Assembly: GCA_965228735.1 (NCBI GenBank) | Contig: OZ245838.1 | Location: 5,376,001 to 5,440,000 of the forward strand | Direction of reading: 5' to 3' | Source of the DNA: Planctomycetota bacterium | Lineage (GTDB): Bacteria > Planctomycetota > UBA1135 > UBA2386 | DNA length: 64,000 nucleotides | In this document: positions 1-64,000 of the stretch, one piece after another | Layout of the letters: each line of letters starts with the position of its first letter | Numbering within the stretch: position 1 is the stretch's first letter | The notes under the pieces: model-generated | What the model was told of the DNA's origin: nothing | Databases searched by the model: none | Seen by the model: the letters and a program-made list of their open reading frames with translations, nothing else | Position numbers and translations under genes: made by a program

Positions 1-533
1 ACGTCGGCGACAGCGGGCCGCGGGGCGTTCTCTTCCAACTCCCCGCGACTTCGCTGCCTCGACGGCCGCGCCTGGGATACGCGGCTCCGTTGTTCTGCAG
101 TGCCTCGCAGCCGGGGGTCGTCGGCTCCTGGGCAGGCACCGACGCGGCTACGCGACTTCGTCCAGTTGTGATTTTCGGACGGAACTGGTGCTGCTCGAGA
201 GTCGTTTTCCCGCCGCCTCGGGGTCGACGGCCGCGTTGTCATCGGTCTTTGAGCGGACTGCGGGAGAGCCCCTAGGCGATATCCCGGAGAGCGGCATCGG
301 CCCGAGCATCGGTTACGTGACGGAAGCCCCGAACCACCGTTGTCGCGGGCCAACCGCCATTGGGGAAATCCCGAACGTGGGCTATCCTTGCCGCCGCGCG
401 GTTTTTCGGCCGCCAGCTCACGTTCTTGGGACCGTTCGTGCCGAGCCCGACCACGGGCCTGGTTCGAACTGCGGGCGTCGGCCGGAACCGTCAGCGCGTG
501 CCACCGTATCGCGGGTCCTGCTGCCCGCTCGTC

Positions 534-1220
534 ATGTCCTTTCTCCACTACGTCCGGACTCTCAAGGGTGTCATCGGGATGCTCCGCAACCCGGAGGGCA
601 CGGAGTCCGTGTTCGACATCGAGGATGGCCTCAAGGACGTCGAGGCGACGCGCGGCATCGTCGAACGCGTGACGGAGTCCGCGGCCGTCGCCAGCCTGAT
701 GCGTGAGCGCTACCTCGCCGAGGCGACCGATGTCGATCGGCTCGCAGCGCTGCCGGTCGGGTCGCTCGGTCACGCGTTCGCCATGCACATTCGCACGAAC
801 GGCTTCGACCCCGACTACTACCGCAAGATCGAGGTCGAGAGCGATCTCGACTGGGTTCTCATGCGAATGCGACAGACGCACGACATCTGGCACGTCGTGA
901 CCGGCATCGGCGTCGACCGCCTCGGCGAGATCGCGGTCAAGGCGTTCGAGCTCGCGCAGACATGGCGCCCGCTCGCGGCCGTCATCACGACGGGCGGACT
1001 GCTGCGCTACCTGATCAAGGAACCCGATCGGCTCGGGGAGGTCATGGAGCACATCTCGCACGGCTACCAACTCGGACGTCACGCCCAACCGTTCCTGGCC
1101 CAGCGCTGGGAGGAGGGGTGGGAGCGGCCGCTCACCGCGTGGCGGGAGCAGGTCGGCCTCCCCGCGGAGATTCCGCCGGTCGGTGAGTTTCGGCCAGCGT
1201 GCGAGGCCACCGAGGGATGA
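534..1220 (+). CDS. Coq4-family (ubiquinone biosynthesis COQ4-like) protein
   Basis: LPVGSLG segment followed by RQTHDIWHVVTG...GEIA (HDxxH...E Coq4 motif); ATG at 534 chosen over the longer ORF start. Confidence 0.8.
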   Translation: MSFLHYVRTLKGVIGMLRNPEGTESVFDIEDGLKDVEATRGIVERVTESAAVASLMRERYLAEATDVDRLAALPVGSLGHAFAMHIRTNGFDPDYYRKIEVESDLDWVLMRMRQTHDIWHVVTGIGVDRLGEIAVKAFELAQTWRPLAAVITTGGLLRYLIKEPDRLGEVMEHISHGYQLGRHAQPFLAQRWEEGWERPLTAWREQVGLPAEIPPVGEFRPACEATEG

Positions 1221-1585
1221 CCGCGCCGCTGCCCGCCGGGCTCCAGAACTTCGACGAGTTCTGGCCGCACTACCTCGAGCAGCACCGCCGGGCCGGGTGC
1301 CGGGTCATGCACTATCTGGCGGCGATCACGGCCGTGACCCTGCTCGTCATCGCCTGCTGCGCGGCGTGTCCTTGGACCATGATGTCGGTGCCGATCGCGG
1401 CCTACCTGCTCGCGTGGCTCGGACACGCGCTCATCGAGCGCAACCGGCCCGCGACCTGGCGCTATCCGGTCTGGTCGTTGCGGGCCGAGGTGCGCATGGT
1501 CACCCTTGCCGTACGCGGCCGGCTCGGCGACGAACTGCGCCGAGCTGGTCCAGGAACTTCGGCGCGGCCAGACCCGCCGAACTGA
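1217..1585 (+). CDS. DUF962/Mpo1-like small membrane protein
   Basis: F..FWPHYLEQH...H...AWLGHALIERNRPATWRYP signature; ATGA overlap with the upstream stop. Confidence 0.8.
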   Translation: MTAPLPAGLQNFDEFWPHYLEQHRRAGCRVMHYLAAITAVTLLVIACCAACPWTMMSVPIAAYLLAWLGHALIERNRPATWRYPVWSLRAEVRMVTLAVRGRLGDELRRAGPGTSARPDPPN

Positions 1586-1595
1586 CCGATCGCCC

Positions 1596-1619
1596 GTGCA
1601 CACTCAAAGCACCAGCTAT
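1596..1619 (+). repeat. Solo copy of the dispersed IS-end-like motif (GTGCACACTCAAAGCACCAGCTAT)
   Basis: 1597-1619 is the exact reverse complement of 24183-24205; intergenic. Confidence 0.85.
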
Positions 1620-1954
1620 CGCGGCTGCCGAATCGCCGATCGAACGGGTCGTACGACCCGCATTGGCAGCACGTTAGCCCGATTTCGACCGAGCGGCCGC
1701 CCGAGCCGGCTGCCGCGCAACGTCGTCGTCGAGCGTGCGCTCTGCTGCCTCCGAATCCGGCTCGTGGCGGCGCCGTCGGTTGCCCGTTTTTTCGGCGGGC
1801 CGCGCATTGGTTACGATCCGGGCCTCCCGGGCCGAGCCGACGTACTGCCCTCGAACCTCTCGGACGGGTTCCTCGTAGAAGCTGAATCAGAACACCTGAG
1901 AGCGGTCTCCCGCGCGAGTCGGGAGCGCACCCCGAAACCACCGTACGCTTTCCC

Positions 1955-2968
1955 ATGTTGGTCACCGAGATCGCCGCGCACCTGTCGGGTCAGCTCGTCG
2001 GCGACGAGAGCATCGCCGTCACCGGTGTGGCACCGATCCACGATGCCACGGCGAACGACATCACCTTCGCCGTGACCGCCGATCGCGTGGCGATCGAGGC
2101 GACCCCGGCCGCGTGTGTGCTCGTTCCGCGCACTCCCGAGTTTGCCACCGGCCGCTGCGTAATACGGGTCGACGACCCGCGGCTGGCGTTCGCGCGGCTG
2201 ACGGCCCTCATGTTTCCGAGGTCGAGGCGACCCGCGGAGGTGCACCCGACTGCTGTCGTTCATCCGACTGCCACGTTGGGTCACGACATCGCGATCGGGC
2301 CGTATTGCGTCGTCGGAGCGGAAGCCGTCTTGGGCGATGGTGTCACTCTGGGGGCTCGCGTGTCCGTGCACGAGGGCGTCCGAATCGGTGCGCGCACGAC
2401 CGTTGGTGACGGGGCCGTGCTCGGCGGCGATGGGTTCGGCTTCCTGCCGAACGGTCGCGAGTACGAAGCGGTCCCGCACGTCGGCACGCTCGAGATCGGC
2501 GAGGACGTTTCGATCGGCGCCAACGCCACGATCGATCGCGGCACGCTCGGCGCTACCCGGATCGGGCGCGGTTGCAAGATCGACAACCTCGTGCACGTGG
2601 CTCACAACTGCGTGATCGGCGAACACGCGATCCTCGCGGCGCAGACCGGCCTCGCGGGTGGCGCGCAGGTCGGGGACTGGGCGGTGGTGGGCGGTCAGGT
2701 CGGCGTCGGCAACAACGCGCGGATCGGCGACAAGGCCCGGGTCGGCGGTGGCTCGGCGGTGCTGTCGGGCAAGCACGTGTCGCCCGGCGCCACGGTCTGG
2801 GGTGTGCCGGCGCGGCCGCTCAAGCGGCACCTGCACAACCAGGCCGAGCTCAACCGGCTCGAGCAGCTGCGCGCCGAGGTTCGGGAGCTCGGTGCCGAGC
2901 TTGCGAAGCTACGCTCGCGCCAGGGTGAGGACTCGAGTCGCCGCTTCGCTGGCGGCTGTCCCGAGTAG
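1955..2968 (+). CDS. lpxD: UDP-3-O-(3-hydroxyacyl)glucosamine N-acyltransferase
   Basis: N-terminal LpxD domain, hexapeptide repeats, GGDGFGF, IGANATIDRG, KIDNLVHVAHN, GVPARP. Confidence 0.9.
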   Translation: MLVTEIAAHLSGQLVGDESIAVTGVAPIHDATANDITFAVTADRVAIEATPAACVLVPRTPEFATGRCVIRVDDPRLAFARLTALMFPRSRRPAEVHPTAVVHPTATLGHDIAIGPYCVVGAEAVLGDGVTLGARVSVHEGVRIGARTTVGDGAVLGGDGFGFLPNGREYEAVPHVGTLEIGEDVSIGANATIDRGTLGATRIGRGCKIDNLVHVAHNCVIGEHAILAAQTGLAGGAQVGDWAVVGGQVGVGNNARIGDKARVGGGSAVLSGKHVSPGATVWGVPARPLKRHLHNQAELNRLEQLRAEVRELGAELAKLRSRQGEDSSRRFAGGCPE

Positions 2969-3001
2969 TCGCGTCGGGCGCGGCCTCGCAGTGCCGGCGG
3001 C

Positions 3002-4384
3002 CTAGTCCTTCGCGGGGTCGAAACGCGTTGCGGCGACCTTGCCGCGCGGGCGGGCGTTGGCGGTGATCTCCGCGTCGAGCTCGTTCGCGAGGGCGGTCAA
3101 CTCCGTGACGAGCTCGGGCTCCTGCTGGCGGCGATCCCACTGCTCGGACACGTCGTGCTCGACGTCGAACAGGCCGTGCTCGAAGACGAGCTTCCAGCGG
3201 CCGCGGCGCACGCCGGCGAGCTTCCCGCGGGCCGTGTAATAGACGAACGCGCGGGTCGGTGACCGCGCTTCGGGTTCGCCGCGCAGCAGCGCGCCGATGT
3301 CATGGCCGTCGATCTGCGGCAGCGCTTCGACGTCGCTCGCGTCGGCGTCGCTGCTGAATGCGGCGATGGTCGGCAACACGTCCATCGAAGTCGCGACCTC
3401 GGTGCAGACCGCGCCGGCGGGAATCGTGCCGGGCCAGCTGGCGATGCACGGGACGCGTTGGCCGCCTTCCCAGTTGGAGCCCTTGCCGCCGCGGAGCAAG
3501 CCGGCGGAGCCGCCATTGAGTTTGAACGGGAGCCACGGACCGTTGTCCGAGAGGAAGATCACGAGCGTGTGTTGTGTGAGGCCGAGTCGTTCGACCGCGT
3601 CGACGAGCCGGCCGACGCCGTGATCGATCTCTTCGATGACGTCGCCGTAGAGACCGCGTTTGCTCGTGCCCTCGAACTCCTTCGACGCGTAGATCGGGAT
3701 GTGCGGCATCGAGTACGGCACGTAGCAGAAGAACGGTCGCTCCGCGTTCTGCTCGATGAAGTCGACGGCGGCGTCGGTCGTCCGCTTCGTCAGGAGGTGC
3801 TGGTCGGGTTCCCACTCCGTGACTTCGCCGTCCTCCATCCACGGCAGCCGGAAGCGATACTTCGCGTTCTGCTTGCGATGGAACTGCGCCATGTCGTTCG
3901 AGTACGGCACGCCGGCGAAGCGGTCGAAACCCTGATCGAGCGGCAGCAGTCCGGGGCGATGGCCGAGGTGCCACTTGCCGAACGCGCCGGTGGCGTAGCC
4001 GCGGCCCTTCAGCAGGTCGGCGATCGTCACCTCGTCTTGATGCAGTCCCCAGTCGTCGGGCGGGAAGACGACGTGCCGATGCATTCCGACGCGCTTCGGA
4101 TAGCAGCCCGTCAGCAGCGCGGCGCGCGACGGCGAGCAAACCGGGCACGCGACGTAGAACTGCGTGAGCTTCATGCCGCCCGCGGCGAGCTCGTCGAGAT
4201 GTGGAGTGTGGATCGTCGGGTGGCCGAAGCACGACAGGTCGCCGTAGCCCTGATCGTCGGTCATCACGAGAACGACGTTCGGCGGGCGCTGGGTCTGGGC
4301 CAATGCGTTCGTGACCGTGAGCGATGCCGCGAGAACGAGCGGGGCCAGGGTGGTCCAGGCGAGGCGAGAGGGCGCGCGCGTCAT
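3002..4384 (-). CDS. Secreted arylsulfatase (formylglycine-dependent sulfatase)
   Basis: Signal peptide, PNVVLVMTDDQG, CSPSRAALLTG, GKWHLG, SDNG motifs. Confidence 0.92.
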   Translation of the reverse strand: MTRAPSRLAWTTLAPLVLAASLTVTNALAQTQRPPNVVLVMTDDQGYGDLSCFGHPTIHTPHLDELAAGGMKLTQFYVACPVCSPSRAALLTGCYPKRVGMHRHVVFPPDDWGLHQDEVTIADLLKGRGYATGAFGKWHLGHRPGLLPLDQGFDRFAGVPYSNDMAQFHRKQNAKYRFRLPWMEDGEVTEWEPDQHLLTKRTTDAAVDFIEQNAERPFFCYVPYSMPHIPIYASKEFEGTSKRGLYGDVIEEIDHGVGRLVDAVERLGLTQHTLVIFLSDNGPWLPFKLNGGSAGLLRGGKGSNWEGGQRVPCIASWPGTIPAGAVCTEVATSMDVLPTIAAFSSDADASDVEALPQIDGHDIGALLRGEPEARSPTRAFVYYTARGKLAGVRRGRWKLVFEHGLFDVEHDVSEQWDRRQQEPELVTELTALANELDAEITANARPRGKVAATRFDPAKD

Positions 4385-4442
4385 GCGCCGATTCAACCAC
4401 ACGGGTTGGAATCTCCGAGCCCGGAAGCAACGATCGTCGCGA

Positions 4443-5066
4443 ATGCTGCTCTCGTTCCAGACCGTTGCCGCGCGCGTTCGGCACGAGCCCGACAAGATCA
4501 AGGGCTCGCGGCACATCGCGACGGTCGTGCCGGTGCGTGACGAGAACGAGATCGCGGCGGCGGTCGCCGAGCCGAAGAAGGAGTTTCACAAGGCCAATCA
4601 TCACGCCTACGCGTGGCGGCTCGGTGCCGGCCGCGAGCGCTTCCACTACAGTGATGACGGCGAGCCGTCCGGGTCGGCGGGCAAGCCGATCCTGCAGCAG
4701 ATCGACCGGCTCGAACTGACGCGCGTGCTGGTCGTCGTCAGCCGGATATTCGGCGGGACCAAGCTCGGCACCGGCGGGCTCGTCCGGGCCTACGGCGGCG
4801 CGGCACAGGCGGCGCTCGAACGGGCCGAGATCGTCGAGCACGTTCTCACGGCGACGATCACCGTGGAGCACGACTACGACCAGGCTGGCACAGTTGCCGG
4901 CGCTCTCCATGCGGCCGGGATCGAGCCGCGGCAGGCGGACTACGGGGAGCGCACGCGCCTCGTGCTCGACGTTCGGGTGGATCGTGCCGGCGCGGTGGCG
5001 GCCGCGTTGCGCGAAGCGACGGGTGGGCGGGCTTCGATCGACGTCGAGATGCCGATGACGGACTGA
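4443..5066 (+). CDS. yigZ: YigZ/IMPACT family protein
   Basis: IKGSR, ANHHAYAWR, SDDGEPSGSAG, R.FGGTKLG.GGLVRAY. Confidence 0.9.
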   Translation: MLLSFQTVAARVRHEPDKIKGSRHIATVVPVRDENEIAAAVAEPKKEFHKANHHAYAWRLGAGRERFHYSDDGEPSGSAGKPILQQIDRLELTRVLVVVSRIFGGTKLGTGGLVRAYGGAAQAALERAEIVEHVLTATITVEHDYDQAGTVAGALHAAGIEPRQADYGERTRLVLDVRVDRAGAVAAALREATGGRASIDVEMPMTD

Positions 5067-5143
5067 GCGGCCCGATCTCACGGAGTGCCCGGACGATGAA
5101 CTCGGGTGCATCCCGGCCCACGGGTGTGCGAACATGCCTCCAC

Positions 5144-5848
5144 ATGTCCGAGTTCGAATCCGTTGTTCGCCTGCGCGGCGTGCAGAAGGCCGTCGTCGAG
5201 GGTGGCGCTACTCGGAAAGTGCTCGCGGGCGTCGACCTCGACGTCGCCCCGGCCGAGTCGGTGGCGATCCTCGGTCGCAGCGGTTCGGGCAAGTCGACGT
5301 TGCTCAACCTGATCGCGGGGATCGATGAAGCCGATGGCGGCGAGATCCTGGTGGACGGCGTCGACGTTCGTCGCGCCGACGAGCGGGCGCGAGCCGAGCT
5401 GCGGACCCGTCAGTTCGGCTTCGTCTTCCAGTCGTTCCACCTGCTGCCGACGCTGACGGTCGTGGAGAACGTGGCGCTGCCCCTGGAGCTTTCGGGCTTC
5501 GCCGGGCGCGAGGCGGAAGCTCGGTCGATGGCGGTGCTCGAGCGCGTCGGCCTCGCCGACCGTGCGGGCGCATGGCCCGAGGTGCTGTCGGGCGGTGAGC
5601 AGCAGCGCGCCGCCGTCGCGCGGGCGATCGCGGCCCGCCCTGCCGTGCTGCTGTGCGACGAACCGACCGGCAACCTGGACGACGCCGCTGCGGGGCTCGT
5701 GCTCGACCTGATCCGTGACGTGCGTCGCGAACAATGCTGCGCGGTCGTGCTCGTGACGCACAGTCGGCGCGCGGCGGCGATCTGCGACCGTCAGCTGTGG
5801 CTCGAGGCCGGCGTGTTGCAGAGTGAACGTTCGGAGACGCACGTTTGA
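5144..5848 (+). CDS. ABC transporter ATP-binding protein (LolD/AttE-like)
   Basis: Walker A GRSGSGKS, LSGGEQQR signature, CDEPTGNLD, VTH. Confidence 0.92.
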   Translation: MSEFESVVRLRGVQKAVVEGGATRKVLAGVDLDVAPAESVAILGRSGSGKSTLLNLIAGIDEADGGEILVDGVDVRRADERARAELRTRQFGFVFQSFHLLPTLTVVENVALPLELSGFAGREAEARSMAVLERVGLADRAGAWPEVLSGGEQQRAAVARAIAARPAVLLCDEPTGNLDDAAAGLVLDLIRDVRREQCCAVVLVTHSRRAAAICDRQLWLEAGVLQSERSETHV

Positions 5849-8430
5849 GATTGCTGCTTCGGCAAGGGCTGCGGCATCACCGCCGGCACCCGTTGCAGAC
5901 GATCCTCACTCTGCTCGGCATCGCGGCGGGGGTCGCGTTGCTCGCGGCGATGCGGCTCAGTCAGAGCACGGCGGAGCGCGCGTTCGACCGCGCGGTGGAG
6001 GCTGTCGCGGGTACGGCGACGCACGTGATCCGGGGTGGTCCCGACGGCCTGCCGGCCAGCAGCTACGCCGCGGTTCGCCGGCAACTCGGCGGTCGCGGCG
6101 TGGCGCCGTCCGTGCACGCGATCGCGCGGATGCCGCAGCGCGCCGAGGGCGCCGTGCTGCGTGTGCTCGGCATCGATCCGTTCGGCGACGTCGAGTTGCG
6201 CCCGTGGTCCGGACCGCGCGCGCAGGACGTGCCGTTCGGCAGGCTCGTCACCGAGCCGGGCACGTTCGTCGCGACGCCCGATCTGCTCGAGCGGCTTGCG
6301 ATCGAGGTCGGCAGCGATGTTCGGATCACGGTCGGCGGCCGCCCGCGCGTGGCGCGCTGCATCGGCGCGATCCGGCCGCCGCGGCAGGTGGCGGCGGGGC
6401 TCGCGGACACGCTCGTCGTCGACATCGCGACCGCGCAGGAGTGGATCGACGCGCCGGGGCGGATCGACCGCCTCGACCTCCACCTCGCCGTGAACGAACT
6501 ACCGCGCGGACTGACCGTCGAACGCGCGGCCGAACTCGCGCTCGCCGAGGCGTCGCGCGGCGGGCTCGCGCGCATCGAGACGACGGGGCAGGGGCAGCGC
6601 AGTCTCACGCAGTTGACGGAAGGGTTCCGCATCAATGTCACGGCGCTCAGCCTGCTGTCGCTGCTCGTGGGCGCGTTCCTCGTGCACGAGACGATGCGCC
6701 TGTCCGTGGTCGCGCGGCGGGCGTCGTTCGGCGTCCTGCGGGCCCTCGGCGCTCGCGGGCGGGCGCTCGGCCTCGGTGTGGCGCTCGAGGCCATCGTGCT
6801 CGGCGCGATCGGCAGCGTCATCGGCGGGGCCCTCGGAATCCTCGCTGCGCAGCAACTGCTGACGCCGATCGTCCGAACGTTGAACGACCACTACGCGACG
6901 TTCGCGTTGCCCCAACTCGAGGTCGACCCGTGGCAGCTCATCGTCGCGATCCTGGCCGGCATCGCGGTCACGCTCGTCGCCGCGCTCGGGCCGGCCATCG
7001 CGGCATCGCGGGTCTCGCCGCGGGAAGTGCTCGTGACGGCCGCACCGGCCCGCGGTTCGGGCGCGGTGGCGTGGCGCTGGTGGTGGAGTCTACCCCCGGC
7101 CGTCATCGGAGCCGCGCTCCTCGCGACCGTCGGTGATCGGTTGGTGCAGGGTTACTTCGGCATGCTCGGCGTGCTCGTGGCCGCGGTGCTGCTCATGCCG
7201 TTCCTCATGGGGCTCCTTCTGCGCGCGATCGGCGCGGTGCTCGCGCGGTTCGGCCCCTTCGCGCGTTACATCGTGCGCAGCACCGCTGCCGCCCGCAGTC
7301 ACCTCGCGTTGCCGGTCGCAGCGATGGTTCTCGCGGTCGCGACGACGATCGGAATGGCGGTGCTCGTGACGAGCTTTCGCGGCAGTGTCGCGAGCTGGCT
7401 CGGGCAGGTGCTGCCCGGTGACGTATACGTCTCCGTTCCCGGGGGCGTCGACGAACGTGGCCAGGCGATCGACGAGGCGGTTGTGACAGCGCTCACCGAG
7501 AACGCGGCGGTCGCGGATGCGACGCTGTACTACCGGGGCCGGTTCGAGCTGCGGAGCGGCGAGCACGGCGGCGAGATCGAGCTCGTGGGACTGCGGGCGA
7601 CCGCGGCGTTCCGGGAGTCGTGGCCGCTGCTCGCCGGTGACCGCGGCAGGCTCGGCGCGGGCGATCCCGCGGCCGTGGCCTGGGTCAGCGAGCCGCTCGC
7701 GTTTCGTTGGGGGCTGCAGATCGGCGACCCGCTGACCGTCGTGGCGCCGTTGCGATCGGCAGAGCTGCGGGTCGCGGCCATCTACCGCGACTATGCGAAC
7801 GAAGGGGGCGAGGTGCTCGTCGATGCGGCGTGGCTCGCGGGGGTGTCGAACGTGGGATGCACGGCGATCGGCCTCGAGCTCCGGCCCGACAACACTGTCG
7901 GGGACGCGCTCGAGTCGACCGTCGAGGGTCTGCGAGCCGCGGTCACCGGCGCGTCGGATCAGGCCGTGCTCGTGCGATCCCAGCGCGAACTGCGGCGCAC
8001 GTCACTCGCGATCTTCGACCGCACGTTCGCGATCACGGGCGTGATGCGGTTGCTCTGTCTCGCCGTCGCGTTCTTCGGCATCTACTCGGCGTTCGCCGCG
8101 TTGCAGTTCGAGCGTGCTCGCGAAGTCGGCTTGCTGCGATGCCTCGGCGCCAGGCCGTCGCGGATCGGCGTCGTCGTGATCGGGCAGACGATCGTGCTCG
8201 GTGTCGTCGCCGCCGTGCTCGCGATCCCGCTCGGCGTGCTCATCGGGCAACTGCTCGCGCACGTGATCAACCGCGTGTCCTTCGGCTGGTCGCTCGTCGA
8301 GGTCACCGTTCCCGGGAGTGCGCTGCTCGAGGCGTCGTTGCTCGCGGTCGCGGCGGCGCTGCTCGCCGGCGTGTGGCCCGCCATCCGATTCGCCGGCATG
8401 CGGCCGGCCAACGCCCTGCGCGAAGGTTGA
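5845..8430 (+). CDS. ABC transporter permease, duplicated FtsX/MacB-type (AttFG-like)
   Basis: Two repeats of periplasmic domain plus TM block with R..FGVLRALGA and EVGLLRCLGA motifs; TTG start overlaps the upstream stop. Confidence 0.88.
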   Translation: MRLLLRQGLRHHRRHPLQTILTLLGIAAGVALLAAMRLSQSTAERAFDRAVEAVAGTATHVIRGGPDGLPASSYAAVRRQLGGRGVAPSVHAIARMPQRAEGAVLRVLGIDPFGDVELRPWSGPRAQDVPFGRLVTEPGTFVATPDLLERLAIEVGSDVRITVGGRPRVARCIGAIRPPRQVAAGLADTLVVDIATAQEWIDAPGRIDRLDLHLAVNELPRGLTVERAAELALAEASRGGLARIETTGQGQRSLTQLTEGFRINVTALSLLSLLVGAFLVHETMRLSVVARRASFGVLRALGARGRALGLGVALEAIVLGAIGSVIGGALGILAAQQLLTPIVRTLNDHYATFALPQLEVDPWQLIVAILAGIAVTLVAALGPAIAASRVSPREVLVTAAPARGSGAVAWRWWWSLPPAVIGAALLATVGDRLVQGYFGMLGVLVAAVLLMPFLMGLLLRAIGAVLARFGPFARYIVRSTAAARSHLALPVAAMVLAVATTIGMAVLVTSFRGSVASWLGQVLPGDVYVSVPGGVDERGQAIDEAVVTALTENAAVADATLYYRGRFELRSGEHGGEIELVGLRATAAFRESWPLLAGDRGRLGAGDPAAVAWVSEPLAFRWGLQIGDPLTVVAPLRSAELRVAAIYRDYANEGGEVLVDAAWLAGVSNVGCTAIGLELRPDNTVGDALESTVEGLRAAVTGASDQAVLVRSQRELRRTSLAIFDRTFAITGVMRLLCLAVAFFGIYSAFAALQFERAREVGLLRCLGARPSRIGVVVIGQTIVLGVVAAVLAIPLGVLIGQLLAHVINRVSFGWSLVEVTVPGSALLEASLLAVAAALLAGVWPAIRFAGMRPANALREG

Positions 8431-8434
8431 TGCG

Positions 8435-9595
8435 ATGCGTTCGATTCTCACGGTTCTGATCGCGACCGTTCTTGCCGCGTGCTCGGAAGGAGCCGGTGAC
8501 GCTTCGGCGCGCGGGTCGATCGGCGTCGCCGACGCCATGGGCAGTGGGGACTCCGACACCGGGGGCTACGCTCGGGCCGTCGATCCGCCCGAGCTGCGGT
8601 TCCCGCGCGACCACGCGGCGCACCCGGAGTTCCGCACCGAGTGGTGGTACGTGACGGCCAACGTCGACACGCCGTCCGGCCGGCGCTTCGGCGTGCTGCT
8701 CGTGTTCTTTCGTCAGGCGCTGGCGCCGATGGTCGCGCCGCGTGAATCGACGTTCGCGACGCGTGACATGATGCTGGCGCACGCCGCGGTCGCCGACATC
8801 GACGGCAAGAGGTTCCACCACGCCGAACGCCTCGCGCGCGCGGCCGGTGGGCTCGGCGGTGTGAACGGCGGCGACGGCGGTCTCGTTTCGATCGTCTGCG
8901 CCGACTGGAGCGGCAGGGTCGATCCCGAGGGCGACGGTCTCCTGCCGCTCGAGCTGTCGGCGAGTGATCGCGAGTTCGCGTTCGAGCTGCGCGTCGAAAC
9001 GGGCAAGCCGCTCGTGCTCCAGGGCGACCGCGGTCTGAGTCAGAAGAGCGCCGAGCGCGGCAACGCGTCGATCTACTACTCCTGCACGCGCGTTCCGATC
9101 GCCGGGCGCATCGAAGTCGAAGGCGTTCGGCACGACGTGGAGGGGCTCGGTTGGATCGACCGCGAGTGGAGCACGTCGGCGCTCGGCGCGGAGCAGGTCG
9201 GGTGGGACTGGTTCTCCCTGCAGCTGGACGACGACACCGAGGTCATGTGGTACAGCCTGCGTCGGCAGGACGGCAGCGTCGACCCGTGGAGCCGCGGTTG
9301 TTTCGTCCGGGCCGACGGCAGCGCCGTCCGGCTGGATCCTGCGGCCGTGCGCGCGACACCGAACGGGCAGTGGCGGGCGCCCGACGGTGGCGCGACGTAT
9401 CCCGCCGGTTGGCGCCTGACCTGCGCGCAGCCCGAGTTCGATCTCGAGGTCACGCCGCTCCTGGCCGATCAGGAACTGCACGCGCTCGTGCGCTACTGGG
9501 AGGGCGCGGTCGGCGTGCGCGGGACGAGCCGCGGGCGAGCGGTGCAAGGACGCGGCTACCTCGAGATGACGGGCTACGCGACGACGGAGCGGTGA
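8435..9595 (+). CDS. AttH/CrtC-like lipocalin-domain lipoprotein
   Basis: Lipobox LAAC, FPRDHAAHPEFRTEWWY, GWIDREWS, GWDWFSLQL, YWEG, GYLEMTGY. Confidence 0.88.
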   Translation: MRSILTVLIATVLAACSEGAGDASARGSIGVADAMGSGDSDTGGYARAVDPPELRFPRDHAAHPEFRTEWWYVTANVDTPSGRRFGVLLVFFRQALAPMVAPRESTFATRDMMLAHAAVADIDGKRFHHAERLARAAGGLGGVNGGDGGLVSIVCADWSGRVDPEGDGLLPLELSASDREFAFELRVETGKPLVLQGDRGLSQKSAERGNASIYYSCTRVPIAGRIEVEGVRHDVEGLGWIDREWSTSALGAEQVGWDWFSLQLDDDTEVMWYSLRRQDGSVDPWSRGCFVRADGSAVRLDPAAVRATPNGQWRAPDGGATYPAGWRLTCAQPEFDLEVTPLLADQELHALVRYWEGAVGVRGTSRGRAVQGRGYLEMTGYATTER

Positions 9596-9630
9596 CGGCG
9601 CCTCTTGGACCCGTATGCTCCCGCGCAACG

Positions 9631-10590
9631 ATGACGACCGCAGCGCTCCGCGTCCTGTTCGCGACCTCGTTCCTCGCTCTGCTCGGTGGTTGCGCCGGCG
9701 TCGCGGATCATGCGCCGCCCCGTGAGGGGCCGCTGCTGATCACGACCTGGCCGTTCGGGAAGATCGCGAACGAGCACGCGCTGCAGAACCTCGCGGCCGG
9801 CGGTTCGCGACTCGATGCCGTCGAGGCCGGCATCCGCGAGATCGAGCGCCGCAGTTCGGACCGTTCGGTCGGCATCGAGGGGCGGCCCAACGCCGCGGGC
9901 TACCCGCAGCTCGACGCCTGCATCATGGACGGGCCCGGTCACAAGGCCGGTAGCGTCGCCGGCACCGAGGGCATCGTGCATCCGATCAGCGCCGCCCGCG
10001 CAGTGATGGAGCACTGCCGCCACGTGATGCTCGTCGGTGAGGGGGCGCGCTGGTTCGCGCTCGAGCACGGCGTCGAGTCGATCGCGATCGACGATTGGCA
10101 ACCGCTCAAGGACAAGTGGGCGGCGGGCGAACGGCCCGAGCCCGCGGACAAGGCGGGCCACGACACCGTCACGCTGCTGCTGCGCGACGAGAACGGTGAC
10201 ATCGCGGGCGGCTGCTCGACGAGTGGTGCTGGCGGCAAGCTGCCGGGTCGCGTCGGCGACTCGCCGATCCTCGGGGCCGGCCTCTACGTCGACAACGAGG
10301 TCGGGGCGGCCGGGGCGACGGGCCTCGGCGAGAACGTCATGCGCCACTGCGGCGCGTTCCTCGTCGTCGAGCTCATGCGCCAGGGCATGGCGCCGCAAGC
10401 GGCGTGCGAGGAGGCGGTGCATCGCATCGCCCGGCTCGACCCGCGCGGCTACGACCTGAAGATCTGCTTCATCGCGCTCGACAAGCAGGGGCGCTACGGC
10501 GCCGCCGCGTCGAGCCAGCGCTTTCCGTTCGCCGTTGCGACCAAGGATGGCAACGAACTGTTGCGCGTGGAGCAGGTCACGCCGCGGTAG
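9631..10590 (+). CDS. N(4)-(beta-N-acetylglucosaminyl)-L-asparaginase / type 2 asparaginase (lipoprotein)
   Basis: LDACIMDG, HD|T autocleavage site, STSG...K.PGRVGDSPI.GAG, TG.GE; LGGC lipobox. Confidence 0.88.
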   Translation: MTTAALRVLFATSFLALLGGCAGVADHAPPREGPLLITTWPFGKIANEHALQNLAAGGSRLDAVEAGIREIERRSSDRSVGIEGRPNAAGYPQLDACIMDGPGHKAGSVAGTEGIVHPISAARAVMEHCRHVMLVGEGARWFALEHGVESIAIDDWQPLKDKWAAGERPEPADKAGHDTVTLLLRDENGDIAGGCSTSGAGGKLPGRVGDSPILGAGLYVDNEVGAAGATGLGENVMRHCGAFLVVELMRQGMAPQAACEEAVHRIARLDPRGYDLKICFIALDKQGRYGAAASSQRFPFAVATKDGNELLRVEQVTPR

Positions 10591-11044
10591 GGGCGATCCG
10601 TGGCTGCTGGTTGAGGAACCGAACCATGTCGCCGACGGTTTCGATCGAGATCGGGTTCCGTTCGCAGCCATCCAGGCTGCGCCAGCAGCGAAACGCGATG
10701 TCCGGCAGGCCCTCTATGTCGAACCACTCCTCGTCAACTCGGTCCGTGGTGTGCGCAGGGTAGCCGAACGCAGCGGTGTAGTACTCGTACGTCGCGCGCA
10801 CGATTCGGGAGTCGATCTGCCGGAGATCGAACGCTCGTGCGAAACTGCAGATCGAATCTGAGCTGCGTTCTGCCTTGGCGCGTCTCGTCCAGCCGAAGAC
10901 GTAATCCGCAAGTAGTCCTGCGCCCGTCAGAGCGAGCAGCAGCACCATGAACGCCAGCCAGATCGGAGCCATGGCGAGGACGAACGCGCTGTGGAAGGGC
11001 AGGGGCGTCGGTGTCGGGGGGCCGGGCCGCAGCTGGCGTGACAT
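10577..11044 (-). CDS. Hypothetical membrane-anchored protein
   Basis: One hydrophobic segment and a short acidic C-terminal domain; fills the gap between + strand genes. Confidence 0.5.
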   Translation of the reverse strand: MSRQLRPGPPTPTPLPFHSAFVLAMAPIWLAFMVLLLALTGAGLLADYVFGWTRRAKAERSSDSICSFARAFDLRQIDSRIVRATYEYYTAAFGYPAHTTDRVDEEWFDIEGLPDIAFRCWRSLDGCERNPISIETVGDMVRFLNQQPRIAPTAA

Positions 11045-11154
11045 AGTGCGCATCGCGTCATGTCCTCGAACACGTCTTTATGTGTGGTGCCAGGGTGGGG
11101 CGTCGAGGGTCCGTCGTCGACAATAGCACGATGGTCGAGCACCGCCGTTTCTCC

Positions 11155-12150
11155 ATGGCCGATGAACTCGTGGTTCCGCGTCGGCGCTTCCTCCAACTCG
11201 GCGCGAGCGCCCTGCTACTGCCGCTGGGATCCGGTCTGCGTACGCAGGGCCCGACTGCGACGCCGCGGCAGCCGTTGCGGATCGGCCTGATCGCCGACCT
11301 GCACCACGGCCTTGATCCGCGCGCGCAGGAGCGCATCGAGGACTTCGTCGAAGCGGCGACGGATCGCAAGGCCGACATGATCGTCCAGCTCGGCGACTTC
11401 AACTATTCCGAGCCGAGCAACGCGCCGTGCCTCGACGTGTTCCACTCGTTCGACGGCGAGCGCCACCACGTGCTCGGCAACCACGACATGGACAAGTGCG
11501 GCAAGGAGCACGCGCTCGCGACGTGGCAGATGCGCGCGCGCTACTACAGCTTCGACCGCGACGGGTGGCACTTCGTCGTGCTCGATCGCAATCACGTGAA
11601 GCAGGGCACGAAGTTCTTGCCGTACGACAAGGGCAACTACTTCGGCGCCAAGGGTCATCGCGGGCACGCCGATCAGGAGCAGCTCGAGTGGCTCGCGGAG
11701 GATCTGGCGCGGACGAAGCTGCCGACGATCGTGTTCGTGCATCAGGGTGTCGGCGTCGCCGAGCGGCCGTATCCCAAGGACGATGGCCGCGAAGCCCTCG
11801 AGGCCGTGTTGCGCGCGGCGAACGAGAACGCGAAGAAGGCCGGCGCCGGTGAGAAGGTGGTTGCGTGCTTCTGCGGGCACGAGCACCTCGACCGCCACAA
11901 CGTGCGCGACGGCATCCACTACGTCTGGGTGAACAGCGCCTCGTACTACTGGGTCGGCGGCAAGTACGGCCGCATGGCGCCGTATGCGGAGGCGCTCTAC
12001 GCGTTCGTCGATCTGCACGACGACTGCCTCGTGATTCACGGCCGGAAGTCCGAGTTCGTGGCGCCGACGCCCAAGGAGCGTGGGTTCCCGCGTTGGCGCG
12101 AGTGCTCGGCCGTGCAATCGGATCGTCGATTGAAGCGTAGTTCGGGCTGA
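11155..12150 (+). CDS. Tat-exported calcineurin-like metallophosphoesterase
   Basis: RRRFLQ Tat motif; DLH, GD, GNHD, H and GHEH metal motifs. Confidence 0.88.
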   Translation: MADELVVPRRRFLQLGASALLLPLGSGLRTQGPTATPRQPLRIGLIADLHHGLDPRAQERIEDFVEAATDRKADMIVQLGDFNYSEPSNAPCLDVFHSFDGERHHVLGNHDMDKCGKEHALATWQMRARYYSFDRDGWHFVVLDRNHVKQGTKFLPYDKGNYFGAKGHRGHADQEQLEWLAEDLARTKLPTIVFVHQGVGVAERPYPKDDGREALEAVLRAANENAKKAGAGEKVVACFCGHEHLDRHNVRDGIHYVWVNSASYYWVGGKYGRMAPYAEALYAFVDLHDDCLVIHGRKSEFVAPTPKERGFPRWRECSAVQSDRRLKRSSG

Positions 12151-12187
12151 GACGGCGTCGAGCGGTGGCCCGCGCTACGCTGCCCGC

Positions 12188-13669
12188 ATGGTGCGTCGCC
12201 CGTTCATCGCGTTCGTTCTCGGTTGGCTTGCCTTCGCTGCGGTCGTTGCAGCGCAGGACGGGGCCGACTCGAAGCGACCCAACATCCTGTTCTGCATCGC
12301 GGACGACTGGGGTTGGCCGCACGCGAGCGCCTACGGGGACGCGGTCGTCGAGACGCCGGTGTTCGATCGGGTGGCGCGCGAAGGTGTGCTGTTCGAGCAC
12401 GCCTACGTCGCGAGTCCGTCGTGCACCCCGAGCCGGAACGCGATCCTCACCGGGCAGTATCACTGGCGGCTCGGTCACGGCGCCAACCTGTGGTCGTCCC
12501 TCGACGTCGCGATCCCGGTCTATCCGCTGCTGCTCGAGCGCGCTGGCTACCACGTCGGGCACTGGCGCAAGAGCTGGGGGCCGGGCCGGCTGAAGGTCGG
12601 TGGCTACACGGACACCCATCCGGCGGGCAAACGCTACGGCAAAGGCTTCGCGCAGTTCCTCGCCGCGCGCAAGGACGGCGCGCCGTTCTGCTTCTGGCTC
12701 GGGGCCCACGACCCGCACCGCGGCTACGAGAGGGGTTCGGGGCGGAAGTCGGGGATGAACGTCGACGCGGTCGAGGTGCCGGGCTTCTACCCCGATGTCG
12801 AGACCGTGCGGTCGGACATCGCCGACTACTACTTCGAGGTGCAGCGCTTCGACAGCGACGTCGGCAAGGCGATCGCGCTGCTCGAAGAACGTGGCGAACT
12901 CGAGGACACGATCATCGTCGTGACCGGGGATCACGGCATGCCGTTCCCGCGCTGCAAGAGCAACCTCTACGACATGGGCGTCCGGGTGCCGCTCGCCGTG
13001 CGCTTCGGGCGTCGCGTGGCTGGCGGACGCACGCTGCGCGACTTCGTGTCGCTCGTCGATCTCGCGCCGACGTTCCTCGAAGCCGCAGGGGTCGAGGTTC
13101 CCAAAGTGATGAACGGGCAGTCGCTGTGGCCGCTGCTCGAATCTGAAGCGAGCGGCATCGTCGATCCCGAGCGCGATGCCGCGGTGTTCGGCAAAGAACG
13201 CCACGTGCCGTGTCGGCCGGATCACTCCGGCTATCCGAGCCGCGGTATCCGGACCGAGCGCTGGGCCTACATCGTCAACTTCGAGCCCGACCGTTGGCCT
13301 GTCGGCGATCCGCCACTCTTTGGCGACACCGATCCGGCGCGTGCCGTCGGCAAGGGCATCACCAAGGGCTACATCCTCACGCACGGCGGACCCGATGCCC
13401 CGAGCGACGATCCGCTCGTCACCTCGGCCGTGCAGCAGGCGTATCGACTGTGCTTCGCGAAGCGCCCCGCGATCGAGCTCTACGACATGACGAACGACCC
13501 GGATCAGCTGCGCAATCTTGCTGCCGTTCCCGAGCACCGGTCAGTCGTCGCACGGCTCGACGCGCGTTTGCGTGAGTTCCTGCGTGCGACAGAGGACCCG
13601 CGAATCATCGGCGGGTCCGAAGCGTTCGACGCCTACCCGTATTACGGCGGCAGCGCCTGGAAGCGCTGA
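12188..13669 (+). CDS. Secreted sulfatase (N-sulfoglucosamine sulfohydrolase-like)
   Basis: Signal peptide, PNILFCIADD, CTPSRNAILTG, DPHR, GDHGMPFPRCK. Confidence 0.9.
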   Translation: MVRRPFIAFVLGWLAFAAVVAAQDGADSKRPNILFCIADDWGWPHASAYGDAVVETPVFDRVAREGVLFEHAYVASPSCTPSRNAILTGQYHWRLGHGANLWSSLDVAIPVYPLLLERAGYHVGHWRKSWGPGRLKVGGYTDTHPAGKRYGKGFAQFLAARKDGAPFCFWLGAHDPHRGYERGSGRKSGMNVDAVEVPGFYPDVETVRSDIADYYFEVQRFDSDVGKAIALLEERGELEDTIIVVTGDHGMPFPRCKSNLYDMGVRVPLAVRFGRRVAGGRTLRDFVSLVDLAPTFLEAAGVEVPKVMNGQSLWPLLESEASGIVDPERDAAVFGKERHVPCRPDHSGYPSRGIRTERWAYIVNFEPDRWPVGDPPLFGDTDPARAVGKGITKGYILTHGGPDAPSDDPLVTSAVQQAYRLCFAKRPAIELYDMTNDPDQLRNLAAVPEHRSVVARLDARLREFLRATEDPRIIGGSEAFDAYPYYGGSAWKR

Positions 13670-13889
13670 GCCCAGCCGCGCTGCGCACGGCATTCGCCCG
13701 TTACCAACGGTGGTTCGAGCGGTAGTCGAGGCACCCCTCTTTCGCGTTTCCACTCCCCGAGGTGGAGTATTCGCCTGTCCCAATTGCCATGGCTCGCCGC
13801 GCCGCTCGCGGTGCCGTGAGTTCGTGGCGCCCGGCTGGTGACGGCCGGTTCGGTCACGGTCGGTGGCCGGTCGTCGCTACCGTCGTGTC

Positions 13890-14453
13890 TCAACGGGGAG
13901 CGAGTGCGTAGAGTCCGCGGCGTCCGCGAGCGACGCCTGCGGCCGGCAGATCGAGGCCGCAACGTAGTTCGCCGACCGTCATCCGGAGCAGATCGTCGTA
14001 GTCACGATCGCGCTCGGTCGAGAGCAGCGAGCGGCCGCGGTTCTGGCGCCACGCCCGGATCGTGCGCACCGGCGCGATGCCGAGCCCGAGCAACGTCCCG
14101 AACACGACGATCGCGCCGACGTAGAGCCCGAGGCCGCGCAGGCCGCCGCGCAGTTCCCAGGCCGAGATCTCGCCTTCGCCGCGCAGGTCGGTCCCGTAGC
14201 CGGTCACCACGTGGTGCAGGTCGTGCCGCATGATCGCCCAGCGGTGGCGCGGCATGTTGGGCACGCTGAACCGGATGCCGAGGAACGCGGCTTCGGTCCG
14301 CGGCGCGTCGTAGCCCGCGCGGGTGAAGCCGTTCTCGTCGAGATAGGCCTGCAGCGCCTGATCCGCCGGCCATGCGGCCGGCAGCGGGCGGTCGAGATCG
14401 GGTCGCATTCGCGTCGGACGGGCAACGTCGGCAACGGCGCCGGATTTCGTCAT
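13890..14453 (-). CDS. Coq4-like HDxxH protein
   Basis: RHDLHHVVTGYGTDLRGEGEISAWE motif followed by a TM segment. Confidence 0.7.
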   Translation of the reverse strand: MTKSGAVADVARPTRMRPDLDRPLPAAWPADQALQAYLDENGFTRAGYDAPRTEAAFLGIRFSVPNMPRHRWAIMRHDLHHVVTGYGTDLRGEGEISAWELRGGLRGLGLYVGAIVVFGTLLGLGIAPVRTIRAWRQNRGRSLLSTERDRDYDDLLRMTVGELRCGLDLPAAGVARGRRGLYALAPR

Positions 14454-15757
14454 CCCGGCTTCGAACCGGACGGCGGCGAGTAGTCGAAGTAGCCGTCCCA
14501 GAGCCGGTCGAGCACGTGCTTGGCCTCTCCCAGCGGCACCGCGCTTAGTTCGTCGGTTGCGCGGTCACGCGCGACGAGTCCGAGGCGCTCGAGCTTCTGC
14601 GTCGCGTCCTGGATCTCGAAGTCGGTGTCGCGTCCGGCGCGTTCGCGCAGCCAGTCCTCGATGCCGCGGTCGAGGGCCTCGGCCGTGTGCGGAGACCCGG
14701 ACGTGAGCAGGAACCAGTAGGCCAGGATCGCCTCCTTGCACTCCTCTTCTTCGGCATCGTCGATCAGCCGATGCAGCACGCCCGCGTTGTTGTCGAGGTT
14801 CTTGAAGTAGAGGTTCTCCGTGAGCGCCTTCAGGAAGCTGATCTTGCGCTGCTTGAAGCGGTTGACCTGGCGCACGATGAAGGCGCCGAGCGTGCCGAGA
14901 CCGACCCCGAGGGCGACGAGCTTCGCGTCGTCGATCTCGACGTCTTCTTCGCTCAGGCCGAGCCAGACCATGATCAACGACGCGACCAGCAACAGCGTGC
15001 CCGCGAGCTTGGTCGCGACGACGACGATGCCGCCGACGAACGCGGGCACGCCGATCAGCAGCTTGTCGATCAGCTTCATGCGGACCGCGGTGTTGGGGAA
15101 CACCATCTCGAGGTCTTCGGCCGGCACGTCACGAAACAGCTTGAGCACCGTCGACCCAGGAACGAACGGGAGCGCCTTCCGGCCCAGCGCCTCGAAGTAG
15201 GCGGCGGGCTTGAAGCGCACCATGAGCACGACGCGGCTGAAGTTGAGGAACGACACCTCCTGCTTGCGCAGGCCGTACAGCGTGCGCACGGTCTCCGAGC
15301 GTTGGTGGCGGCCGCGGCGGAAGAGCAGCAGCTCGTCGAAGTCGTCGAAGTCGACCTCGAGACGCACCTTGAACAGTGATTCGCCGACGAGCGAGGCCTC
15401 GAGCGTGGCCTGCTGGACGCGGTCGTAGTTCGCGGAGCGCAACAGGCGTTCGAGGCCGTCGCGCAGCCCGGCCCGGCGGTCATCGAGTTGTTGCGCCGTC
15501 AGGTCCTCGACCGGTTGGGTATCGGCGTCGGGATCGAACGGGGCATGGCACGCCTTGAGCTGCTCGAGGTGGTCGTGGAACTCGAAGTGAAAGACCGCGG
15601 CGACGAGCTGGCAGAACTCCCGGAAGGCCTCGCGTTGGTCGTCGTCGAGCCGCGGATCCGTCGCGCAGAGCTCGACGACGTCGCGCTTGCTCAGCGGGAT
15701 GAAGTTCTCGCGCAGGTCCGGCGGCGGATCGGTGGGGTCGTCGGGGGCTGCTGCCAT
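14450..15757 (-). CDS. DUF3754/TMEM143-family membrane protein
   Basis: ENFIP, LKLFRDVP..DLEMVFP, LYFKNLDNNAG, AEEEECKEA.LAY. Confidence 0.85.
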   Translation of the reverse strand: MAAAPDDPTDPPPDLRENFIPLSKRDVVELCATDPRLDDDQREAFREFCQLVAAVFHFEFHDHLEQLKACHAPFDPDADTQPVEDLTAQQLDDRRAGLRDGLERLLRSANYDRVQQATLEASLVGESLFKVRLEVDFDDFDELLLFRRGRHQRSETVRTLYGLRKQEVSFLNFSRVVLMVRFKPAAYFEALGRKALPFVPGSTVLKLFRDVPAEDLEMVFPNTAVRMKLIDKLLIGVPAFVGGIVVVATKLAGTLLLVASLIMVWLGLSEEDVEIDDAKLVALGVGLGTLGAFIVRQVNRFKQRKISFLKALTENLYFKNLDNNAGVLHRLIDDAEEEECKEAILAYWFLLTSGSPHTAEALDRGIEDWLRERAGRDTDFEIQDATQKLERLGLVARDRATDELSAVPLGEAKHVLDRLWDGYFDYSPPSGSKPG

Positions 15758-15898
15758 GCCGGGGGTGTAGCCGCCGGGGCGCGATCGCGCACGGGCGAAC
15801 GGCGCGGATTGATCGCGCGGTTTTCCATGGGCCGAAGATGCGCGCGATGGCCGCCGATTCGGGTGAGTGGCACGGGCGCCGCGGCTACGGTTCCGGCC

Positions 15899-18800
15899 AT
15901 GAGGATTCTCTGTGCCGTTCTCTTCGGCCTCGGCGCCGCGCTCGCTCAGGACGCCGAGGGCATCACGTCATCGACGCTGGCGGGGATGAAGTTCCGCAAC
16001 ATCGGGCCCGCGCTCGCCTCGGGTCGCATCGTCGACGTCGCGGTCGATCCGGGCGATCGCTCGCGGTGGTACATCGCGACGGCGGCGGGCGGACTCTGGC
16101 GCACGCAGAACGCGGGCACGACGTTCGAGCCCGTGTTCGATTCCGAGTCGGTGTACTCGATCGGCTGCGTGACGATCGATCCGAGCAACCGGCATACGAT
16201 CTGGGTCGGCACCGGCGAGAACAACAGTCAGCGCAGCGTGGCGTGGGGCAACGGCGTCTACCGGTCGCGCGATGGCGGTGATTCCTGGGAGCACATGGGG
16301 CTGCCCGAGAGCGAGCACATCGGCAAGATCGCGGTCGACCCGCGCGCGTCGAACGTCGTTTGGGTCGCGGCGCAAGGGCCTTTGTGGCGCGACGGCGGCG
16401 ACCGCGGGCTCTACAAGACGACGGACGGCGGCGCGACGTGGAACAAGGTGCTCGAGATCAGCGAGCACACGGGCATCAACGAGGTGCACCTCGATCCGCG
16501 TGATCCGGACGTCGCGATCGCGAGCGCCTATCAGCGTCGACGGCACGTCTGGACGTTGATCAATGGCGGTCCCGAGTCCGGCATCCACAAGACGACCGAC
16601 GGCGGGAAGACGTGGCGCGAGATCACGAGCGGCCTGCCGAGCGTCGACAAAGGCAAGATCGGCATCGCGATGTCGCCCGTCGATCCGGACGTCGTCTATG
16701 CGATCATCGAGGCGCAGCGCGGCAAGGGCGGCACGTTCCGTTCGACGAACTGCGGCGAGAGCTGGAGCAAGATGAGCTCCAAGGTCAGCACGAGTCCGCA
16801 GTACTACAACGAGCTCATCTGTGACCCGAGCGACGTCGACACGGTCTACTGCCTCGACACCTGGACATCCGTGTCCAAGGACGGCGGCAAGACGTTCGCC
16901 AACGTCGGCAACAAGCATCGGCACGTCGACGACCACGCGCTGTGGATCGACCCGCTGGACCCTCGGCGCCTGATCATCGGCGGCGACGGCGGGCTGTATC
17001 AGTCGTTCGACGCGGGCCAGAACTGGGACTTCTGCGAGAACCTGCCGATCACGCAGTTCTATCGCGTCAGCGCGGACCAGGCGTTGCCGTTCTACAACAT
17101 CTACGGCGGCACGCAGGACAACAACTCGATGGGCGGGCCGTCGCGCACGACGAGCCTCGCGGGGATCACGAACGAGGACTGGTTCGTCACGGTCGGCGGT
17201 GACGGCTACGAGGCGCAGGTCGACTGGCGCGATCCCAACATCGTCTACACGCAATGGCAGTACGGCGGCCTCGTGCGTCACGACCGCCGGAGCGGGGAGC
17301 TCACGGACATCAAGCCGCGGCAGGCGCCGGGTGAGCCGCCGATCGTGTGGAACTGGGATTCGCCGCTGATCATCAGCCATCACAGCAACACGCGGCTGTA
17401 CTTCGCGGGTGACCGGCTGTTTCGCACGGACGATCGCGGGGATTCGTGGAGGGCGATCAGCGGTGATCTGACCCGCGGGATCGACCGCGACCAACTGCCC
17501 GTCATGGGACGCATCCAGGAGGTCGACGCGGTCGCGAAGAACGCGTCGACGTCCGTCTACGGCAATTGCGTGTCGTTGTCGGAGTCGCCGATCGACGACA
17601 ACGTGCTGTTCGTCGGCACGGACGACGGCCTCGTGCACGTGACGAGCGACGGGGGCGAGAGCTGGACCAAGATCGAGGCTGTCGATGGCGTGCCGGAGCA
17701 GACCTACGTGAGCCGGCTCGAAGCTTCGCGGCACAGCGTCGACCGGGTGTATGCGGCGTTCAACAACCACAAGCGCGGCGACTTCGCGCCGTATCTGTAC
17801 GTCAGCGAGGACCGCGGTCGCTCGTGGCGTTCGATCACGGCCAACCTGCCAGCACCACACGTCGTGTGGGCGCTCGTCGAGGATCACGAGAACCAGGACC
17901 TGCTGTTCGTCGGCACCGAGTTCGGCCTCTGGGTGTCGTTCGACCGCGGCGGCGAGTGGGTGCAGATGAAGGGCGGCCTGCCGACGATCGCAGTGCGCGA
18001 CATCGAGATCCAGCGGCGTGAGAACGACCTGATCCTCGGCACGTTCGGGCGCGGCTTCTACGTGCTCGACGATTACACCCCGCTGCGCGCGATGAGTGAC
18101 GAACTGCTCAGCAAGGGCGCGCATCTGTTCGGTGTGCGCAAGGCGCCGCTCTACATCCAGCGCAGTCGCCTCGGGCTCAACACCGGGCTCGGGTCGCAGG
18201 GCTCGACGTTCTACTCAGCACCCAACCCCGAGTTCGGCGCGCTCCTGACGTATCGGCTCGCGGAAGGGTTGCAGACGCGGAAGGAACGTCGCGAAGAGGC
18301 GCAGAAGGCCGCCCGCGCGGGCGGCAAGGACCTGCCGTATCCGAGCGACGAGGCGATGCGCGCGGAGCATCGCGAGAACGAGCCCGCCGTGTTCCTCACG
18401 ATCCGCGACTCGGAAGGCGAAGTCGTGCGACGCGTCGACGCGCCGCGGACCAAGGGCCTGCACCGTGTTGCGTGGGACCTGCGGTATCCGGCCGCGACCC
18501 GCATCCAGCTCGGCGACGGCGGCCCGGGCGCGCCGTGGTCGATGCCCGCGGCCGGCCCGCTCGTCCTGAGCGGCACGTTCTCGGCGACGCTGCATCAGGA
18601 GATCGACGGTGCGGTGACCCAGCTCGCCGGGCCGGTGTCGTTCGAGGTCGAGGCGCTCGATCTCGCGACGTTGCCCGCGCAGGACAAGGCCGCCGTGCTC
18701 GCGTTCCAGCGCGAGGTCGTCGAGCTGCGCCGCGCCGTGCGCGCGACCAATCGCGTTCTCGGCGAGCTGCAGTCGCGCGTCGATCACGTGCGGGTCGCGA

Positions 18801-19156
18801 TCCGGCGCGGCGGTGTCGATGCGGCGTTGCTCGCGCGCGTCGAGACGCTCGATGACACGCTCGCCGATCTGCGCACGAAGCTGTCGGGCGACGGTTCGCT
18901 GTCGAGTCGCAACAAGCCGGCGCCGATGGGGATCAGCAGCCGCATCGAGAACGTCGCCGGCTCGCAGCTCTACACGAGCTCGGCGCCGACGAAGACCGAG
19001 CGCGATGCCTACGGCTTCGCCGCGGACGCGTTCGGCCCGGTGCTCGAACAGGTGCGAACGATCGCGACCGTCGAGCTGCCGGCGATCGAGCGCGAACTCG
19101 AGATCGCGGGTGTCGGCGACACTCCGGGGCGCCTCCCCGTGTGGCAGAAGAAGTAG
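15899..19156 (+). CDS. Secreted VPS10/BNR (Asp-box) repeat glycosyl hydrolase-like protein
   Basis: Signal peptide, FRNIGPA..SGRI, many S.DGG.TW Asp-box repeats, GG.QDN, C-terminal coiled segment. Confidence 0.88.
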   Translation: MRILCAVLFGLGAALAQDAEGITSSTLAGMKFRNIGPALASGRIVDVAVDPGDRSRWYIATAAGGLWRTQNAGTTFEPVFDSESVYSIGCVTIDPSNRHTIWVGTGENNSQRSVAWGNGVYRSRDGGDSWEHMGLPESEHIGKIAVDPRASNVVWVAAQGPLWRDGGDRGLYKTTDGGATWNKVLEISEHTGINEVHLDPRDPDVAIASAYQRRRHVWTLINGGPESGIHKTTDGGKTWREITSGLPSVDKGKIGIAMSPVDPDVVYAIIEAQRGKGGTFRSTNCGESWSKMSSKVSTSPQYYNELICDPSDVDTVYCLDTWTSVSKDGGKTFANVGNKHRHVDDHALWIDPLDPRRLIIGGDGGLYQSFDAGQNWDFCENLPITQFYRVSADQALPFYNIYGGTQDNNSMGGPSRTTSLAGITNEDWFVTVGGDGYEAQVDWRDPNIVYTQWQYGGLVRHDRRSGELTDIKPRQAPGEPPIVWNWDSPLIISHHSNTRLYFAGDRLFRTDDRGDSWRAISGDLTRGIDRDQLPVMGRIQEVDAVAKNASTSVYGNCVSLSESPIDDNVLFVGTDDGLVHVTSDGGESWTKIEAVDGVPEQTYVSRLEASRHSVDRVYAAFNNHKRGDFAPYLYVSEDRGRSWRSITANLPAPHVVWALVEDHENQDLLFVGTEFGLWVSFDRGGEWVQMKGGLPTIAVRDIEIQRRENDLILGTFGRGFYVLDDYTPLRAMSDELLSKGAHLFGVRKAPLYIQRSRLGLNTGLGSQGSTFYSAPNPEFGALLTYRLAEGLQTRKERREEAQKAARAGGKDLPYPSDEAMRAEHRENEPAVFLTIRDSEGEVVRRVDAPRTKGLHRVAWDLRYPAATRIQLGDGGPGAPWSMPAAGPLVLSGTFSATLHQEIDGAVTQLAGPVSFEVEALDLATLPAQDKAAVLAFQREVVELRRAVRATNRVLGELQSRVDHVRVAIRRGGVDAALLARVETLDDTLADLRTKLSGDGSLSSRNKPAPMGISSRIENVAGSQLYTSSAPTKTERDAYGFAADAFGPVLEQVRTIATVELPAIERELEIAGVGDTPGRLPVWQKK

Positions 19157-19177
19157 GAAGCAGCGGCGCCGGCGCGA

Positions 19178-20599
19178 TCAGTTCGCGTCGGCGCAGGCCT
19201 TGCGGGCTTCCTTCAGGCGCCGCAGTTCGTGCTTGTCCGTCGGGGCCCGTTCGATCGCCGCGTCGATCACGGGCAGGGCCGCCTTCGTCGGGTTCTGTTT
19301 CAGATACATCGCGATGCGCCCGTTCTGGGTGCAGCCCTGCTTCAGGATCGCGATGAGTCGCTCCGTCAGGTCGTCGCCGCCGATCGCGATGACGGCATTG
19401 CACGCGGCGTTGGCGACGTACTTCGGCGCGGTGGCCGTCACTTCGAGGAGCGCGTCACAGGCCTTCGGGCTGCCGATCATTCGGAGCGCATGTGCCGCGC
19501 CGCCGCGGTAGTCGTTGGTCTCGTCCTCCTCGCGCAGCATCTCGATCAACGTCGGCACGGCTGCCTCACCGATCGCCGCGAACGCGTTCTGGCAGTCGGA
19601 CCAGACGGGCCCGGCCTTGCCGCGCATCAGTTCGCGCAGGACGGGCAGCGCGTCCGCGCCGACGATGGTCGGCAGGTGCGACACGGCGTAGCGCCGCAGG
19701 TCGTCGGGTTGGTCCGCGGCGCGGGCGGCTTCGAAGAACCGATCCGCCGCGACGGGCGTGCCGGCGCGCGCGAGCACGACGGCGGCGCGGAGGCGCAGCG
19801 CGAGCGGCTCGTCCTCGTCGTGAAACAGCGCGATCGCGGCCGGCGTCGCGGCCTTGAGTGCGTCGGGTGGCCGCGTGGCGAGCACGTCGAGTGCGAGGCT
19901 GCGGCCCTCGACCGTGCCGCGCGTCGTCCATTCGGCGATGCGCGCGACGTCGGGCTCCTTCACCTCGGCTTCGGCGATGTCGATCTCACGCATCTTGTCG
20001 CCGATGGCCACGACGACGATCGAGTTGGAGGCTTCGTCGAGGAACACGCCCTTCGACCACCACAGCGAACTCACGGTGCGGGTCGCGCCCTCGGGGATGC
20101 CGTCGAACAGCTCCGCGACCGTCAGGCTCACCGTTTCCTCGCCCTTGTCGTTCACCCAGATCACCGCCTTCGCCGTGCCGAGGCTGTAATACTGCTCGAA
20201 CAGCAGGAATCCGGGCAGCGCGTCGGGCACGAGCACCTCGTAGGGCAGCTGTGCGACCGTGCCTTCGGCCAGCAACTCATCGTCGGGGTCGCGGTCGATC
20301 GCCTTCGGGTTCTTCTTCAGCTGCGCGCTCGTCACGGACCCGGGACTGACCGGGCCGACTTTCGCGTGCCGTTCCGGGCCGCGTTCGCAGTATTCGAACG
20401 TGATGCTCTGGCCCTTCTTCGTCTGCTTGATGACGACGTAGCGCCGGCCGCTTGGCGACACGACCCGTTGGTTCTTGAACGGCATCCACGAGTCCGGGAT
20501 CGCCCAATCCGGAATCGCCCGATCCGGGGCCCGATCCGGGAGCGGACTCGTGGGGGTCAGGAACGCGGCGAGGGTCAGAACGAGGAGTTTGCTGCTCAT
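19178..20599 (-). CDS. Secreted HEAT-repeat protein
   Basis: Signal peptide; C-terminal AVPTLIEML / AAHALRMIG type HEAT repeats. Confidence 0.7.
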   Translation of the reverse strand: MSSKLLVLTLAAFLTPTSPLPDRAPDRAIPDWAIPDSWMPFKNQRVVSPSGRRYVVIKQTKKGQSITFEYCERGPERHAKVGPVSPGSVTSAQLKKNPKAIDRDPDDELLAEGTVAQLPYEVLVPDALPGFLLFEQYYSLGTAKAVIWVNDKGEETVSLTVAELFDGIPEGATRTVSSLWWSKGVFLDEASNSIVVVAIGDKMREIDIAEAEVKEPDVARIAEWTTRGTVEGRSLALDVLATRPPDALKAATPAAIALFHDEDEPLALRLRAAVVLARAGTPVAADRFFEAARAADQPDDLRRYAVSHLPTIVGADALPVLRELMRGKAGPVWSDCQNAFAAIGEAAVPTLIEMLREEDETNDYRGGAAHALRMIGSPKACDALLEVTATAPKYVANAACNAVIAIGGDDLTERLIAILKQGCTQNGRIAMYLKQNPTKAALPVIDAAIERAPTDKHELRRLKEARKACADAN

Positions 20600-20818
20600 G
20601 CCGATCTCAGGGTAGCGGGCTCGTTGTGCTCCGGGACGGCTCGGCGCCCTCGGGCGACGGGCCCTTCGCGGACGGGCGGGGCCGTTTGCAACGTGGTTCG
20701 CGGAACGGGGTTCCCGGACGGCAGCGTTTTCCGGATCGTGGCGGCGCCTCGTCCCGGATCGCTGCCCGCCGGAACCCGGCCGTCGCGGTAGTGCCGAGCC
20801 TGGGCTACCGTCGCGCCG

Positions 20819-21241
20819 ATGCCGAACCTCAACCTCGTCCGGTCCGTCGCTGTTCTGATCGTCGCCGCGCTCATCGCCGGTTGCGCCGGCCCGTCCTACC
20901 GCGCGGGCACCACCGGTCGGCCCTACTCCGCGGCCGTGACCTACCGCGGCCTGACGTTCGTCGCCGGCAAGATCGGCAGCGAGCGCGGCCCGGGCGTGTC
21001 GTTCGAGGCCGAGGTGAACTCGGCGCTCGACGCCCTCGCGGCCGAGCTGGCGAACGACGGCCTCACGCTCGACGACTGCCTCACCGCGACGGTCTATCTC
21101 ACGGACATGGCGCGCTACCAGGAGTTCAACGCGATCTACGGCCCGCGCTTCACCACGCCGCCGGCGCGCGCGTGCGTCGCGGTGAAGGAGTTGCCGCTCG
21201 GTGCGCGAGTCGAGATCCAGGTCGTCGCCCGGTCACGTTGA
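20819..21241 (+). CDS. RidA/YjgF-family protein with a lipoprotein signal
   Basis: PYSAAV, TVYLTDM...FNAIY, PARACVAVKELPLGARVEI; N-terminal LIAGC lipobox. Confidence 0.85.
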   Translation: MPNLNLVRSVAVLIVAALIAGCAGPSYRAGTTGRPYSAAVTYRGLTFVAGKIGSERGPGVSFEAEVNSALDALAAELANDGLTLDDCLTATVYLTDMARYQEFNAIYGPRFTTPPARACVAVKELPLGARVEIQVVARSR

Positions 21242-21302
21242 ACGTCGGTCACGTTGAACGACGGTCGCGTTTGAGCGACGGTCGCGTTGAGCGACGGTCG
21301 CG
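21230..21302. repeat. About 4.5 x 16-bp degenerate tandem repeat (CGGTCRCGTTGARCGW)
   Basis: Units visible at 21230, 21246, 21262, 21279 and 21295. Confidence 0.85.
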
Positions 21303-21326
21303 CGGAACGGTCCGGGTGGGTGCCGG

Positions 21327-24148
<2,822 letters not shown>

Positions 24149-24182
24149 GCCCGACGTGATCGGGGTCGACCGTCCCTGCGCC

Positions 24183-24279
24183 ATAGCTGGTGCTTTGAGT
24201 GTGCATGCCGTCGCGCTGGCCCGCGCCGCGTCATACATGCGGTGAACCGTATTCAAGGCTGGTGCTTTGAGTGTGCATG
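24183..24279 (-). repeat. Two direct copies of the IS-end-like motif (22 bp GCTGGTGCTTTGAGTGTGCATG) with a 50-bp spacer
   Basis: 24186-24207 is identical to 24258-24279; between convergent genes. Confidence 0.9.
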
Positions 24280-24350
24280 GGCGCCCGGCGCCGACCGGCA
24301 ACCCGACCCGACGCTCGTCTCGGCCAGATCGTGTCGCGCGCGGGTTGTGC

Positions 24351-25136
24351 CTACGGCAGCTCGCGAACCCGGATGTTGCGGAACGACACGGGCGCGCCCT
24401 CGGCCTCGAGCGCGAGGTAGCCCTGCGCCGGCTGGCACTCGCGCCCGCCGTTGACCTCCTGGCCGTTGACCCACAGCCGGACCTCGCCGTTGATGGCGCG
24501 GACGTAGTAGTGGTTCCACTGGCCGAACGGCCTGGTCAGGCGCGCCGTCGGAAAGCTGCGTGCGCTCTTGTCGTTGCCGACCTGGTAGACCGCGCCGTCT
24601 GCCGCCGTGTATTCGATCTTCGGGGTGAACGCCTGCATCTTGGACGCGCCGACCGGGAACACGTCGCCGTGGCTCGTGAACCAGTTCGAGTGTTTGCCCT
24701 CGTGGTTCTTGCGCCAGTTGGTCTCGTAGCCGAGGTCGAGGATCTGCACCTCGATGCCGCTGCGCGGCAGCTGTCCGGGCGGCAGATCGGTGAACGCCGA
24801 TTCGGGGCACCAGACGAACAGCCCCGAGTTGCCGGCGAACGTGTGATGCTGCCACTCCATCACGAGCTCGAAGTTGCGATACGTCGTCTTCGTGCGGGCG
24901 CCGCCGTTCGGCTTGCCCGTGCAGCGGATGACGCCGTCCTCCTCCGCCCAGGTGTCGGGCTTGCCGTTGACGTTCACGAAGTCCGCGAGCGTGAGCACGC
25001 GCCAACCGGGACCGTCGCCGCGAATCCACGCCTTCTCGAGGTTCTTGCCCTGGGTCAGGGTCAGCGGCGCGAGCGTGGCGCTCGCGAGGGCGAGAGCGGC
25101 GAGGGTGAGACGGTGGATGCGAGCGGACGCGGTCAT
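24351..25136 (-). CDS. DUF1080 (3-keto-disaccharide hydrolase-like) secreted protein
   Basis: Signal peptide; YRNFELVMEW, NSG.FVW, IEVQILD, GQWNHY, GYLALEAEG..V.FRNI. Confidence 0.88.
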   Translation of the reverse strand: MTASARIHRLTLAALALASATLAPLTLTQGKNLEKAWIRGDGPGWRVLTLADFVNVNGKPDTWAEEDGVIRCTGKPNGGARTKTTYRNFELVMEWQHHTFAGNSGLFVWCPESAFTDLPPGQLPRSGIEVQILDLGYETNWRKNHEGKHSNWFTSHGDVFPVGASKMQAFTPKIEYTAADGAVYQVGNDKSARSFPTARLTRPFGQWNHYYVRAINGEVRLWVNGQEVNGGRECQPAQGYLALEAEGAPVSFRNIRVRELP

Positions 25137-25182
25137 CGTCGCAGCGTAGCGCGCCGCTGGCCGCGGGCCACGCAGCACCGCG

Positions 25183-25518
25183 CTACATCGTCCGGATGAG
25201 CGCCCACGCGATACCGGCGCCCGCGGACAGCACGTTGCCGAGCAGGACTGCCGAGGCGGCGCGCCACGCGGGCAGGCGCAACAACCCGGCCAACGCTCCG
25301 AACTCACCGAGGACGACGAGGAACTCGATCGCGCCCCACGGCAGGACGTCGTTCTGCGCGGTCAGCACGGCGAGCGGGTGACTCAGCATGTTGACGGCGA
25401 GGCAGCCGAGCAACGCAGACCGCCGGGCAGTGCCACGGAACAGCAGCGCAACGATGCCGAGTTCGATGAGCAGCGTCAGTGCGAGCAGCGGCAGGTAGTG
25501 CAGCAGGGTATGGGCCAT
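25183..25518 (-). CDS. Small integral membrane hypothetical protein
   Basis: Four hydrophobic segments; TLLIE, N.LSHP, IE..VV..E and N.LS motifs. Confidence 0.7.
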   Translation of the reverse strand: MAHTLLHYLPLLALTLLIELGIVALLFRGTARRSALLGCLAVNMLSHPLAVLTAQNDVLPWGAIEFLVVLGEFGALAGLLRLPAWRAASAVLLGNVLSAGAGIAWALIRTM

Positions 25519-25525
25519 CGCGGAA

Positions 25526-26107
25526 TCAGTGACTCGCGGGGCGCGCCTTGCTCGCGAGAACGACCAGCAGGACTGCGCCGGCCGCGGCGATCGCGAGCAG
25601 GAGCCACGTTCCGGAACCGTCGAGCTCGTTGCCGGCGGCGTCGAATCGACGTTCCCCGACGACGGTGAAGTCGATGCCATCCGGTCGCACATCCGTGACG
25701 CGAACGGTCGTCACGACGTGGGCGAGCGGATCGGCCATCGGCGCGGAGGAGATCTCTCCGACCGGCACGCGGGCGCGGGCCCACGTCGTGGCCGCGGCAG
25801 CCTCGCGATCCTCGGGGAAGTTCGCGGTCGTCGGGACCGCCCAGATCAGGGTCCCGTACTTGCTCGAGAACGAGAACGGTTCGCCGGCCTGGATCTCGGT
25901 CACGCCGCCGAACCCGCGGCACGGAAACGCGACTAGCCGGAGGTCGTCGCCGAGGTCGCCCCACTCGAGGACGACGTCGTGCTCGACGCCGTGATGGCCG
26001 GGTGGCAGGACGTCCGGCAGCGGATTGGCGGGCAGCGGACTCGGCGGCAGCGGACAGGCGGGAGCCGACGTGACGAACAGGGTGGCCAGTGCGAGGCTGC
26101 GCAGCAT
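25526..26107 (-). CDS. Secreted hypothetical protein with a C-terminal TM anchor
   Basis: N-terminal signal peptide; C-terminal WLLLAIAAAGAVLLVVLA followed by basic residues. Confidence 0.65.
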   Translation of the reverse strand: MLRSLALATLFVTSAPACPLPPSPLPANPLPDVLPPGHHGVEHDVVLEWGDLGDDLRLVAFPCRGFGGVTEIQAGEPFSFSSKYGTLIWAVPTTANFPEDREAAAATTWARARVPVGEISSAPMADPLAHVVTTVRVTDVRPDGIDFTVVGERRFDAAGNELDGSGTWLLLAIAAAGAVLLVVLASKARPASH

Positions 26108-26180
26108 CGGATCGAACAACGTCGTTCGGCGCAGCGGGTTCCCGGCGCGCCGGTGATTTCCCCCAGGCTAACGTGGTGTC

Positions 26181-27041
26181 GTGTTCGACCTCCAGCAGAC
26201 TCGCCGCGCTCCGACGTGGCTCGTCGTCGTGGTCCTGCTCGCGCTCTATCCGTGGAGCGTGCTCGTCAACCAGTGGTTCGCGGCCAACCACTACTACGAG
26301 CCGCTCGTGGTCGCGACGAACGGGCTGCTGTATCCCAATCTGCAGGTCTGCCTGCCGACGGTCATCGTCTGGCTCCTCGTGTGGCGGGCTGCAGGTTTGC
26401 GCCTCGGCGATGTCGGTTGGCGGGGGCGCGACCTGTTGGTCGGCGTGCTCGCGACGTTGCTCGTCTGGCTGCTCGTGCACTTCGTGGCGGTGATCTTCAC
26501 GCTGCCCGACGTCGCGCCCGCGACCGAACCGACGACCGCCCCGGCACTCGCGATCGGCAAGCTGCTCGGCCAGCTCCTCGGGAACGCGCTCTACGAGGAG
26601 ACGCTCTACCGCGGGTTCGTCCTCGTGCAGCTCCTGCTCCTGCTGCGCGCTCGCGGCGTCGGCCGCGTGGCCGCGGCGTGGCTCGCCGCGCTCGGCTCGG
26701 CGCTCGTGTTCGCGTTGCCGCACATCCCCAACCGGCTCTATCGCGGCGAGTATGCCGATCTGGGCGCGCTGCTCGGCGATCAGATCGTGCTGCTGCTCTC
26801 CGGCCTCTTCCTCGCCTGGGTCTACCTGCGGACCCGCAACCTCTGGTGGCTCATCGGCCTGCACAGCCTCGCGAACGCGCCGACCCTGCTCGTCGAGTGG
26901 GAGGCTGCGCCCGGTACCATCGGCAAGAAAGACGTCGTCGGCGGGCTCGGCCTGCTGCTGACGCTGGCCTGGCCGTTGGTCAGGCGTTTTTCTCGCAGCC
27001 GTGCACGGAACGAGCCGGCTGCGGACATCGGTGAGGCATGA
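26181..27041 (+). CDS. CPBP (CAAX/Abi) family intramembrane metalloprotease
   Basis: EE..YRG, F...H and H...N motifs; multiple TM segments. Confidence 0.88.
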   Translation: MFDLQQTRRAPTWLVVVVLLALYPWSVLVNQWFAANHYYEPLVVATNGLLYPNLQVCLPTVIVWLLVWRAAGLRLGDVGWRGRDLLVGVLATLLVWLLVHFVAVIFTLPDVAPATEPTTAPALAIGKLLGQLLGNALYEETLYRGFVLVQLLLLLRARGVGRVAAAWLAALGSALVFALPHIPNRLYRGEYADLGALLGDQIVLLLSGLFLAWVYLRTRNLWWLIGLHSLANAPTLLVEWEAAPGTIGKKDVVGGLGLLLTLAWPLVRRFSRSRARNEPAADIGEA

Positions 27042-27226
27042 GCACTTTGCTGACATCGATCCTTCCCTTCTTCCTCAGCGCCGCCATGAACAGCCCGGCT
27101 GGTGGCGATTGCTGCGAACCCGGCTGTTGCGAGATCTGCCCGCCGGCCTGCTGCGAGTCGTGCCCGCCCGAGTGCGAGCCGTGCCCGCCCGGTTGCTGCG
27201 GCGGCACCGCCAAGGCCAGGCCGTAG
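27038..27226 (+). CDS. Cys/Pro-rich 62-aa peptide (12 Cys) with a hydrophobic leader
   Basis: ATGA overlap with the CPBP stop, RBS-like GAGG, exactly fills the gap before the ECF gene. Confidence 0.7.
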   Translation: MSTLLTSILPFFLSAAMNSPAGGDCCEPGCCEICPPACCESCPPECEPCPPGCCGGTAKARP

Positions 27227-27236
27227 AATCGGCGCG

Positions 27237-27821
27237 ATGGCGCGCGCGACCCTGGACCCCGCGGAGTTCACGACGGCGTTCGCCCGCTTCGGGCGCACGC
27301 TGTGGGTGATCGCTGCGGCCTGGGTCGGGCGCGCTGACGCGGCGGATGTCGTGCAGGAGACTGCGCGGGTCGCCTGGGAGCGGCGGTCGACGTTCGCTGG
27401 TGCGGGCGAGGTCACCGAGCTGCGGGCCTGGCTCGCGCAGATCGCGCGCCACACGGCAGCCAACTGGCGGCGTCGCGCGCGGCGGTGGCTGGTGGCCCTC
27501 GCGGACGATGACGACGGCGTGGCCGATCGTTTGCCCGCTGCCGAGTCATCGCCGATGTCGTCACCCGCCGCGGTGGCGGCGACGTCCGAGTTCGACGCGG
27601 ATGCGCTCGGGCTCTCCGATGAGGTCGCGAACGCCCTCGCTCAACTATCCGAGGTCGCACGCGCGTGCCTGCTGCTGCAGGTCGTCGCCGGCCACACCTT
27701 CCCTGAGATCGCCATTCTGCTCGACATTCCCGAGAACACCGCGGCGAGCCACGCGCGGCGCGCCCGACTTGCGCTCCGCGCCGCGCTGACCGCGAAACCC
27801 GCTGCCTCACAATCACGATGA
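27237..27821 (+). CDS. ECF RNA polymerase sigma-70 factor
   Basis: Region 2 DVVQE..W...WLAQIARH; region 4 AL.QLS..R..L..GHTFPEIA..L.IPENT. Confidence 0.88.
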   Translation: MARATLDPAEFTTAFARFGRTLWVIAAAWVGRADAADVVQETARVAWERRSTFAGAGEVTELRAWLAQIARHTAANWRRRARRWLVALADDDDGVADRLPAAESSPMSSPAAVAATSEFDADALGLSDEVANALAQLSEVARACLLLQVVAGHTFPEIAILLDIPENTAASHARRARLALRAALTAKPAASQSR

Positions 27822-28504
27822 CCGAAGACGACCAACGACTGCCGGGAAGCGGTTCCGGTGCAGGGCCCGACGACCGGCTCGACCGCGAGCTGCGGGCGGC
27901 GTTCGCGCCGCCGGCGGATCGCGAGTTCGAAGCGATGGCACGTGACGTCGCCGCGACGCCTCCGGCGCCGGCGGTGCCGCACTTGCCGTGGGTCACGCTG
28001 AGCACCATCGCGGCGCTGCTCTGCGTCGGGCTGCTGCTCTGGGCCAACATCGTGCCCGTCGCATCGCCGGGTGCGGCGGCATCGGCAGTGACGGCCCAAG
28101 TGACGGCGCAGCTGAACGGCAGCGAGCTCGGTCTGCTGTGGGTCGCGGCGTATCGCGACGCAGCGGATCGCGGCTTCGAGGGTGGTTGCTGTGAGCCGTC
28201 GTTCGATCTGCCGGCCGCGTGCCACGACGAGTTCGCGACGCGCGTCGGGCTCGCGGACGGAGCGAACGTGCGGATCTGCGGCAGCTACTGCGGACTGGAG
28301 ACGGGGGGGTGCGTGGCGATGATCGCGCGCGCCGGCGAGCTGCCGATGTGCGTCTACATCGTGCGCCGCGCGGACGATCCGGGTGTCGAGCTGCCGCTGG
28401 GCAGCGACCTGCGGCTGTCGCGGCGCGAGCTCGACGACCTCGTCCTCTACGCACTCGCGCCGGCGCCGGTCGAGGCGACACTCGCGGCATTCGTGACCCT
28501 GTAG
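27818..28504 (+). CDS. Putative anti-sigma factor (single TM, Cys-rich extracytoplasmic domain)
   Basis: ATGA-coupled to the ECF gene; DDRLDRELRAAF N-terminus, one TM, C-terminal domain with several Cys. Confidence 0.7.
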   Translation: MTEDDQRLPGSGSGAGPDDRLDRELRAAFAPPADREFEAMARDVAATPPAPAVPHLPWVTLSTIAALLCVGLLLWANIVPVASPGAAASAVTAQVTAQLNGSELGLLWVAAYRDAADRGFEGGCCEPSFDLPAACHDEFATRVGLADGANVRICGSYCGLETGGCVAMIARAGELPMCVYIVRRADDPGVELPLGSDLRLSRRELDDLVLYALAPAPVEATLAAFVTL

Positions 28505-28573
28505 TCGGGGACTGCGGCCCGGTCCCGGAAGAGCCGGCTCCGTTGCGGGGACCCGGTCGGCTACGATCGCGGT

Positions 28574-29803
28574 ATGCCGACCGCGACCCCGTTTGCCGTC
28601 ACCGTCACCGCTGCCGCCGCGCTGTTCGCGAGCACGCTGCCGCCCCAGGAAGCCGGGGATCGCGCCGGCGCGACGATCTCGGCGGAGAGCGCCCGGTTCG
28701 ACTTCGACGCGGAGTGGCGCAAGATCGCTGACGAGCTGCACGGACTCTGCGAGCAGCAGGGCGTCGTCGGCGGCAGCTTGTGGTTCATCGACGGTTCCCG
28801 GGTCCGCGCGTTCGAGTGCCACGGGTTCGCGGATCAGGCCGGCGAACGCGCGGTGGACGGCGAGACGGTGTTCCACTGGGCGAGCATCACCAAGACGCTG
28901 ACGGGCATCGCGGTCATGCAGCTGCGGGATCGCGGGCGACTGCAGCTCGAGCAACCGGTGATCGACCTCGTGCCGGAGCTCGCCGAGGTTCACAACCCGC
29001 ACGGTCCGACCGAGGGCATCCTGATCCGCCACGTGATGTCGCACTCGGCGGGCTTCCGCGGTTCGACGTGGCCGTGGGGCGGCAACGAGGACTGGCATCC
29101 GCACGAGCCGACGCGCTGGTCTCAGCTCGTCGCGATGATGCCGTACACCGAGGTCGAGTTCGCGCCGGGGTCGCGCTTCTCCTACAGCAATCCGGGGATC
29201 ATCTTCCTCGGCCGTGCGATCGAGCGGCTCAGCGGCGACGACTACGAGGTCTACATGCACAAGAACGTGCTCGGGCCGCTCGGGATGACGTCGTCGTACT
29301 TCGACGTCACGCCGTATCACCTGCAGAAGCACCGTTCGCACAGCTATTCGCGCGGCCGCGACGGTGCGGTGCAGGATCTGGGACCGGACTTCGACACCGG
29401 GATCACGGTGAGCAACGGTGGGCTCAATGCGCCGGTATCCGACATGGCGCGCTACCTGATGTTCTTGCTCGGCGCGCGCGAAGAAGGTTCGCCGGCAGCG
29501 GCCGTGCTCGCGCGTGATTCGCTCGAGTCGATGTGGCAGCCCATCGTTCCGGTCGCGCTCGCCGGTGATGCCGGCGGCGAGCAGATGGGGTTGACGTTCT
29601 TCCTGCAGCAGCACGGCGGCCAGCGGTTCGTCACGCACACGGGCGGGCAGCGCTCGTTCATCACGTTCTTCTACGTGCACCCGGAGTCGGGGACCGGGGC
29701 GCTCGGCGCGTTCAACACGGGCACGGCGGGGCCCGTGATGGCGGCGATGCGGCGGGCGTGCATGCAGCGACTGTCCCTGCCGCTCGCCGCGGAGCGACGC
29801 TGA
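28574..29803 (+). CDS. Serine hydrolase, beta-lactamase/AmpC-like family
   Basis: Signal peptide, F..ASITK (SxxK), YSN, HTGG. Confidence 0.9.
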   Translation: MPTATPFAVTVTAAAALFASTLPPQEAGDRAGATISAESARFDFDAEWRKIADELHGLCEQQGVVGGSLWFIDGSRVRAFECHGFADQAGERAVDGETVFHWASITKTLTGIAVMQLRDRGRLQLEQPVIDLVPELAEVHNPHGPTEGILIRHVMSHSAGFRGSTWPWGGNEDWHPHEPTRWSQLVAMMPYTEVEFAPGSRFSYSNPGIIFLGRAIERLSGDDYEVYMHKNVLGPLGMTSSYFDVTPYHLQKHRSHSYSRGRDGAVQDLGPDFDTGITVSNGGLNAPVSDMARYLMFLLGAREEGSPAAAVLARDSLESMWQPIVPVALAGDAGGEQMGLTFFLQQHGGQRFVTHTGGQRSFITFFYVHPESGTGALGAFNTGTAGPVMAAMRRACMQRLSLPLAAERR

Positions 29804-29846
29804 GTCCGAATATCGCGGCCGGACCCGGGTATCGTCGGAGACCGCC

Positions 29847-31742
29847 GTGAAGCAGATCGTCATCGTCCTCGCCGCGCTCGTGGCCGTCGCCTTCATCTGG
29901 TGGCAGGCCGCGACCGTCGACTTGATCCCGGATCTCGGCAAGCCGCCGCCAGATACCGGTGCCGCAGCCGACTCGACCGTTGGGGCGCCGGCGTCGGGAG
30001 CGGACGCGACGGGCTCGCCCGGGACGCGCGAGGCGGCCGACCCGGCCCCCGCGGTCGATGGCCCGGTCGCCGACGACGGCGGCGAGCCGCAGCCGGCTGC
30101 CGAGGCGCCGCGATCGTTGCGCCTGCTCATCGTCGATGGTGCGGGCGAGCCGGTCGGCGCGGCCGAGGTGGCGGTGTTCGAGGACGCCGGTCGTCGGCGC
30201 GGCGTCGAGCTCATTCGGCTGCGCAGCGACGCGGCCGGCCGCTGCGACGCGCCGGTCACCGGTGCCCTGATCGTGTCCGCGCGGCGGGCCGACGTCGGCT
30301 GGTCCGGCGACGTACTCGTTCGCGCGCGAGGACCGGACGAGCCGGCGCGCGTCGTGTTGCTCGCCACGGCGACCGTGCGCGGTCGCGTGACGTTGCCGGA
30401 CGGCCAGCCGGCAGTCGGGGCCCTCGTCTGGGGCCGCTCTTCGGCGTACGCAGAAGAACGCACCGACCGGGTGCCGGGCCAACGCACCGATGCGGACGGT
30501 CGCTTCGAGGTGCAAGTCGTGGCAGGGCGCGGCGGGGACGACCACACGTTCGGCGCCCAGCTCGATGGTCGCCACAGCGAGCAGGTGCAGGTGCCGCAGC
30601 TTTCGCCGGGCGAAGTCGTCGACATCCACGTGCGCTTTCCCGGCGCCTTCCGGGTGCGCGGTGACCTGCTCACGGAGAACGGCGACCCGTTGCCTGGGCG
30701 CGTCTGGCTCGTGCGCAAGGCAGGCACGCCGGGTCGGGCGCTGTTTCGCACCGAAGCCGACTCGATCGGCGCGTTCGAGTTCCTGCTCGTCGATGGCGGC
30801 GAGTTCACCGTCGTCGGCGGGGTCGAAGGCAGGACGTCGGCCGTCGCCTCGGTGCGTCTCGAACCCGGGGCCGAGACCGCGGAGGTCGAACTGCGCACCC
30901 GGCCGTTCGCCGCGGTCTCCGGGCGAGTCGTCGACGAGGGCGGTGCTCCGCTGGGTGGCGTGTTCGTCGGACTGTCGTTCGACTTCGAACGCGACGCGGT
31001 CGAACGCCAGCGCTCGTCGCTGCACGGCAACCTGCCGCGCGGCGACACCGCAGCAGACGGCACGTTCTCGTTCCTCGCGCCGGCCGGGTATCGCCTGCAG
31101 CTCGTTGCGCGCCCGGTCGCGGGCAATCGCAACCTGCTCGTGCGCGGGCCGCGGTTCGTGTCCCCGGCGCAGGGACTCACGCTCACGATCGGCGCGGCCG
31201 ATCGCCAGGGGTTCGTGCTGTTCGGGGACGTCACGTCGCGCTCGTCGGGCCAGCCGATCGCGAGCGCCACGGTGCAGATGGTGACGAAGAAGGGCAGCGG
31301 TTCGAGCATGGGCAAGGTCGGCGTGGTCGAGAACGGCAGCTACGAGACGGAGATCCTCGCGCCGAGCGGCAGCGCGTGGTTCGAGATCCAGGCCAGCGGC
31401 TATGCACCGATGCGGCACGGCCCGATCGATCTCGGGATCGGGCGTCGAAGGCTGGATTTCGCGCTTCCCGATCTCGGGACGATGCGCGTCCGCGTGCATC
31501 GACCGGACGGCACGCCCGCCGTGGGCTACCGCGTCATGCTCGGCTACGAGCCGTACGATCCGTTCGGCCCCGCGTGGCAGGGCAAGACGAACGCGGAGGG
31601 CATGATCGAGTTCGAGAAGATCATTCCGCGCGACTATCGCGTGATCGCGCGCGCGCCAACCGAAGCCGGCGGCGAGGGCGAGACCCCCGCAACCGTGGTT
31701 TCGGGCGAGCGCAGCGACGTCGAGGTGTTCATCGCGCGCTGA
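29847..31742 (+). CDS. Carboxypeptidase-regulatory-like (beta-sandwich) repeat protein, membrane-anchored
   Basis: N-terminal TM; repeated G.V....G.P..G.... / TDADG.F units. Confidence 0.75.
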   Translation: MKQIVIVLAALVAVAFIWWQAATVDLIPDLGKPPPDTGAAADSTVGAPASGADATGSPGTREAADPAPAVDGPVADDGGEPQPAAEAPRSLRLLIVDGAGEPVGAAEVAVFEDAGRRRGVELIRLRSDAAGRCDAPVTGALIVSARRADVGWSGDVLVRARGPDEPARVVLLATATVRGRVTLPDGQPAVGALVWGRSSAYAEERTDRVPGQRTDADGRFEVQVVAGRGGDDHTFGAQLDGRHSEQVQVPQLSPGEVVDIHVRFPGAFRVRGDLLTENGDPLPGRVWLVRKAGTPGRALFRTEADSIGAFEFLLVDGGEFTVVGGVEGRTSAVASVRLEPGAETAEVELRTRPFAAVSGRVVDEGGAPLGGVFVGLSFDFERDAVERQRSSLHGNLPRGDTAADGTFSFLAPAGYRLQLVARPVAGNRNLLVRGPRFVSPAQGLTLTIGAADRQGFVLFGDVTSRSSGQPIASATVQMVTKKGSGSSMGKVGVVENGSYETEILAPSGSAWFEIQASGYAPMRHGPIDLGIGRRRLDFALPDLGTMRVRVHRPDGTPAVGYRVMLGYEPYDPFGPAWQGKTNAEGMIEFEKIIPRDYRVIARAPTEAGGEGETPATVVSGERSDVEVFIAR

Positions 31743-31892
31743 GTAGCCGGTGCGAAGCCATCGGGCACTGGGCCATCGGGCCTGGAATCGTCTGGGCGTA
31801 ACCGTGTCCAGAACCGTAGCGGCGCTCCGAAGGGCCGCGGCGAGAGAAGGCATTGGCGAGCGCGGCCCAACGCGGGCAAACTGCTTCGCCCC

Positions 31893-32669
31893 ATGACCGA
31901 GTCCCGCATCCTCGTCGACCGTCCCGAGACCGGGATCCTGCTCGTGACGCTCAATGCCGCGGAGCGGCGCAACGCGATCGATCAGGCGATGGTCGACGCG
32001 CTGCACGCGATGCTCGACGAGCACGAGAACGATCCCGAACTGGCCGTGATCGTGATCACGGGCGCCGGTGAGAAGGCGTTCGCCGCCGGCGCGGACATCG
32101 CGCAGCTGCGCGATCGCACGGCCGCGGACGCGCGCAAGGCGATCAACAGCACGATCTTCAACCGCATCGAGGAGTGTGCCGTGCCCGTCATCGCGGCGGT
32201 CAAGGGCTACGCGCTCGGCGGCGGCTGCGAGCTCGCGATCGCGTGCGATCTGCGCGTCATCGGTGAGTCGGCGAAGCTCGGTCAGCCCGAGGTCAAGCTC
32301 GGCATCATGCCGGCAGCGGGCGGGACCTATCGCCTGCCGCGACTCGTCGGTCTCGGGCGCGCGCGCGAACTGGTCTACACGGGTCGCATGGTCGACGCGG
32401 ACGAGGCGCTGCGCATCGGACTCGCGAACGCAGTCGTGCCGGATGCCGAAGTGGTCGAGCGCGCCGTGGCGCTCGGTCGTGAGATCGCGCAGAACGGCCC
32501 GCTCGCGGTGCGCGCGGCCAAGCGCTCGATGAACACGCTCGCGCGCCCCGGTCAGGACCTGGCGATCGAGTTCGAGAGCGAGGCGCAGGCCGCGCTGTTC
32601 GACAGTGACGACAAGCGGGCGCGCATGGACGCGTTCCTGAGCAAGGGCAAGAACAAGAAGAAGAGCTGA
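31893..32669 (+). CDS. Enoyl-CoA hydratase (crotonase)
   Basis: AFAAGADI, GYALGGGCELA, QPEVKLGIMP. Confidence 0.93.
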   Translation: MTESRILVDRPETGILLVTLNAAERRNAIDQAMVDALHAMLDEHENDPELAVIVITGAGEKAFAAGADIAQLRDRTAADARKAINSTIFNRIEECAVPVIAAVKGYALGGGCELAIACDLRVIGESAKLGQPEVKLGIMPAAGGTYRLPRLVGLGRARELVYTGRMVDADEALRIGLANAVVPDAEVVERAVALGREIAQNGPLAVRAAKRSMNTLARPGQDLAIEFESEAQAALFDSDDKRARMDAFLSKGKNKKKS

Positions 32670-33529
32670 TGACCGACCACTTCGACAGAGTCACCGTTCT
32701 CGGCGCCGGCACGATGGGTGCCGGCATCGCGCAGGTCATGGCACAGGCCGGTTCCAACGTCGTGCTGCAGGATGTCACGCAGGAGTTCTGTGACCGCGGG
32801 ATGGAACGGATCCGGGCATTCCTGCAGAAGGGTGTCGACAAGGGCAAGGTCACCGAGGCCGCCCGTGACGCGGCCCTCGGCAAGCTGTCGACCGCGACCG
32901 ATCGCGCGGCCGCGTGCCGCGATGCCACGCTGGTGATCGAAGCCGTGCCCGAGGACCTGAAGCTCAAGAACGACCTGTTTCGTGAGCTCGCGAACGTCGT
33001 GCGAGACGACTGCGTGCTGGCGAGCAACACGTCGTCGCTCGCCCTGAGCAAGGTGTTCGCGGGCGTCGGTGAGCCGGGGCGCTGCATCGGGATGCATTTC
33101 TTCAACCCCGTGCCGATCATGAAGCTGCTCGAGCTCGTCCGCACGAAGGCCACGTCGGCGGCGACGATCGAGCGCGTCACGGCCTACGCCAAGGCGCTCG
33201 GCAAGGAGCCGATCCTCGTGCAGGACAGCCCGGGCTTCGCGAGTTCGCGGCTCGGCGTCTGCCTCGGGCTGGAGGCGATCCGCATGGTCGAGGCCGACGT
33301 CGCATCCCCGGAGGACATCGACAAGGCGATGGTGCTGGGCTACGGCCACCCCATGGGGCCGTTGCGACTCACCGACCTGGTCGGCCTCGACGTGCGACTC
33401 GCCATCGCGGACTACCTGCGGCAGGAGCTCGATCTGCCCGGCTTCGAGGCGCCCGAGCTGATGCGCAAGATGGTCGCGGACGGCAAGCTCGGCAAGAAGT
33501 CGGGGCAGGGGTTCTACAGCTGGGAGTGA
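32669..33529 (+). CDS. 3-hydroxyacyl(butyryl)-CoA dehydrogenase
   Basis: GAGTMG, IEAVPE, SNTSS, GMHFFNP, PMGPL.L.D.VGLD, G.KSGQGFY. Confidence 0.93.
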   Translation: MTDHFDRVTVLGAGTMGAGIAQVMAQAGSNVVLQDVTQEFCDRGMERIRAFLQKGVDKGKVTEAARDAALGKLSTATDRAAACRDATLVIEAVPEDLKLKNDLFRELANVVRDDCVLASNTSSLALSKVFAGVGEPGRCIGMHFFNPVPIMKLLELVRTKATSAATIERVTAYAKALGKEPILVQDSPGFASSRLGVCLGLEAIRMVEADVASPEDIDKAMVLGYGHPMGPLRLTDLVGLDVRLAIADYLRQELDLPGFEAPELMRKMVADGKLGKKSGQGFYSWE

Positions 33530-33539
33530 GGAGGCCCGC

Positions 33540-34025
33540 GTGTCGACCTTGATCGCCGTCCTGCTGCCGGCCGTGCTGATGCCGGTGCTGTTGCTCGTCG
33601 CAGGCGAACGGCCCGGTCTGCCGCGCTTGTTCGAACTGTCGACGTGGCCGACCGAGCTGTGGATCCTGGCCGCAGCGGGTGCCGTCGCGACGGTCGCCGG
33701 GGTGCTCGATTGGGCGTTCCATCGCGGCGGCGGCCGCGTCATCCCGCGCGCCGAACATCGCGCCGAGCTGTGGGCGCTCGCGCTCGGCGTGCCGCTCTTC
33801 GCGTTGCTGGCCGTGGCTTCGGTGGCGCGGGACCCCGGCCCGATGCTCGTTCCGATCATCGCGGTCGCATTGGCGATGGCGGGCCTCATCGTGTTCGACG
33901 AAACGCGCTTCCACCGCGCGTGCGGTCGCTACGAGACATTGCTGCATCGATTGCTCGTGAGCGGCAACGGGGTGGCGTTTCTCGCGTGGCTGCATTGGTG
34001 CTACTCCCGTGGCGCGGGCAGCTGA
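33540..34025 (+). CDS. Hypothetical membrane protein
   Basis: Several TMs; DW.FHR, EHRAE, FDE..FH, ET..H pattern. Confidence 0.65.
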   Translation: MSTLIAVLLPAVLMPVLLLVAGERPGLPRLFELSTWPTELWILAAAGAVATVAGVLDWAFHRGGGRVIPRAEHRAELWALALGVPLFALLAVASVARDPGPMLVPIIAVALAMAGLIVFDETRFHRACGRYETLLHRLLVSGNGVAFLAWLHWCYSRGAGS

Positions 34026-34602
34026 GCTGCTCGCCAGGGCCCGAGCGCATTACGATCGCCCGGAGCACGAACTCGCCGCGCTCGCGAGCAACCGCGGCTG
34101 GCGCGGGTTCCGTGGCGGTGCGGAGTGGATGCGGGCGGCGCTGGCGACGTTGCGGGGCGTCGCGCCCGGAGGCCGTGCGACGTTCGAGTGGCTCGGCTTC
34201 GTCAAGTACGCGATCGCCGCGTCGGCCGCGTCGATCGTCGCGGCCGGCGCGATCGCGATGATCGTCGGGAGTGGCGGTGACGGCATCTGGTGCTCATGTG
34301 GGTGGGCATCACTGCTGCTCGTCGTGCCCGTGTTCTACGTCGTCGAGAGTCGCATGGTGTTCGCCTTCCCCGCAGCATTGGACGGTGCCGCGCGGCCGCT
34401 CGCCACGAGCGCCCGAATCGTCCAGAACGCCGGGTCGATGGCTGCGACGACTGCGGTCGTGATGCGGATCGCCGCGGAGATGCTCCTCGGCGGCGTCCGG
34501 GGGCGCGGGTTCGTGCGGTCGTGGTGTGTCGGATGCCTCGCGGTGGTGATGTGGTACGAGGACGTGCGGGGCCGTTCTCCGGGGGCGGGGTCGGCGTCGT
34601 GA
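34009..34602 (+). CDS. Hypothetical membrane protein
   Basis: Overlaps both neighbours in operon fashion; G.VKY, FY.VE..VF.FP, W..GCLAV..WYE. Confidence 0.6.
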   Translation: MARAAELLARARAHYDRPEHELAALASNRGWRGFRGGAEWMRAALATLRGVAPGGRATFEWLGFVKYAIAASAASIVAAGAIAMIVGSGGDGIWCSCGWASLLLVVPVFYVVESRMVFAFPAALDGAARPLATSARIVQNAGSMAATTAVVMRIAAEMLLGGVRGRGFVRSWCVGCLAVVMWYEDVRGRSPGAGSAS

Positions 34603-35357
34603 TCGGCTTCGAACTCGGGAGTCGCCGGCCGCTGCTCGTTCGGCGCGAGGTGGTTGCTCCGGGAGTTTCGACCGGCAGTGGGGAGCGACCGTGGCGTCTG
34701 CTCTACGCCAGCGATCTGCACCTCACGGCGCGCCGTGACCACCTCGTGGCGCGGCTCGAGGAGGCTGTTGCCGACGCGGCGCCGGACGTCGTGTTGCTCG
34801 GTGGCGATCTCGTGGACGGCAGGAGTGGGATCGAGGCGCTCGGCGAGCTCGTGACCCGGCTCCGCGCGATCGCGCCCGTGTTCGCCGTTGGCGGCAACCA
34901 CGATGCCTGGATCGGGGTCCAGGAGGTGCGGCGCGCCGTCGACCTGGCCGGTGGTCATTGGCTCGCGCGCTCGGTCACCTTGCCCGCGCACGGCGACCGG
35001 CCCGGGCTCCTGCTCTGCAGCGAAGAAGGCGCTGCCGGGTCGACCGGCCCGGGCAGTGGCAACGATGACGCGCGAATCCGGCGCGTGCTCGTGGGCCACC
35101 ATCCGACCGTGGCCGAGCGCAGCGCCCGGATGCCCGGCGCGTCGTTCGATCTGGTGCTCGCCGGCCACCTGCACGGCGGCCAGTGCGTGCTCTGGCAGCG
35201 GGGTTCGCGATTCTATCCGGGAGCGTGGTTCAGCCGCTGGACGGGGTCGCGGTTCGATCTGCCGAACACGACGCTCATCGTGAGTCGCGGCGTCGCGGAC
35301 ACGCTGCCGATCCGATTCCGGTGCCCGCGCGAAGTCCTGCTTGTCGAACTGCGCTGA
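34599..35357 (+). CDS. Metallophosphoesterase (YkuE-like)
   Basis: SDLH, GGDLVD, GNHD, HHP, AGHLHGGQ, VSRG, PIRFRCPRE. Confidence 0.9.
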   Translation: MIGFELGSRRPLLVRREVVAPGVSTGSGERPWRLLYASDLHLTARRDHLVARLEEAVADAAPDVVLLGGDLVDGRSGIEALGELVTRLRAIAPVFAVGGNHDAWIGVQEVRRAVDLAGGHWLARSVTLPAHGDRPGLLLCSEEGAAGSTGPGSGNDDARIRRVLVGHHPTVAERSARMPGASFDLVLAGHLHGGQCVLWQRGSRFYPGAWFSRWTGSRFDLPNTTLIVSRGVADTLPIRFRCPREVLLVELR

Positions 35358-35375
35358 CCGCGCGAGGATCGCGCC

Positions 35376-35561
35376 ATGGATCGCTTCACCGAACTCGTTC
35401 ACCGCGTGAACAACCTGCTCGGGACGATCGACATCCAGGTCGAGGTCGCTCGGGCCGAGGGCACGCTCGCGGCGCACGAGCAAGCACTCCGATTCATCGC
35501 GGATTCGGCGGCGAAGACGCGCGCGGAGCTGCGCGAACTCGCCACCCGAGACGGCGACTGA
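35376..35561 (+). CDS. 61-aa protein resembling an isolated histidine-kinase DHp (H-box) helix pair
   Basis: GAGG RBS; ELVHRVNNLLGTI H-box-like motif. Confidence 0.6.
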   Translation: MDRFTELVHRVNNLLGTIDIQVEVARAEGTLAAHEQALRFIADSAAKTRAELRELATRDGD

Positions 35562-35568
35562 ATCGCCG

Positions 35569-36654
35569 TCAGGTGGGCTCGTCCGACGGGACGGGCGCGT
35601 TCTCCGGCGACACCAGCGGCGCGAGCTTCTGCGACAGCTGCGGCTCCGCGCACGGCAGCCCGAGAACGGCGTCGGCCTTCGACAGGAATGCTGCACGCAC
35701 GTTCTGGCGCGAGGGCAGGTGCAACAGCAGCACGACGCGCGTCTCCGGAGCGAAGCCCTTGATTCGTTTGCACCAGTCGAACTGGCGTTCTTCGCCGGGC
35801 GGCACGTCGAGCAGCACGATCTCGTCGCGGTGCGCCGCCGGATTCGGGATCTCGCTCTTGCCGTGGCGATGGAGCTCGAGGCCGACGCGGCGGCAGCTTT
35901 GGCGCAGCACCGGGTAGATGTCGGGCAGTGCGATGAACGCGGCGAGTCTGCCCTGGATCGGCGCCGCCGGGATCTGCTCCAACTCCGATTCGGCGGTGCA
36001 GTCGCCGTAGCTCTCGGTGCCGCCGGCGGTGGAATCCGGGCCCGCGGATGCGTCACCGAACGCGAGCGGCGCGTCGTTCCAGCGTTCGGCCGTTTCGGCG
36101 TCGATGACGAGGTAGCCCTTCGTGGCCGGGAAGTCGCCGATCACGATCTCGTACTCGAACACGACGAGGTCGTCTTCGGTCACGAACTCCTCGGCTGCGT
36201 CCTCGGTCAGCGAGCCGTGGTTCTGCAATCGCGCGTCGATGTTCTCGATCTTGTCGCGCAGCGCGCCCGACAGTCCGCTCAACAAAACGTTCGCGACTTC
36301 GCCAAACGCCTCGGCGTCCTCTTCCTGGAAGGCGCCGGCATTGCGCCGTTCGGCGATGACCTCATCGGGCGTCATCATCAGCATCCCGGACAGGGCGATC
36401 GCGTCCGGGATGGCGAGAAGGGCCGTGATCGAATGACCCTCGAAGTCCTTGTCCAGTTCGCCGCGCGCCGCCGCGTACGGGCCGGCGAGGAAGCCGAGCA
36501 GGTCGCTCCGGTCACCGCGAGTGGCGCGGCCCGGCGTCGTCGTCAGGTCGCGCCCGACGAGCGACTTGATCGTCTCGCTACTCGCGGCAGCGAGCTGCTC
36601 GAACAGTTCGAGCAGCTTCTCGCATTCGCGGCGGGCAAGAGTGGCGGGTGCCAT
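35569..36654 (-). CDS. CheC/CheX-like phosphatase domain fused to a degenerate receiver-like domain
   Basis: EAFGEVAN (E-x2-N phosphatase motif); C-terminal IVLLD ... RIK ... VVLL ... ADAVL.LP receiver-like pattern. Confidence 0.65.
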   Translation of the reverse strand: MAPATLARRECEKLLELFEQLAAASSETIKSLVGRDLTTTPGRATRGDRSDLLGFLAGPYAAARGELDKDFEGHSITALLAIPDAIALSGMLMMTPDEVIAERRNAGAFQEEDAEAFGEVANVLLSGLSGALRDKIENIDARLQNHGSLTEDAAEEFVTEDDLVVFEYEIVIGDFPATKGYLVIDAETAERWNDAPLAFGDASAGPDSTAGGTESYGDCTAESELEQIPAAPIQGRLAAFIALPDIYPVLRQSCRRVGLELHRHGKSEIPNPAAHRDEIVLLDVPPGEERQFDWCKRIKGFAPETRVVLLLHLPSRQNVRAAFLSKADAVLGLPCAEPQLSQKLAPLVSPENAPVPSDEPT

Positions 36655-36659
36655 CGCGT

Positions 36660-36881
36660 TCAGCTCACCACCGGGGTTTCGTCGCCGGTCGCCAGGTGGC
36701 CCGGGCCAGAACGGCCGGCATCATGATGACGTGGCTCGGCGGAGCGGTTCGAGGAGTCGGATAGATCCACGTCGTCCAGGAGCAGGTCGATCGGGTGATC
36801 GACGACGACAGCGATCATCGCCGCGTCGAGATCGACGTCATGGCGATGATCGACGGTCATGAAGTCGTCGATGATCAGCAA
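36660..36881 (-). CDS. Possible small acidic hypothetical protein
   Basis: Co-directional ORF filling the gap in the fliA operon; no recognisable motif. Confidence 0.3.
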   Translation of the reverse strand: MLIIDDFMTVDHRHDVDLDAAMIAVVVDHPIDLLLDDVDLSDSSNRSAEPRHHDAGRSGPGHLATGDETPVVS

Positions 36882-36928
36882 GTTTCAGCCTCCTCCGCTG
36901 GTAGCACGCGAGAATCGTTCGTTCGGTC

Positions 36929-37780
36929 CTATCGGTCCGAAACGCCGTGCAGGTTCAGGAGTTCTGCATTCTCTTCCAGGCTGAGCTGAACCGCAGCACC
37001 GGCCGCATCACAGTCGGCGGCCGTGAGCGCCAGGCACGCGATGGCATCGGTCGAAGGCGCCACAGGCTGCGTATCGACGCTGAGATCGAGGCCGAGCCCG
37101 CACTGCGCGACCGTGTCCTCGGCGAGCCGCACGAGGGCGGCGAGTGGGTCCCCGGCGATCTCGCGTTCGTCGTGGTGGGTCGCGAGCGCGCGAACGAGAC
37201 GTCGGGGGAGTCCCCAGGTGCTCGTGACGATCTGCGCTGCCGCGGCGTGGTCGATGCCGAACAGGTTCGCCTCGATCTCGCAGGGCTCGGTGCTCTCGAT
37301 CGGCCCGTCTGCCATCGGCGTCGACACCTGACTCAACGCGACGCGCCCGACGTTGTGGAGGATGGCAGCCGTGAACGCGGTTTCGACTTCGTCGAAGCCG
37401 GCACGTTCGGCGAGCCATCGCGCCGCCGTCGCCAGCGCGAACGAGTGCCGCCAGAGCGCGTCGGCGTTGCCGTAGATCGACGTCGACGCCCCCTGGAACT
37501 GGTTGGCAGCGCAGCTCACCAGCACGAGGTTGACGAGATTGCGCGTGCCGATGCAGCTCACGGCGTCGGCGACCGTCGTTGCGGGTGACGCGAGCGCGAA
37601 CGACGCCGAGTTGGCGAGCCGGAGGACGCGCGCGGTCAGCGAGGGGTCCTGGCGCACGAGTGCGACGAACTCGTCGAGCGAGTAGTCCGGCTCGCGGACG
37701 AGTTCGAGGATTCGAAACGCGACCGCCGGCAGAGGCGGCGTCGTGCGCAGCGTGCGGATCAGTTCCGGAGCACGGTTCAT
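36929..37780 (-). CDS. HDOD domain protein
   Basis: PPLP.VA, QDPSLTARVLRLANS, LWRHS, AILHNVG, FGIDHA...W.LP. Confidence 0.9.
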   Translation of the reverse strand: MNRAPELIRTLRTTPPLPAVAFRILELVREPDYSLDEFVALVRQDPSLTARVLRLANSASFALASPATTVADAVSCIGTRNLVNLVLVSCAANQFQGASTSIYGNADALWRHSFALATAARWLAERAGFDEVETAFTAAILHNVGRVALSQVSTPMADGPIESTEPCEIEANLFGIDHAAAAQIVTSTWGLPRRLVRALATHHDEREIAGDPLAALVRLAEDTVAQCGLGLDLSVDTQPVAPSTDAIACLALTAADCDAAGAAVQLSLEENAELLNLHGVSDR

Positions 37781-37814
37781 GATCCGCGGTCGTCAGCCCT
37801 CGGGTCGGGACCGT

Positions 37815-38648
37815 TCAGACGGAAGCGGCAGAGCGGTCGAGCTGTGCCTTCAGGCGGGCCATGACGTTGCTGTGGATCTGGCACACGCGGGATTCGGTGA
37901 GCTCCATGATCTCGCCGATCTCGCGCATCGTCAGCCCCTCGTAGTAATACATGAGGATGATCAGCCGCTCCTTCTTGGTGAGGCTGTTGGTGATCATCTC
38001 GAGGGCGTCGCGCTGCTGGATGGTGTCGACCGGATCCGTGGACTTTCGATCTGCGAGGATCTCGACCTTCTCCATCTCCTTGTCTTCGTCGTTGTCGTCC
38101 CACTTCTCCGACAGCGAGAAGATCGTCTTCGCGTTGGCCTCGGCCTCGTGCGCCTGCATCTCCTCGAGCGTGATGCCGAGGCGCTCGGCGACCTCCGCCT
38201 GGTTGGGCTGACGGCCGAGTTCACCTTCGAGCTGCCGGACCGCGCGGTCGAGGCGATGGGCCTTGAGCCGCACGAGGCGCGGCACCCAGTCCTGCGAGCG
38301 CAGCTCGTCGAGGATCGAACCGCGAATACGCGTCGTGCAGTAGGTCTTGAACTTGATCCCGCGCGACAGGTCGAAGCCGTTGATCGCGTCCATGAGCCCG
38401 AACGTGCCGGCCGAACTCAGATCGTCGACGTCGATCGACTTCGGCAGCGTCTGCAGCACGCGCTCGGCGATCGTGCGCACGAGCGGCATGTGGAACTCGA
38501 TCAGCGTGTTCCGCAGGTTCTCGTCCCGCGTCTTCTTGTAGGTCTTCCAGATCGTCTCGAGTTCGGCCTCGCTCAGCGCCGGCGCTCCGGGGGCCGGGCT
38601 GACGGTGCTGCGACGGGTCGAACGGGTAGCAGTGGCGGACTTGGCCAT
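37815..38648 (-). CDS. fliA: FliA/WhiG-family (sigma-28) RNA polymerase sigma factor
   Basis: DDL.SAG.FGL.DAI..FD..RG.KF.TY...RIRGSILDELR..DWVPR; YYYEGLTMREIG..TESRVCQIH. Confidence 0.93.
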   Translation of the reverse strand: MAKSATATRSTRRSTVSPAPGAPALSEAELETIWKTYKKTRDENLRNTLIEFHMPLVRTIAERVLQTLPKSIDVDDLSSAGTFGLMDAINGFDLSRGIKFKTYCTTRIRGSILDELRSQDWVPRLVRLKAHRLDRAVRQLEGELGRQPNQAEVAERLGITLEEMQAHEAEANAKTIFSLSEKWDDNDEDKEMEKVEILADRKSTDPVDTIQQRDALEMITNSLTKKERLIILMYYYEGLTMREIGEIMELTESRVCQIHSNVMARLKAQLDRSAASV

Positions 38649-38893
38649 GACGATCACTCCAAGGGTTTCAGCAGACGGGCGGGAGGGGGCGTCGAACGGC
38701 AGCGCTACGCTGCGGGCCAATCTGCGGGCCATGGGTCCCTTCGTCGTGGCTGCGCGAGTTGGCGCGCAGGCAGGACGGTTGGAGGTGCAAAGGGGCACGC
38801 GAGCCTCTGGCTCGGGGACAAGCCGCTGTCGAGAACGAACGCACGACCCGGTGCCGGGGGCGTCGTCGAGCAGGCGTTGTCGGATGTGTCCTC

Positions 38894-38996
38894 ACTTCCT
38901 TCGGGAACCAGGCTGCCATGACCGATAGGGGATTCGGTCGAAGGCCCTTGGCTTTGCGTCCCCGACTTTCGTCGGGTTTGCCGTTTCGAGAAGTGT
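38894..38996 (-). ncRNA. c-di-GMP-I (GEMM) riboswitch
   Basis: Minus strand reads CACTTCTCGAAAC-GGCAAA-CCCGAC-GAAA-GTCGGG-GACGCAAAGCC-AAGGGCCT...ATGGCAGCCTGGTTCCCGAAGGAAGTG: GNRA-capped P2, GACGCAAAGC core, closing P1. Confidence 0.92.
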
Positions 38997-39043
38997 CTTG
39001 GTGGGAGCCGAGACACGGGTGCTGGTCCGAGACCAGCGGTGGG

Positions 39044-39071
39044 TAATCGGCCGCGGCCGGTGAAGAATTCA
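39044..39071 (-). promoter_or_regulatory. Putative sigma-28 promoter upstream of the riboswitch and fliA
   Basis: TGAA-N16-GCCGATTA on the minus strand. Confidence 0.45.
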
Positions 39072-39240
39072 GCGCGTTCTCGGGTCTCAGCCCGGGACGA
39101 GTCGGCAACCCCCGACCACAGCGCACTTTGGCGCTGTGAAGTCGATGCGAAAAACTCTCCAGATATGGGGAAGGTCGACAGCCGAAGACCCTGACCGCCG
39201 CCGCGTGCCCCGGGCACTTTCCTGCCGTCCGGTGCGCCCG

Positions 39241-39753
39241 TCAGTCCACGCGAATCAACGCCTCGATCGGATGTGGCGCCAGCTTCTCCCGCCCTGGCAG
39301 GAACGCGAGTTCGATGACGAACGCGCACCCCGCCACCTTGCCGCCACAACTCTCGATCAGCTGGCAGGCTGCGTTCATCGTTCCGCCGGTGGCGAGGAGG
39401 TCGTCCAGCATCAGCACGCGCTGTCCGGGTTGAACTGCGTCCTGGTGGATCTCCACGGCGTCGGTGCCGTACTCGAGCACGTATTCGACTCGATTCGTCT
39501 TCCACGGCAGCTTGCCGGGTTTGCGAATTGGAACGAATCCTCTGCCTAGCTTCGCCGCGACTGGAGCCCCGAAGAGGAAACCGCGAGATTCGATCCCCGC
39601 CACGAGGTCGATCTCCCCGAAGTCGAGAGCGGCAAGCCGGTCGATCGAGGCTTGCAGCGCGGCCGGATCCGCGAGCAGCGGCGTGATGTCTTTGAAGTTG
39701 ATGCCCGGCTTCGGGTAGTCGGGCACATTGCGGAGGAACGCGCTCAGGTCCAT
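39241..39753 (-). CDS. apt: Adenine phosphoribosyltransferase
   Basis: PDYPKPGINFKDITPLL, ESRGF, RKPGKLP, LEYG, DDLLATGGT. Confidence 0.96.
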   Translation of the reverse strand: MDLSAFLRNVPDYPKPGINFKDITPLLADPAALQASIDRLAALDFGEIDLVAGIESRGFLFGAPVAAKLGRGFVPIRKPGKLPWKTNRVEYVLEYGTDAVEIHQDAVQPGQRVLMLDDLLATGGTMNAACQLIESCGGKVAGCAFVIELAFLPGREKLAPHPIEALIRVD

Positions 39754-39830
39754 GGCCGAATCGTGCCGGACCGAGACTGCAGGCAGAAGCGGAACCTCGT
39801 CCTGAGACGCAGAATCGAGCTCGAGCCGGA

Positions 39831-39925
39831 GGTGCGCACTCAAAGCACCAGCTGGCTCGATCGGGCCATGCACACTCAAAGCACCAGCTGACTCGGTCGG
39901 GCCGTGCACACCCGAGGCACCAGCC
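39831..39925 (+). repeat. Three tandem 36-bp units each carrying the IS-end-like motif
   Basis: Units start at 39832, 39868 and 39904 (RTGCRCACYCRARGCACCAGC...TCGG). Confidence 0.9.
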
Positions 39926-40029
39926 AGCCCGTCGGCGCGGTCACGATGCCTGCCCGCGGCTCGCGCAAACCGGGTCCGCGAACCGAAGTGATTGCAGGCA
40001 AACGGATTCCAGCCGCCCGGGAGGTGAGG

Positions 40030-41736
40030 CTATCGGCGCGAGGCGGCGCCGGATTGGCGACGGGCGCTGCCGGAGACCGTCACGGCGCCGGGCAGGCCGC
40101 TGAGGTCCGGCGCATCCGAAGACAGCTGCGGTTCGGCGCGGCGCGCGTCGATCGCCTGCCGGGCGCGCGCGTGGGACGCGGCGATCGGGTCCGCGGCCGG
40201 TTCGGTCGCGCTGGGTGCCGGGCGAGTCCGCTGGGCGGGCTGGCGCGGCTGACCGTTGGTCGGTGCCGGAGCGCGGCCGGCGACGCGGGCTGGCTTGCGC
40301 TTGCCGGGCTGCCGTTGCTGGGGCTGCCGCGTTTGAGGCTGCTGCCCGGATGCCGGCTGCTGGGCGGCCGCCCGCCGTTGCGCCGGCCGTTGCGCCCGCT
40401 GCGGAGCTGGCTGTCGTTGGGGCTGTCGTTGGGCCTGGCGTTCGGGTTGCCGTTGCGTGGTCGGCCGGGCTGCGACCGGGCGCCGTTGCGGAGCGGGCCG
40501 GCGGCCAGTCTGGGTCGTCGCCTGACGCTCCTGCTTCGGAGCGGTTCGTTGCGATCGTTGTCCCGACGTGGGCTTCTTGCTCGGGGCGCGCTTCGTCGGC
40601 GCCTTCGTCGGCTGCCGGCCCGCGAACTGTCGCCCGACGCGAACGGTCTGGCTCGCGGCAGCGGCGGACTCGCGCGGCGGCAGGGCGAAGAGCTCGCACA
40701 TGCGATCGTGGTTGGCGTCGAGCCAGGTTCCGAGCAGTCGCATGGACAGGAACACCGGCAGGACCGCGGTCGGGCCGACGGCTGCGATCTGCAGCCAGAT
40801 CGGTTGCCCGAGCACGTACCAGGAGACCGCGACCATCGGCAGCAGCAGCAGCCAGCAGGATGCCGCGATCGGCGGGTAGGACCCGCCGGCTCTGACGAGC
40901 GCCTTGAGCAACAGCACGGGCGAGAACGCCTGCTTGTCGCCGCGCAGGGCGAGGAGCAAGAACATCATCGGGGCGGTGACCGCGCTGATGGCGAGCATCG
41001 GCAGCAGGCCGACCCACGACAGGCCGAGCAGGAACGCCGCGGTGGCAGGAGTCGCGAAGATCCCGACGACGACGGCCGTGTCGCGCAGGAAGCGGCCGGC
41101 TTCACGTCCGAGTTGGCGGATCTCGGGGAACTCGGGCACGTCGGCAGTGCCGTCGTGGCTCTCGATCAGGATGCGACGGCCCATCGCGAAGATCACCGCG
41201 CAGACGCAGACTCCCGGCAAGGCCGAGATCGCCGCGAGCGCGAACGCCGAGGTGCCCGACGTCAGGAAGCCGCCGAGGCCGATGACGACGGGGAACGCCA
41301 GCATCGTCAGCAGGCACAGCCACGGCATGTGCTGGTGAAAGAGGAACTGCAGGGCGTCGACGAGATGACCGCGCAGGCCGCTCTCTTCTTCCGCGGCTTC
41401 CAGGATCTGGTTGCGCTGCGAACGAGGAGTGGGCGCGAGTGGTCGCGCAGGAGCCGTCGCGCGGTTCTGCGCTCGGGACCCGTCACGAGGATCAGCCAGA
41501 CCGCGGCTCGCGGCATGACGCCGGGCCTTCGTCTCCAGCAGGACGCGATCGGTGTCGTTGCGGATCTGCTCCGCGCATCGACGCGCCTCGTCCAGATGGC
41601 CGAGCGTCAGACTGACTTCGCCGAGCTCGCGCCAGACCGCGTCTGACACGATGCCGCGTTCGATCGCACGATGAAGTGCGGCATAACGCTGCTGCGGCGT
41701 GGCGGCCGTAGGTGTGGCATGACTCTCGAGGTGCAT
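40030..41736 (-). CDS. Membrane protein: TPR-like N-terminus, multi-TM core, long Q/R/P/A low-complexity tail
   Basis: Strong RBS AAGGAG before ATG 41736; about six TM segments; disordered C-terminus. Confidence 0.75.
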   Translation of the reverse strand: MHLESHATPTAATPQQRYAALHRAIERGIVSDAVWRELGEVSLTLGHLDEARRCAEQIRNDTDRVLLETKARRHAASRGLADPRDGSRAQNRATAPARPLAPTPRSQRNQILEAAEEESGLRGHLVDALQFLFHQHMPWLCLLTMLAFPVVIGLGGFLTSGTSAFALAAISALPGVCVCAVIFAMGRRILIESHDGTADVPEFPEIRQLGREAGRFLRDTAVVVGIFATPATAAFLLGLSWVGLLPMLAISAVTAPMMFLLLALRGDKQAFSPVLLLKALVRAGGSYPPIAASCWLLLLPMVAVSWYVLGQPIWLQIAAVGPTAVLPVFLSMRLLGTWLDANHDRMCELFALPPRESAAAASQTVRVGRQFAGRQPTKAPTKRAPSKKPTSGQRSQRTAPKQERQATTQTGRRPAPQRRPVAARPTTQRQPERQAQRQPQRQPAPQRAQRPAQRRAAAQQPASGQQPQTRQPQQRQPGKRKPARVAGRAPAPTNGQPRQPAQRTRPAPSATEPAADPIAASHARARQAIDARRAEPQLSSDAPDLSGLPGAVTVSGSARRQSGAASRR

Positions 41737-41777
41737 GCAATTCTCCTTGTTCGGTGTGTGGACACTTGGCGCGTCTG

Positions 41778-41805
41778 ATTTCGGCACACTGCGGGATGTC
41801 CTTGA
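41778..41805 (-). promoter_or_regulatory. Putative sigma-28 promoter
   Basis: TCAAG-N15-GCCGAAAT, same geometry as the fliD promoter. Confidence 0.55.
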
Positions 41806-41894
41806 TCGTGCGGTCTCGGGACGAGACCGCGTGGCGGTGCGATTGGGTCAAGGCGAGACAGTCGGGTGACCGATGCGGCGGTGGAGGATCGCCC

Positions 41895-43076
41895 ATGGCA
41901 TTGCGACTTGCGGGGGGCCTGCTGGCCCTGTTGCTCACTTCTTCTTGGCTGTCGGCGCAGACTGCGCTCGTGCCCGCGCTCCTCAACGGCGTGGAGGGCG
42001 GCTTCAGCTCGAACGTGCCGTTCGGCAGCACGCAGGCCTGCCGCTACCAGGTGATCGTCGACGCCCAAGAGCTGCCGTGGGCCGGGCCGCGGCAGATCAA
42101 CGGCATCGCCCTGCGCGCGGACAACGGGTCGCCGGGCAGCGCGGGGCCGGGCTATCCGGCCAAGGGCTTCCTCAACGTCTCCATCTGGATGTCGACGACG
42201 CATGCGACCGCGGCGACGGCGAGCGGCGTGTTCGAAGACAACTGGGGCGAGGACGTGCAGAACGTCCTGTTCAATCATCCGGTGCAGTTGCCGGCTCAGC
42301 CCGCAGTCGCTGCTGGACCGCGGCCGGCCGACGTGACGTTCCAGTTCACGAATCCGTGGTGGTACGGTTTGACTCCCGCGCGGCCGAACAAGCCCGCGCC
42401 GACGAGCCTGTTGATCGAAATCCTCGTGCTCTCGCAGCCGAGCGGCGCCTACCCGCTCGACAACCTCGGCGGCTGCATCTCGCCGCAGACGACGTTCGGT
42501 AACCAGGGGCCGCTGTGCGCGGATACGAGCCTCCCACCGCCGTCGATGAGCGGTGACGTCTCGATGTCCGCCGGTGGCGTCTACAACTGGTTCGTCCACG
42601 ACTTGCCCCCGGACGCGCCGTACATCGTCGCGTTCAACCTCACGAGCCAGGGCATGCTGTTCGGCGACCCGGCGTTCACGCTGCCGTATCCGATGTTCGA
42701 TCCGCAGAACCCGTCGCAGCCGTCCGCGGCGCTCACGGTATTGCAGTGGTCGGCTCCCGACTGCTGGATCAACATCGATCCGCGCGTGACGGTCTTCGGG
42801 CTCGCGGACAGCAACGGGCTCGGCACCATGCCGACGCCGCTGCCGCCGGGGCGGGAGTACGTCGGGCTCGAGGTGTTCGCGCAGGCGTTCGCGGTCTCGC
42901 TGACGGCCAACCAACTGCAGACGATCTCGACCCCGGGGATGAGCGCGACGGTGTGCGGCCCGCTCGGGGTCAGCCGGATCTTCGCGTTCTACAACGGCTC
43001 GGGCGTGCCGGTGCCCGCGCCGCCGTCCACCGGCTCCGTCCAATACGGTCTCGGTCCGGTCTTCGAGGTCCTGTAG
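41895..43076 (+). CDS. Secreted hypothetical beta-rich protein
   Basis: GGAGG RBS, signal peptide, Pro/Gly/aromatic-rich mature region. Confidence 0.75.
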   Translation: MALRLAGGLLALLLTSSWLSAQTALVPALLNGVEGGFSSNVPFGSTQACRYQVIVDAQELPWAGPRQINGIALRADNGSPGSAGPGYPAKGFLNVSIWMSTTHATAATASGVFEDNWGEDVQNVLFNHPVQLPAQPAVAAGPRPADVTFQFTNPWWYGLTPARPNKPAPTSLLIEILVLSQPSGAYPLDNLGGCISPQTTFGNQGPLCADTSLPPPSMSGDVSMSAGGVYNWFVHDLPPDAPYIVAFNLTSQGMLFGDPAFTLPYPMFDPQNPSQPSAALTVLQWSAPDCWINIDPRVTVFGLADSNGLGTMPTPLPPGREYVGLEVFAQAFAVSLTANQLQTISTPGMSATVCGPLGVSRIFAFYNGSGVPVPAPPSTGSVQYGLGPVFEVL

Positions 43077-43156
43077 ATCGGCGTTCGGGTAGATCCCCGT
43101 TCGAGGGCGTCACCCCTTGTGCGGAGGGGGGCAGCGGCCGATGCTGTTCGCCCCAA

Positions 43157-44077
43157 ATGAAGATCTTCCTCTGCCGTCCCCGCGGATTCTGTGCCGGTGT
43201 CGAGCGGGCGATCGAGACCGTCGAGCGCGCTCTCGACAAGTTCGGTCGACCCGTCTACGTCCGTCACGAGATCGTGCACAACAAGGTCGTCGTCGACGAC
43301 CTCGTGGAAAAGGGCGCGATCTTCGTCGACGACCTCGCCGAGGTGCCGCAGGACGGTCATGTGATCTTCAGCGCGCATGGTGTGGCCCCGCTCGTCTTCG
43401 AGCAGGCCGACCGGCTGCAGCTGCACGCGATCGACGCGACCTGCCCGCTCGTGACCAAGGTGCACATGGAGGCGCGGCAGTTCGCGGCGAAGAGCTTCAC
43501 GATTCTGCTGATCGGGCACGCCGATCATGTCGAGGTCGAAGGCGTGGTCGGCGAAGCGCCGGACAGGATCCAGGTGGTCGCGGATGCGCGCGAGGCCGAG
43601 CAGGTCCAGGTGGAGGATCCGGAGCGCGTCGCCGTGCTCACGCAGACGACGTTGAGTGTCGATGAGGCGACCGTCGTGATGGACGTGCTGCGGCGGCGCT
43701 TCCCGGCGTTGCAGACGCCGCGCAAGGAGGACATCTGCTATGCGACGACCAACCGTCAGATGGCCGTGAAGAGCCTGCGCGGCGAGGTCGACGCCTGGCT
43801 CGTGATCGGCGACCGCATGAGCAGCAACAGCAACCGACTGCGCGAGATCGGTGCGAGCTCAGGCGTGCCGGCCTACATGGTGCTCGGCCCGGATGAGATC
43901 GACCCCGCCTGGTTCGAGGGCGTGGCGCAGGTCGGTGTGACGTCGGGCGCGAGCACGCCCGAGAGCAGCGTCCGAGCCGTTGTCGAACGGCTGCGTGGCC
44001 TCGGTGCGACCACGGTCGAAGAGGTCGACGGCATCCACGAGACCGTGGAGTTCAGCCTGCCGGCCCAGGTCCGGTGA
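43157..44077 (+). CDS. ispH: 4-hydroxy-3-methylbut-2-enyl diphosphate reductase
   Basis: PRGFCAGV, HEIVHN, FSAHG, DATCPLV, QTT, DICYAT.NRQ, SSNS, GASTP. Confidence 0.97.
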   Translation: MKIFLCRPRGFCAGVERAIETVERALDKFGRPVYVRHEIVHNKVVVDDLVEKGAIFVDDLAEVPQDGHVIFSAHGVAPLVFEQADRLQLHAIDATCPLVTKVHMEARQFAAKSFTILLIGHADHVEVEGVVGEAPDRIQVVADAREAEQVQVEDPERVAVLTQTTLSVDEATVVMDVLRRRFPALQTPRKEDICYATTNRQMAVKSLRGEVDAWLVIGDRMSSNSNRLREIGASSGVPAYMVLGPDEIDPAWFEGVAQVGVTSGASTPESSVRAVVERLRGLGATTVEEVDGIHETVEFSLPAQVR

Positions 44078-44147
44078 TCGGGTCGCTGCGCGGTCTGGTG
44101 ATCGGTCCGGTGGGTGCGGCCGCCGGTTCACTCGCGGAGTTCGGCGC

Positions 44148-45797
44148 GTGAAGATCGCGATCTGTCAGATCGACACGACGGTCGGCGACTTCGACGGCAA
44201 CGCGCAGCGCATCGTGGAGTTTGCGCAACGGGCGGCCGAGCGCGGCGCCGAGCTCGCGCTGTTTCCCGAGCTCGCGGTCTGTGGGTATCCGCCCGAGGAC
44301 CTGTTGCTGCGGCCGGCGTTCAAAGAACGGCACGACCAGGCGCTGGCCGAGATCGCGCGGTCACTGCCGGCGGAGCTGCCCGTCCTGCTCGGCTGCCTCG
44401 AATCCACTGCCACCGCGGGCAAGGGGGCGCGGGCCCTGCACAACGCGGTCGCGCTCTGCCAGGGCGGCGATTGCCGGATCGTGGCTCGCAAGTCGCTGCT
44501 GCCGACCTACGAGGTGTTCGACGAGGCGCGCTACTTCGAGCCCTGGCGGGCGCCGGAGCAGAACGTCGTCGAACTCGGCGGCCTGCGCATCGGCGTCGTG
44601 ATCTGCGAGGACGGCTGGAACGACTCCGAGTTCTTCGAGAGCCGCATCTACGACAGTGATCCGGTGGAAAAGATCGTCCAGGCCGGCGCCGAGCTCGTCG
44701 TCAACCTGAGCGCGAGCCCGTGGTCGGCCGGCAAGCTGACGTTCCGCGGTGCGATGGTCGAGGCGGCGTCGCGGCGGCACGGCGTGCCGATGATCTATGT
44801 GAACCTCGTCGGCGGCGACGTGCATCTCCAGTTCGACGGCGGATCGATCGCGGTCAAGCCGACCGGGCTCGCGTTCGAGCCGGTCGCGTTCGAGGAGACG
44901 CTCGAGATCGTGGACACGACCGCAGAGTGGACCACGACCGTGCGACCGCGACCGGTCGAGCAGCAACATCACGGCGCGATCGTGCAGGGCATCTCCGACT
45001 ACGTGCGGAAGTTCGGCTTCCAGCGCGTGCTCGTCGGACTCTCGGGCGGGATCGACTCGGCACTCGTCGCGACGCTGGCGGTCGACGCGCTCGGTCCCGA
45101 GAACGTCACCGGCATCGCGATGCCGTCGAGCTTCTCGAGCCAGCACAGCGTCGATGATGCGCGCGACCTCGCAACCAATCTCGGCATCGAGTTCCACGTT
45201 CTGGGCATCGCCGAGTTGCAGTCCGCGTTCGATGCCGTGCTCGCGCCGGTCTTCGGCGACGACCGGTTCGGCGTCGCGGAGGAGAACCTGCAGTCGCGGA
45301 TTCGCGGCACCCTGCTCATGGCGTACGCCAACAAGCACGGTCACCTGTTGCTCACGACTGGCAACAAGAGCGAGACGGCCATCGGCTACTGCACGCTCTA
45401 CGGCGACACCAACGGGGCCATCGCGCCGATCGCGGATCTGTGGAAGACCGAGGTGTGGGCGCTCGCGCGTTGGCTCAACCGCGATGGGGTCCGGATTCCG
45501 GAGAATTCGATCCGGAAACCGCCGTCAGCGGAGCTGCGACCCGATCAGCTCGATACCGACAGCCTGCCGCCGTACGACGAGCTCGATCCCGTCCTGCACG
45601 CGCTGGTGGTCGAGCATCGCACGGTTGCGGAGACGGCGGCTCGAACCGGGATGGCGCGCGACGCCGTGGCGCGGATCGAGCGGCTGATCCAGAACGCCGA
45701 GTTCAAGCGCTACCAGTACGCGCCGACGTTGCGGCTCAGCGAGCGTTGCTGGAGCGGTCGACGCATGCCGGTTTCCCATCGTTTTCGCGACGCGTGA
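44148..45797 (+). CDS. nadE: Glutamine-dependent NAD+ synthetase
   Basis: Nitrilase domain (FPEL, K..LP.Y.VFDE, ICED) plus SGGIDS, ENLQSR.RG, GNKSE, PSAEL. Confidence 0.96.
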   Translation: MKIAICQIDTTVGDFDGNAQRIVEFAQRAAERGAELALFPELAVCGYPPEDLLLRPAFKERHDQALAEIARSLPAELPVLLGCLESTATAGKGARALHNAVALCQGGDCRIVARKSLLPTYEVFDEARYFEPWRAPEQNVVELGGLRIGVVICEDGWNDSEFFESRIYDSDPVEKIVQAGAELVVNLSASPWSAGKLTFRGAMVEAASRRHGVPMIYVNLVGGDVHLQFDGGSIAVKPTGLAFEPVAFEETLEIVDTTAEWTTTVRPRPVEQQHHGAIVQGISDYVRKFGFQRVLVGLSGGIDSALVATLAVDALGPENVTGIAMPSSFSSQHSVDDARDLATNLGIEFHVLGIAELQSAFDAVLAPVFGDDRFGVAEENLQSRIRGTLLMAYANKHGHLLLTTGNKSETAIGYCTLYGDTNGAIAPIADLWKTEVWALARWLNRDGVRIPENSIRKPPSAELRPDQLDTDSLPPYDELDPVLHALVVEHRTVAETAARTGMARDAVARIERLIQNAEFKRYQYAPTLRLSERCWSGRRMPVSHRFRDA

Positions 45798-45810
45798 GCG
45801 GCTGCCCACG

Positions 45811-46755
45811 ATGGCGCGAGTCGTGGTGGTGGGCGCGGGGGTCATCGGCTCGACGACCGCCGCTAGATTGCTCGAGGCCGGCCACGATGTGGAGGTCTGG
45901 CACCGCGACGATCACGCCGACACGACCTCGGCGGTAGCTGCGGCGATCTGGTATCCCTACCTCGCGGAGCCGCGTGCGCGGGTCCTGGCGTGGAGCCGCG
46001 CCACCCACGAACGACTGCTCGAGCTCGCGCGCGACTCCGCCACCGGGGTGGTCTTGCAGGACGTGGTCGAGCTGTTCGCCGTCCCGGACCCCGACCTGTC
46101 CTGGCTGCCATCGACCGTGGCGCTCGAACGCATCGCTCCGGAGCCGTTCGGTGCGCGCTACCGGTCCGCGGTGCGAATGCAGCTGCCGATCTGTGACACG
46201 GTTACCTACCTGCCCTGGCTCCGTGCGCGCATCGCAAGGCTCGGCGGTCGGTTCGAAAGGCGCGCGGTGACCGACTTGTCGGCGCCGCTCGCGGCGGCCG
46301 AACTGGTCGTCAACTGCGCCGGCCTCGGCGCGCGTGAGCTGTGTGCCGACACCGCGCTCGTTGGCGTTCGCGGGCAGGTCGTGCACGCCGAGCGTGTGGA
46401 CCTGCCGTTTGCCCTCATCGACGACACCGATCCCGAGCAGCCCGTCTACGTCTTGCCGCGCAACGGTGACATCGTGCTCGGCGGCAGCGCGCGTCATGGT
46501 GACGAGCGCACCGCCGACGATCCCGAGGAGACCGCCGCGATCCGCGAAGCGTGCGGGCGACGCGTGCCTGCTGTTCGAGACGCAGCGACGATACGTGCGC
46601 GGGCGGGACTGCGGCCGTTCCGGGCCGAGGTCAGACTCGAGCCCGAGCCGGGCGAACCGCGGCTGTGCCACAACTACGGTCACGGCGGTTCGGGATTCAC
46701 CATGGCATGGGGTTGTGCGGACGAGGTCTCTGCCTGGGCGAAAACCGTGCGGTAG
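45811..46755 (+). CDS. FAD-dependent D-amino acid oxidase family protein
   Basis: GAGVIG, TTS.VA, VNCAGLG, RGQ, GLRP.R, HNYGHGGSG. Confidence 0.9.
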   Translation: MARVVVVGAGVIGSTTAARLLEAGHDVEVWHRDDHADTTSAVAAAIWYPYLAEPRARVLAWSRATHERLLELARDSATGVVLQDVVELFAVPDPDLSWLPSTVALERIAPEPFGARYRSAVRMQLPICDTVTYLPWLRARIARLGGRFERRAVTDLSAPLAAAELVVNCAGLGARELCADTALVGVRGQVVHAERVDLPFALIDDTDPEQPVYVLPRNGDIVLGGSARHGDERTADDPEETAAIREACGRRVPAVRDAATIRARAGLRPFRAEVRLEPEPGEPRLCHNYGHGGSGFTMAWGCADEVSAWAKTVR

Positions 46756-46767
46756 GCTTCTCCACGG

Positions 46768-47586
46768 ATGAAGCAGAGACCCCGATCACATCGCGGTGGG
46801 GACGCGCCGACGCTGCTCGAACGCGTGGACCTCGCCCTCGCCACCCAGCTCGTCGCGCGTGACGTGGCGGAGGACGATGCCGACGCCGGCGACGCCATTG
46901 CCTCGGCGCAGCGGGTCTTCGACGAAGTGCGGCGGCCCAGCGATTCGGACGCCGGGTTCGTCGCGGCGCTCCTGCGATTGCGCGGGTTCGTCGTCGACGA
47001 CCTCGACGCTCGCAACGTCCTCACCGGTAGCCCGGGTCGCCTGCAGCCGATGAACCAGGAGTATCGGATGGTCTGCGGCCTCGCCGCGGCGGTTCGCATG
47101 GTGCGGGAGCAGGCCGCGGCCGGTGCAGCGCCGGACGGTTGGTTCGCGGTCGAACTGTGGAAGCTGCTGACCGCCGAACTGCCGCGCTTCCGCAACAACG
47201 AGATTCGGCGCGGCGCGCCGTGGGACTCGGTCCTCTACGTGACGTATCCGAAGCCCGACCAGCTGCGCTACCTGCTCGACACGTTCGACGAACGTCACCA
47301 CTATCGGGACAACCCGATGGTGTTCGGCGGCCTCCACCCGGTGCGGCAAGGCTTCCGCATCATGTGGCGCTTTGCGCGGATCGCGCCGTTCCCGGACTTC
47401 AACGGCGTGCTCGGTTGGTTGCTGATGACGCACTGGCTGCTGCTCAAGGGCTACCCGATGCTGCAACCGGTTGCCCCGGACCAGGTGATGCTCGCCCGGC
47501 TGCTCGGCGGGCCGCCACCGACCCGCATCGTGCAGTTCGAGGCGCGCCTGCTCGACGTCGTGGGGCAGCTGCAGAGTGCCGGCTAG
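46768..47586 (+). CDS. Fic/Fido-fold protein with a degenerate active-site motif
   Basis: FR, YP.P and HPV segments; IAPFPDFNGVLGWLL versus canonical HPFxDGNGRxxR. Confidence 0.65.
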   Translation: MKQRPRSHRGGDAPTLLERVDLALATQLVARDVAEDDADAGDAIASAQRVFDEVRRPSDSDAGFVAALLRLRGFVVDDLDARNVLTGSPGRLQPMNQEYRMVCGLAAAVRMVREQAAAGAAPDGWFAVELWKLLTAELPRFRNNEIRRGAPWDSVLYVTYPKPDQLRYLLDTFDERHHYRDNPMVFGGLHPVRQGFRIMWRFARIAPFPDFNGVLGWLLMTHWLLLKGYPMLQPVAPDQVMLARLLGGPPPTRIVQFEARLLDVVGQLQSAG

Positions 47587-47618
47587 CACCCAGTTTTCGG
47601 AGTCGTCGCGCCGAACCG

Positions 47619-48392
47619 TTACGAGGCTGGCCGGATAGCTCGAACGAAACCGAGCGGGATGTGCGTGCGGCCGTCGAGCTCGAGCTGATCGAAGTCGATG
47701 TTCGTCAGCTCGCCGGTCTGCGGCTCGCTCGTCGTGACCTCGACCGACCGGCCGAGAAGGCCGAGTCGATCGCGGAACAGCGCGAGCAGTTCGGGCGCGT
47801 CGCCAGCGCCCAGCTCGGTCAGCATCGCGTCGACGCTGCGGGCCACTGCGATCAGCAGCAGTTCGCGATCGATCGGCAACCCGGTTTGCAGCGCGAGTGA
47901 GGTGGCGCTGGCCTCGAGGTCCGGCGGGAACCGCACCCGATTGCAGTTGATGCCGACACCGACGAGGTGGGTGTCGGGCGCGATCGCCCCCGAGTCGATC
48001 AGCATGCCCGCGAGCTTCTGGTCACCGCGGTAGAGGTCATTGGGCCATTTGATCCGCGGTCGACACGAGCTGGCGGTCTCGATCGCGCGCAGCACCGTCG
48101 CGGGCAGGGCCGCCGGCAGTCTGGCGGCGAGGCGCGCGTGGGCGGTCGGCACGATGCGGACCCGGAAGGTGACGAGCAGGTCGGCGCCCGGTTCGTCGTG
48201 CCATTCGCGCTGCTTCCGGCCACGGCCCGAGTCCTGGTGATCCGTGCAGAAGACCGCGTCCGTCACCGCGTCCCCGTTGGTCCGCGCGTCCCGCAGGGCC
48301 AGGTCCTGTGTCGAAGAACACGACACTTCGTGAACGACGCGTCGAAACCGCGTGGAGCCGAGCAGGGCGTCTTCGATTCGGTCGAGGTCCAT
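47619..48392 (-). CDS. birA: Biotin--[acetyl-CoA-carboxylase] ligase (no N-terminal HTH)
   Basis: SSTQD, Q..GRGR..R.W, IKWPNDL, KLAGML, GVGIN. Confidence 0.9.
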   Translation of the reverse strand: MDLDRIEDALLGSTRFRRVVHEVSCSSTQDLALRDARTNGDAVTDAVFCTDHQDSGRGRKQREWHDEPGADLLVTFRVRIVPTAHARLAARLPAALPATVLRAIETASSCRPRIKWPNDLYRGDQKLAGMLIDSGAIAPDTHLVGVGINCNRVRFPPDLEASATSLALQTGLPIDRELLLIAVARSVDAMLTELGAGDAPELLALFRDRLGLLGRSVEVTTSEPQTGELTNIDFDQLELDGRTHIPLGFVRAIRPAS

Positions 48393-48497
48393 GACGAGGG
48401 GGGCGCCAACTCCCGACATCATCGCGCACTGAAGTTCCTGGTCCAGTTCTGCCGATGCTCCTTGGAGCACGTGCGGAGAGGCGCGTTGCGGCAAAGG

Positions 48498-51038
48498 ATG
48501 AACGACTGCGGCGACAATCTGCCGATTGGGTTTCAGGGCCCCGTGAACGCGTGGAGCGGCCTCGTGCCGACTGCGCGTCGGTCGCTGCGTCTGCCCGTCG
48601 ATGGACGTTCGACGGCCGGTATCGCGGATCGCGTCGAGCCTGCCGCCAAGCCGGCGTGCCAAGAACCGGCGCCCAGAGAAAGTGCGGACGAGCCGTTGGA
48701 CCTGATCGAGGTCCAGGCCTTGACCGAGAGCATGGGGCGGGTCGAGGACGCCCTGCGCGGGTTCGCCGGGCGGCTCGCAGAAGGCGGCACGCTGCTGCTC
48801 GACGTCGAGAATCTGCAGTCGATGCGGTCGCTGCGCCTCGTTCTCGAGGGGCGGCCTGGCTCGTTCGATCCGGCCGGCAGCTCCGACGATCCATCACAGG
48901 CACTGGCCGCAAAGCGCGTTCTCGCGGCCTGCGCCGCGGCGGGCCTCCTCGTGCGTGACATCATCGCCGTCCCAGCCGGTCGTGAGCACTACGATGTCGG
49001 GCTGACCCACGACATGTTCGCTCGTGGCTTGCTGCCGATCGAGTGGCTCGCGGGAGCACCGCCGGCGCGCTATTGGCTCGTTTGCGAGCGCCGTCGCGCG
49101 CTCGGCGGGTCGGTCGTGATTGCCGGCGGTTCGCGGGCGGAGCAGGATCGCACCGAGTCGGCCGTGCGCCGGTTCCTGCCCGACGACTGGGAGATCCGTC
49201 GGTCGGAGGCGCATCGCGAGTGCGCGCAATGGAATCGCGGTATCGCTGACGCGCGCGGCGAACTGCTCTGGTTCTTGCGCGGCGGTTCGGAGCCGACCGC
49301 CGAGCTGTTCGCGGCGATGAACGCACGCGCGGGTGTTGGTGCCGTGACTCCGGGGCAGGGTGGCGAGCCCATCGACCCGGGCGACCTCGCCGGTGTCATG
49401 ATGCCGCGCACGGATGCGTTGCTCGTGGGACCGTTGCCCGAGAACGTCCGCAACACGCCCGTCGCGCTCGAAGAGCACATGATGCGACTCGGCGCGAAAC
49501 TGCCCGCGGTGCACGCGATCGAGTTCGCATGGCGGTCGCCGCCCGCGCAACCCGAAGCTCCCGAGGTGTTCGCCGCGGAGGCCGAGGCGCTCGTCCAGCG
49601 TTGGCAGCCGCTCGAGAAGTCGACCAGCGGGGAGCGGGCCGAGGCTCCGGTCAGTGTGCCTGACTGCGAAACCGGTTCACGCGCGCCGTGCCCGTGGACC
49701 GGCCGCCGGCCTCGCGTCTCGCTCTGCATGATCGCGCGCGACGAAGAACGGTTCTTGCCGGAGTGCCTCGAGCGGGCCCGCGCCGCAGTGGACGAGATCA
49801 TCGTCGTGGACACCGGGTCCACGGATCGGACCGTGGCCATCGCGGAGTCGTTCGGCGCCAAGGTCATCCACGAACCCTGGCAGGATGATTTCTCCGCCCC
49901 CCGCAACACCGCGATCGCGGCAGCGACGGGCGATTGGATCCTCGTGCTCGATGCCGATGAGTATCTGTTGCCGGGCGGTCCCGCCCGCATCCGAGACCTC
50001 GTCGAGAACGCCGAGGTCTCGGGCTACCACCTGCACTTCACCAACATCTACAGCAGCGGCAAGACGCTCGGCGTGATGATGGTGCGGCTGTTCCGCAACC
50101 TGCCGGGTCTCGCATATCAGAACGTGATCCACGAGCAGGTGACGCCGAGTCTCCAGCGCGAAGGCGCACGGCGTGGCCTGATTCTCAGCCAGGCGGACGT
50201 CGAGGTGGAGCATCACGGCTACGCCGACGAGATCATGGACGCGCGTTCGAAGAACGAGCGCAACGAACGGCTGTTCAAGAAGCAGATGTCGCAGGCGCCC
50301 GACGACATCTACACGCACTACAAGTACGGCGACTTCCTGCGGCGCGTCCCGGGCCGTGGCGAGGATGCCCGCGCTCTGCTCGAGCGCTGCCTGGAACTGA
50401 TTCTCGCTGGCGCACCGTCGTTGCCGTCCGAGCTGCCCTATGCCGGTGAGGTCGCTGCGCTCTGCGCGCTGGAAACCGCGCGCCTCGGCCATATCGGCCA
50501 GGCCCGCGAGATTCTCGATATCGCTCTGCGCCGCTTCCTTCCGACGCCCAACCTCTTCTACCTGTCGGCGAGCATCGCGCTGAACGAAGGGCGCGCCGAA
50601 GATGCGATCACGCACTATCGGCGGTGCCTCGGCTACCGCGATCAGGTCCTCGTCGTTCCGATCCAGGAAGGCATCACGAGCTACGTGGCCCTGACCGGCA
50701 TCGCGCAGGCCTGGTTGCTGCGAGGCGACGATGAACGCGCGCAGCGCCTGCTCGAGCAAGCGATCGCGATCGAACCGGCATACGAGGTCGCGCACCTGGC
50801 GCTCTCCAAGCTGTGGCTCCAACGCGACCAACCACGTCAGGCACTGCAGGTGTTGACGGACTTCCTCGCCGAGCATCCGGAGTCGCCGGGCGCCTGCCAA
50901 CAAACCACGCTCATCCTGCATCGCCTGGGCCAGACGGACCAGGCGCGGCGGTTGGGCCGCCATGCCGTCAAGATGCTCGAGGCGAAGGCCCTCGAGCACG
51001 AGGCGGCAGAGATGAACCGCTTCCTGGCCGCGATCTAG
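48498..51038 (+). CDS. Multidomain GT2 glycosyltransferase with TPR repeats (probable flagellin glycosylation)
   Basis: SLCMIARDEE, VDTGSTD.T, WQDDFS..RN, LDADE, HEQ, HHGY; C-terminal TPRs; N-terminal methyltransferase-like remnant. Confidence 0.85.
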   Translation: MNDCGDNLPIGFQGPVNAWSGLVPTARRSLRLPVDGRSTAGIADRVEPAAKPACQEPAPRESADEPLDLIEVQALTESMGRVEDALRGFAGRLAEGGTLLLDVENLQSMRSLRLVLEGRPGSFDPAGSSDDPSQALAAKRVLAACAAAGLLVRDIIAVPAGREHYDVGLTHDMFARGLLPIEWLAGAPPARYWLVCERRRALGGSVVIAGGSRAEQDRTESAVRRFLPDDWEIRRSEAHRECAQWNRGIADARGELLWFLRGGSEPTAELFAAMNARAGVGAVTPGQGGEPIDPGDLAGVMMPRTDALLVGPLPENVRNTPVALEEHMMRLGAKLPAVHAIEFAWRSPPAQPEAPEVFAAEAEALVQRWQPLEKSTSGERAEAPVSVPDCETGSRAPCPWTGRRPRVSLCMIARDEERFLPECLERARAAVDEIIVVDTGSTDRTVAIAESFGAKVIHEPWQDDFSAPRNTAIAAATGDWILVLDADEYLLPGGPARIRDLVENAEVSGYHLHFTNIYSSGKTLGVMMVRLFRNLPGLAYQNVIHEQVTPSLQREGARRGLILSQADVEVEHHGYADEIMDARSKNERNERLFKKQMSQAPDDIYTHYKYGDFLRRVPGRGEDARALLERCLELILAGAPSLPSELPYAGEVAALCALETARLGHIGQAREILDIALRRFLPTPNLFYLSASIALNEGRAEDAITHYRRCLGYRDQVLVVPIQEGITSYVALTGIAQAWLLRGDDERAQRLLEQAIAIEPAYEVAHLALSKLWLQRDQPRQALQVLTDFLAEHPESPGACQQTTLILHRLGQTDQARRLGRHAVKMLEAKALEHEAAEMNRFLAAI

Positions 51039-51065
51039 CGGCGCTGTTTCCCGAAGGAGTAGACG

Positions 51066-51689
51066 ATGACCCAGACGATCCAGAACCCCGCGACCGAGCC
51101 GACGGCCAACCCGTCGCCGACCGGTTTCCAGAACATCCCGACGCGCATCAGCGACCTGCGTGAGGCCACGCCGCCGCTCGTCGTCGAGTCGAACGAGAAC
51201 AAGGACCTGATCTGCCAGAGCCTCGGCGAACTCAGTTCGCGGCTCGCGGACATCCACTGCACGGCGGCCGAGGCCTACATGTCGCAGGGCTCGTACGACC
51301 AGGCCCTGCCGCACATCGAGGCCGCCGCGACGTTCGCGACCGGCGACAACGACTGCCACATGCGATTGGGCTTCGTCCGCTACATCACGGGCGATGACTC
51401 CGGCGCGATCCAGGCGTTCAACGTCGCCCTCGCGGCCGACCCGAACAGCGCCGAGGGCTGGTTCAACCTCGGCATGGTGCTGTTCGGCCAGGAACAGTTC
51501 GCCGAGGCCGAGAACTGCTTCGGTCGTTCGCTCGCGATCGAGCCGGGCGACTCGCAGACCTGGAACAACCGCGGCGTCTGCCTCTGGCGCCTCGACAAGC
51601 AGGCCGACGCGAAGGCGTGCTTCGGCAAGGCGCTCGAGATCGACCCGAACGACGAAGACGCGATCTTCAACCTGCAGAACCTCGGCTGA
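51066..51689 (+). CDS. TPR repeat protein
   Basis: AAGGAG RBS; WFNLG, WNNRG, ALEIDP TPR units. Confidence 0.88.
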   Translation: MTQTIQNPATEPTANPSPTGFQNIPTRISDLREATPPLVVESNENKDLICQSLGELSSRLADIHCTAAEAYMSQGSYDQALPHIEAAATFATGDNDCHMRLGFVRYITGDDSGAIQAFNVALAADPNSAEGWFNLGMVLFGQEQFAEAENCFGRSLAIEPGDSQTWNNRGVCLWRLDKQADAKACFGKALEIDPNDEDAIFNLQNLG

Positions 51690-51699
51690 TCGGCGACCG

Positions 51700-52912
51700 A
51701 GCTGGTGCTTTGGTTGTGCTGACCGGGGCTCAGGCCCCGGCGGCTTCGCGACTCCCGGACCGCTGGTCGGTTGTTGGTGGGCAGGAGAGGAGCCCCCAAT
51801 CCTGCCGCCACGCCAATAGCTCCGCGACGGCCAGCCGTCGCGGGCAGAGTCCCAGCGCGACGGCCGGTGTGAGTCCTGAAGCGTCGTCCCTGTGCCGTCG
51901 CCGGTGCCAGTTGCGGTAGGCGACGAAGATCTCGAGCTGCAGACGGAGCATCCGAGCACTCTTGCTCACGAGCCAGGACCGACCATCCAGCCTGCCGTTG
52001 TGCTCGCGCAGCATGCGCTTGGTCAGTTGAACTGCGAAGAGTGGGTTGGGCGCTGTGCGCGGCAGCTTCGGGGCCGCCGCCTCGTGCCGGACCTGGGGCC
52101 CGAAACGACGCCTGCACTGACTCCCGTACGTCGGCTTCTTGTCGGTGATCAGAGTCGCGTGCTGGCCCCGAAGCAGGTGCTCGAGCCGCGCGAGAACGCG
52201 CCGAACACAGTCCTTGCCGCGGTCCACGCGCCGACCGTGTCGAGCCTCACGCCGCTCGAAGCGCCGGCGTTGCCGGCTGCCCTGCTCGGGGGTTCGCCGA
52301 ATCGGCGCCACGTCGCAGACGAGCATCAGCTTGCTCGCGTGCTCCACGGCGACCCCGACGGTCAAGCGCGAGGTGGGGTGCTGCTCGAACGTCTCGAGCT
52401 CGTCCATGACGATCGCGACTCCGGCGGGGATCTGCCTCAGCAAGTTGCGGTTCAGACAACGCATCTGGCGCCCGAGTTTCCGAAACTTGCGCTGCACGGC
52501 ACCCGAGCTCAGTTCCAGGATCTCACCGGCCTGGCGCAGTCCACACCCGCTCACGAGCAACATGAAGAGCCGCGCGTTCGTTTCGGGTCGTCGGTCGCGG
52601 TAGTCCATGCGAAACGTCTGGCGCGAGAAACTCCGCCTGCACCGTCGGCACGAGAAACGGGGAACCGGCTCAGGGCGACAGCGCGCCCGGTAGCTGCCGC
52701 GGCGTAGATAGAATCTGCCCTCGGGACGGCGGAACGCCACGCAAGCCCGGTTGGGACAGCGCGGCGGCACGAAGTCGTTCTGCGACACGGTCGATCTCCC
52801 CGAGGTCGCCAACCGACCCCGCAACCGTGTAGTGCGCCGCTTTCGCCAGTGGTTACATCGGTGCACAGTCAAGGCACCAGCTGGCGGTGCACAGTCAAGG
52901 CACCAGCTGGCG
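51700..52912 (-). mobile_element. IS1/IS1595-like insertion element bounded by imperfect 20-bp inverted ends
   Basis: Left AGCTGGTGCTTTGGTTGTGC versus reverse complement of right end AGCTGGTGCCTTGACTGTGC (17/20); right end present twice in tandem; encloses the transposase-like ORF. Confidence 0.75.
51730..52788 (-). CDS. IS1-family-like transposase (zinc ribbon + HTH + RNase H-like core)
   Basis: CPNRAC...CRRC zinc ribbon, GLRQAGEILELS HTH, MDELET and ITDKKPTY acidic motifs, TPAVALGL tail; GGGAG RBS before GTG 52788. Confidence 0.8.
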   Translation of the reverse strand: MSQNDFVPPRCPNRACVAFRRPEGRFYLRRGSYRARCRPEPVPRFSCRRCRRSFSRQTFRMDYRDRRPETNARLFMLLVSGCGLRQAGEILELSSGAVQRKFRKLGRQMRCLNRNLLRQIPAGVAIVMDELETFEQHPTSRLTVGVAVEHASKLMLVCDVAPIRRTPEQGSRQRRRFERREARHGRRVDRGKDCVRRVLARLEHLLRGQHATLITDKKPTYGSQCRRRFGPQVRHEAAAPKLPRTAPNPLFAVQLTKRMLREHNGRLDGRSWLVSKSARMLRLQLEIFVAYRNWHRRRHRDDASGLTPAVALGLCPRRLAVAELLAWRQDWGLLSCPPTTDQRSGSREAAGA

Positions 52913-52964
52913 TGGAGCGCGCGCGGGCCGGGCGGTTCCGTCGGGGTCGCGCCGACCGCCTGGC

Positions 52965-53366
52965 CTACGCGTCGCGCTGCACGCGGTCGCCGACCCCGCC
53001 GGCGGGCGTTCGATACCCCGCCAGTGCTCGGCGCCCCTTTCTGGTGCCATGCAACTCGCTGCGGACGCCGTCGAGACCGGCGTGAATGCCGTGCTCGAGA
53101 CGCCCACGCGCGGCGACAGCGGCCTCGCGGAGCTGGCGTTCGTCGTCGTCGTCGGCCTCGGGCGGCTGCAGGCGTTCGAGGTGCTGGTCCACGATGGCCA
53201 GCAGGCCGGCGACCCGTTCGAGGTCGCCGCGCGTGAGGGCGTCGTAGCCCTGGTCCCAGCAGGCCGTCAGTTCCTGCAGGATGTGCGCGGTCGCGGACTG
53301 GGTCGTTGACCCCGCGGTCGACACTTTGGCTGGGCCGGCGTGCGGCTCAGTTGGGAGCGATGCCAT
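52965..53366 (-). CDS. Hypothetical flagellar chaperone-like protein (FliT/FlgN position)
   Basis: Helical 133 aa directly downstream of fliS; C-terminal RALAGY motif. Confidence 0.55.
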   Translation of the reverse strand: MASLPTEPHAGPAKVSTAGSTTQSATAHILQELTACWDQGYDALTRGDLERVAGLLAIVDQHLERLQPPEADDDDERQLREAAVAARGRLEHGIHAGLDGVRSELHGTRKGRRALAGYRTPAGGVGDRVQRDA

Positions 53367-53727
53367 CCCAGCCTTCCTTGAGCGTGCGCATCACGCGCAG
53401 CGCGTTCTGGATCCCCTCCGGGGTGCGCTGCAGGTTGGCCTGGCTCAGCTGGTCGAGCGTGTATTCGTAGAGGCGATCGAGGTCGCGCGCGATGTCGCCG
53501 CCGGCCGCGTGATCGAGGCTGGCGCGGAGCTCGCCGACGATGCCGATCGCGCGGCTCATGTCTTCGCCGACGGCCGCGGAGTGGGCCTGGCCCTTGTCCT
53601 CGAGCGCGATGCGGCACTTCTCGAGGCTCTTGATCGCGCCGTCGTAGAGCATCACGACGAGCTTCTCGGGGGATGCGGTCATCACCGCGTTGCGTTGGTA
53701 CGTAGCGGCTGCTTGTGCGTAGGACAC
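53347..53727 (-). CDS. fliS: Flagellin export chaperone FliS
   Basis: Y....VMTASPEKLVVMLYDGAI, ELRASLD...GG.IA..L..LY.Y, LKEGW. Confidence 0.95.
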   Translation of the reverse strand: MSYAQAAATYQRNAVMTASPEKLVVMLYDGAIKSLEKCRIALEDKGQAHSAAVGEDMSRAIGIVGELRASLDHAAGGDIARDLDRLYEYTLDQLSQANLQRTPEGIQNALRVMRTLKEGWDGIAPN

Positions 53728-53801
53728 TGGGCTCTCTCCTTTGCCTGGGTGTTGCCCCGGGGGGGCGGTTGGGCAGCGGGCGCTGCCGGTTGGGTAGTTC
53801 G

Positions 53802-55163
53802 TTACTGCTGAATCTGGGGGATCGCCGAGAGCGAGCTGCCCTGGCCTTGGAGGCGTGCGAGCATGCTCTCGAGATTGGCGTAGCGCTTCTCCAGCTGCGT
53901 TTCGTAGAGCTCGAGGCGGCGCTCCGCCTGTTCGATGCGGTTGTTCGCGTCCCTGATCCGGGAGTCGAAGCCGTCGAGGCGCGCCTTGATCAGGCCGTCG
54001 ATCGAGTCCGTGTAGACCTTGATCTGGTCCTCGAGCAGCGCCGACAGGCCGTTCTCCGTATCGGTGAAGATCGCTGCGACCGCGGTCTCGTCCTCGGAAA
54101 GGGCCTCCTCGAGCTCCGTGCGGGTGAACGTGAGCTTGCCGTCGCGGTCGGACGAGATGCCGATCTGCGACAGCATCTGGAACGCCTCGTTGCCGGTGCC
54201 TGCGACGACGCCGCCGACGATGCCGCGCAGCGTGGAGCGCATCGATCGCAGGGTCGGGTCGCCGAAGAGATCGCTCTGGGCTTCGCCGTCCTCGCTGACG
54301 ACGCTCTGGGCCGCGAAGAAGTCGACGACTGCGTTGTAGGCCTCGACGAACTCCTCGACCTTGCCGCTGATCTCCTCGGCGTCGGTGCTGACCGACACGG
54401 TGACTTCGTCGGGGGTATTGACCGACTTGAGGTCGAGGGTCACGCCCGCGATTGCACCGCTGATGGAGTTCGTGGAGCGGTAGATGTCGACGCCGTTGAG
54501 CTTGATGTGCGCGTTCTCGGCGTCGGTCTGGTTGGTCGTGACCTCGTTGATCAGATCGGTGAACTGAGTGGCTCCGGTCAGCCCGCTGATCGAGAACGCG
54601 TTGTCCGTGCCGGTCTCCGTGGAGCGCAGGACGAGCTGATACGGATCCGTCGGCGATCCGGTGTCGACGACTTCGGCCCGCACCGTCGAGCCCTTGGCGT
54701 TGATCGCGTCGGCGATTCCCTGCATCGTCGGGTCGCTGACCGAGATGAGCAGCTGTTCACCGTCGATGTTGAGGATGAACTCGCCGTAGCCGCCGAGGCT
54801 CTCGGTCGCCGACGCCCTGCCGTTGCTGTGATTCAGCTGGGCTCGAGCGAGTTCCAGGACCTCGACGCGGTGACTGCCCGGCGCCGCCCCGCTGCTCGCG
54901 GAGGCCGTGAGCACGTCCTCGTCGTCCGAGCTGGCGGCCATCGCGAGGAACTGATTCGTCGTCTTGAGCTTCTTCGCGGCCGATGACAGCTTGTCGAGCA
55001 GGCCGTCGAGGTCGCCGAACAGCGACTTCTGCTTGCTGAGCGAATTCTTCTTGAGCTCGAGCTGGGTGATCGGGCGTTGTTCGATCGCCAGCAGGGCCGA
55101 GATGATCGCCTGCGTATCGAGGCCGGAGGCGAGGCCTCCGAATGAGATTCCAGCGCTGGACAT
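53802..55163 (-). CDS. fliD: Flagellar filament cap protein FliD
   Basis: GLASGLDT..II..L, V..LA.AQ, I.GVTLDL, FV.AYN, L.GD, LSQIGI, YANLE. Confidence 0.95.
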   Translation of the reverse strand: MSSAGISFGGLASGLDTQAIISALLAIEQRPITQLELKKNSLSKQKSLFGDLDGLLDKLSSAAKKLKTTNQFLAMAASSDDEDVLTASASSGAAPGSHRVEVLELARAQLNHSNGRASATESLGGYGEFILNIDGEQLLISVSDPTMQGIADAINAKGSTVRAEVVDTGSPTDPYQLVLRSTETGTDNAFSISGLTGATQFTDLINEVTTNQTDAENAHIKLNGVDIYRSTNSISGAIAGVTLDLKSVNTPDEVTVSVSTDAEEISGKVEEFVEAYNAVVDFFAAQSVVSEDGEAQSDLFGDPTLRSMRSTLRGIVGGVVAGTGNEAFQMLSQIGISSDRDGKLTFTRTELEEALSEDETAVAAIFTDTENGLSALLEDQIKVYTDSIDGLIKARLDGFDSRIRDANNRIEQAERRLELYETQLEKRYANLESMLARLQGQGSSLSAIPQIQQ

Positions 55164-55176
55164 TGGACTGCTCGAA

Positions 55177-55204
55177 TTATCGGTGCGCGGGCCGCGCCAC
55201 TTGA
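55177..55204 (-). promoter_or_regulatory. Sigma-28 promoter of fliD-fliS
   Basis: TCAAG-N15-ACCGATAA, 13 bp upstream of the ATG. Confidence 0.65.
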
Positions 55205-55360
55205 CCTCCGTCCGGCGAGGTCGCGTCGCACGGGTGTCGCAGAATTCAACATGCGGGCACAGCCCGAAGGCTGCGCCCGCATGGGCCCTTTGCTGTAGTG
55301 GTTGGTGGCCTCAGCGCCGTGACATCAGCGTCGGGCGTCTGCGCTCCGCCGCCTGATCCA

Positions 55361-56188
55361 CTAGCCGATCAGCGCGAGCGCCGACTGCGGCAGCGCGTTG
55401 GACTGCGCGAGGACCGAGATGCTGGCCTGCTGCAGGATCGAGTTGCGCGTCAGCTGGGCGGTCTCGTACGCCACGTCGACGTCGCGGATCCGCGACTCGG
55501 CAGCGCTGAGGTTCTCGACCGTGATCGCGAGGTTGTTGATCGTGCTGCCGAGGCGGTTCTGGGCCGCACCCAGCGAGCCGCGCAGCGAGCTGATCGTGTT
55601 GATCGCCGTGTCGATGTTGGTGATCGCCGTCGTCGTCGCGCCGCCGGAGCCGATGTCGAGCGACTGCAGCGACAGGCTCGTGCTCAGCGCGGCACTCAGC
55701 GATACGGCGATGGTGTCGATCCCGTCCGTGGTGCCGAAGCCGACCTGGAACGACACCGAGCTCGACGAGCCGTCGAGCAGCTTGATGCCCGAGAACTCGG
55801 TCGAGCGGCCGATGCGGTTGACCTCGTTGACGAGGCTCTGGAACTCCTCGTCCAGGGTTTCCTTGTCCTGGTTGCTGACCGAGCCGTTGCTCGACTGCAC
55901 CGCGAGCTCGCGCAGGCGCGTCAGGATCGAGCTGACTTCGTTCAGCGCGCCCTCGGCGGTCTGCACCAGCGAGATGCCGTCGTTGGCGTTGCGCTTGGCT
56001 TGATCGAGCGACCGGATCTGCGAGCGCAGACGCTCGGAGATCGCGAGGCCGGCGGCGTCGTCCGCGGCGGTCGAGATGCGAAGACCCGTCGAGAGCCGGC
56101 GGAAGTTGCCCGACAGCTTCTCGTTGACGGTTGAAAGATTGCGCTGCGCATTGATCGACGCGGCGTTCGTGTTGACCCGAAGTCCCAT
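55361..56188 (-). CDS. fliC: Flagellin (275 aa), copy 1
   Basis: [52 protein letters not shown]. Confidence 0.96.
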
Positions 56189-56548
56189 TCCTCTCCCCTG
56201 TTGTGTGGCTTGCTGGTGTGCGCGGCGGTTGTTCCTGGGCGCGTGATGAGAATCGGCACACGAACCCCCGATCACTGAAGCCGAACGCGGGGTTTTTGGA
56301 CGCAGTGTCGTGAATGTCGGCGGTCGACGCGGTGGCACGGGGGAATCCTGACGTGCCATCCCTGGTGGCCGGCCGCGGATCTTGCGCGCGAACTTGCCCC
56401 CGTTCACCCGTTCGCGGTCACCCAGGCAGGTGCCGAGCCTCGGGTTGCGCGCTCACCGCGTGACTTTGCGCGTTGCGAGCGGGACGCGGTTGCGCCTGCC
56501 GATCGGGTGTCGACAATCCTCATCGTGTTCCGAGAACCGAAGTCGCTC

Positions 56549-58249
56549 GTGCGGGCTGTGCTCGCGTCCTTGATCTGCATCGCGCTGGCCGGCGTCGCGC
56601 TTGCCCAGAAGCCCGCGGACCTCGTGCTTCGCGGCGGTCGGATCGTGACGGTCGACGACCGGCTCGGGACGGTCAGTGCCCTCGCTGCGCGTGGGGGGCG
56701 TATTCTCGCGGTCGGCTCGGACGAGGAGATCGGGCGCCTCATCGGGCCGCAGACGCGGGTGATCGACCTCGGCGGCAAGACGGCGGTCCCGGGCTTCATC
56801 GAGGGCCATGCCCATTTCACCGGCATGGGCGACGCCATGCAGATCCTCGACCTGAGCAAGGTCGACAATTGGGACGAGGTCGTCGACATGGTCGCGGACG
56901 CCGTGAAGCAGGCGGCACCGGGCGAGTGGATCCGGGGGCGCGGCTGGCATCAGGAGAAGTGGAGCAAGCGACCGGCCGGCAACGTCAAGGGCTTCCCGAC
57001 GCACGAGTCCATGAGCGCGGTGACGCCCGACAACCCGGTCGCGCTGACGCACGCGAGCGGGCACGCCGCGTTCTTCAACGCCAAGGCCATGGAGATCGCC
57101 GGGGTGACGGATGCGACCAAGGACCCGGATGGCGGCGAGATCCTCAAGAACGAGAAGGGTGAGCCCATCGGTGTCTTCTCGGAGACCGCGTCCTACCTGG
57201 TGTCGCGGCATCAGCGCGGGCGCCAGCTGCGACAGACGCCGGCGCAGCGGCGGGCTGCCGTGCGCACCCGCATCGAGTTGGCGGTTGCCGAGTGCCTGCG
57301 CAAGGGCGTCACGAGTTTTCAGGATGCCGGCAGCAGCTTCGCCGAGGTCGATCTGTTTCGCGAGATGGCGGAGGCCGGAGAGCTCGGCGTGCGACTCTGG
57401 GTCATGATCCGCACATCCAATCAGCAGCTCGAACGCCGGCTGTCCGACTACCGCATGGTCGGGGTCGGCGACGGCTTTCTGACCGTGCGGGCCCTGAAGC
57501 GGAGCATCGATGGCGCGCTCGGTTCGCGTGGCGCGTGGCTGCTCGAGCCGTACTCCGACGCGCCGCAGAGCGCCGGGCTCGAGACTGCATCGGTCGCGAG
57601 CGTCGCGCGAATGGCCGAGCTCGGTCTGGCGCACGATTTCCAGGTCTGCGTGCACGCGATCGGGGATCGCGCCAACCGGGAGGTGCTCGACATCTACGAG
57701 TCGGTCTGGGGCGACGCGGCCCGCGGGCGCGACCTGCGGTGGCGGATCGAGCACGCGCAGCACCTGCATCCCGACGACGTGCCGCGGTTCGGGAAGCTCG
57801 GGGTGATCGCCTCGATGCAGGGCGTGCACTGCACCTCGGACGCGCCCTACGTCATTCCTCGCCTGGGCGAAGAGCGCGCCGAGAACGGCGCCTATGTCTG
57901 GCAGGACCTCATCCGGTCTGGTGCCGTCGTGACGAACGGCACCGACGCACCCGTCGAGGACGTCGATCCGATCGCCTCGTTCCACGCGTCGGTGACGCGT
58001 CAGACCAGGAGCGGTGCGCGATTCTATCCCGAGCAGTCGATGAGCCGGATGCAGGCGCTGCGGTCGTACACGCTGGATTGCGCCTACGCCGCGTTCGAGG
58101 ACGACGTGAAGGGCTCGCTGACGCCCGGCAAGTACGCGGACATCGTCGTGCTGTCGCAGGACATCCTGACCGTGCCCGAGGACCAGATCCTGGATACGAC
58201 CGTGGTCCACACGATCGTCGGCGGCAAGGTCGTGTTCTCCGACGAGTGA
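56549..58249 (+). CDS. Secreted amidohydrolase (Amidohydro_3, YtcJ/NfdA-like)
   Basis: PGFIEGHAH, DGALGSRGA, HAIGDRAN, RIEHAQ, GTDAPV, GKYADIVV; start uncertain (56507 or 56549). Confidence 0.9.
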   Translation: MRAVLASLICIALAGVALAQKPADLVLRGGRIVTVDDRLGTVSALAARGGRILAVGSDEEIGRLIGPQTRVIDLGGKTAVPGFIEGHAHFTGMGDAMQILDLSKVDNWDEVVDMVADAVKQAAPGEWIRGRGWHQEKWSKRPAGNVKGFPTHESMSAVTPDNPVALTHASGHAAFFNAKAMEIAGVTDATKDPDGGEILKNEKGEPIGVFSETASYLVSRHQRGRQLRQTPAQRRAAVRTRIELAVAECLRKGVTSFQDAGSSFAEVDLFREMAEAGELGVRLWVMIRTSNQQLERRLSDYRMVGVGDGFLTVRALKRSIDGALGSRGAWLLEPYSDAPQSAGLETASVASVARMAELGLAHDFQVCVHAIGDRANREVLDIYESVWGDAARGRDLRWRIEHAQHLHPDDVPRFGKLGVIASMQGVHCTSDAPYVIPRLGEERAENGAYVWQDLIRSGAVVTNGTDAPVEDVDPIASFHASVTRQTRSGARFYPEQSMSRMQALRSYTLDCAYAAFEDDVKGSLTPGKYADIVVLSQDILTVPEDQILDTTVVHTIVGGKVVFSDE

Positions 58250-58250
58250 T

Positions 58251-58320
58251 CGTCGTGCCCCGGTCGTCATGCCCCGGCCGTTGTGCGTCGGCCGTCGTGC
58301 CCCGTTCGTCGAGCCCGGTC
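58251..58320. repeat. About 5 x 14-bp degenerate tandem repeat (CGTCGTGCCCCGGY-like)
   Basis: Units at 58251, 58265, 58279, 58293 and 58306, just after the amidohydrolase stop. Confidence 0.6.
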
Positions 58321-58471
58321 GAGGAGACTGCGCCGAACGAGAACGGCGGCGACGCGCCTTCGTGAGGAGCGCCGCCGCCGTCATGATCCGCCGTTTGGCC
58401 AGATGGCTGCGTGGGTCGGATCACGCCGCCGCTCGAACGCGAGTGGCGGGTGACCCGATCATGTCGCGGCC

Positions 58472-59299
58472 TTAGCCGAGCAGCTGCAGCGCACTCTGCG
58501 GCTGGGCGTTGGCCTGACCCAGGATCGAGATCGCGGCCTGCTGCAGGATGTTGTTGCGGGTCAGCTCCGCCGTCTCGCGCGCCACGTCGACGTCGCGGAT
58601 CCGCGACTCGGCAGCGCTGAGGTTCTCGGTCTGGATCGCGAGGTTGTTGATCGTGCTGCCGAGGCGGTTCTGGATCGCGCCGAGCGAGCCGCGCAGGCCG
58701 CTGATCGTGTTGATCGCCGAGTCGATGCTCGTGATGGCGGTCGTGGTCGCGCCACCCGACCCGATGTCGAGTGACTGGAGCGACAACGACGTGCTGAGCG
58801 CCGCGCTGAGCGTGACCGAGAGCGTGTCGATGTCCGTCGTCGTGCCGAGGCCGACCTGGAAGGTGACGGAGCTCGACGACCCATCCAGCAGCTTGATGCC
58901 GTTGAACTCGGTCGAGCGGCCGATGCGGTTGACCTCGTTGACGAGGCTCTGGAACTCCTCATCCAGCGTGTTCTTGTCCTGGTTGCTGACCGAGCCGTTG
59001 CTCGACTGAATGGCCAGCTCGCGCAGCCGAATGAGGATCGAGCTGACTTCGTTGAGCGCGCCTTCCGCGGTTTGAACGAGCGAGACGCCATCGTTCGCGT
59101 TGCGCTTGCCCTGCTCGAGCGAGCGGACCTGGGAGCGCAGGCGCTCCGAGATCGCGAGGCCGGCGGCGTCATCCGCAGCCGTGGAGATACGCAGGCCCGT
59201 CGACAGACGACGGTAGCTCGTGCCGAGGCGCGAGGAGACCGAGGACAGGTTCCGCTGCGCGTTGATGGAAGCGACGTTGGTGTTGACTCTGAGACCCAT
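58472..59299 (-). CDS. fliC: Flagellin (275 aa), copy 2
   Basis: Same N- and C-terminal flagellin motifs as copy 1. Confidence 0.96.
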   Translation of the reverse strand: MGLRVNTNVASINAQRNLSSVSSRLGTSYRRLSTGLRISTAADDAAGLAISERLRSQVRSLEQGKRNANDGVSLVQTAEGALNEVSSILIRLRELAIQSSNGSVSNQDKNTLDEEFQSLVNEVNRIGRSTEFNGIKLLDGSSSSVTFQVGLGTTTDIDTLSVTLSAALSTSLSLQSLDIGSGGATTTAITSIDSAINTISGLRGSLGAIQNRLGSTINNLAIQTENLSAAESRIRDVDVARETAELTRNNILQQAAISILGQANAQPQSALQLLG

Positions 59300-59354
59300 G
59301 ATTCCCTGGTGCTGGTTGCTGAGACTCGGCGGACCGAGTGATGTGACGCTGGCA

Positions 59355-59381
59355 TCCTCGGTCGGATTGGTGACGTCTTGA
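59355..59381 (-). promoter_or_regulatory. Putative sigma-28 promoter of flagellin 2
   Basis: TCAAG-N14-ACCGAGGA. Confidence 0.5.
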
Positions 59382-59447
59382 GCGGTCGGGAGCTCGCCCG
59401 AGCCGAAACCGCCGAATTCCTCGTCGCTCGTCGCGATGGTCGGCAGG

Positions 59448-59462
59448 GCGATCGCGGTGCCA
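59448..59462 (-). promoter_or_regulatory. Putative sigma-54 (-24/-12) promoter upstream of flagellin 2
   Basis: TGGCACCGCGATCGC, GG-N10-GC spacing. Confidence 0.35.
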
Positions 59463-59530
59463 AGGCAGGTGCCGCTTCTGCACCGCTCCACATTTTCTTT
59501 CTGCGCCGAGTGTTGCGAGTTCCGACACGA

Positions 59531-59587
59531 AGCTGGTGCTTTGGTTGTGCAGGCCGCTTCGGCCGCCATGCACACTCGAGGCACCAG
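59531..59587. mobile_element. MITE/REPIN-like miniature: two inverted IS-end motifs around a hairpin
   Basis: 59531-59550 is identical to 51700-51719; right arm GCACACTCGAGGCACCAG; core GGCCG-CTT-CGGCC. Confidence 0.8.
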
Positions 59588-59716
59588 AATGGGGGGCAGC
59601 GGCGCCGTCCGTCCGGTCCGACCGGAAACGAAACGAGCGGCGACCCGGCCTGGCCGGATCGCCGCTCGTGACGAGTGTGGGGGGTGTGGCGGTGGGGCCG
59701 CCTATGGCGGGGTGGC

Positions 59717-60544
59717 TTACCCGAGCAGCTGCAGGGCGGCCTGCGGTTGCTGGTTGGCCTGGGCCAGGATCGAGATGCTGGCCTGCTGCATGATGTTGTT
59801 GCGGGTCAGCTGTGCGGTTTCGCGGGCGACGTCGACGTCGCGGATCCGGGATTCGGCCGCGCTGAGGTTCTCGACCTGCACTGCGAGGTTGTTGATCGTG
59901 CTGCCGAGGCGGTTCTGGATGGCGCCCAGAGAGCCGCGCAGCGAGCTGACGGTGTTGATCGCCGCGTCGATGTTGGTGATCGCCGTGGTCGTCACGCCGC
60001 CCGAGCCGATATCGAGCGATTGCAGCGCCAGCGAGGTGCTGAGCGCGGCTTCGAGCGAGACCGCCAGGGTGTCGATGTTGCTCGTCGTGCCGAGCCCCAC
60101 CTGGAACGTGACGGAGCTCGAGGAGCCGTCCAGGAGCTTGACACCGTTGAACTCGGTCGAGCGGCCGATGCGGTTGACCTCGTTGATGAGGCTCTGGAAC
60201 TCCTCGTCCAGCGTGTTCTTGTCCTGGTTGCTGACCGAGCCGTTGCTCGACTGGATGGCCAGTTCGCGCAGCCGGATCAGGATCGAGCTGACCTCGTTGA
60301 GTGCGCCTTCGGCCGTCTGCACGAGCGAGATGCCGTCATTGGCGTTGCGCTTGCTCTGCTCGAGCGAGCGGACCTGGGAGCGCAGTCGCTCGGAGATGGC
60401 GAGGCCCGCCGCGTCGTCGGCTGCGGTCGAGATGCGCAGGCCGGTCGAGAGCCGGCGGAAATTCGTTCCGAGGCGCCCGGAGACCGTTGCGAGGTTCCGC
60501 TGCGCGTTGATGGAAGCGACGTTGGTGTTGACTCTGAGACCCAT
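59717..60544 (-). CDS. fliC: Flagellin (275 aa), copy 3
   Basis: Same flagellin motifs as copies 1 and 2. Confidence 0.96.
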
Positions 60545-60597
60545 GATTCCCCGTTGATCCTCCTTGCTTGCCCTCGTTCTGGGGCGTGCTGGTTCAT

Positions 60598-60624
60598 GTT
60601 CCGGCGCGGGCCGTCGCGCCTTGA
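60598..60624 (-). promoter_or_regulatory. Putative sigma-28 promoter of flagellin 3
   Basis: TCAAG-N14-GCCGGAAC. Confidence 0.5.
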
Positions 60625-60762
60625 GTCGGTCCATAGCCGGGAATCGGAAAAGTGGCCAAAAGGTCGACGGGTCGATTGCCGAAAAGGCCCATGGCAACGC
60701 GCCTCACCGTCGGTTTGCGAAACAGCGGCCGACTGCGGCGATTCGAGACACAAGGTCGGCAC

Positions 60763-62180
<1,418 letters not shown>

Positions 62181-62184
<4 letters not shown>

Positions 62185-62819
62185 CCACCGTCGCGAGCCG
62201 CGATCTTCCCGGGGTGCTGGGGCACGAGCTCCGCAACCCGCTCGCGTCGGCGGTGACGACGCTGGCCCTGCTCGGTGAGCTCGTCGATGCCGGCGACCCG
62301 CGCCGCGCCATGGTCGACCGGGCGCTCGTCGACCTCGATCGCATGACGAACCTGATCGACGGCTGGCTCGAGCTCTCGCGTTCTGGCCGGGCGTCGACTG
62401 CGCCCGTCGCGGTCGACGAACTGCTGCTATCGGTTGCCGACCGACACGGTGCGGAGATCGTCTCCACCCGGGTCGGAGTGACGATCGACGGCAATCGTGA
62501 GCTGCTCGCGCGGGCGCTCGACAACCTGCTCGAGAACGCGCGGCGCGCCGGGGCCCGCAAGCTGCGGCTCGCGGCTCAGACGTTGCGCAACGAGGTCTCG
62601 ATCTACGTCGAGGACGACGGCTCGGGGATCGACAGCGCGGATATCCCGCATTTGTTCGAGGCCGGATGGTCGCGCAGTGGCGGCAACGGCCTCGGCCTGC
62701 ATGCCGTCGCCGCGACGATCGAAGGGCACGGCGGGCGCATCGAGTGCACGCGATTGCGGCACGGCACGCGCTTCACGCTGCGGCTGCCGGCGAACTGCCA
62801 CGAAGCATCGATGGCATGA
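62181..62819 (+). CDS. Minimal sensor-less histidine kinase (HisKA + HATPase only)
   Basis: HELRNPL at about residue 15, NLLENA, EDDGSGI, GNGLGL; GTGA and ATGA overlaps with both neighbours. Confidence 0.88.
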
Positions 62820-63775
62820 AGCTGCTGCTGGTCGACGACGAGCCCGGCATTCGCGAGGGGCTCGCGGCCTTGCTGCGGCGCAAGGGCCACGTCGTCGAGG
62901 TCGCCGCCGATTGTGCGGCGGCCCGGGCGGCGCTCGCGACGTTCGGGACGGAGCTCGACCTCGTGCTCACGGACTGGCGCCTGCCCGATGGTGTCGCTGC
63001 CGACTTCCTCGCGGCGGCGCCGTGCCCCGCGATCGCGATGAGCGGTCATCCCGAAGAAGCTGTGGGGCGGCCCGGTGTGCGCGAAGTGCTCACCAAACCC
63101 GTCGCGCCGGCGCGGTTGCTCGTGACGTTGACCGAGGCGCTTGCCGCGCCGGGAGACGACGAATCCGGAGACCAGGTGCGCGAGCCTTGCCGAGTACTCC
63201 CGCAGGACGTCGCGGATCTCGTGCAACGGGCCGGCCGCACCATCGCGCGCCGGGATCCGGGCGCGATCGCCCGCGCGGAGTTGCTGGACGACGGCACGTT
63301 CGTGACGTTGCGGGCGCCCGTGCCGGACGAAGCCGTGCTGGTCGAGCTCGGTGAACTCGGCGGCGACCAACGGGTGTTGGCGCCTGCGGGCGCGCCGCTC
63401 GTGGAGCTGCGTTGGTGTCGGAACGGACGACCCGAGCTGACGACGACCGTGGTCGCGCCCGCGGCGGACTGGCCTCGGGAGGGTGACCTTGCGGTCGACT
63501 TCGGCGCGGTCGCCGAGGTGACCGGTGACCTCCTGGCGCGCGCGGTCTCTCCGAACCGGAGGGCCGGGGAAGAGCCTTGCTGCAGCCACGCCGAGTTCGG
63601 CCGCTGCCTCGATCGGGCCGCCGACCGGCGGGCCCGCGGGCAGGGTGTGCACTTTCTCAACGTTCCCCGATCGCTGCTTTCCTGGACATCCGATCAGGGA
63701 CGCGAGGCCGAACTGCCGATGAGAGCGGCGGTCGGTCCCCGTATTCCGGCGGTCCTGGCTGACCTTTGGAGTTGA
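62816..63775 (+). CDS. Response regulator receiver fused to an uncharacterised C-terminal region (STAS-like tail)
   Basis: LLVDDE, LTDWRLPDG, MSG, KP; C-terminal LAVDFGAV...VHFLNVP. Confidence 0.75.
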   Translation: MKLLLVDDEPGIREGLAALLRRKGHVVEVAADCAAARAALATFGTELDLVLTDWRLPDGVAADFLAAAPCPAIAMSGHPEEAVGRPGVREVLTKPVAPARLLVTLTEALAAPGDDESGDQVREPCRVLPQDVADLVQRAGRTIARRDPGAIARAELLDDGTFVTLRAPVPDEAVLVELGELGGDQRVLAPAGAPLVELRWCRNGRPELTTTVVAPAADWPREGDLAVDFGAVAEVTGDLLARAVSPNRRAGEEPCCSHAEFGRCLDRAADRRARGQGVHFLNVPRSLLSWTSDQGREAELPMRAAVGPRIPAVLADLWS

Positions 63776-63777
63776 AC

Positions 63778-64000
63778 GTGAGCGACAAGGACAACGAAGC
63801 CAAGAGCAACCCCGACGAGACGCCGACCGGCAACGAGCCGCAGCCCGCGAGCGAGGGGGGTGGCTCGGGTGACTCGACATCCGTTGGCACGGCTGCCGAC
63901 GGTGCTGCCGTCTCGGGGGAGGCGAGTTCGGAGGGTGGAGCGTCGGAGAACGGGGCCTCGGAGAACGGACTCTCGGAGAACGGGGGATCGGAAGACGGGG
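63778..64000 (+). CDS. 5' part of a CDS with an acidic low-complexity N-terminus (SENG repeats); runs off the window
   Basis: GGAG RBS, GTG at 63778, open to the end; 15-bp TCGGAGAACGG units. Confidence 0.5.
   Translation, partial: MSDKDNEAKSNPDETPTGNEPQPASEGGGSGDSTSVGTAADGAAVSGEASSEGGASENGASENGLSENGGSEDG

Follow-up and report, generated by a model that had tools for sequence, protein, structure and literature searches.

Short Repeats Around a Single Transposase Gene

How a short repeat comes to lie scattered around a single transposase gene is the question raised by the 64-kb stretch of Planctomycetota DNA analyzed here (herein the window). An earlier note had described an IS1-like transposase gene in this sequence whose terminal motif occurs 11 times, always between genes, and had proposed a REPtron-like system built on an IS1-fold enzyme. 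We recovered all 11 copies with 0–2 mismatches, each no more than 3 bp from the position first given (1596, 24186, 24258, 39832, 39868, 39904, 51701, 52861, 52887, 59532, and 59568). When up to three mismatches are allowed, the window holds 13 matches against 1.45 expected, a number that none of 100 shuffles reached; the two matches beyond the 11 (three mismatches each) look like chance. None of the 11 copies overlaps a gene of a crude codon-model gene set, and the described arrangements (solo, spaced pair, tandem, and inverted doublet) are all present (table 1). The match between the two element ends, given earlier as 17/20, is close to the recomputed values of 16/21 or 18/22. Some copies do contain the internal dyad that had been noted (GTGC-N9-GCAC). 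Three single units nevertheless show no more folding than their shuffles (z of −1.4, +0.6, and −1.5), and only the inverted doublet forms a hairpin.

Table 1. Transposase gene and terminal inverted repeat (IR) copies of the window.
Feature	Positions	Strand	Basis
Transposase gene, 352 aa from the most likely start, GTG 52788	51730..52788	-	ORF, weak IS1 model match, alignment, structure model
Right terminal IR, 24 bp, tip first	51698..51721	+	Motif search, end alignment
Left terminal IR, 24 bp	52861..52884	-	Motif search, end alignment
Exact head-to-tail duplicate of left IR, 26-bp unit	52887..52910	-	Without counterpart in contigs of two other runs
Solo IR copy, without partner or target duplication	1596..1619	-	Motif search, partner test
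Two IR copies, head to tail, 72 bp apart	24183..24278	+	Motif search
Three-copy IR array, 36-bp period, spacers alike	39832..39927	-	Motif search
Inverted IR doublet, tips outward, 63 bp, hairpin	59529..59591	.	Motif search, folding z −3.7

The neighborhood includes flagellar genes at 52965–60544 (fliT-, fliS-, and fliD-like genes and three flagellin paralogues, named by eye from sequence), which adjoin a glycosyltransferase/TPR gene and are collinear in congeners.

The Repeat Is the End of an IS1-Related Insertion Sequence

The motif of the window is the 24-bp terminal IR of an IS1-related insertion-sequence (IS) family. Homologues of the transposase lie in elements of 1.1–1.3 kb with IRs of ∼24 bp, and the multi-copy members are ordinary 1.2-kb ISs with 9-bp target duplications. 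At most of 86 loci the cognate IRs open with three nucleotides followed by [AG]CTG, and an exact 9-bp target duplication is found at 10 of these loci, with one mismatch at 6 more, mostly at multi-copy elements. The proposal that cognate ends would diverge together with their enzymes is upheld, as the IRs vary along with the transposase; likewise, the repeat is the cognate end of the window enzyme, an IS1 relative whose single gene copy is fixed at its locus. The family transposes as an ordinary IS, as indicated by the 9-bp target duplications together with an 11-copy young IS in genome G022 that has 22 exact ends and only three extra matches (two mismatches each). The element of the window has IRs and lacks a target duplication (7 of 9 positions mismatched).

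The family comprises 458 representatives at E values up to 1e-30, has no Pfam model, and is matched in 100 of the 221 genomes of the order; titled homologous loci belong mostly to Planctomycetota. In several genomes, that of the host included, it has also made MITEs of 80–190 bp. Very short inverted IR doublets (∼50–110 bp) resembling REPIN hairpins, here built from the ends of a DDE-fold family, occur at G013:C1:5500031-5500074, in G041 (C89, C20, and C266), and in G213 (L288, L293, and L294). A single full-length homologue in G001 (C35:105355-106356; L012) sits between a tRNA gene and frr and has strongly degenerate IRs.

IS1 itself has an IR of about 24 bp and a 9-bp target duplication, with a range of 8–11 bp across the IS1 family, and is not, to our knowledge, known to leave clouds of solo ends. 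The window family differs from IS1 in encoding one ORF of 350 aa without a frameshift within an element of 1.1–1.3 kb. The two are alike in combining an N-terminal zinc finger and helix-turn-helix with a core of DDE-type fold, as outlined for InsAB′ (PMC12903888).

Loose Copies Are Concentrated Near the Gene

The expectation of a genome-wide, REP-like repeat family is contradicted by the genome scan, which found the motif to be rare elsewhere in the genome, an outcome named beforehand as one that would count against it: the 7.19-Mb host genome (G000) holds 23 copies of the window IR type, 17 of them within 97 kb around the gene, and the other 6 sit 0.4–1.9 Mb away. Loose copies, that is, those apart from element ends, pile up within about 50 kb of the transposase gene. 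Of four family homologues in this genome, two single-copy genes have such clouds. With element ends and MITE-like pairs omitted from the count, 5 of the 10 loose loci of the window type fall within 60 kb of the gene (p 3e-7), as do 7 of the 19 loci bearing the IR variant of a single-copy paralogue at 2.374 Mb (p 1.5e-8), whose cognate cloud includes head-to-tail arrays; the same test places 0 of 12 loose loci near the gene for a two-copy IS, the 60-kb radius and the IR classes having been picked after the data were seen. The window motif was found in 0 of 40 relatives, and a metagenome scan returned 80 single matches that are probably mostly chance.

Paired copies are also present in the host genome, namely one MITE family of 4–5 members elsewhere and one 163-bp inverted pair of the window IR type 45 kb from the gene. 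Seven inverted IR pairs span 161–165 bp (C1: 2198437, 2805943, 3410720, 5474183, 5526277, 6164889, and 6958116), four with a related interior and three with unrelated interiors of the same length. In 9 of 90 family IR copies in this genome (e.g., C1:1967255, 2364174, 2375338, and 2428490), CTGA at the IR tip forms the stop codon of a neighboring gene, with similar cases in G213, G008, and G013.

Clouds Recur in Other Genomes

Clouds are a minority state that arises on separate branches of the family. The clearest counterpart is in G024, where a 16-kb block around a single homologue with an intact core contains 11 IR matches (the two element ends included). The remaining 75.5 kb of the contig has 1 match, and none of 100 shuffles gave more than 1. 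Of the nine loose copies, five fall inside ORFs, and three of these were checked against orthologues (5 for each of two copies in polA, 3 for a copy in an FG-GAP gene). All three are in frame and leave the length unchanged, one FG-GAP orthologue having a 1-residue gap nearby, and at two of the three, mostly conserved residues are altered to fit the motif; a fourth copy falls in a poorly aligned linker.

Elsewhere the pattern is sparser. In G213, 6 matches other than element ends fall on the 99-kb contig of one element (43 genome-wide; control 10), and two of the 6 look like chance; G088 has ∼10 solo IRs, scattered, with 1 near the gene. Among 40 further loci read at ±10 kb, a span of low power, there were 0 dense clouds and 9 loci with 1–3 extra copies. 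On a FastTree phylogeny of 92 proteins (kept from 126 after removal of near-copies), the four cloud-bearing genes need at least three origins, which makes the cloud a recurring state rather than a lineage; the cloud-bearing genes do not form a RAYT-like clade.

Anatomy and Origin of the Loose Copies

The element is a single-copy, locus-fixed IS1 relative, and we hypothesize that its own transposase wrote the loose copies near its gene in cis, a reading to which we assign a probability of roughly 0.5. The enzyme would load on IRs near its own gene and transfer one IR tip into nearby DNA, leaving transposition incomplete (abortive and one-ended); host repair would then copy the protein-bound IR only, sometimes together with one to three further helical turns. 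The products would be solo copies, head-to-tail units of 26, 36, or 46 bp, and hairpin doublets, entering either as short insertions or as equal-length replacements. Such a cloud would feed itself near the gene, since each new copy would be a new substrate. The available descriptions of related enzymes include a cis preference of IS1 transposase (PMC12903888) and, as a model for targeted IS26 events, single-end transfer followed by host resolution (PMC7986276).

The spacing and sequence of the copies bear on this hypothesis. The eleven head-to-tail spacings (25, 26, 26, 29, 35, 36, 36, 46, 48, 56, and 72) cluster at periods of 26, 36, 46, and 56, that is, with a 10-bp period (Rayleigh p about 0.015, post hoc); next to the paralogue at 2.374 Mb is a 36–37-bp array of its own. 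Copies are all or nothing, with no gradient of weak matches near the window gene. Among loose copies the IRs stay near consensus while the flanks are unrelated and have nothing in common with those of element ends; copying might be expected to leave shared flanks, which counts against cis deposition, a mechanism that we infer. The sites near the paralogue are longer than the orthologous intergenic regions in G001 and G002 and therefore look like net insertions, and, set against the length-neutral G024 sites, they suggest that two processes may be mixed.

Net insertions of this kind would also be left by ordinary debris, in which ISs and MITEs hopped locally and their interiors were deleted or decayed until the IRs remained. 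The family does make MITEs in several genomes, the 163-bp pair near the window gene is of the appropriate type, and old MITEs in the host genome likewise lack target duplications. None was found at 13 inverted pairs, and of 31 solo copies 4 had a candidate, vs. 15% in the null. Against debris, 29 of the 31 solo copies have no inverted partner above the usual range of the null within 280 bp, and the two that do belong to another IS type; the IRs stay near consensus amid unrelated flanks, the in-frame, length-neutral copies in polA and the FG-GAP gene cannot be MITE remains, and the window region is collinear with that of G001. We regard debris as an unlikely account, if one with a real chance of being right.

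The Transposase and the History of Its Locus

The start codon adopted for the transposase is the most likely one because the homologous protein of another strain has Met there; residues are numbered from Gln at 52782. The protein has a zinc ribbon (CP-x4-C...C-x2-C), a helix-turn-helix, and an RNase H/integrase core, in that order; its core residues are D127, E128, E130, and D214, and position 252 is Gln instead of the Asn of the family. It is IS1-related yet scores below the cut-off of the NCBIfam IS1 transposase model (NF033558: 35.8 vs. 100 bits, residues 41–157), it matches zero Pfam families, and a sequence search for relatives with solved structure returned none; HTH_Tnp_IS1 matches 8 of 76 family members weakly, and the nearest named atlas clusters are IS1-type. 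A structure model built from 76 homologues (pLDDT 90.7) matches integrases and DDE transposases, MMTV integrase best (Z 13.9, rmsd 3.0, 151 aligned), and its predicted helices at 66–114 resemble HTH domains; with an integrase-type fold, the enzyme is not HUH.

C9, C14, H17, C45, and C48 are conserved in the family (H17 is replaced by Phe in the window protein) and all 161 sequences have D127, E128, and D214, whereas position 252, which from secondary-structure order alone would be the place of the third acidic catalytic residue, is Asn in 158 of 161, His in 2, and Gln in the window protein. Unlike IS1, the family thus seems to carry out transposition with Asn in this third catalytic place, and the invariant E128 or E130 may stand in for the acidic residue. 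Of 104 columns conserved in the family, the window protein differs at 12 (family median 3), 10 of the 12 falling in its C-terminal part (p 0.06). Given these departures and Gln in place of a near-invariant Asn, the window enzyme may be inactive.

The gene occupies the corresponding place in a contig of run X14 that diverges by ∼3% over 15.4 kb, where it has only one left IR. In both X14 and X7, 26 letters are absent at 52859, corresponding to the 26-bp duplicate of the left IR, which marks this duplicate as recent. The protein encoded in X14 shows 94% identity to that of the window; a single difference falls among the first 120 residues, compared with 18 among the remaining 232 (p 0.005). The C-terminal part of the ORF holds at least 35 base differences (40 of 69 were covered), which give pN/pS up to 0.62. 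On these comparisons the predicted DNA-binding half is conserved and the predicted catalytic half is drifting, and any deposition of copies may accordingly be slowing or over. In run X15, most of the transposase gene has no cover, which is uninformative alone; one X15 contig (depth 6) breaks off from the gene at 51809, where unrelated sequence follows that may belong to another mobile element.

At greater distance, the alignment to congener G001 stays collinear across 130 kb at ∼75% identity throughout, with no rearrangement at the cloud sites. The empty-site comparison proposed earlier is informative for the gene, which both congeners lack at this site (∼250 bp in G002 and an unrelated 5.9-kb segment in G001), and less so for the repeats, as intergenic DNA aligns poorly at this level of genome identity; at a few congener sites the first 4–6 IR bases coincide with host sequence in the orthologue, which is suggestive only. 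GC at fourfold sites is 0.906 for genes up to 30 kb from the transposase gene and 0.937 for those more than 60 kb away (p 2e-5), and the G001 orthologues have 0.868 and 0.879 (p 0.5; between-genome difference p 0.03); the gene region lies only at the 8th–12th percentile genome-wide.

A conserved DNA-binding half in a gene kept at one locus between strains ∼3% apart is also what would be seen if the protein had been domesticated, that is, retained as a sequence-specific DNA-binding factor, with nearby sites kept or gained by selection for chromosome organization or regulation. Spacings in helical phase and the amino-acid changes matching the motif that G024 tolerates agree with such a role. We nevertheless consider domestication doubtful: the gene is missing from the site in both congeners, the X15 contig leaves it for unrelated sequence, its C-terminal part has the pN/pS given above (for the differences covered), stepwise selection might have left a gradient of weak sites, and the neighboring genes have no common function.

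A tentative extension of cis deposition, possible although we would not expect it to hold, is that resident transposases act as local editors that, from a fixed locus, overwrite nearby DNA, even polA, with their 24-bp ends and shift it toward AT through nicking and repair, the window protein being a late-stage binding factor for its own sites.

Imported Blocks and REP-Like Systems

Each cloud might instead be an imported block whose donor has the repeat in abundance throughout its genome. Within its 62% GC contig, the cloud of G024 occupies a block of 55% GC with sharp boundaries (G024:C14:75500-91949, L146; its left edge is sharp) that carries polA, ychF, aceK, and the transposase and may be foreign or misassembled; GC3 of its polA is 0.62, against 0.84–0.97 in orthologues from other genera. 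Yet the only polA match in G024 sits in this block, and a scan of the genome collection found no such donor, exact matches being confined to that genome and two single ones elsewhere. In the host genome, the collinearity with G001 and the absence of the motif from the 40 relatives speak against import as well, which we regard as improbable.

Short dispersed repeats with a cognate enzyme have been described for Y1 transposases, and the host genome has a Y1/RAYT-like gene of its own (G000:C1:6716000-6716404; 51 bits, under the family cut-off). The repeat at its flanks is unrelated and occurs in dozens of copies throughout the chromosome, and the nearest family IR is 155 kb away, which excludes this gene as owner of the motif; a second genome-wide repeat family is also present in this genome. 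In REPtrons/RAYT and TIRtrons/TIRYT, as far as the source describes them, an IR-flanked transposase gene is accompanied by the same repeats in single, dimeric, or grouped form elsewhere, the TIR families being moderate in size (PMC3733652).

The window element resembles a TIRtron in its gene with cognate loose ends and in their arrangement. Its gene is single-copy and at the same locus in X14 and X7 but absent from the site in both congeners. The enzymes of REPtrons and TIRtrons are HUH tyrosine (Y1) transposases (PMC3733652), whereas that of the window has an integrase/RNase H fold, and the window repeats are concentrated around the gene in a family that still transposes as an IS. The REPtron-like reading, in which a dedicated IS1-fold enzyme would run a REP family spread genome-wide, keeps in its favor the single-copy gene, the cognate repeat, and the solo, tandem, and doublet layouts, but is very improbable and largely refuted by the genome scan (23 copies, strongly local), by units that are not hairpins, by the enzyme fold, and by a tree without a dedicated clade, the true Y1-type gene having different, chromosome-wide repeats.

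Relation to Known Transposition and Significance

Cis deposition by the window transposase can also be set beside known products of DDE elements. Like the MITEs of other DDE ISs, the family makes inverted-pair elements with its IRs, whereas most cloud copies are solo or head to tail, without partner or target duplication, and some lie in frame in genes. Targeted or single-end transfer by IS26, IS911, and IS30 is similar in that one end is transferred and the host resolves a branched product, but those reactions move whole elements or fuse replicons, and deposition of bare IRs does not appear in the accessible part of that account (PMC7986276). A literature search, which covered mostly papers outside subscription, found neither the family nor any local cloud of solo IS ends described.

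One DDE-fold IS family thus spans young multi-copy ISs, MITEs, hairpin doublets, and solo ends around resident genes, and its Asn at the third catalytic position merits a biochemical look. If the enzyme deposits bare ends in cis, this would add an outcome not described before for DDE transposition and would provide a testable model for the origin of repeat families; a DDE-type IS, rather than a Y1 enzyme, could then start a REP-like repeat family, and an IS that has settled in a genome would keep altering its neighbors, protein sequences included.
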